Source: Mycolicibacterium smegmatis (GTDB lineage: Bacteria > Actinomycetota > Actinomycetes > Mycobacteriales > Mycobacteriaceae). Taken from it: a DNA stretch of 32,000 nt. Location: positions 6,450,001 through 6,482,000 of the forward strand of contig NZ_LN831039.1 in assembly GCF_001457595.1 (NCBI RefSeq), written 5' to 3'. Shown one piece after another: positions 1 to 32,000 of the stretch. A model generated the notes under the pieces. It was not told the DNA's origin, searched no databases, and saw nothing but the letters and a program-made list of their open reading frames with translations. The translations under genes and the position numbers were made by a program. Within the stretch, counting starts at the first letter, position 1; each line of letters begins with the position of its first letter.

Positions 1-58
1 CGCGGCGTCCCCGAACCCCGCTTCGGCGCCTGATCACTTCACAGTCAAGGACATCGGT

Positions 59-1390
59 ATGAAAATCGGCTCACGCAGGGTCTCGCTGCGCAACACGCAC
101 AAGTACTCCTGGGTCTCGCTCGGTGTGTGCTGGCTGATCTGGGTGCTCAACGCCTACGACCGCGAGATCATCCTGCGGCTCGGCCCCACCATCTCCGAGC
201 ACTTCGACTTCAGCCCCGACACCTGGGGTGCCATCGCATCGCTCATCATGATCTCGCTCGCGGTGCTGGCCATCCCGGGTTCCACGCTCAGCGACCGGTA
301 CGGCGGCGGCTGGAAACGTGCCCGCTTCCAGGTTCCGCTCGTGATCGGTTACACCGCACTGTCTTTCGTCTCCGGACTGAAGGCCGTCAGCTCGCACGCC
401 GCGGCGTTCATCGCGCTGCGCGTCGGGGTCAACCTCGGCGCAGGCTGGGGTGAACCGGTCGGCGTCAGCAACACCGCCGAGTGGTGGCCCAAGGAGCGAC
501 GCGGCTTCGCACTGGGCGCCCACCACACCGGCTATCCGGTCGGATCGCTGCTCAGCGGCCTGGCGGCAGCCGCGGTGATAGCCGCGTTCGGCCCCGAGAA
601 CTGGTCGTATGCATTGTTCCTCGGCCTGATCGTCGCGGTGCCGCTCATGATCTTCTGGGGCCGCTACTCGACCGCGGAGCGCATCAGCACCCTCTACGAG
701 GACATCGCCGCCAAGGGACTCACCCCGCCCGAGGGTGACGAGGCACGGGCGGCCTCCGGCGGAAAGGGCCTGATCGGGGCGTGCTTCAAGATCCGCAGCA
801 TCAATCTCACCGCGCTCACGACGCTGCTCACCCAGGTCGTCTACATGGGCATCAACGTCGTGCTGCCCGCCTACCTGTACAACGTCGTCGGGTTGTCGCT
901 GGCCGAATCGGCCGGGCTGAGCGTCGTGTTCGCCTTCACCGGCGTCCTGGGGCAGATCTTGTGGCCCACGCTGTCCGACGTCATCGGCCGCAAGTCCACG
1001 ATCATGATCTGTGGCATCTGGATGGCCATCAGCGTCGCATGCTTCTACTTCGCGACGTCGTCAGTGCTCGTCGTCGTGATCCAACTGGCGTTCGGTGTGG
1101 TCGCCAACGCCGTGTGGCCCATCTACTACGCCGCAGCGTCCGACGCCGCACCCGAGGGCGCCGTGTCGACGGCCAACGGGATCATCACCACGGCGATGTT
1201 CATCGGCGGCGGCATCGCCCCGCTGCTCATGGGCAGGCTGATCGCCGTCGGCGGCGGCTGGGAGGCCCACCGCGGCTACATCATCTGCTTCTTCGTGATG
1301 TCGGCCTGCGCGCTGGCCGGCGCACTGCTCCAGATCTTCCTGCGCCGCCCGGCCATCGAGGAAGAGGAGCCCGTGCTCGCGTCTTCGTGA
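59..1390 (+). CDS. MFS-type membrane transporter (443 aa)
   Basis: ATG at 59 with AAGGA at 47-51. Multiple long hydrophobic segments. MFS loop 2-3 type motif GSTLSDRYGGGWKR. The frame has GC-rich third positions, and the other frames over this span give Arg/Pro/Gly-rich nonsense. Confidence 0.85.
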   Translation: MKIGSRRVSLRNTHKYSWVSLGVCWLIWVLNAYDREIILRLGPTISEHFDFSPDTWGAIASLIMISLAVLAIPGSTLSDRYGGGWKRARFQVPLVIGYTALSFVSGLKAVSSHAAAFIALRVGVNLGAGWGEPVGVSNTAEWWPKERRGFALGAHHTGYPVGSLLSGLAAAAVIAAFGPENWSYALFLGLIVAVPLMIFWGRYSTAERISTLYEDIAAKGLTPPEGDEARAASGGKGLIGACFKIRSINLTALTTLLTQVVYMGINVVLPAYLYNVVGLSLAESAGLSVVFAFTGVLGQILWPTLSDVIGRKSTIMICGIWMAISVACFYFATSSVLVVVIQLAFGVVANAVWPIYYAAASDAAPEGAVSTANGIITTAMFIGGGIAPLLMGRLIAVGGGWEAHRGYIICFFVMSACALAGALLQIFLRRPAIEEEEPVLASS

Positions 1391-1410
1391 CCTCTGACAT
1401 CCGGGAGCGA

Positions 1411-1725
1411 TCAGTCCGTTCCTCCGACGGAACTGTCGAGGGCTCCGCCGGCTTCGTGATCCCGTCGTTCGTAGACATCGGCGGCAGTTCGCAGCCTGTC
1501 CCTGAGGCCTGTCAGATCGGTGCGTAACCGTTCTGCCTGAGAATGAGCGATGTCCACGAACTTGGCGAAACCTGGGGTGCCGGCTTCTTTCCACGCCGTC
1601 GTCTGGCCCGAGATGCCGTCAGCCATCGCCGTACGGCTGGACGAGGCCTCATGCGCAACCACGTCCATCTGGTCGGCCGAGCGGCGCACCTCGGCCGGCG
1701 TCACGTGTAGCTCAGGGTTCGTCAC
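1411..1725 (-). CDS. Small (104 aa) EspC/DUF2580-like helical protein with C-terminal YxxxD motif; putative type VII secretion target/partner
   Basis: In-frame GTG at 1725-1723 is preceded by GGGGAGGA and overlaps the upstream gene's TGA (GTGA, 1722-1725). Sequence VTNPELHVTPAEV...LRTAADVYERRDHEAGG resembles the layout of M. tuberculosis EspC (LTVQPERL...AAKIYSEADEA), including Y-x-x-x-D (codons 1459-1473). The 193-aa ORF in the track (to 1992) would overlap the lipoprotein gene and its extension is Arg/Gly-rich junk. Confidence 0.6.
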   Translation of the reverse strand: MTNPELHVTPAEVRRSADQMDVVAHEASSSRTAMADGISGQTTAWKEAGTPGFAKFVDIAHSQAERLRTDLTGLRDRLRTAADVYERRDHEAGGALDSSVGGTD

Positions 1726-2351
1726 GATCCTCCCCTGCCCGTCGTTCTGGTGGGAACAGGTCCAGTTGTGGTCGGCAAGGGCGACGGCGCCGGTGTAGCG
1801 GTGGTGGCCGAACGGCGGCACTCGATTCTTCCGGCAATAACCGACGCTTCCGCAGTCCCGAATACAAGTGTCCGCCCGTCGTCGCTGCTGAACCGCACGT
1901 CGTGATTCCGACTGGCGTTCGCCATCACCGTGACGGTTCCCAGACCGGACTCCCTGGTCAGCCTCTCCACTACCGGGAATGCCGCTGCCCACTCGTCATC
2001 GGTGAGTGGGGCATCTGAGATGAGATTCTGTGTAGCCAGCGAAACGCCGCGGAGGCCACTTTCTTTCTGTACACATCCTGATCGAGATTCTTCACGGTTC
2101 CACCGCCAGGGTTGAGTCGCCGGTGCAAGCCGGGAAACTTCGTCACGCACCCGCTCCATCAGGTCCAACATTTCAATCCTGGAGTGCTCAATATCAGGGA
2201 GATCGGTCAAGTTGGCCACAGGTACATCCTCATTCAGAATCGGCGAGTCATATCCGCCATCGCCGTTACCACCACCGCATGCTGCGGCCACCATCAGGAC
2301 CACACACGCCATTGCGCCTCGGATCCGTCTTGACGGGATTTGATTCGTCAA
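1722..2351 (-). CDS. Putative secreted lipoprotein (209 aa)
   Basis: TTG start at 2351-2349 overlaps the hydrolase TGA (TTGA). N-terminus has a basic n-region (PSRRIRG, twin-Arg), a hydrophobic core (MACVVLMVAAA), then Cys25 followed by GGG (lipobox-like A-A-A-C, Cys codon 2277-2279). Thr/Pro-rich C-terminal tail. The next in-frame ATG (M14) would leave no charged n-region, which favours the TTG. Confidence 0.65.
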   Translation of the reverse strand: MTNQIPSRRIRGAMACVVLMVAAACGGGNGDGGYDSPILNEDVPVANLTDLPDIEHSRIEMLDLMERVRDEVSRLAPATQPWRWNREESRSGCVQKESGLRGVSLATQNLISDAPLTDDEWAAAFPVVERLTRESGLGTVTVMANASRNHDVRFSSDDGRTLVFGTAEASVIAGRIECRRSATTATPAPSPLPTTTGPVPTRTTGRGGS

Positions 2352-4171
2352 CGCACCAACCTGTCCTCTCCATTCGGGCCCGGGACATCTGCGAGCCCTG
2401 CGGCGATCACCGCCAGGTTGTACGCAGGAGTTCTCAACACCTTCTCACCGCTTGGTAGTTCGACCGGACGCGGGTAATCCGCGTGAGCAACGGCCCCCTC
2501 GCGTGATACTCCATCCGGCGTCACTGCAGCATCCGCCGACAACTGTTCCAACGGGAGCGTCAAGGGGTTGGGCCCGAACTGGCCAAGGTCCCCTGCTGAC
2601 GGCAGCGGTACGCCATTCCACGTGGGATCACCAGAAATCGGGTCGCCTGGCGCTGACATCACAAATGCACGGCCGTCGGCGAGAAACATGTCTGACTCAT
2701 CTCGGATCGGTGCCATAACCTCGATCGGCACCCCTCGCGGAGAGATGTAGGTCTCGGTCGAGTCAGTGTGGCCGAGACCAGGCGAGCCGTAGAAAGCGGC
2801 ATCGTCGACGACGCCGGTTTCGCCGAGCTCATAGAGGGCCTGGGCTGTGGTCAACGAACCATACGAATGACCGAAAGCCGACAAGTGGACGTCTGAGCCG
2901 TGTTCGTTCGTTGCGTTGATTCCACGATAGAAGTCGGCGAGATCCGGCGCAGCCTCGTTCGCTCTACGCTCGAAGCCGGCTTCCGCGACCGAAATATCGG
3001 TTCCGGGCGGCTCGTAGCCAAGCCACGCAATTGTGGCGACCTGCTCACCACTCCGTCCGGCCCGGTCGAGTTGCGTCTGAGCCTCCTGACGTAGGGCATC
3101 GGCTTCACTCACCATGCCACCCAGGCTTTCGGGCCTTGTACCGACGCCAGGTGTCGTCACGGTGACGTGTTCAGCCGTGTCCGGATTGCCTACGGCTATG
3201 GCAGCTCGCGGCTCGCGATCCTCCGGGAACTCCAGCAGCATCAGATACTTGTTCGGGTCATACTTCCCATCAACGGACAGGGCATCTTTCATCGCTTTGG
3301 CATCGTCGAGACGCCCTTGCCGCTCGAACATCATCTTGTTGTACGCGGCGTTCAACTGTGCACCGTTCCATCCTGGATGCTCCCGCCGGAACTCATCTCG
3401 GCTCGGCATCGCGTCGACGGCGGCTTGCGCCTCAGCGAGTTCCCGATCCAACGCTGCCTTGTTCACTTCACTGCGCACCGCCACGGGGACCCCATCCCGA
3501 TTTCCGATCCAGTCCGGGTGCTCGGAAATGACCTTGGCCTGTTCCTCTTCGGAAAGTGCGTTCCACCAGGCATTCACATTCTCGGGGCTTACGCCTTCAC
3601 CTTCCGGCGGGTAGGGAGCGGACAATCCTGACTGTTCGCGGCCCATCTCTTGCGCCGAAGCGAAATCGGAGGAGCCGCGCGCCGTTACGTCACCATTTTC
3701 GATGTGGCCGAACACCTCTGCACAGTCGGCATCGATGTCCTCTGCCTGATGGATCAGTGCCTTTGCGCGGGCTTCGATGTTCTCCGCGATGTGCTTCAGT
3801 TGTTCACGGTCGTCCGGCGACCCGCCGATCGTGACATCGCCGTTGTCCGCGAGGTGGAGCAACCCGCCCTGCGCGGCGACGTCTGCGCGGACGGCCTCGA
3901 GTTGGGATTGAAGCTTCGCGACTGCCGCCGCTGTTTCATCGGCGAGTTGAGCGACAGCTCCGATCACCGCCGCGTCGTCCAAGACGTTCGCCTTGGCCGT
4001 CCCGATACGCCCCCTGGCTGCGTCTGCGGCAGGAGAGTCCCAGCCCGGCAGCCTGGAGATCAACTCCAAGTCGGTCGCGACGCCCTCGATCGTCCTGAGC
4101 TCGTCACGCAACTCGAAAGCGATGGACTGCAATGCGCCCACGTTCCACGAGTCGATGTCGCTCAGTTGCAC
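2348..4171 (-). CDS. 607-aa fusion protein: N-terminal WXG-like helical hairpin plus C-terminal alpha/beta hydrolase (DUF1023/Abhydrolase_8-like)
   Basis: GTG at 4171-4169 preceded by AGGGGGA. N-terminal ~100 aa is alanine-rich helix / turn (LPGWDSPAADAA, W44 codon 4040-4042) / helix. Segment WWNALSEEEQAKVISEHPDWIGNRDGVPVAVRSEVNKAAL is followed by a hydrolase core with nucleophile elbow G-H-S-Y-G (2858-2872, Ser436 codon 2864-2866), then YGSPG and a C-terminal H-A-D-Y. This pattern is what I recall for the actinobacterial DUF1023 family. Confidence 0.8.
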   Translation of the reverse strand: MQLSDIDSWNVGALQSIAFELRDELRTIEGVATDLELISRLPGWDSPAADAARGRIGTAKANVLDDAAVIGAVAQLADETAAAVAKLQSQLEAVRADVAAQGGLLHLADNGDVTIGGSPDDREQLKHIAENIEARAKALIHQAEDIDADCAEVFGHIENGDVTARGSSDFASAQEMGREQSGLSAPYPPEGEGVSPENVNAWWNALSEEEQAKVISEHPDWIGNRDGVPVAVRSEVNKAALDRELAEAQAAVDAMPSRDEFRREHPGWNGAQLNAAYNKMMFERQGRLDDAKAMKDALSVDGKYDPNKYLMLLEFPEDREPRAAIAVGNPDTAEHVTVTTPGVGTRPESLGGMVSEADALRQEAQTQLDRAGRSGEQVATIAWLGYEPPGTDISVAEAGFERRANEAAPDLADFYRGINATNEHGSDVHLSAFGHSYGSLTTAQALYELGETGVVDDAAFYGSPGLGHTDSTETYISPRGVPIEVMAPIRDESDMFLADGRAFVMSAPGDPISGDPTWNGVPLPSAGDLGQFGPNPLTLPLEQLSADAAVTPDGVSREGAVAHADYPRPVELPSGEKVLRTPAYNLAVIAAGLADVPGPNGEDRLVR

Positions 4172-4294
4172 CCGATCCCCCTGGCATCACGTCAGGAAAT
4201 ATCTTATCCGCGCGTTTGCTGGCCCCATGCACCAAGTTCGCCGCCAGGTGAAGCTGCTCGAAACCGCGCCGAGAGGGACGAAAATGTCGTCCAC

Positions 4295-4314
4295 AAACGC
4301 TGTGAACAGCATTT
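4295..4314. promoter_or_regulatory. Imperfect palindrome AAACGCTGT-GA-ACAGCATTT in the divergent hydrolase/dprE1 intergenic region
   Basis: 9-nt arms match 8/9 with a 2-nt spacer. It ends 39 nt upstream of the dprE1 ATG (4353). No cognate regulator is identified. Confidence 0.25.
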
Positions 4315-4352
4315 ACGTCGATTTCGGCGGGTAAGACGACAGGTTGCGGGCA

Positions 4353-5759
4353 ATGGGCGCGGTACCCTCACTGACGATGTCAACGACCGAGTTTCCGACC
4401 ACCACCAAGCGCCTGATGGGCTGGGGGCGCACCGCGCCGACCGTCGCTTCGGTGCTCTCGACCAGCGACCCCGAGGTCATCGTCCGCGCTGTCACACGGG
4501 CAGCCGAAGAGGGTGGTCGTGGCGTCATCGCACGCGGGCTCGGACGCTCGTACGGGGACAACGCGCAGAACGGTGGCGGGCTGGTGATCGACATGCCCGC
4601 GCTCAACCGCATCCACTCGATCGACTCGGGCACCCGGCTGGTCGACGTCGACGCCGGGGTGAGCCTGGACCAGTTGATGAAAGCCGCGCTGCCCCACGGC
4701 TTGTGGGTTCCTGTGCTGCCCGGCACGCGCCAGGTCACGGTCGGCGGCGCGATCGGCTGCGACATCCACGGCAAGAACCACCACAGCGCAGGCAGTTTCG
4801 GCAACCACGTGCGTTCGATGGAACTGCTCACAGCCAACGGCGAGGTGCGCCACCTGACCCCCACGGGAGCGGACTCGGACCTGTTCTGGGCGACCGTCGG
4901 CGGCAACGGCCTGACCGGCATCATCCTGCGCGCCACGATCGAGATGACGCCGACGGAGACCGCGTACTTCATCGCCGACGGCGACGTCACGGGCAGCCTC
5001 GACGAGACCATCGCGTTCCACAGCGACGGCAGCGAGGCGAACTACACGTACTCGAGCGCGTGGTTCGACGCGATCAGCAAGCCGCCGAAACTCGGCCGCG
5101 CCGCGATATCGCGCGGGTCCCTGGCCAAGCTCGACCAGTTGCCACCCAAGCTGCAGAAGGATCCACTGAAATTCGATGCGCCGCAACTGCTCACGTTGCC
5201 GGACATCTTCCCGAACGGCCTGGCCAACAAGTTCACGTTCATGCCGATCGGCGAGCTGTGGTACCGCAAGTCGGGTACGTACCGCAACAAGGTGCAGAAC
5301 CTGACGCAGTTCTACCATCCGCTCGACATGTTCGGTGAGTGGAACCGCGCCTACGGTTCGGCGGGTTTCCTGCAGTACCAGTTCGTGGTCCCCACCGAGG
5401 CCGTCGACGAGTTCAAGAGCATCATCGTCGACATCCAGCGGTCCGGGCACTACTCGTTCCTCAACGTGTTCAAGCTGTTCGGCCCGGGCAACCAGGCGCC
5501 GCTGAGCTTCCCGATCCCGGGCTGGAACGTGTGCGTGGACTTCCCGATCAAGGCGGGACTTCACGAGTTCGTCACCGAACTCGACAGGCGCGTACTGGAG
5601 TTCGGTGGCAGGCTGTACACGGCGAAGGACTCGCGCACCACGGCCGAGACCTTCCACGCGATGTACCCGCGCATCGACGAGTGGATCAGGATCCGCCGCA
5701 GCGTGGACCCGGACGGCGTCTTCGCGTCCGACATGGCCAGGCGCCTGCAACTGCTCTGA
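4353..5759 (+). CDS. dprE1: Decaprenylphosphoryl-beta-D-ribose 2'-oxidase DprE1 (FAD-dependent)
   Basis: Near-colinear identity to the recalled M. tuberculosis Rv3790 sequence ([85 protein letters not shown]). The track ORF begins at TTG 4344, but the ATG at 4353 (MGAVPS...) is the likelier start. It puts the conserved Cys at position 394, as I recall for M. smegmatis. Confidence 0.96.
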
Positions 5760-5785
5760 CAGGCGCGAACGCGGCGAGAACTTTA

Positions 5786-5823
5786 TTCTTGACTAATTCC
5801 AGAAAAGCAGTAGCCTTCTGGTC
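5786..5823 (+). promoter_or_regulatory. furA promoter with overlapping FurA-box-like AT-rich imperfect palindrome; leaderless transcript predicted
   Basis: TTGACT (-35, 5789-5794), 16-nt spacer, TAGCCT (-10, 5811-5816), then the GTG start codon 7-8 nt downstream (5824). A 19-nt imperfect palindrome TTCTTGACTAATTCCAGAA (5786-5804; 7 of 9 arm pairs) overlaps the -35. It closely resembles the recalled M. tuberculosis furA operator/promoter. Confidence 0.6.
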
Positions 5824-6285
5824 GTGAACCACACGACCGACTTCGAGCAGCTGCTTCGAAGTGCCGGCATGCGGGTGACCCGTCCCCGCATCGCGGTGTT
5901 GCGGGCCGTGTACGCACACCCGCACGCCGATACCGACACGGTCATCCGCGCGGTGCGCGAGGACCTGCCCGAGGTGTCGCACCAGGCGGTCTACGACTCG
6001 CTGCACGCGCTGGATGCGGCGCGCCTGGTGCGCCGCATCCAGCCGTCAGGTTCGGTGGCGCGCTACGAATCTCGCGTCGGCGACAACCATCACCACGTGG
6101 TCTGCCGGACGTGCGGCGACATCGCCGACGTGGACTGCGCGGTCGGCGATGCCCCGTGCCTGGCCGCGTCAGACCACCACGGCTACGCCATCGACGAGGC
6201 CGAGGTCATCTACTGGGGCACGTGCCCGGCGTGCGCGCAGGACCCCCACCGTGCGCAAGCACCAACTTCCCGATCACACCCGTGA
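5824..6285 (+). CDS. furA: Fur-family redox regulator FurA
   Basis: GTG start. Winged-helix N-terminus (RVTRPRIAVLRAV). HHHHVVC-RTCG and C-PAC metal-site motifs (CxxC...CxxC). Position immediately upstream of katG. Confidence 0.93.
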   Translation: MNHTTDFEQLLRSAGMRVTRPRIAVLRAVYAHPHADTDTVIRAVREDLPEVSHQAVYDSLHALDAARLVRRIQPSGSVARYESRVGDNHHHVVCRTCGDIADVDCAVGDAPCLAASDHHGYAIDEAEVIYWGTCPACAQDPHRAQAPTSRSHP

Positions 6286-8541
<2,256 letters not shown>

Positions 8542-8556
8542 CACACAACCACCTGG

Positions 8557-8590
8557 ACGCCCAGGCCGGCCTCACAGCCGGCCTGGGCGT
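8557..8590 (+). terminator. Intrinsic-type terminator hairpin after katG
   Basis: Perfect 14-bp GC-rich inverted repeat ACGCCCAGGCCGGC / GCCGGCCTGGGCGT with a 6-nt loop (CTCACA), 16 nt after the katG stop. It is extendable by G-U/G-C pairs and has only a weak U tail, which is common in mycobacteria. Confidence 0.65.
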
Positions 8591-8670
8591 TCGGTCTCGA
8601 GCGCAAGGACCGCACTTTGCGCCGCACGGTACCCTCGTCACGATGTCCCCGAGGCTTGGAGCTGCAGTAG

Positions 8671-9435
8671 ATGGTGTTCGACGCCGTAGGTAACCCCCAG
8701 ACGATCCTGCTGCTCGGCGGCACCTCCGAGATCGGGCTGGCAATCTGTGAGCGCTATCTGCGCAACGCATCCGCGCGCATCGTGCTGGCCGTGATGCCGG
8801 GAGATCCCGGCCGCGACGCGGCCGTGGAACAGATGCGCAAAGCCGGTGCGAGCGCGGTGGACGTGGTCGATTTCGACGCGCTCGACACCGAGAGCCACCC
8901 CGCGGTGATCGACCAGGCGTTCGCAGGCGGTGACGTGGATGTGGCGATCGTCGCATTCGGTCTGCTGGGTGACGCCGAGGAACTGTGGCAGAACCAGCGC
9001 AAGGCCGTGCAGATCGCCGGGGTCAACTACACCGCGGCGGTGTCGGTCGGCGTGCTGCTGGGCGAGAAGATGCGCGCACAGGGCTCCGGGCAGATCATCG
9101 CGATGAGCTCGGCGGCCGGTGAGCGCGTGCGCCGCTCCAACTTCGTCTACGGCTCCACCAAGGCCGGCCTGGACGGCTTCTACCTGGGCCTGGGCGAGGC
9201 CCTGCGCGAGTTCGGTGTGCGGGTGCTGGTGATCCGCCCCGGTCAGGTGCGCACCCGCATGAGCGCCCACGTCAAAGAGGCGCCGCTGACCGTGGACAAG
9301 GAGTACGTCGCCGAACTCGCGGTCACCGCGTCGGCGAAGGGCAAGGAACTGGTTTGGGCGCCAGGCGCATTCCGGTACGTGATGATGGTGTTGCGTCACA
9401 TCCCGCGACCCATCTTCCGCAAGCTCCCCATCTGA
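8671..9435 (+). CDS. dprE2: Decaprenylphosphoryl-2-keto-ribose reductase DprE2 (SDR family)
   Basis: ATG at 8671. GGTSEIG nucleotide-binding motif and YGSTKAG (YxxxK). Near-identity to the recalled Rv3791 sequence (254 aa, same length, ...[13 protein letters not shown]). Confidence 0.96.
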
Positions 9436-11315
9436 TGCCGGTGGCGGCCAGGGTTCTCGGCCAGATGGTGCTCGCCGTGCTGATGGCCTCGGCCGTCGCC
9501 GGTGTGGCGATCGCGGCGATCGCCCGCGTCGAATGGCCCGCCTACAACACGTCCAACCAGCTGCACGCGCTCACCACGGTGGGCCAGTTCGGTTGCCTGG
9601 CAGGCCTGTTCGCAGCCGGACTGCTGTGGCGGCGCGGCCGCAGGACGCTGGCGCGCCTGGGTGCGCTGGCGTTCATCTCGGCGTTCTCGGTGGTGACGCT
9701 CGCGATGCCGCTGGGTGCGACAAAGCTGTACCTGTTCGGGGTCTCGGTCGATCAGCAGTTCCGCACCGAGTACCTCACCCGGCTCACCGACACGGCCGGT
9801 CTGCACGACATGACCTACATCGGCCTGCCGCCGTTCTACCCCGCGGGCTGGTTCTGGCTGGGCGGGCGGATCGCCGCGGCCACCGGCACGCCGGCGTGGG
9901 AGATGTTCAAACCCTGGTCGATCGTGTCGATCACGATCGCTGTGGCGCTCGCACTTGTGTTGTGGGCGGCCATGATCCGTTTCGAGTACGCACTCGTGGC
10001 GACCGCGGCGAGCACAGCGGCCATGCTGGCGTACGCCTCCACCGAGCCGTACGCGGCGATCATCACGGTGCTGATGCCGCCGGTGTTCGTGCTGGCCTGG
10101 GCCGGGCTGCGTGCCCGCACGCGCGGCGGCGGGTGGGCCGCGATCGTCGGCGTCGGCATCTTCCTGGGTGTAGCTGCGCTGTTCTACACACTGCTGCTGG
10201 TCTACGCGGCGTTCACGCTGACGATCATGGCGCTGTGCGTGGCGGTCGCCCGCAGGCACATCGACCCACTGCTGCGGCTCGCGGTGATCGCGGTGATCTC
10301 CGGGGCCATCGCGCTGCTCACGTGGGCCCCGTACCTACTGGCCGCGATGCGCGGCGAACCGGCCGATTCGGGAACCGCGCAGCACTACCTGCCCGACGCG
10401 GGCGCCGAACTGCACTTCCCGATGTTCAGCCTCACGCTGCACGGCGCGCTGTGCATGCTGGGCACCGTGTGGCTCGTGGTGCGGGCCCGCACCTCGACAC
10501 GCGCCGGGGCGCTCGCGGTGGCCGTGGTCGCGGTGTACGCGTGGTCACTGCTGTCGATGCTCACGACGCTTGCGGGCACCACGCTGCTGTCCTTCCGCCT
10601 CCAGCCCACGCTGACCGTGCTGCTCACCACAGCGGGTGCGTTCGGGTTCATCGAGGCCACACTCGCGATCGCCCACCGGTATCGGCCCGAGACGTCGCGC
10701 CGCGTCGTCGCCGCCGCGACCGCGGTGGGCGCGATCGGCGCCGTCACGTTCAGCCAGGACATCCCCGACGTGCTGCGACCCGACATCAACGTGGCCTACA
10801 CCGACACCGACGGCACCGGCCAGCGCGCCGACCGCAGGCCACCGGGCGCCGAGCGCTACTACCGCGAGATCGACGCCAAGATCCTCGAGGTCACCGGCGT
10901 CCCGCGTAACCAGACCGTGGTGCTCACGGCCGACTACAGCTTCCTGTCCTTCTACCCGTACTACGGCTTCCAAGGGCTCACGTCGCACTACGCCAACCCG
11001 CTCGCGCAGTTCGACAAGCGCGCCGCCGCGATCGAAGGCTGGGCGACCCTGGGCTCGGCCGATGACTTCGTCGCCGCACTCGACGAGCTGCCGTGGGAAC
11101 CGCCCACGGTGTTCCTGATGCGCCACGGCGCCAATGACACCTACACGCTGCGCCTGGCATCCGACGTGTATCCCAACCAGCCCAACGTGCGGCGCTATCA
11201 CGTCGAACTGGACTCTGCGGTGTTCGACGATCCGCGGTTCGAGGTGTCCGACCACGGTCCGTTCGTGCTCGCGATCAGGAAACCCGGGGGAAAGCCGGAG
11301 ACCGATGGCCACTGA
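9435..11315 (+). CDS. aftA: Arabinofuranosyltransferase AftA (GT-C, primes arabinan on galactan)
   Basis: ATG at 9435 shares its A with the dprE2 TGA (9433-9435). Polytopic N-terminal half and soluble C-terminal half. Conserved blocks match recalled Rv3792: [57 protein letters not shown]. The track ORF start at 9354 lies inside dprE2 and is an over-extension. Confidence 0.92.
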
Positions 11316-14300
11316 TATCCCGTTAGCATCGAAGCCCGTGACCGGTCCGCATGCAGCGGGTGGCAGCAACCACCGCACCGCGCGGCTCGTCGCGATCATC
11401 GCCGGACTTCTCGGCACGCTGATGGCGATCGCGACGCCGCTGCTGCCGGTCGAGCAGACCACCGCCGAGCTCAACTGGCCGCAGAACGGCGTCTGGCAGA
11501 GCGTCGACGCGCCGCTGATCGGCTACGTCGCGACCGACCTGACCGTCACCGTGCCGTGCCAGGCCGCCGCGGGCCTGGTGGGACCGGAGAACCGCAACCG
11601 CAGCGTGCTGTTGTCGACGGTGCCCAAGCAGGCCCCCAAGGCCATCGACCGCGGCCTGCTGATCGAACGCATCAACAACGACCTCACGGTCATCGTGCGC
11701 AACACCCCGGTCGTCAGCGCACCGCTGGAGCAGGTGCTCAGCCCCGACTGCCGGTACCTGACGTTCACCGCGCACGCCGACAAGGTGACCGGTGAGTTCG
11801 TCGGCCTCACGCAGGGTCCCGATGACGACGACCCGGGCGAGGCGGTGCGCGGCGAGCGCAGCGGCTACGACTTCCGTCCCCAGATCGTCGGTGTGTTCAC
11901 CGACCTGTCCGGCCCGGCGCCCGAAGGGCTGCAGTTGTCGGCGACCATCGACACGCGCTACAGCACGTCGCCGACCCTGCTGAAACTGCTCGCGATGATC
12001 GTGGGCGTCGCGATGACCGTCATCGCGCTCGGCGCGCTGCACGTGCTGGACTGCGCCGACGGCCGGCGCCACAAGCGCTTCCTGCCGTCGCGCTGGTGGT
12101 CGATGACGCCGCTGGACGGGCTGGTCAGCGCGATGCTGGTGTGGTGGCACTTCGTCGGCGCCAACACGGCCGACGACGGCTACATCCTGACCATGGCCCG
12201 TGTGTCCGAGCACGCCGGCTACATGGCCAACTACTACCGCTGGTTCGGTACGCCTGAGTCGCCGTTCGGCTGGTACTACGACCTGCTGGCGTTGTGGGCG
12301 CACGTGTCGACGGCCAGCGTGTGGATGCGCTTCCCCACGCTGCTCATGGGTCTGGCCTGCTGGTGGGTGATCAGCCGCGAGGTCATCCCGCGCCTGGGCG
12401 CCGCCGCCAAGCACAGCCGCGCCGCGGCATGGACCGCCGCGGGCCTGTTCCTGGCGTTCTGGCTGCCGCTCAACAACGGGTTGCGCCCCGAGCCCATCAT
12501 CGCGCTGGGCATCCTGCTGACGTGGTGCTCGGTGGAGCGCGGCGTCGCGACCAGCAGGCTGCTGCCGGTGGCCGTCGCCATCATCATCGGTGCACTCACG
12601 CTGTTCTCCGGCCCCACCGGCATCGCCGCTGTCGGCGCCCTGCTGGTCGCCATCGGACCGCTGAAAACCATTGTGGCCGCGCATGTTTCACGGTTCGGCT
12701 ATTGGGCACTGCTGGCGCCGATCGCCGCGGCGGGCACCGTCACGATCTTCCTGATCTTCCGCGACCAGACCCTGGCCGCCGAACTGCAGGCCAGCAGCTT
12801 CAAGTCGGCCGTCGGCCCCAGCCTGGCCTGGTTCGACGAGCACATCCGCTACTCACGCCTGTTCACCACAAGCCCCGACGGTTCGGTGGCGCGGCGCTTC
12901 GCGGTGCTCACGCTGCTGCTCGCGCTGGCGGTGTCGATCGCGATGACGCTGCGCAAGGGCCGCATCCCCGGCACCGCGCTGGGCCCGAGCAGACGCATCA
13001 TCGGCATCACGATCATCTCGTTCCTCGCGATGATGTTCACCCCGACCAAGTGGACCCACCACTTCGGTGTGTTCGCCGGCCTCGCGGGGTGCCTCGGCGC
13101 CCTGGCCGCCGTCGCGGTCACCACGACCGCGATGAAGTCGCGGCGTAACCGCACGGTGTTCGGCGCGGCAGTGCTGTTCGTGACGGCGCTGTCGTTCGCG
13201 ACGGTCAACGGCTGGTGGTACGTGTCCAATTTCGGTGTGCCCTGGTCGAACTCGTTCCCCGAGTTCAAGTTCGGGTTCACCACGATGCTGCTGGGCCTGT
13301 CGGTGCTCGCGCTGCTGGTCGCGGCATGGTTCCACTTCAGCGGGCGCGACGTCTCGCCCGACCGGCCGCAACGGCGCTGGCAGCGCCTTCTGGTCGCCCC
13401 GCTCGCGGTCGCCACGTGGGCACTGGTGATCTTCGAGGTGGTCTCGCTGACGCTGGGGATGATCAACCAGTACCCGGCGTGGTCGGTGGGCCGCTCCAAC
13501 CTCAACGCCCTGACCGGCAAGACCTGCGGACTGGCCAACGACGTGCTGGTCGAGCAGAACGCCAACGCGGGCATGCTCACCCCGATCGGTGAGCCGGCCG
13601 GTCAGGCGCTCGGCGCCGTGACCTCGCTGGGCTTCGGGCCGAACGGCATCCCCTCGGATGTCTCCGCGGACCCCGTCATGGAGCAGCCCGGCACGGACAA
13701 CTTCGCCGACAGCGACTCCGGCGTCGTCACCGGCACCGAGGTCGGCACCGAAGGCGGCACCACAGCTGCCGCGGGCATCAACGGATCCCGCGCGCGCCTG
13801 CCGTACGGCCTGAACCCGGCCACCACGCCGGTGCTCGGTTCGTGGCGTTCGGGCACACAGCAGCCCGCGGTGCTGCGCTCGGCGTGGTACCGGCTGCCCG
13901 ACCGCGACCAGGCGGGCCCGCTGCTCGTGGTGTCGGCCGCCGGTCGGTTCGACCAGGGCGAGGTCGAGGTGCAGTGGGCCACCGACGAGCAGGCCGCGGC
14001 CAACGAGCCGGGCGGCAGCATCACCTTCGGTGACGTCGGCGCGGCCCCGGCCTGGCGCAACCTGCGCGCCCCGCTGAGCTCGATCCCGCCCGAGGCCACC
14101 CAGATCCGGCTGGTCGCCAGCGACGACGATCTCGCACCCCAGCACTGGATCGCCCTGACCCCGCCGCGCATCCCCGAGCTGCGCACGCTGCAGGAGGTCG
14201 TCGGATCGTCCGACCCGGTGATGCTGGACTGGCTCGTAGGCCTGGCGTTCCCGTGCCAGCGGCCGTTCGACCACCGCTACGGCGTCGTCGAGGTGCCCAA

Positions 14301-14562
14301 GTGGCGCATCCTGCCGGACCGGTTCGGCGCCGAGGCCAATTCGCCGGTCATGGACTACCTGGGCGGCGGCCCGCTCGGCATCACCGAGCTGCTGCTGCGC
14401 CCGTCGTCGGTGCCGACCTACCTCAAGGACGACTGGTACCGCGACTGGGGCTCGTTGCAGCGGCTGACGCCGTGGTACCCGGACGCCCAGCCGGCGCGCC
14501 TGGACCTCGGCACGGCCACGCGCAGCGGCTGGTGGAGCCCGGCGCCCCTGCGGCTGAGTTGA
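11305..14562 (+). CDS. embC: Arabinosyltransferase EmbC (lipoarabinomannan arabinan)
   Basis: ATG at 11305 (MATDIPL..., cf. M. tuberculosis MATEAAP...) overlaps the aftA 3' end by 11 nt. GT-C motifs [12 protein letters not shown] and [12 protein letters not shown]. First of three ~1085-aa paralogues in the canonical C-A-B order. The track start at 11134 is an over-extension into aftA. Confidence 0.94.
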
Positions 14563-14583
14563 GCGGCTGAGCTAGCGGCTGAG
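14550..14583 (+). repeat. Three direct copies of GCGGCTGAG spanning the embC stop codon (last two form an 11/12 tandem AGCGGCTGAGC)
   Basis: Copies at 14550-14558, 14563-14571 and 14575-14583. The embC TGA is at 14560-14562. Confidence 0.8.
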
Positions 14584-14607
14584 CGATCACGGTAGGGCCG
14601 ACGCGCG

Positions 14608-14634
14608 CCCGCATGGCCGACGCTCACATGCGGG
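14608..14634 (+). promoter_or_regulatory. Hairpin in the embC-embA spacer (possible embC terminator or embA leader element)
   Basis: Perfect 8-bp inverted repeat CCCGCATG / CATGCGGG with an 11-nt loop, ending 20 nt upstream of the embA GTG (14654). Confidence 0.3.
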
Positions 14635-14653
14635 TCGCATACCATCGAGCCTC

Positions 14654-17600
14654 GTGCCGGGCGATGAACAGCGTGAGCGAACAGCAGATGACGCAGTGAC
14701 CGAACCGTCCCGCATCGCACGCCTGATCGCTGTCGTCGCCGGCATCGCGGGCGTGTTGTTGTGCGGTCTGGTTCCACTGCTCCCGGTGGAGGAGACCACC
14801 GCGACCGTCCTGTGGCCGCAGGGTGTGGGTGCCGACGGCAACGTCACCGAACTGACGGCGCCGCTGGTGGCCGGGGCGCCGCGGGCACTCGACGTCACGA
14901 TCCCGTGCCGCGCCGTGGCCGAGCTTCCCGCCGACGGCGGCGTGGTGTTCTCGACGAACCCGGCAGGCGGCATCGAGGCCGGCCGCAACGGCATGTTCAT
15001 CCGCGCCAACGCCGACGTGGTCTACGTCGCGTTCCGCGACACGGTCGCCGCGGTCGCACCGCGTGAGGCCGTCGATTCCGGCGCGTGCAGCGAGATCCAC
15101 GTCTGGGCCGACGTCAGCGCGGTGGGCGCCGACTTCGCCGGTATCCCCGACGCCAGCGGAACCCTGCCCGTCGACAAGCGCCCCCAGGTCTCGGGTGTCT
15201 TCACCGACCTCAAGGTGCCCGCGCAGCCCGGCCTGGCCGCGCGCATCGACATCGACACCCGCTTCATCACGTCACCGACCCTGCTGAAGACCGCCGTGAT
15301 GGTGCTCGGCCTCGCGTGCGTCATCGGGTCGATCGTCGCGCTGGCCCTGTTGGACCGCGGATGGCGCAGGCGCCCGCCGCGCACGCGCGGACGCGCCGGG
15401 CTGTGGACGTGGATCACCGACACCGGCGTGATCGGCGGCCTGCTCATCTGGCACATCGTCGGCGCGCCCACGTCCGACGACGGCTACAACATGACCATCG
15501 CCCGGGTGGCGTCCGAGGCGGGTTACACGACGAACTACTACCGCTACTTCGGCGCGTCCGAGGCCCCGTTCGACTGGTACCAGAGCGTGCTGTCGCACCT
15601 GGCCTCGATCAGCACCGCGGGCGTGTGGATGCGGCTGCCCGCCACGGCGGCCGCTATCGCGACGTGGCTGATCATCAGCCGCTGCGTGCTGCCCCGCATC
15701 GGCAGGCGCGTCGCGGCCAACCGCGTCGCGATGCTCACCGCGGGTGCGACGTTCCTGGCCGCGTGGCTGCCGTTCAACAACGGTTTGCGTCCCGAACCGC
15801 TGATCGCGTTCGCGGTGATCACGGTGTGGATGCTGGTGGAGAACTCCATCGGCACGCGGCGCCTGTGGCCCGCGGCCGTCGCGATCGTCATCGCGATGTT
15901 CTCCGTCACACTCGCCCCGCAGGGCCTGATCGCGCTGGCGCCGCTGCTGGTCGGCGCGCGCGCCATCGGCCGCGTCGTCACCGCCCGCCGTGCGGGCACC
16001 GGGATCCTGGCGTCCCTGGCCCCGCTCGCGGCGTCGGTCGCCGTGGTCTTCGTGATCATCTTCCGCGATCAGACCCTGGCCACGGTCGCCGAGTCGGTGC
16101 GCATCAAGTACGTCGTGGGACCGACCATCCCCTGGTACCAGGAATTCCTGCGGTACTACTTCCTCACGGTCGAGGACAGCGTCGACGGATCCCTGACCCG
16201 CCGATTCGCGGTGCTGGTGCTGCTGCTGTGCCTGTTCGGCCTCATCATGGTGCTGCTGCGCCGCGGCCGGGTGCCCGGCGCGGTGAGCGGGCCGCTGTGG
16301 CGGCTGTGCGGATCGACCGCGATCGGCCTGCTGCTGTTGATCCTCACCCCCACCAAGTGGGCGATCCAGTTCGGCGCGTTCGCGGGCCTGGCCGGCGCCC
16401 TCGGTGGTGTGACGGCATTCGCGTTCGCGCGCGTGGGCCTGCACAGCCGACGCAACCTCGCGCTGTACGTCACCGCGCTGCTGTTCATCCTGGCGTGGGC
16501 CACCTCGGGCCTCAACGGCTGGTTCTACGTCGGCAACTACGGCGTGCCGTGGTTCGACAAGCAGCCTGTGATCGCGCATTACCCGGTCACCACGATCTTC
16601 CTGGTGCTCGCGATCGTCGGCGGTCTGCTCGCAGGCTGGCTGCACTTCCGCATGGACTACGCGGGGCACACCGAGGTGGCCGACACCGGCAGAAACCGCG
16701 CGCTCGCCTCGACGCCGCTGTTGATCGTCGCGACCATCATGGTGGTGCTCGAACTCGGCTCGATGGTCAAGGCCACCGTGGGCCGCTACCCCGTCTACAC
16801 CGTGGGCTCGGCCAACATCGCCGCGCTGCGCTCGGCCGGCGACAGCTGTGCGATGGCCGACGCCGTGCTGGTCGAGGCCGACCCCAACGAGGGCATGCTG
16901 CAACCGGTTCCGGGCCAGCGCTTCGGCGAGTACGGCCCGCTGGGCGGCGAGGACCCCGTCGGCTTCACCCCCAACGGCGTCAGCGACACCCTCGAACCCG
17001 CCGAGCCCGTCGCGGCCAACCCGGGCACCCCGAACTCCGACGGGCCGGTCGACAAGCCCAACATCGGCATCGGCTACGCCGCGGGCACCGGCGGCGGCTA
17101 CGGCCCCGAGGGCGTCAACGGGTCGCGGGTGTTCCTGCCCTTCGGCCTGGACCCGTCCCGCACCCCGGTGATGGGCAGCTACGGCGAGAACAAGCTGGCC
17201 GCCAAGGCCACGTCGGCCTGGTACCAGCTGCCGCCCCGCACGCCGGACCGCCCGCTGGTGACCGTCGCCGCGGCAGGCGCCATCTGGTACTACGAGGAAG
17301 ACGGCTCGTTCAACTACGGCCAGTCGCTCAAGCTGCAGTGGGGTGTGCACCGGCCCGACGGCACCTACCAGGCGCTGTCGGAGGTCCAGCCCATCGACAT
17401 CTTCCAGCAGAAGGCGTGGCGCAACCTGCGGTTCCCGCTCGCGTGGGCGCCGCCGGAGGCCAACGTCGCGCGCATCGTCGCCGACGACCCCAACCTGTCC
17501 GAGGACCAGTGGTTCGCGTTCACGCCGCCGCGCGTTCCGGTGCTGCAGACCGCGCAGCAGTTCCTCGGATCGCAGACCCCGGTGCTCATGGACATCGCCA

Positions 17601-17938
17601 CGGCCGCGAACTTCCCGTGCCAGCGGCCATTCGCCGAGCGGCTCGGTGTCGCCGAGTTGCCCGAGTACCGCATCATCCCCAACTTCAAGCAGATGGTGGT
17701 GTCGTCCAACCAGTGGCAGTCCGCCGCCGACGGTGGGCCGTTCCTGTTCATCCAGGCGCTGCTGAGGACCGAGGCGATCCCGACCTATCTGCGTGACGAC
17801 TGGTACCGCGACTGGGGCTCGATCGAGCGCTACATCCGGGTGGTACCGCAGGAGCAGGCGCCCACAGCCGCCATCGAGGAAGGATCGACGCGAGTGTTCG
17901 GATGGAGTCGCGGCGGACCGATCAGGGCACTGCCGTGA
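14654..17938 (+). CDS. embA: Arabinosyltransferase EmbA (arabinogalactan)
   Basis: GTG start (VPGDEQRER..., cf. M. tuberculosis VPHDGNERSHRIARL...). Motifs [12 protein letters not shown] and [12 protein letters not shown]. Second emb paralogue. Confidence 0.94.
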
Positions 17939-20900
17939 GCGGCAACATGGATGAAGCCGTGAGCGCCGGCAAGGACGTGCGGATCGCACGCTGGGTCGCC
18001 ACCATCGCGGGCCTGCTCGGATTCGTGCTCTCCGTGTCCATCCCGCTGCTGCCGGTCACGCAGACCACGGCCACGCTGAACTGGCCGCAGCAGGGCAGGC
18101 TCGACAACGTCACCGCTCCGCTGATCTCGCAGGCCCCGTTGGAGCTGACCGCGACCGTGCCGTGCTCGGTGGTGCGCGACCTGCCCCCCGAGGGCGGCCT
18201 GGTGTTCGGCACCGCACCCGCCGAGGGCCGCGACGCCGCACTCAACGCGATGCTGGTCAACGTCACCGAGACCCGCGTCGACGTGATCGTGCGCAACGTC
18301 GTCGTCGCGAGCGTGAACCGCGACCGCGTCGCGGGACCTGACTGCCAACGCATCGAGATCACGTCGAACCTGGATGGCACCTACGCCGATTTCGTCGGTC
18401 TCACACAGATTTCCGGCGAGGACGCGGGCAAGCTGCAGCGCACCGGCTACCCCGACCCGAATCTGCGGCCCGCGATCGTCGGTGTGTTCACCGACCTCAC
18501 CGGCCCTGCGCCGCAGGGACTGTCGGTGTCGGCGGAGATCGACACGCGCTTCACGACGCACCCCACGGCGCTCAAGCTCGCGGCCATGCTGCTGGCGATC
18601 GTGTCGACCGTCATCGCGCTGCTGGCGTTGTGGCGCCTCGACCGGCTCGACGGGCGGCGCATGCACCGCCTGATCCCGACGCGCTGGCGCACGGTCACCG
18701 CGGTCGACGGCGTGGTGGTCGGCGGCATGGCGATCTGGTACGTGATCGGCGCCAACTCGTCCGACGACGGCTACATCCTGCAGATGGCGCGCACGGCCGA
18801 GCACGCGGGCTACATGGCGAACTACTTCCGCTGGTTCGGCAGCCCCGAGGACCCGTTCGGCTGGTACTACAACGTGCTGGCGCTCATGACCAAGGTGAGC
18901 GACGCCAGCATCTGGATCCGATTGCCCGACTTGATCTGTGCCCTGATCTGCTGGCTGCTGCTGTCCCGTGAGGTGCTGCCGCGGCTGGGACCCGCGGTGG
19001 CCGGCAGTCGCGCGGCGATGTGGGCCGCGGGCCTGGTGCTGCTTGGTGCGTGGATGCCGTTCAACAACGGCCTGCGCCCCGAGGGCCAGATCGCCACGGG
19101 CGCGCTGATCACCTATGTCCTGATCGAACGCGCCGTCACCTCGGGCCGGCTCACCCCGGCGGCGCTGGCCATCACGACGGCCGCGTTCACGCTCGGTATC
19201 CAGCCGACCGGTCTGATCGCCGTCGCCGCACTGCTGGCCGGTGGCCGTCCGATCCTGCGCATCGTCATGCGCCGCCGTCGCCTCGTCGGGACCTGGCCGC
19301 TGATCGCGCCACTGCTGGCCGCGGGCACCGTGATCCTGGCCGTGGTGTTCGCCGACCAGACCATCGCAACGGTGCTGGAGGCCACCAGGATCCGCACCGC
19401 GATCGGGCCCAGCCAGGAGTGGTGGACCGAGAACCTGCGCTACTACTACCTGATCCTGCCGACCACCGACGGCGCGATCTCGCGGCGCGTGGCGTTCGTG
19501 TTCACCGCGATGTGCCTGTTCCCCTCGCTGTTCATGATGTTGCGGCGCAAGCACATCGCGGGCGTCGCACGCGGCCCGGCCTGGCGCCTGATGGGCATCA
19601 TCTTCGCCACCATGTTCTTCCTGATGTTCACGCCCACCAAGTGGATCCACCACTTCGGCCTGTTCGCCGCGGTGGGCGGTGCGATGGCCGCGCTGGCGAC
19701 CGTGCTGGTGTCGCCCACGGTGCTGCGCTCGGCGCGCAACCGGATGGCGTTCCTGTCGCTCGTGTTGTTCGTGCTGGCGTTCTGCTTCGCCTCCACCAAC
19801 GGCTGGTGGTACGTGTCGAACTTCGGTGCGCCGTTCAACAATTCGGTGCCCAAGGTCGGCGGTGTCCAGATCAGCGCGATCTTCTTCGCGCTGTCGGCGA
19901 TCGCGGCCCTGTGGGCGTTCTGGTTGCACCTGACGCGTCGCACCGAATCCCGTGTGGTGGACCGGTTGACCGCGGCGCCCATCCCCGTCGCGGCCGGGTT
20001 CATGGTCGTGGTGATGATGGCGTCCATGGCGATCGGCGTGGTGCGCCAGTACCCGACGTACTCCAACGGGTGGGCCAACATCCGCGCGTTCGCGGGCGGT
20101 TGCGGCCTGGCCGACGACGTTCTGGTGGAACCGGATTCGAACGCGGGCTTCCTCACGCCGCTGCCCGGCGCGTACGGTCCGCTTGGCCCGCTGGGCGGCG
20201 AGGACCCGCAGGGCTTCTCCCCCGACGGTGTTCCCGACCGCATCATCGCCGAGGCCATCCGCCTCAACAATCCGCAGCCGGGCACCGATTACGACTGGAA
20301 CCGACCGATCAAGCTCGACGAGCCGGGCATCAACGGTTCCACCGTGCCGCTGCCCTACGGCCTCGACCCCAAGCGGGTCCCGGTCGCGGGTACGTACTCC
20401 ACCGAGGCGCAACAGGAGAGCAGGCTGTCCTCGGCGTGGTACGAGCTTCCAGCCCTCGACGAGACCGAACGGGCTGCGCATCCGCTGGTGGTCATCACCG
20501 CCGCGGGCACCATCACCGGCGAGAGCGTCGCCAACGGCCTGACGACCGGCCAGACCGTGGACCTGGAGTACGCGACCCGCGGCCCGGACGGCACCCTGGT
20601 GCCCGCGGGCCGGGTGACACCGTACGACGTGGGGCCCACCCCGTCGTGGCGCAACCTGCGCTACCCGCGCTCGGAGATCCCCGACGATGCCGTCGCGGTG
20701 CGCGTGGTGGCCGAGGATCTGTCACTGAGCCAGGGCGACTGGATCGCGGTGACCCCGCCGCGGGTGCCCGAGCTGCAGTCGGTGCAGGAGTACGTCGGCT
20801 CCGATCAGCCCGTGCTGATGGACTGGGCCGTGGGTCTGGCGTTCCCGTGCCAGCAGCCCATGCTGCACGCCAACGGCGTCACCGAGGTGCCCAAGTTCCG

Positions 20901-21159
20901 CATCTCGCCGGACTACTACGCCAAGCTGCAGAGCACCGACACGTGGCAGGACGGCATCAACGGCGGCCTGCTGGGCATCACCGACCTGCTGCTGCGGGCC
21001 TCGGTGATGTCGACCTACCTGTCGCAGGACTGGGGCCAGGACTGGGGTTCGTTGCGCAAGTTCGACACCGTCGTCGAAGCGACGCCTGCCGAACTCGATT
21101 TCGGCTCCCAGACCCACAGCGGTCTCTACAGCCCGGGGCCTTTGCGCATCCGACCTTGA
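17935..21159 (+). CDS. embB: Arabinosyltransferase EmbB (arabinogalactan; ethambutol target)
   Basis: [16 protein letters not shown].. is identical to the recalled M. tuberculosis EmbB N-terminus. Ethambutol-resistance-region motif [27 protein letters not shown], and [12 protein letters not shown]. Start is uncertain: GTG 17935 (GTGA overlap with the embA stop) is preferred by analogy with the 4-nt overlap in M. tuberculosis. In-frame alternatives are ATG 17902 and ATG 17947. Confidence 0.92.
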
Positions 21160-21165
21160 CATGTA

Positions 21166-21232
21166 ACCGCCGAGCGTGCGGTTTCATACGCGACTCGCGC
21201 ACGATCGCGTACGGGACCGCACGCTCGGCGGT
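21166..21232 (+). terminator. Large compound hairpin immediately downstream of embB (probable embCAB/embAB terminator)
   Basis: Perfect 17-bp arms ACCGCCGAGCGTGCGGT (21166-21182) / ACCGCACGCTCGGCGGT (21216-21232). Inside, a further 7-bp pair TACGCGA (21187-21193) / TCGCGTA (21205-21211) is joined through U-G, U-G, C-G pairs, with an 11-nt apical loop. It starts 7 nt after the embB stop. Confidence 0.5.
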
Positions 21233-21241
21233 GGTCGCGAG

Positions 21242-21290
21242 CTGACTTTCATGCGCGCGGTGCGCCATAATGGTCAATAGACTTATTGAC
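21242..21290 (+). promoter_or_regulatory. Candidate sigma-A-type promoter plus perfect palindromic operator upstream of the EntS-like MFS gene
   Basis: CTGACT (21242-21247), 18-nt spacer, CATAAT (21266-21271). It is immediately followed by GTCAATA-gact-TATTGAC (21273-21290, perfect 7-bp arms) in the only AT-rich patch of this spacer. The ATG is at 21305. Confidence 0.4.
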
Positions 21291-21304
21291 ATACCATTGG
21301 GGCG

Positions 21305-22543
21305 ATGCGGGGCGATGTGAGACGGTACCTGGCTGCCACGTTCAGCGCCCTGACCATCCGTGACTACCGCCGATACGCGCTGGGGCAGACGATCTCCGTC
21401 AGCGGCACCTGGATGCAGAAGCTCACGCAGGCCTGGCTGGTGCTCGAACTCACCGACTCACCCCTGCTGCTCGGCGTCACCGTCGCGGGCCAGCAGTTGC
21501 CCACCCTGCTGTTCACCACACTCGCCGGTGTGCTGGCCGACCGGTACAGCAAGCGCACGATCCTGCTGTGGACCGCGCTCGGCGGCATGCTCCCCGCACT
21601 GGTGCTGGGCGTCCTGGTGTGGATCGACGTCGTCAACATCTGGATCGTCCTGGCGGCCGCCGTGGCCCAGGGCTTCGCCGACGCTGTCGACAAACCCGCG
21701 CGTCTGACGTTCGTCAACGACATCGCCACGCCGGAAACTTTGGCCAACGCCGTCACGCTCAACAGCATCATCCAGAACAGCGGCAAGATCGCCGGTCCGG
21801 CCGTCGCGGGCGTGCTGATCTCGGCGGTCGGCGTATCGGCGTCGTTCTTCCTCAACGCGGCGTCCTACCTACCGGTGGTGATCGCGCTGCTGCTGATCCG
21901 GCCCCACGCACCGGTGATCACCGGAAACGTCTCCGCCAAGGGACATCTCGGCGAGACCCTGCGCTACGTGTCGGCGCGCCCGCACATCGCCGCGGCACTG
22001 GTCCTCATGGCGGTGTCCGGTCTGCTGGCGTTCAACTGGAATGTCCTGCTGCCCACGCTGGCCCGCGACACGTTCGGCGGCGATGCCCGCGTGGTGGGGT
22101 TCGCCTTCACGAGCATGGGCGTCGGCGCGGTGTTCGGCGGGCTGGCGCTGGCCGGTGTCCTGCGGGGCACGTCGAAGTGGTTGATCCTCAACGGATGTGT
22201 GCTGGGCGCCGCCCTCGCACTGACGGGCCTGATGCCGACCGTGACCATCGCGTACGCCTTGCTGTTCGTGGTCGGCGCGGCGAGCGTGACGTTCCGGTCC
22301 ACCGCGACGACGCTGCTGCAGCTGTACTCCGATCCTGGCGTCCGTGGCCGGATCATCTCGCTGCTCGTGCTCGCGACCAACGGCACCACGCCTGTGGGCG
22401 GCCCGATGATCGGCTGGATCTGCACGCACGCCAACCCCAGGGTCGCGTGCCTGGTCGGCGGCCTGGGCACCGTGGCCGCCGCGCTCGCGCACTGGGCCTA
22501 CCTCAGGAAGGCCGGTACACGAAAAGACCCGATCCCCCTGTAG
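21305..22543 (+). CDS. MFS transporter of the EntS/MFS_3 (DUF894-like) type, 412 aa
   Basis: N-terminal FRxYxxGQxxSxxGTWMQ pattern (RDYRRYALGQTISVSGTWMQKLTQAWLVLELT) and LAGVLADRYSKR loop motif. About 12 hydrophobic segments. An alternative GTG start lies at 21317. Confidence 0.85.
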   Translation: MRGDVRRYLAATFSALTIRDYRRYALGQTISVSGTWMQKLTQAWLVLELTDSPLLLGVTVAGQQLPTLLFTTLAGVLADRYSKRTILLWTALGGMLPALVLGVLVWIDVVNIWIVLAAAVAQGFADAVDKPARLTFVNDIATPETLANAVTLNSIIQNSGKIAGPAVAGVLISAVGVSASFFLNAASYLPVVIALLLIRPHAPVITGNVSAKGHLGETLRYVSARPHIAAALVLMAVSGLLAFNWNVLLPTLARDTFGGDARVVGFAFTSMGVGAVFGGLALAGVLRGTSKWLILNGCVLGAALALTGLMPTVTIAYALLFVVGAASVTFRSTATTLLQLYSDPGVRGRIISLLVLATNGTTPVGGPMIGWICTHANPRVACLVGGLGTVAAALAHWAYLRKAGTRKDPIPL

Positions 22544-22574
22544 TGCAGGAGGATCGGGCCTCTTCGTGGGACGT

Positions 22575-29647
<7,073 letters not shown>

Positions 29648-29705
29648 GTTCAGGTCACCCTTAAAGCCGCCGGTCGAGAAGCTCGATCCGTGATGGCGTT
29701 GTTGG

Positions 29706-31598
29706 TCAGTCGGTGGCATCCGGGAAGTCGTTGGCCACCTTGCCGGCGCGCAGCGAGCCGTCCAGGTAGGCGGCACGGCAGGCACGGCGCCCGATCTTGC
29801 CGCTGGAGGTGCGCGGGATCGCACCGGCCGCGGTCAGCAGCACGTCGCGCACCGTGACGCCGTGGCGGACCGCGATCGCGGCGCGGATGTCGTCGGTGAT
29901 GGGGCCGATGTCGAGCTTGTGCGCACCGGGCGCGCGCTCGGCCACGATCACCAGCTGTTCGGAGGTGTCGTCGGGATCGCGCTTGATACCCGAGTGCGCG
30001 TTCTCGAACACCTCGTCGGGCAGCTGGTTGGCCGGCACCGAGAACGCCGCGACGTAACCGGTGCGGATGGCCTTGCTGGCCTCCTGCGCCGAGTACTCGA
30101 GGTCCTGCGGGTAGTGGTTGCGGCCGTCGATGATGACGAGGTCCTTGACGCGGCCCGTGATGTAGAGGTCGCCGTCGTAGAACGCGCCGTAGTCACCCGT
30201 GCGCACCCAGGTCGCGTCGTCTGCGGCACCCTCGGCGTGCGACGGGTTGGTGCGCGACTTGAGGATGTTCTGGAACGTCGCGATCGACTCCTCGGGCTTG
30301 CCCCAGTAGCCGGTGCCCATGTTCTGGCCGCTGATCCAGATCTCGCCGACCTGGCCGTCGGGCAGCTCGGTGGCCGACTCGGCGTCGACGATCACGGCCC
30401 ACTCGGCGATCCCGACCTTGCCAGCGGACGCCTGCGCGACGGCCTTGGGCGAATCGGCGTCGACCTCGACGATGCGGCCCGCGTTCAGCTGGTCACGGTC
30501 GACCGTGATGATCTTCGGCTCTTCCGAGCTGGGCGTGGTGGACACGAACAGCGTGGCCTCGGCGAGGCCGTAGGACGGCTTGATGGCCTTGGGCGGGAAG
30601 CCGAACGGGCCGAACGCCTCGTTGAAGCGGCGCACCGTGGCAGCCGAGATCGGCTCGCTGCCGTTGAGGACGGCCTTGACGTTGGACAGGTCCAGCGGGG
30701 GCGATCCCGGCTTCGGCACACCGCGCGCCGCGGCGTGGTCGAACGCGAAGTTCGGCGCCACCGAGATGGTGCCGCCGGTGTCGCTCTCCTTGCGCGCGAG
30801 TTCGCGGATCCAGCGCTCGGGGCGCCGGACGAACGCGGCCGGGGTCATGAAGGTGAAGTAGTGGCCGATCATCGGTGCGAGCAGCGCGGTGATGAGACCC
30901 ATGTCGTGGAAGAACGGCAGCCACGAGATCCCGCGGTCACCTTCCTCGCCTTCGAGCGCCTCGATGACCTGCACCACGTTGGTCGCCAGGTTGAGATGGG
31001 TGATCTGGACACCGGTCGGGATCCGGGTGGAGCCCGAGGTGTACTGCAGATACGCGATGGTGGTCTCGTCGGGCTCTTCCGGGTTGACCCACGTGGCAGC
31101 GACGTCGTCGGGCACCGCGTCGACCGCGATCACGCGGGGACGCTGGTTGGCCGGACGGGTGCGGAAGAACTTGCGCACACCCTCGGCGGCATCGGTGGTG
31201 GTCAGGATCGCCGATGGATGGCAGTTGTCGAGCACCGCGTGCAGACGGCCCACGTGGCCGGGCTCGGACGGATCGAACAGCGGAACCGCGATGCGGCCCG
31301 CATACAGCGCTCCGAAGAACGCGACCAGGTAATCGAGGTTCTGGGGACACAGGATGGCCACGCGGTCGCCGGGCTGGGTGACCTGCTGCAGACGGGCCGC
31401 GACCGCGCGGTTGCGGGCACTGAACTGCGCCCAGGTCAGGTCGCGGGGCACACCGTCACGTTCCGTGGAGAAGTCGAGGAACCGGTAGGCGAGTTTGTCG
31501 CCGCGCACCTTGGCCCAGCGCTCCACGTGCGCGACGATGCTGCTGCCGTCAGGGAACTTGATTTGTCCGTCCTTGATGAACGGATTGTGGAACGGCAT
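29706..31598 (-). CDS. fadD32: Fatty acyl-AMP ligase FadD32
   Basis: ATG at 31598-31596 ([11 protein letters not shown]...) preceded by CAGGAGAG. Adenylation motifs [22 protein letters not shown] and [11 protein letters not shown]. Colinear with recalled Rv3801c. 630 aa from this start; the track's 667-aa version is an over-extension. Confidence 0.95.
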
Positions 31599-31806
31599 AT
31601 CACTCTCCTGTGTCAGAGCCGTGCTCATCGCGTTGTCGCACGTCACACGGCGCGTCCCGGCCGCAACGGCCGGTGAACGCACCGAAACCCGGAGAATCGT
31701 ACCGGGCATTGCGATCCGAGCGATCCGAGCTCGTGGATCGGCCGACCGCCACTGCTCGGTCAGCTCCTCTACGTGCGCGAAGCTCTTAGTTTTCTCTTAA
31801 TGTTAA

Positions 31807-31822
31807 GGGACCGGGTGGTCCC
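31807..31822 (-). terminator. Small hairpin downstream of the truncated minus-strand gene at the window edge
   Basis: GGGACC-GGGT-GGTCCC (6-bp stem, 4-nt loop), 21 nt past the TGA at 31843-31845 on the minus strand. It is followed on that strand by AT-rich TTAACATTAAGAGAAAAC. Confidence 0.35.
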
Positions 31823-31842
31823 GTCCAAATCCGGCGCGCGCG

Positions 31843-32000
31843 TCAACCGTGTTTCGGATGAGGCGCATTTTCGACAAGATTGCGGGCCCATTCGAGCGTC
31901 CACTGCGTGGCGGTTTGCCCGTTCTCGACCCAGAACTGCGGTGTGTTGTACAGCGCGTGCACAGGTCCCGCGGCGCTGCCCGACAGCGTCTCGAGGGTCT
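31843..32000 (-). CDS. 3' end (last 52 codons) of an upstream minus-strand gene, truncated by the window; by position possibly the cutinase-like Rv3802c/Culp6 homologue
   Basis: Hand translation of the reverse strand gives an open frame to the edge: ...[51 protein letters not shown], then stop (TGA, 31845-31843). The identity is inferred only from mycobacterial synteny upstream of fadD32. It is not in the supplied ORF track. Confidence 0.35.

Follow-up and report, generated by a model that had tools for sequence, protein, structure and literature searches.

The three minus-strand genes beside dprE1 in Mycolicibacterium smegmatis appear to encode substrates of a mycobacterial ESX system at a site remote from its machinery and to be built like the loci of Esx-associated toxins; we give this reading a probability of about 0.6. 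It is favored because of the Pfam families to which the proteins belong, the modeled hairpin around W44, the conserved residues and the conservation of the trio as a unit, and further because the lipoprotein is immunity-like, the module is mobile and modular, and parallels appeared in the literature of 2026. The domain content of the trio, the coupling of its genes and its conservation are established. The initial annotation had proposed an ESX-effector system, an interpretation that is supported by the present sequence analysis.

The window, i.e., the whole stretch of 32,000 nt that was analyzed, derives from M. smegmatis mc2 155 and contains the cluster dprE1-furA-katG-dprE2-aftA-embCAB-pks13-fadD32. 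The trio is transcribed divergently from dprE1 as an overlap-coupled operon (Table 1). A purine-rich run, AGGGGGA (4182-4176), lies immediately 5' of the GTG start of gene 1, and another, GGGGAGGA, immediately 5' of the GTG start of gene 3. Re-reading of the sequence gave the same ORF coordinates, overlaps and purine-rich runs as the initial annotation, and the ORFs confirmed the divergent, coupled operon that it described. No ecc or mycP genes are present in the 32,000-nt window, in agreement with the earlier statement that ESX machinery is absent from it. Public annotation starts gene 2 and gene 3 at other positions, giving proteins of 196 and 136 aa, respectively. The starts used here are favored because homologue alignments agree with them and, for gene 2, because the resulting protein has the arginine-rich n-region that is usual in its homologues.

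Table 1. Features of the trio and its upstream region (window coordinates; the overlaps are given as read on the reverse complement).
Feature	Coordinates	Strand	Details
Gene 1 (hydrolase)	2348..4171	-	ORF, 607 aa, GTG start
Gene 2 (lipoprotein)	1722..2351	-	ORF, 209 aa, TTG start
Gene 3 (small helical protein)	1411..1725	-	104 aa, GTG start; nested in longer ORF 1411-1992
TTGA overlap, gene 2 start / gene 1 stop	2348..2351	-	reverse complement read
GTGA overlap, gene 3 start / gene 2 stop	1722..1725	-	reverse complement read
Head domain of gene 1, residues 1-165	3677..4171	-	AF2; proposed type VII targeting domain
Abhydrolase_8 profile stretch of gene 1, residues 321-472	2756..3211	-	Pfam
Intergenic region gene 1/dprE1	4172..4343		divergent; presumed operon promoter site

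The gene 1 protein, an exact match to M. smegmatis mc2 155 ABK69977.1/AFP42639.1, has a helical head that a likewise helical linker joins to an Abhydrolase_8 serine hydrolase. The protein scored 136 bits against Pfam Abhydrolase_8/DUF1023 (cut-off 20.5, E 1.1e-39), and the AF2 model (pLDDT 92.6, pTM 0.88) sets a helix/W44 turn/helix head on an α/β-hydrolase core. In this model the head consists of a helix (residues 11-39), the W44 turn, a second helix (47-99), a β hairpin (105-115) and a third helix (119-158). W44 (codon 4042-4040) sits within L-P-G-W-D-S-P and is invariant or almost invariant in alignments with distant gene 1 relatives, the motif reading WxG in most relatives and WxS in the Mycolicibacterium clade. 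The nucleophile elbow is G434-H-S436-Y-G-S (S436 codon 2866-2864). Among the relatives, GHSYGS and D510 do not vary and H563 hardly does; D510 and H563, located downstream of the profile stretch, are likely to be the triad partners of S436. A hydrolase with a WxG-type helical head and a GHSYG core, as initially proposed, is borne out by the model and the Pfam match, with W44 and S436 placed as claimed. Foldseek comparison of the model returned generic esterases, dienelactone hydrolases and PETase-like folds only, and we found no measurement of catalytic activity for the Abhydrolase_8 family in the literature. Neither the gene 1 nor the gene 3 sequence has a signal peptide.

Searched alone, the head domain of the window's own protein had no Pfam match. 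Among 21 orthologous heads, six matched WXG100 (best E 3.5e-6), the remaining matches being to EspA_EspE, EspB_PPE, WXG100_2, T7SS_signal or LXG, and in some relatives the head is recognized by a PPE or EspB_PPE profile. When the head-family profile was aligned to that of the gene 3 family, no significant similarity emerged (hhalign probability 1.6%). The gene 3 protein itself matched T7SS_ESX_EspC (PF10824) with 89.7 bits (cut-off 23.5, E 1.9e-25) and WXG100 (PF06013) with 35.3 bits (cut-off 27.3, E 1.5e-8). Its motifs are W45, present in 55/55 sequences of the family alignment, and Y85-E-R-R-D89 (1473-1459), in which D89 is kept in 52/55; in the window's clade the tryptophan motif is WxxxG, not WxG. 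The earlier description of gene 3 as an EspC-like protein ending in Y-E-R-R-D holds for the family and the motif but not for the ending, the motif lying 15 residues before the C-terminus. Similarly, the expected profile support for WXG/EspC-like folds was obtained for gene 3 and, at family level, for the heads, but not for the window's own head. We propose that gene 3 may be a Tap-like targeting partner of gene 1.

The gene 2 protein scored 101 bits against Pfam LppA (cut-off 26.4, E 7.5e-29) and has its lipobox cysteine at C25 (codon 2279-2277), bearing out the claim of an LppA-type lipoprotein. C25, C93, C178 and W121 are invariant in the family alignment, and the family profile matches the structure of M. 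tuberculosis LppA (PDB 2v7s; E 1.2e-8), a member of the same Pfam family to which, in the literature found, no function is attached. A lipobox is present in 76/87 lipoprotein copies, with an N-terminal hydrophobic anchor in most of the others, and the lipoprotein genes also occur in tandem arrays, with four copies in one locus (L014) and two in each of two others (L033 and L038). Gene 2 has the position of an immunity gene, directly 3' of gene 1 with a 4-nt overlap, and the extracytoplasmic location of a lipoprotein would fit the compartment in which the toxin is presumed to act. From the gene neighborhood, a periplasm-facing inhibitor or immunity protein is proposed.

Co-occurrence of the three genes in other genomes, on which the initial annotation had staked its reading, was strong. 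Across 80 hydrolase loci spanning Mycolicibacterium, Mycobacterium, Nocardia, Rhodococcus, Gordonia, Segniliparus, Kibdelosporangium and Amycolatopsis, an LppA-like gene follows the hydrolase gene in 76, often with a 4-nt overlap, and a helical partner of ~100 aa adjoins the hydrolase in ~75/82 loci. The arrangement is more than chance, because dozens of genomes contain related trios. The partners fall into several divergent families and almost always carry [YF]xxx[DE] in their C-terminal part, and both gene order and partner family differ between loci. One relative, P0101, is a natural fusion of partner, head and hydrolase in a single protein, in which the partner segment was modeled at pLDDT 55-69. 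Other relatives lack one component, i.e., P0369, with a Hydro_N_hd head, has no partner and P0110 has no lipoprotein, and P0441 and P0414 join related heads to different C-terminal domains (DUF2599 in P0441).

A module copy is carried on plasmid pTY66_01, surrounded by toxin-antitoxin genes, and the small gene beside this plasmid-borne hydrolase is labeled by NCBI as a type VII secretion target. Further copies are found elsewhere in the chromosome, away from dprE1. Relative to the window, mean identity in syntenic loci is 51% for gene 2, 62% for gene 3 and 71% for gene 1, compared to 82% for dprE1 and 87% for dprE2. The trio diverges faster than its housekeeping neighbors, the lipoprotein fastest of all. 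The plasmid copy, the tandem lipoproteins, the fast divergence of the lipoprotein and the swapped payloads are more typical of conflict systems.

In the mechanism that we propose, the gene 1 protein would be a cytoplasmic product lacking a signal peptide, and its head, with W44 in the turn, would pair with the gene 3 protein, which would contribute YxxxD. Head and partner would together make up a composite signal read by an EccC ATPase, and ESX-4 would be the most likely exporter of the complex, ESX-1 the second candidate. Once exported, the Ser-Asp-His hydrolase would cut an ester-linked envelope component; lipid or mycolyl esters of neighboring mycobacteria are the leading guess. The gene 2 protein, exported separately through Sec and the lipoprotein pathway to a membrane anchorage that faces outward, would bind and block the hydrolase, so that the producer and its kin would be protected.

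Toxin/accessory/immunity modules of the Esx type were first described in mycobacteria in 2026, and the trio appears to fit this class. EatA/TapA1-TapA2/EatI of M. abscessus comprises an ESX-4-dependent toxin, its accessories and its immunity protein (Benedict et al., Nat Commun 2026; PMC13444075). The ESX-4 dependence of EatA, its toxicity and its inhibition were demonstrated (PMC13444075); the corresponding properties of the window trio are putative. In a survey of Esx-associated toxin loci, α/β hydrolases were the commonest payload, and toxins that act extracellularly were paired with lipoprotein immunities (PMC13444075). The trio carries the corresponding features, i.e., a targeting-type helical head, an adjacent Tap-like gene and an adjacent lipoprotein gene. 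Like EatA, the gene 1 protein has an elongated helical N-terminal domain; both modules have one or more small helical accessory genes and a lipoprotein inhibitor gene (putative in the window trio) alongside, and both are remote from an esx locus. They differ in that the EatA payload is a GH183 arabinanase and that of gene 1 an Abhydrolase_8 serine hydrolase; in that Eat has two partners upstream and the window's clade a single partner 3' of the lipoprotein gene; and in the lipoprotein itself, which belongs here to the LppA family, whereas the EatI fold was termed newly characterized (PMC13444075), a distinction drawn from its description. The earlier analogy to toxin/partner/immunity modules has in this way found a published counterpart in mycobacteria (PMC13444075).

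A second parallel is Mab_0251-Mab_0252-Mab_0253, operon 4 of the SigM regulon in M. abscessus, which is SigM-induced alongside ESX-4 substrates and for which AlphaFold 3 predicted that the hydrolase protrudes from a bundle of helices (PMC13491425). It shares the gene layout of the trio, encoding a small Esp-like protein, an α/β hydrolase with WXG and YxxxD/E, and a lipoprotein, and is probably homologous to the window genes. That operon has a SigM promoter, whereas no exact SigM -35 precedes gene 1. The promoter of the window operon presumably lies within 4172..4343, a region in which a consensus scan found no sigma-70-like site and a search for the exact -35 string alone found no match to the SigM element GGAACCG; lacking it, the trio was not assigned to the SigM/ESX-4 regulon. 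The statement in the initial annotation that no functional description exists remains correct for the window trio, for which no published data were found, but not for its class (PMC13444075, PMC13491425).

LXG/Lap/immunity modules of the Firmicutes T7SSb resemble the trio in their composition, with a helical targeting domain, small partner proteins that are also helical, and the immunity gene that goes with them. TslA, whose partners are TlaA proteins and whose immunity protein is TilA, is reportedly a lipase active beyond the cytoplasm, its immunity protein being located in the membrane. Its domain order is reversed relative to gene 1, and TslA/LXG modules belong to a T7SSb system, with payload and immunity proteins that have no sequence relationship to the trio. 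LXG membership of gene 1 was rejected, with no LXG match of its own and a match in 1/21 orthologous heads (E 0.045); by analogy, the trio may function like an LXG module without being one. CpnT/TNT of M. tuberculosis, with EsxE-EsxF and IFT, is similar as an ESX-dependent toxin whose small Esx partners and immunity factor are encoded with it, remotely from an esx locus, but has an NAD+ glycohydrolase payload with a target in the host cytosol, a cytoplasmic immunity factor and another carrier domain.

Several observations weaken the reading of the trio as an Esx-associated toxin module, i.e., the unmatched head of the window's own protein, the hhalign result for the head family and the WxS/WxxxG motifs in place of WxG; the missing exact SigM -35, the fixed position beside dprE1 and the relatives without partner or lipoprotein; and the low confidence of the P0101 partner segment together with the generic fold matches. 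At least 12 Mycolicibacterium genomes carry the trio in this position next to dprE1, where it looks vertically inherited and could serve a housekeeping envelope role instead of warfare. An ESX-exported hydrolase might remodel the producer's own cell wall or mycomembrane, for example in growth, conjugal DNA transfer or stress, with the lipoprotein as regulator or docking partner and not as immunity against attacking neighbors. This conserved position, the adjacent arabinogalactan/mycolate biosynthesis cluster and the fact that the authors of PMC13491425 weighed the same option for SigM-regulon hydrolases speak for such a role, which we nevertheless regard as rather improbable, given the copies on the plasmid and elsewhere in the chromosome, the tandem arrays and rapid divergence of the lipoprotein, and the other payloads on related heads.

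Heads that score as PPE or EspB_PPE in some relatives would also suit a secreted lipase or esterase directed against amoebae or host membranes, with the lipoprotein guarding only the producer's membrane. Pathogenic mycobacteria have ESX-secreted lipases such as LipY, and PE/PPE-linked lipases are known. The hydrolase family is, however, commonest in soil saprophytes (Mycolicibacterium, Nocardia, Rhodococcus and Streptomyces), and a dedicated, fast-evolving and multiplied inhibitor would be unexpected for a host-directed lipase, making this use of the enzyme unlikely. It is very improbable that the hydrolase is no ESX substrate at all, i.e., that it stays in the cytosol or leaves by a different route and that the adjacent EspC-like gene has a function of its own. 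The absence of machinery genes nearby and of a profile match for the window's head would agree with this, but a Y/FxxxD/E partner adjoins the hydrolase in most loci despite varying order and partner family, the P0101 fusion joins partner, head and hydrolase, the plasmid-borne partner gene bears the type VII label, and an extracytoplasmic lipoprotein is the constant neighbor of gene 1, although the latter encodes no signal peptide.

As a candidate Esx-associated toxin module in mc2 155, the standard mycobacterium of laboratory work, the M. smegmatis trio offers an accessible place to learn what the α/β hydrolases, the commonest class predicted among such toxins, cleave and through which ESX system they leave the cell, and it bears on whether LppA-family lipoproteins, M. 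tuberculosis LppA included, inhibit such hydrolases. A tentative generalization, possible though on balance doubtful, is that Abhydrolase_8 and LppA-family proteins form a widespread enzyme-inhibitor pair, in which an ESX-delivered esterase would attack the mycomembrane or a different ester-linked envelope component of neighboring Mycobacteriales and an LppA-type protein would be the cognate immunity. If so, M. tuberculosis LppA (2v7s) would be assigned a function, M. smegmatis would provide a tractable model of contact-dependent mycobacterial antagonism, and an envelope-damaging enzyme with its natural inhibitor would flag envelope targets for drug discovery. The assignment may then extend to the putative family members LppB, LppJ and LppV, beside genes of which type lie Rv2079 and Rv2797c, which we take to be uncharacterized hydrolases.

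The trio holds up as observed in the sequence. Its three minus-strand ORFs lie exactly at the coordinates of the initial annotation, and the ORF call and reverse complements bear out their chaining: the reverse complement of 2348-2351 reads TTGA and that of 1722-1725 reads GTGA, so that the start of each downstream gene overlaps the preceding stop. Purine-rich, Shine-Dalgarno-like runs are present ahead of the starts of genes 1 and 3, and every motif that had been named was found, i.e., W44 in LPGWDSP and S436 in GHSYGS (gene 1), the lipobox cysteine C25 (gene 2) and YERRD at residues 85-89 (gene 3). Public records give two of the genes other starts. Gene 3 begins earlier there and encodes 136 aa, an extension that would overlap the 3' end of gene 2 (window 1411-2351), and gene 2 begins at a later, internal ATG, giving 196 aa and losing the charged n-region of the signal peptide; no accession of the ABK series (the original mc2 155 record) was seen among those listed for the cluster of gene 2. 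For gene 3, the start that gives 104 aa is supported by alignments of its homologues, and the TTG start of gene 2 is favored by homologues, which usually carry an arginine-rich n-region before the lipobox.

Genes of the trio, with window positions, starts and Pfam scores (bits vs cut-off)
Gene	Positions	Strand	Product	Start	Basis	Pfam match	Score
Gene 1	2348-4171	minus	607 aa	GTG	ORF call	Abhydrolase_8 (DUF1023)	136 vs 20.5
Gene 2	1722-2351	minus	209 aa	TTG	ORF call	LppA	101 vs 26.4
Gene 3	1411-1725	minus	104 aa	GTG	within longer ORF	T7SS_ESX_EspC; WXG100	89.7 vs 23.5; 35.3 vs 27.3

With dprE1 numbered MSMEG_6382, gene 1 should be MSMEG_6381. Its product matches ABK69977.1/AFP42639.1 of Mycolicibacterium smegmatis mc2 155 exactly. 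The remainder of the window is a cell-wall cluster (dprE1, furA, katG, dprE2, aftA, embC, embA, embB, pks13 and fadD32), and the absence of secretion machinery that had been remarked on was borne out, with zero ecc or mycP genes across the window. Here and in M. frederiksbergense AC80 (locus L001), furA and katG lie between dprE1 and dprE2 (window 5824-8541; L001 3967-1753); dprE2 directly follows dprE1 in the remaining 11 syntenic Mycolicibacterium loci.

The AlphaFold2 model of gene 1, built with 61 homologues, is confident (pLDDT 92.6, pTM 0.88), and runs from helix 11-39 through the W44 turn, helix 47-99, a beta hairpin, helix 119-158 and more helices into an alpha/beta-hydrolase core. A Foldseek comparison with the PDB returned only generic esterases, dienelactone hydrolases and PETase-like enzymes (best E 3e-5); with no close solved relative in that comparison, the predicted fold does not reveal the substrate. 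PDB searches with single sequences and NCBIfam gave no match for genes 1 and 2, PHROGs gave none for genes 1, 2 or 3, and residues 1-320 of gene 1 by themselves matched no Pfam family. In the literature found, the assignment of DUF1023 as a hydrolase is solely computational, and our search returned no DUF1023 biochemistry.

The N-terminal helical head of gene 1 (residues 1-165) was examined as a candidate type VII targeting domain. Alignments of distant relatives show W44 unchanged or almost so, the motif being W-x-G in most of them and W-x-S in the Mycolicibacterium clade. When 21 orthologous heads were profile-scanned one at a time, WXG100 was matched by six (best E 3.5e-6), EspA_EspE by four, WXG100_2 and EspB_PPE by three each, and T7SS_signal and LXG by one each; every Pfam family matched by at least three of the 21 is a helical domain of type VII substrates. 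Among full-length relatives, P0104 matched WXG100 at E 1.8e-5 and P0110 matched PPE at E 2e-5, plus WXG100. The head of the window's gene 1 matches none of these type VII profiles. Fold and family-level profile matches support a WXG100-like head, and this protein's sequence alone does not. When the head and gene 3 families were aligned profile to profile (hhalign), the match was not significant, yet the two tryptophans fall in register; a MAFFT alignment mixing hydrolases and gene 3 homologues came out misaligned and was discarded. A head-only search of 1.8 billion representative proteins recovered mostly the same hydrolase family. Two other proteins were found, namely P0441, which joins a related head to DUF2599 and is followed by a 90-aa gene (L088 118-1379), and P0414, in which head and linker are joined to an unrelated, unassigned C-terminal region. 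These architectures hint that the head may be a modular carrier domain.

The proposed EspC-like character of gene 3 is upheld by its scores above the cut-offs of both Pfam families, and a PDB sequence search gave weak matches to EsxB. W45 is kept in 55/55 sequences of its family and D89 in 52/55. To place the module in other genomes, one genome per species was scanned, yielding at least 571 stretches that encode hydrolase relatives; the best 80 of these were analyzed, plus two loci with one further relative, and lipoprotein pairing was scored with iterated HMMs seeded with proteins of the window. Gene 3-type proteins occur at 54 places in this set. They follow the lipoprotein in the Mycolicibacterium clade, lie immediately upstream in the same orientation in several Mycobacterium genomes (M. 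shimoidei among them), and are upstream and divergent in Nocardia and Rhodococcus. At 22 of the loci lacking a gene 3-type match, an ORF of ~100 aa from other sequence families stops at the hydrolase start or runs into it, and nearly all of these ORFs carry [YF]xxx[DE] ~20 residues from the C-terminus (e.g., YDDAD, FQQRD, YSTNE). In P0101, a metagenomic protein, a Rhodococcus-type partner, head and hydrolase are naturally fused, and an LppA gene follows; because this protein is known from a single contig, sequencing error is possible. Modelling the structure of P0101 gave a low-confidence helical hairpin for the partner segment.

Co-occurrence of the three genes in other genomes was likewise borne out: the adjoining small partner is near-universal, and an LppA-like gene follows the hydrolase in 76/80 loci (the best 80 of at least 571), preceding it in Gordonia. 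The hydrolase-lipoprotein pairing spans Mycolicibacterium, Mycobacterium, Nocardia, Rhodococcus, Gordonia, Segniliparus, Kibdelosporangium and Amycolatopsis. In two homologue searches, the best 120 matches included no protein of M. tuberculosis or M. abscessus. The trio occupies the same position beside dprE1 in 12 Mycolicibacterium genomes, where mean identity to the window falls from 87% (dprE2) and 82% (dprE1) to 71% (hydrolase), 62% (partner) and 51% (lipoprotein). Copies also occur elsewhere in chromosomes and on plasmid pTY66_01 (L084 7052-9718), where a 99-aa 'type VII secretion target', a 596-aa hydrolase and a 174-aa hypothetical protein with a 4-nt overlap are flanked by PIN/DUF2191 and RES/Xre toxin-antitoxin pairs.

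The homologue profile of gene 2 matches the solved M. tuberculosis LppA structure 2v7s (E 1.2e-8); our literature search found no function for LppA. A lipobox is present in 76/87 lipoprotein copies and an N-terminal hydrophobic anchor in most others. Besides C25, two more cysteines are invariant in the family, which fits a disulfide outside the cytoplasm. Tandem arrays were found, with four copies in L014 and two each in L033 and L038. In L014 (Mycobacterium sp. MYCO198283) the four LppA-like genes, 40-88% identical to one another, lie between hydrolase and small partner (7809-10350). A further LppA-like copy after the trio in L001 (8709-9251) is split over two ORFs and may be a decaying orphan.

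No functional work on MSMEG_6379-6381, Rv2078/2079/2080 or Rv2796c-2798c was found in the literature search, so the statement that this trio lacks a functional description stands, but the kind of system is already known, because it is described in PMC13444075 and PMC13491425. In M. abscessus the GH183 arabinanase EatA, which has a helical head, was shown to depend on ESX-4 and to be toxic to mycobacteria; two small Tap proteins partner it and the lipoprotein EatI inhibits it (Benedict et al., June 2026, PMC13444075). The survey in that paper found alpha/beta hydrolases to be the commonest payload of Tap-associated loci, and lipoprotein or membrane immunities to go with extracellular-acting toxins. 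The trio differs from EatA in its Abhydrolase_8 payload and in its single putative partner. The analogy to LXG toxin, partner and immunity modules drawn in the initial annotation has itself been published for mycobacteria. The SigM regulon of M. abscessus holds Mab_0251 (small, Esp-like), Mab_0252 (an alpha/beta hydrolase that carries both WXG and YxxxD/E) and Mab_0253 (lipoprotein 'LppV'), together with EsxU/EsxT, and AlphaFold 3 predicts a helix bundle from which the hydrolase projects (PMC13491425, 2026).

Upstream of gene 1, a consensus scan found no sigma-70-like promoter, and no exact SigM -35 element was found, which leaves co-regulation with ESX-4 without support here. The whole window has 14 copies of the reported SigM -35 element, GGAACCG, against 6.5 expected from shuffles, with three copies within the coding sequence of the trio and zero in its upstream region; the excess is probably a codon-composition effect. 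Terminator-like sites were no commoner than in shuffled sequence, with none above that expectation inside the operon.

Sequence comparison supports the interpretation of the trio as an ESX effector, its partner and a lipoprotein. From the parts list and its conservation we infer the following mechanism. The gene 1 head and the gene 3 protein would form a composite WxG and YxxxD signal recognized by an ESX ATPase, and the head-partner complex would be exported, with ESX-4 as the best guess by analogy and ESX-1 possible. The Ser436-Asp510-His563 hydrolase would then cut an ester in the envelope of the target cell, and the lipoprotein, anchored outside the producer's membrane, would block it. Our specific and testable proposal is that Abhydrolase_8 effectors are inhibited by lipoproteins of the LppA family.

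The position beside the cell-wall cluster would also suit a self-remodelling enzyme with a lipoprotein regulator, an explanation weakened by the lipoprotein arrays, plasmid copy and fast divergence. Together with the lipobox or anchor and the modularity of the head, these are signs of a conflict system over plain housekeeping. A eukaryote-directed lipase has likewise lost ground, given the abundance of the family in soil saprophytes, and the near-universal adjoining partner weakens the view that there is no ESX link at all. Read as an ESX effector module, the trio has practical value as a clean, single-partner example in the standard laboratory mycobacterium.

Several neighboring arrangements were also observed. 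The hydrolase P0369, which NCBI lists as an alpha/beta hydrolase from several Mycobacteriaceae, has a different head (Pfam Hydro_N_hd); on its contig (L087 8001-10474) an LppA gene comes after it, and no adjacent small partner gene was called. In Nocardia sp. JMUB6875 (L081 13169-14568, 21267-21773), three MspA-type porin genes lie up to 10 kb downstream of the module. Small YbaB/EbfC-family genes adjoin the module in a Nocardia genome (L081 9255-9590, minus strand) and the fusion P0101 (L083 3191-3589); the table of the M. abscessus SigM regulon labels this family 'EspL-like' (PMC13491425).

Follow-up and report, generated by a model that had tools for sequence, protein, structure and literature searches.

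In mycobacterial ESX systems, a WxG motif on one protein is paired with a YxxxD/E motif on its partner, as in PE/PPE, EsxA/EsxB and EspA/EspC, and one lipase, LipY, is fused to a PE domain. The catalytic domain of LipY belongs to a different alpha/beta-hydrolase family from that of the hydrolase described here, and we know of no lipoprotein inhibitor of LipY. Eukaryotic cells are the target of mycobacterial ESX substrates of the CpnT/TNT kind. In type VI secretion systems (T6SS), the Tle lipase effectors are GxSxG alpha/beta-hydrolases that act in the periplasm or membrane of the target cell, and their Tli immunity proteins are periplasmic.

The EatA/TapA1-TapA2/EatI locus of Mycobacterium abscessus is an Esx-associated toxin (Eat) locus (Benedict et al., Nat Commun 2026, PMC13444075; follow-up at bioRxiv 10.64898/2026.08.24.746431). 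EatA is an enzyme toxin secreted through ESX-4 and has a lipoprotein immunity protein, and CpnT is cited as ESX-4-dependent in the same study (PMC13444075). Alpha/beta hydrolases are among the commonest predicted payloads of its survey, and extracellular targets are associated with lipoprotein or transmembrane immunity proteins (PMC13444075). The view of an initial annotation of the present DNA, that mycobacteria seldom fuse an enzyme to a WXG-type hairpin, is outdated in the light of these payloads and of EatA itself. [quoted passage not shown]

The locus considered here lies in a window of 32,000 nucleotides, the whole stretch of DNA analysed, from Mycolicibacterium smegmatis (NZ_LN831039.1, positions 6,450,001 to 6,482,000). 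Coordinates are those of the window. It comprises three genes:

2348..4171, minus strand: hydrolase gene, a predicted T7SS-exported serine hydrolase (toxin); 607 aa, GTG start, Pfam Abhydrolase_8
1722..2351, minus strand: LppA-family lipoprotein gene, predicted cognate inhibitor (immunity); 209 aa, TTG start, PF16708 match
1411..1725, minus strand: small helical partner of the EspC/WXG100 family; 104 aa, GTG start, Pfam matches

Like the Eat loci, the cassette combines an elongated N-terminal domain, here of three helices, with an adjacent small WXG100-family gene, a C-terminal enzyme predicted to attack the envelope, and, downstream, a gene for a lipoprotein that has a topology fitting an extracytoplasmic target and a predicted role in immunity. 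This layout suggests, by analogy, that the cassette is a member of the same toxin class. It differs in its payload, a DUF1023 serine hydrolase rather than the GH183 arabinanase of EatA; in its partners, with a single EspC-family gene after the lipoprotein gene instead of two Tap genes upstream of EatA; and in its putative immunity protein, which is of the LppA family and not of the EatI fold. With the S. aureus system it would share a lipase-type T7SS toxin, neutralisation by a lipoprotein and small helical partners, although TslA belongs to a T7SSb of the Bacillota and carries its lipase N-terminally and an LXG-like domain C-terminally, the reverse of the hydrolase here. No sequence relationship between the cassette and the TslA system was detected. 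The likeness to known ESX pairs lies in a predicted bipartite signal, WxG-like on the large protein and YxxxD on the small one, and in the membership of the partner in the EspC Pfam family. The T6SS Tle/Tli pairs likewise join a GxSxG alpha/beta-hydrolase effector to a periplasmic immunity protein, as is proposed here, but use another secretion system and show no family match; with the Tle family HMMs, only one of 45 relatives of the hydrolase matches Tle3, and this match (E 0.096) is not significant.

A three-gene operon

The initial annotation had placed a hydrolase gene at 2348-4171, and mapping of motifs on the translation bore out this position and that of every motif. Pfam Abhydrolase_8/DUF1023 (PF06259) matches residues 321-472 with an E of 1.1e-39 (136.3 bits, cut-off 20.5), and the match is found in all 45 aligned relatives. 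A word index gave 276 homologues, and about 6,200 cluster representatives reached E<=1e-3 in an exhaustive profile search. Together with the confident structural model described below, the match and the homologues establish that the ORF is a genuine gene rather than one arisen by chance in a GC-rich genome. The GTG start is supported because orthologues can be aligned from residue 1. No Sec or Tat signal was found in the 607-residue protein.

The hydrolase stop codon and lipoprotein start codon overlap by 4 nt (TTGA), as do the lipoprotein stop and the partner start (GTGA). The region 1411-4171 on the minus strand is one translationally coupled operon headed by the hydrolase, with the lipoprotein second and the partner third, an arrangement that the initial annotation had overlooked. 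A scan of 1200-4500 for promoters and terminators gave nothing exceeding shuffled expectation.

The three genes are inherited together across many genera. Among 80 related loci from Mycobacteriales and Pseudonocardiales, an LppA-like gene adjoins the hydrolase in 73, from Mycobacteriaceae to Pseudonocardiales. An EspC-family partner is adjacent in about 52 of the 80, and across the whole set a small partner with a YxxxD/E motif is nearly always adjacent.

Fold and active site of the hydrolase

Structure prediction, which the initial annotation had proposed as a check, gave a confident AlphaFold2 model (mean pLDDT 92.4, pTM 0.87) with an alpha/beta-hydrolase core and an N-terminal helix-turn-helix. 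The assignment of the C-terminal part as an alpha/beta hydrolase is upheld by agreement between Pfam and Foldseek. Most matches in the PDB and BFVD with E<=0.001 belong to alpha/beta-fold esterases, dienelactone hydrolases, PHA synthase and cutinase/PETase-type folds; these matches are generic, with identities of at most 16%, and do not indicate the substrate. The main elements, with their evidence, are:

2351..3619, minus strand: conserved hydrolase module, aa ~185-607, made up of a helical subdomain (196-298) and the alpha/beta core; conservation, tblastn, AlphaFold2
aa 202-211, minus strand: WWNALSEEEQ; hydrolase translation
2858-2872, minus strand: GHSYG nucleophile elbow, aa 434-438, with Ser436 at 2864-2866
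aa 461-465, minus strand: YGSPG; hydrolase translation
2642-2644, minus strand: candidate acid D510, after strand 502-505; kept in 44 of 45 relatives
aa 561-566, minus strand: VAHADY; hydrolase translation
2483-2485, minus strand: candidate base His563; kept in 44 of 45 relatives

A stretch of ~190 residues ahead of the core had been described as a linker; it is in fact folded. Residues 119-158 add a third long helix to the N-terminal domain, and residues 196-298 make up a helical subdomain, well ordered (pLDDT >90), within the conserved hydrolase module. The proposed nucleophile, Ser436 of GHSYG, is invariant among the 45 aligned relatives, as are the whole of GHSYGS and YGSPG. The candidate catalytic histidine in VAHADY, H563, and the acid D510 are each missing from a single relative. 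In the model, S436 sits between strand 429-435 and helix 437-449. The protein thus has the G-x-S-x-G elbow from strand to helix, followed in order by a conserved acid and a histidine, of an alpha/beta serine hydrolase.

A Lysin B/cutinase-like mycolyl esterase was considered and rejected, as the query has no Pfam Cutinase match and the best Lysin B match to its model ranks only 21 in BFVD, with an E of 0.11. One relative of the hydrolase reaches 23.6 bits with Pfam Cutinase, below the cut-off of 25.9.

The N-terminal domain and its small partner

The part of the hydrolase preceding the conserved module, together with the motifs of the partner, comprises the following elements:

3677..4171, minus strand: predicted N-terminal targeting domain, aa 1-165; AlphaFold2 pLDDT 83-96, PDB profile matches
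aa 1-165, minus strand: helix 11-39, W44-D-S turn (W44 at 4040-4042), helix 47-99, beta-hairpin 105-115 and helix 119-158 in the AlphaFold2 model
4031-4048, minus strand: PGWDSP turn, aa 42-47 of the hydrolase translation
1591-1593, minus strand: W45 of the partner
1459-1473, minus strand: YERRD, C-terminal YxxxD export motif of the partner, aa 85-89

The N-terminal hairpin that had been read from the translation is predicted confidently, as a helix-turn-helix with W44 in the turn. Its WXG-like character holds in part: the hairpin fold is there and relatives carry a WxG, but the query itself has W-D-S and lacks a direct WXG100 match. W44 is kept in 44 of 45 relatives; at position 46, 26 of the 45 have S and 18 have G. 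Many variants of the N-terminal domain have the canonical WxG. When a family profile was compared with the PDB, the four best matches, which span positions 10-93, were ESAT-6-like/EsxA chains, at marginal E values of 0.03-0.1. Against the family of the EspC-like partner, hhalign gave a weak match of the N-terminal profile (P 4.5e-4 over 44 columns).

WXG100 (PF06013) matched neither the query nor its N-terminal 165 residues, none of the PE, PPE and WXG100 models matched the query N-terminus, and LXG (PF04740) had no match in the query. A direct assignment of the query N-terminus to WXG100 or LXG was rejected for want of HMM matches. Among relatives, WXG100 scores of the N-termini range from 18.8 to 28.1 bits, with the upper ones at 25-28, against a cut-off of 27.3, which only a Nocardia variant (locus L050) passes, and LXG gives one sub-threshold score of 15.7 bits in a Nocardia variant. 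Some relatives match PPE or WXG100_2 at the N-terminus; one of them, P0110, has a PPE-type N-terminus ahead of the same hydrolase.

The N-terminal domain has been exchanged between lineages at a junction near residue 185, and tblastn matches to variants with a swapped N-terminus begin at query residues 183-202. In lineages with another N-terminal domain, the hydrolase bears a canonical WxG, and an ORF of ~100 aa ending in YxxxD/E abuts its start. WxG and YxxxD/E reappear in each N-terminal variant and the partner that goes with it.

The partner itself is matched by T7SS_ESX_EspC (PF10824; E 1.6e-24, 86.7 bits, cut-off 23.5) and by WXG100 (E 7.2e-8, 33 bits), while its match to TIGR03930 falls below the cut-off of that model. 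The consensus of its family retains W...Y...D, with Y...D present in at least 70% of 55 members.

The missing WXG100 and LXG matches, and the marginal values of the EsxA-like ones, would also be expected of a cytoplasmic hydrolase whose N-terminal helices form a coiled-coil for oligomerisation, with the lipoprotein and EspC-like genes as unrelated passengers. We regard this as very improbable. Three genes whose stop and start codons overlap are co-inherited across orders, WxG and YxxxD/E are found throughout the N-terminal variants and their partners, and relatives do reach WXG100, PPE or WXG100_2 models. Instead, the three-helix domain with its W44-D-S turn may pair with the 104-residue EspC/WXG100-family protein, the C-terminal YERRD of which would supply the YxxxD/E half of a bipartite T7SS export signal.

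The LppA-family lipoprotein

The second gene encodes a lipoprotein with an RRIR n-region in its signal peptide, a lipobox cysteine (Cys25, at 2277-2279) and conserved Cys93 and Cys178. A hydrolase that has no signal peptide is here partnered by an extracytoplasmic lipoprotein with conserved cysteines. Pfam LppA (PF16708) matches with an E of 7.5e-29 (101.1 bits, cut-off 26.4). The model of the lipoprotein resembles PDB 4mjg (Foldseek E 1.2e-4) and 2v7s, the M. tuberculosis LppA, a putative lipoprotein of unknown function (probability 1.00, E 3.6e-3). The latter shares PF16708 and the fold; it is missed by the single sequence and by the subfamily profile and is reached by fold search only, so a link in sequence was discarded and the two proteins must be distant.

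The lipoprotein is the least conserved gene of the cassette. Among mycobacterial loci its identity is 41-57%, whereas the hydrolases share 58-75% and the DprE1 proteins 71-86%. It is usually single-copy among related loci. Tandem copies occur, however, with four in locus L013 and two in L031, and L072 has three matches, one full-length and two partial. The lipoprotein is probably the antidote of the hydrolase; anchored at the external surface of the plasma membrane, it would bind and inhibit the enzyme and thereby protect the producer and its kin.

The same export architecture would serve an effector directed at eukaryotes, namely an ESX-secreted phospholipase or esterase acting on amoebae or host membranes, with the lipoprotein guarding the membrane of the producer during export. 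CpnT/TNT-type substrates of ESX systems do strike eukaryotic cells, and the family occurs in soil actinomycetes exposed to protist grazing. Nevertheless, we hold such a role to be unlikely: a dedicated inhibitor facing the periplasm and arrays of divergent copies are features of kin protection, and the sole experimentally tested locus with such a layout is antibacterial (PMC13444075).

Genomic neighbourhood

Next to the cassette lies dprE1, with divergent transcription of the two; they adjoin syntenically in 12 mycobacterial loci. In the stored flanks of non-mycobacterial loci dprE1 was not found. The cassette is compositionally foreign in this genome, with a GC3 of 0.61-0.71 compared with 0.86-0.93 for neighbouring genes; most orthologous cassettes have a host-like GC3. 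A functional link to dprE1 was rejected on the grounds of divergent transcription, foreign composition and the flanks of non-mycobacterial loci, in which no dprE1 was found. For the same reasons the neighbouring arabinan and mycolate genes, which had been taken as a clue to the substrate, are a weak guide.

No ESX locus was found within the 32-kb window. Plasmid copies of the cassette lie amid toxin-antitoxin genes, and on plasmid pTY66_01 the gene upstream of the hydrolase is annotated 'type VII secretion target'. The hydrolase module also occurs in proteins of 4,000-4,700 aa that have WXG100_2 at the N-terminus and, after it, several Abhydrolase_8 modules along with 'papain fold toxin 1' and GDPD domains. 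Similar giants, 5,000-6,200 aa long and with the hydrolase module repeated, are listed under the names of Mycolicibacterium peregrinum and a Nocardia species.

These observations bear on whether the enzyme might instead be a self-directed esterase, exported by ESX or otherwise, that remodels the wall or lipids of the producer, with the lipoprotein as its anchor, chaperone or regulator. A housekeeping role of this kind would suit the place of the cassette beside dprE1 and near arabinan/mycolate genes in those 12 loci, a synteny that also fits vertical inheritance; the host-like GC3 of most orthologous cassettes, which suggests long residence; and the lipoprotein being mostly in one copy. It sits poorly with the divergent orientation and with flanks in other genera in which dprE1 was not found, with the swapping of N-terminal domains between lineages and the tandem arrays of lipoprotein genes, with plasmid copies among toxin-antitoxin modules, with the same module in giant WXG100-led proteins that bear annotated toxin domains, and with the foreign composition of the allele in the window. 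On balance, we see a remodelling esterase as a rather unlikely explanation, if the most credible of the alternatives.

A proposed effector module

It is reasonably probable, in our judgement, that the cassette is an ESX effector module encoding an envelope-acting serine esterase or lipase toxin, which is exported by a T7SS and neutralised by the lipoprotein. Counting against this reading are the WxS turn and absent WXG100 and LXG matches of the query, the marginal PDB and hhalign matches of its N-terminus, the single partner gene downstream of the lipoprotein gene, the synteny beside dprE1, the generic fold matches and the lack of an ESX locus in the window. The paired hydrolase and partner would leave the cell through an ESX system; by analogy with EatA, ESX-4 is the likeliest. 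Residues ~185-607, the DUF1023/Abhydrolase_8 hydrolase with its predicted Ser436-Asp510-His563 triad, would then cleave an ester, or possibly an amide, bond of the cell envelope outside the cytoplasmic membrane. A target in the envelope is likely because the co-inherited lipoprotein gene comes next and an EspC/WXG100 partner third. The leading guess is a lipid of the membrane or mycomembrane.

A broader proposal can be put forward only tentatively, namely that a DUF1023 hydrolase with an LppA-family lipoprotein is a widespread T7SS-delivered toxin-immunity pair of the Mycobacteriales, in which the hydrolase attacks a lipid ester specific to the mycolate envelope, for instance in mycolyl-arabinogalactan, a trehalose mycolate or a lipid of the plasma membrane. 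In M. tuberculosis, lppA/lppB or lppJ may lie beside DUF1023 genes (Rv2541-2542, Rv2079). Nothing usable on this arrangement was found in the literature, although one review names Rv2079 as a predicted esterase. In the literature searched, no characterisation of DUF1023 or LppA in a toxin or immunity role was found.

Implications

As an enzyme with a WXG-type handle, a helper and lipoprotein immunity was published in 2026, the cassette builds on that work and does not open a field of its own. Should the model hold, it offers a ready test case for a second class of enzymes among the antibacterial toxins of mycobacterial type VII systems, and would tie DUF1023/Abhydrolase_8, with its thousands of cluster representatives, and the LppA lipoproteins to one mechanism. 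The toxin-immunity reading, if true, would also provide the first function for the LppA family, the founding M. tuberculosis member of which has been crystallised (2v7s) since 2008, and a natural enzyme able to break through the mycomembrane from its outer side. Under the same model, the substrate of the hydrolase would mark an envelope bond that is harmful to cleave, which would be useful for thinking about drug targets, and the pair of inhibitor and enzyme may be exploitable as a tool.

The hydrolase gene and its operon

The open reading frame at 2348-4171 is a real gene. Its product, referred to here as the hydrolase, matches the Pfam family Abhydrolase_8 (DUF1023) with an E-value of 1.1e-39 and a score of 136 bits, where the cut-off is 20.5. 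A word-indexed search recovered 276 homologues; in an exhaustive search with a profile, 6,200 cluster representatives scored E<=1e-3 and 1,872 of these E<=1e-30. The GTG start is supported because alignments of orthologues begin at residue 1. When the translation was checked, every motif quoted in the initial annotation was found at its position. What that annotation missed is an operon of three genes, with overlapping stop and start codons: in the sequence TTGA, the stop of the hydrolase gene shares bases with the TTG that opens a 209-aa ORF, and in GTGA the stop of this second ORF does so with the GTG that opens one of 104 aa.

Genes of the cassette
2348-4171, minus strand: hydrolase, 607 aa, GTG start
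1722-2351, minus strand: LppA-family lipoprotein, 209 aa (PF16708, E 7.5e-29)
1411-1725, minus strand: EspC-like partner, 104 aa (T7SS_ESX_EspC, E 1.6e-24; WXG100, E 7.2e-8)

The n-region of the lipoprotein contains RRIR, its lipobox cysteine is residue 25, and two more cysteines do not vary across the aligned sequences. Its AlphaFold2 model, with a core pLDDT of >90, is similar to LppA of M. tuberculosis as crystallised (2v7s) and to 4mjg, a DUF4853 protein. Within the signal peptide (2277-2351) the n-region reads S-R-R-I-R, loosely like a twin-arginine motif; judged from its sequence, the lipoprotein might use Tat instead of Sec for export. The EspC-like partner carries at its C-terminal end the sequence YERRD, a YxxxD/E motif of the kind that forms, with WxG, the bipartite export signal of type VII secretion (ESX) systems.

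L081 is a JGI metagenome contig with the same sequence as the window; its public gene call at 2813-3340 skips the TTG-start lipoprotein gene and places the start of the EspC-like gene further upstream, to give a product of 136 aa. Annotation pipelines may under-report the lipoprotein.

Predicted fold and catalytic residues

The hydrolase was modelled with AlphaFold2 from a 45-sequence alignment (mean pLDDT 92.4, pTM 0.87).

Structural elements of the AlphaFold2 model and sequence motifs of the hydrolase
aa 11-39: helix
between helices 11-39 and 47-99: short turn with W44
aa 42-47: PGWDSP
aa 47-99: helix
aa 105-115: small beta-hairpin
aa 119-158: third long helix
aa 196-298: compact helical region
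aa 202-211: WWNALSEEEQ
aa 300-590: alpha/beta core
aa 434-438 (bases 2858-2872): GHSYG, with Ser436 as initially placed
aa 461-465: YGSPG
aa 561-566: VAHADY

S436 sits between strand 429-435 and helix 437-449 in a classic nucleophile elbow, D510 comes after strand 502-505, and H563 is part of a late loop. No aligned sequence departs from GHSYGS or YGSPG; D510 and H563 are each present in 44 of the 45. Foldseek matches to the PDB at E<=0.001 are mostly alpha/beta-fold enzymes, among them the arylesterase 5l2p, dienelactone hydrolases, PHA synthase and HSL-type esterases, with PETase and cutinase types just over E 0.001; sequence identity in the PDB matches is <=16%. A viral structure library gave equally generic matches, Lysin B scoring no better than E 0.11, and neither search singled out a class of substrate. 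At the level of the predicted model, the hydrolase fold and the candidate triad residues S436, D510 and H563 are confirmed. The alpha/beta hydrolase core proposed in the initial annotation is thus borne out by the Abhydrolase_8 match, the confident model, the nucleophile elbow and the Foldseek matches. The proposed 190-aa linker is not, as this region is folded in the model and divided between the N-terminal domain and the hydrolase module.

A modular protein with a WXG-like N-terminus

The four best PDB matches of the family profile are all ESAT-6-like/EsxA chains, marginal in score (E 0.03-0.1) and aligned end to end over profile positions 10-93. W44 is kept in 44 of the 45 relatives, and position 46 is glycine in 18. 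WXG100 reaches 25.4 and 22.5 bits in the N-termini of two relatives of the same architecture and 28.1 bits, above the cut-off of 27.3, in that of a Nocardia variant; the N-termini of other such relatives match WXG100_2 or PPE. Because of these profile matches, the residues at positions 44 and 46 and the models matched by relatives, the N-terminus is placed with hairpins of the WXG100/EsxAB type. The WXG-like hairpin that had been read from the translation therefore stands in part: it is a confident helix-turn-helix with W44 and EsxA-like profile matches, but the N-terminus of the hydrolase itself reached no Pfam model in the Pfam scan, and its turn is W-D-S.

Many tblastn matches in Rhodococcus, Nocardia, Gordonia and Williamsia start only at residues 183-202 of the hydrolase. 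The N-termini at those loci differ in sequence, with a canonical W-x-G-x-A-x-x-A at the equivalent place. On this evidence, the hydrolase is modular, with an exchangeable, predicted targeting domain of ~165 aa joined to a conserved hydrolase module of ~420 aa.

The module is also found in giant proteins. A Pfam scan covering two of these, P0193 (4709 aa) and P0199 (4218 aa), found that both begin with WXG100_2 (E 1e-13 to 1e-16) and continue with four Abhydrolase_8 modules and ‘papain fold toxin 1 (glutamine deamidase)’ domains, with a GDPD domain also in P0199. The giants of 5,000-6,200 aa, namely P0183/P0323 (about 5000 aa; named as Mycolicibacterium peregrinum WP_064937207.1) and P0187 (6164 aa; named as Nocardia sp. 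CC227C), have five or six hydrolase modules each. These architectures show a predicted role for the DUF1023 module as cargo in polymorphic-toxin-like proteins, and the giants look like multi-warhead type VII secretion toxins.

Conservation of the cassette

Eighty loci with hydrolase relatives were compared, from Mycolicibacterium/Mycobacterium, Nocardia, Rhodococcus, Gordonia, Williamsia, Segniliparus, Kibdelosporangium, Amycolatopsis and Prauserella. With an iterated profile, an LppA-like gene was found to adjoin the hydrolase gene in 73 of the 80, almost always directly downstream on the same strand. An EspC-like gene does so in about 52. In the Mycolicibacterium orthologues it is located downstream; in Nocardia and Rhodococcus it is divergent and upstream, and elsewhere it is upstream on the same strand. 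At loci without a match to the EspC profile, an ORF of ~100 aa with a YxxxD/E-type ending (YDAAD, YDDAD, YQQRD, YDAAE, YAASE, YSGRE, YAANE or YRRDD) abuts the start of the hydrolase gene.

The lipoprotein gene is multiplied at some loci. Mycobacterium sp. MYCO198283 (L013, 7854-10014) has four tandem paralogues beside the hydrolase gene, three of them 83-88% identical among themselves and the fourth 42-45% identical to those three. A Gordonia locus (L031, 4724-5955) has two copies of 65% identity, and Mycobacterium sp. SM1 (L072, 7845-10969) has one full-length copy and two partial ones. These arrays resemble arrays of immunity genes; set beside them, the alternative that the hydrolase is a remodelling enzyme directed at the producing cell itself is considered unlikely.

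A related cassette is located on a plasmid, pTY66_01 of Mycolicibacterium sp. TY66 (L082, 7052-9718). It encodes, in this order, a ‘type VII secretion target’ with YERAD, an alpha/beta hydrolase with W-H-G and a lipoprotein with an LAGC lipobox, in which the LppA profile detected no family membership. PIN/VapC and RES-Xre toxin-antitoxin genes flank the cassette.

Genomic setting

In the window, the cassette is flanked by a convergent MFS transporter gene on one side and by a divergent dprE1 on the other, beyond which lie furA-katG, a dprE2-like gene, aftA and embCAB. The cassette adjoins dprE1 in 12 mycobacterial loci; within the flanks examined, no dprE1 was found beside it in other genera. 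An inserted furA-katG pair (5824-8541) separates the two decaprenylphosphoryl-arabinose epimerase genes, dprE1 (4344-5759) and the dprE2-like SDR gene (8671-9435).

GC3 is 0.61-0.71 in the three cassette genes, against 0.86-0.93 in all flanking genes (MFS, dprE1, furA, katG, dprE2-like and embCAB). Orthologous cassettes are mostly host-like, at 0.8-0.9 in most other Mycolicibacterium genomes. Taken together, these values suggest a recent import or replacement of the window's allele at a site that is itself conserved. Of the cassette products, the lipoprotein varies most between mycobacterial loci: its identity is 41-57%, that of the hydrolase 58-75% and that of DprE1 71-86%.

Towards the right end of the window, a 529-aa ORF (22566-24155, plus strand), for which Pfam gave no match, and a 517-aa ORF (22575-24128, minus strand) cover the same region, preceding a 1899-aa ORF and an AMP-binding-enzyme gene. 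The minus-strand ORF may be the real gene.

A candidate toxin-immunity system

The hydrolase lacks both Sec and Tat signals, yet its co-inherited neighbour is an extracytoplasmic lipoprotein. Because it also has a WxG-like hairpin and a YxxxD-bearing partner, the simplest mechanism is one of export, hydrolysis and neutralisation; against this background, an enzyme that is not secreted at all seems very improbable. The hydrolase and its partner would leave through an ESX system as a heteromeric helical bundle, the hydrolase would cleave an envelope ester outside the plasma membrane, and the lipoprotein would neutralise it in the producer and its kin. On our analysis, this full toxin-immunity model is somewhat more probable than otherwise. 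The narrower claim, that an ESX system exports the hydrolase and that the lipoprotein is its cognate binder, is held with greater confidence.

The closest precedent is the EatA/TapA1-TapA2/EatI locus of M. abscessus, for which ESX-4-dependent delivery has been shown. EatA toxicity needs its catalytic residue, and EatI, a membrane-associated lipoprotein inhibitor, rescues cells from it (PMC13444075). The predicted architecture of the cassette is the same. Stacking of the toxin N-terminus with its partners in a helical bundle is supported by a follow-up preprint (bioRxiv 10.64898/2026.08.24.746431). The staphylococcal TslA/TilA/TlaA system, in which a phospholipase toxin goes with helical partners and a lipoprotein that confers immunity (PMC10730906), is a functional analogue.

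This kind of system is already published, and its authors already flag alpha/beta hydrolase payloads: in their survey the most frequent predicted payloads are alpha/beta hydrolases, HNH/Endo nucleases, NlpC/P60 and TNT, and extracellular targets go with lipoprotein or transmembrane immunities (PMC13444075). For the hydrolase, the alternative of an effector aimed at eukaryotes is regarded as improbable. Among the papers searched, none characterises a toxin or immunity role for DUF1023 hydrolases or for LppA-family proteins. The toxin-immunity model implies that LppA-family lipoproteins, including LppA of M. tuberculosis, would be candidate immunity proteins for DUF1023 toxins and, jointly with this, that the putative substrate of the hydrolase would be a bond specific to the mycobacterial envelope.
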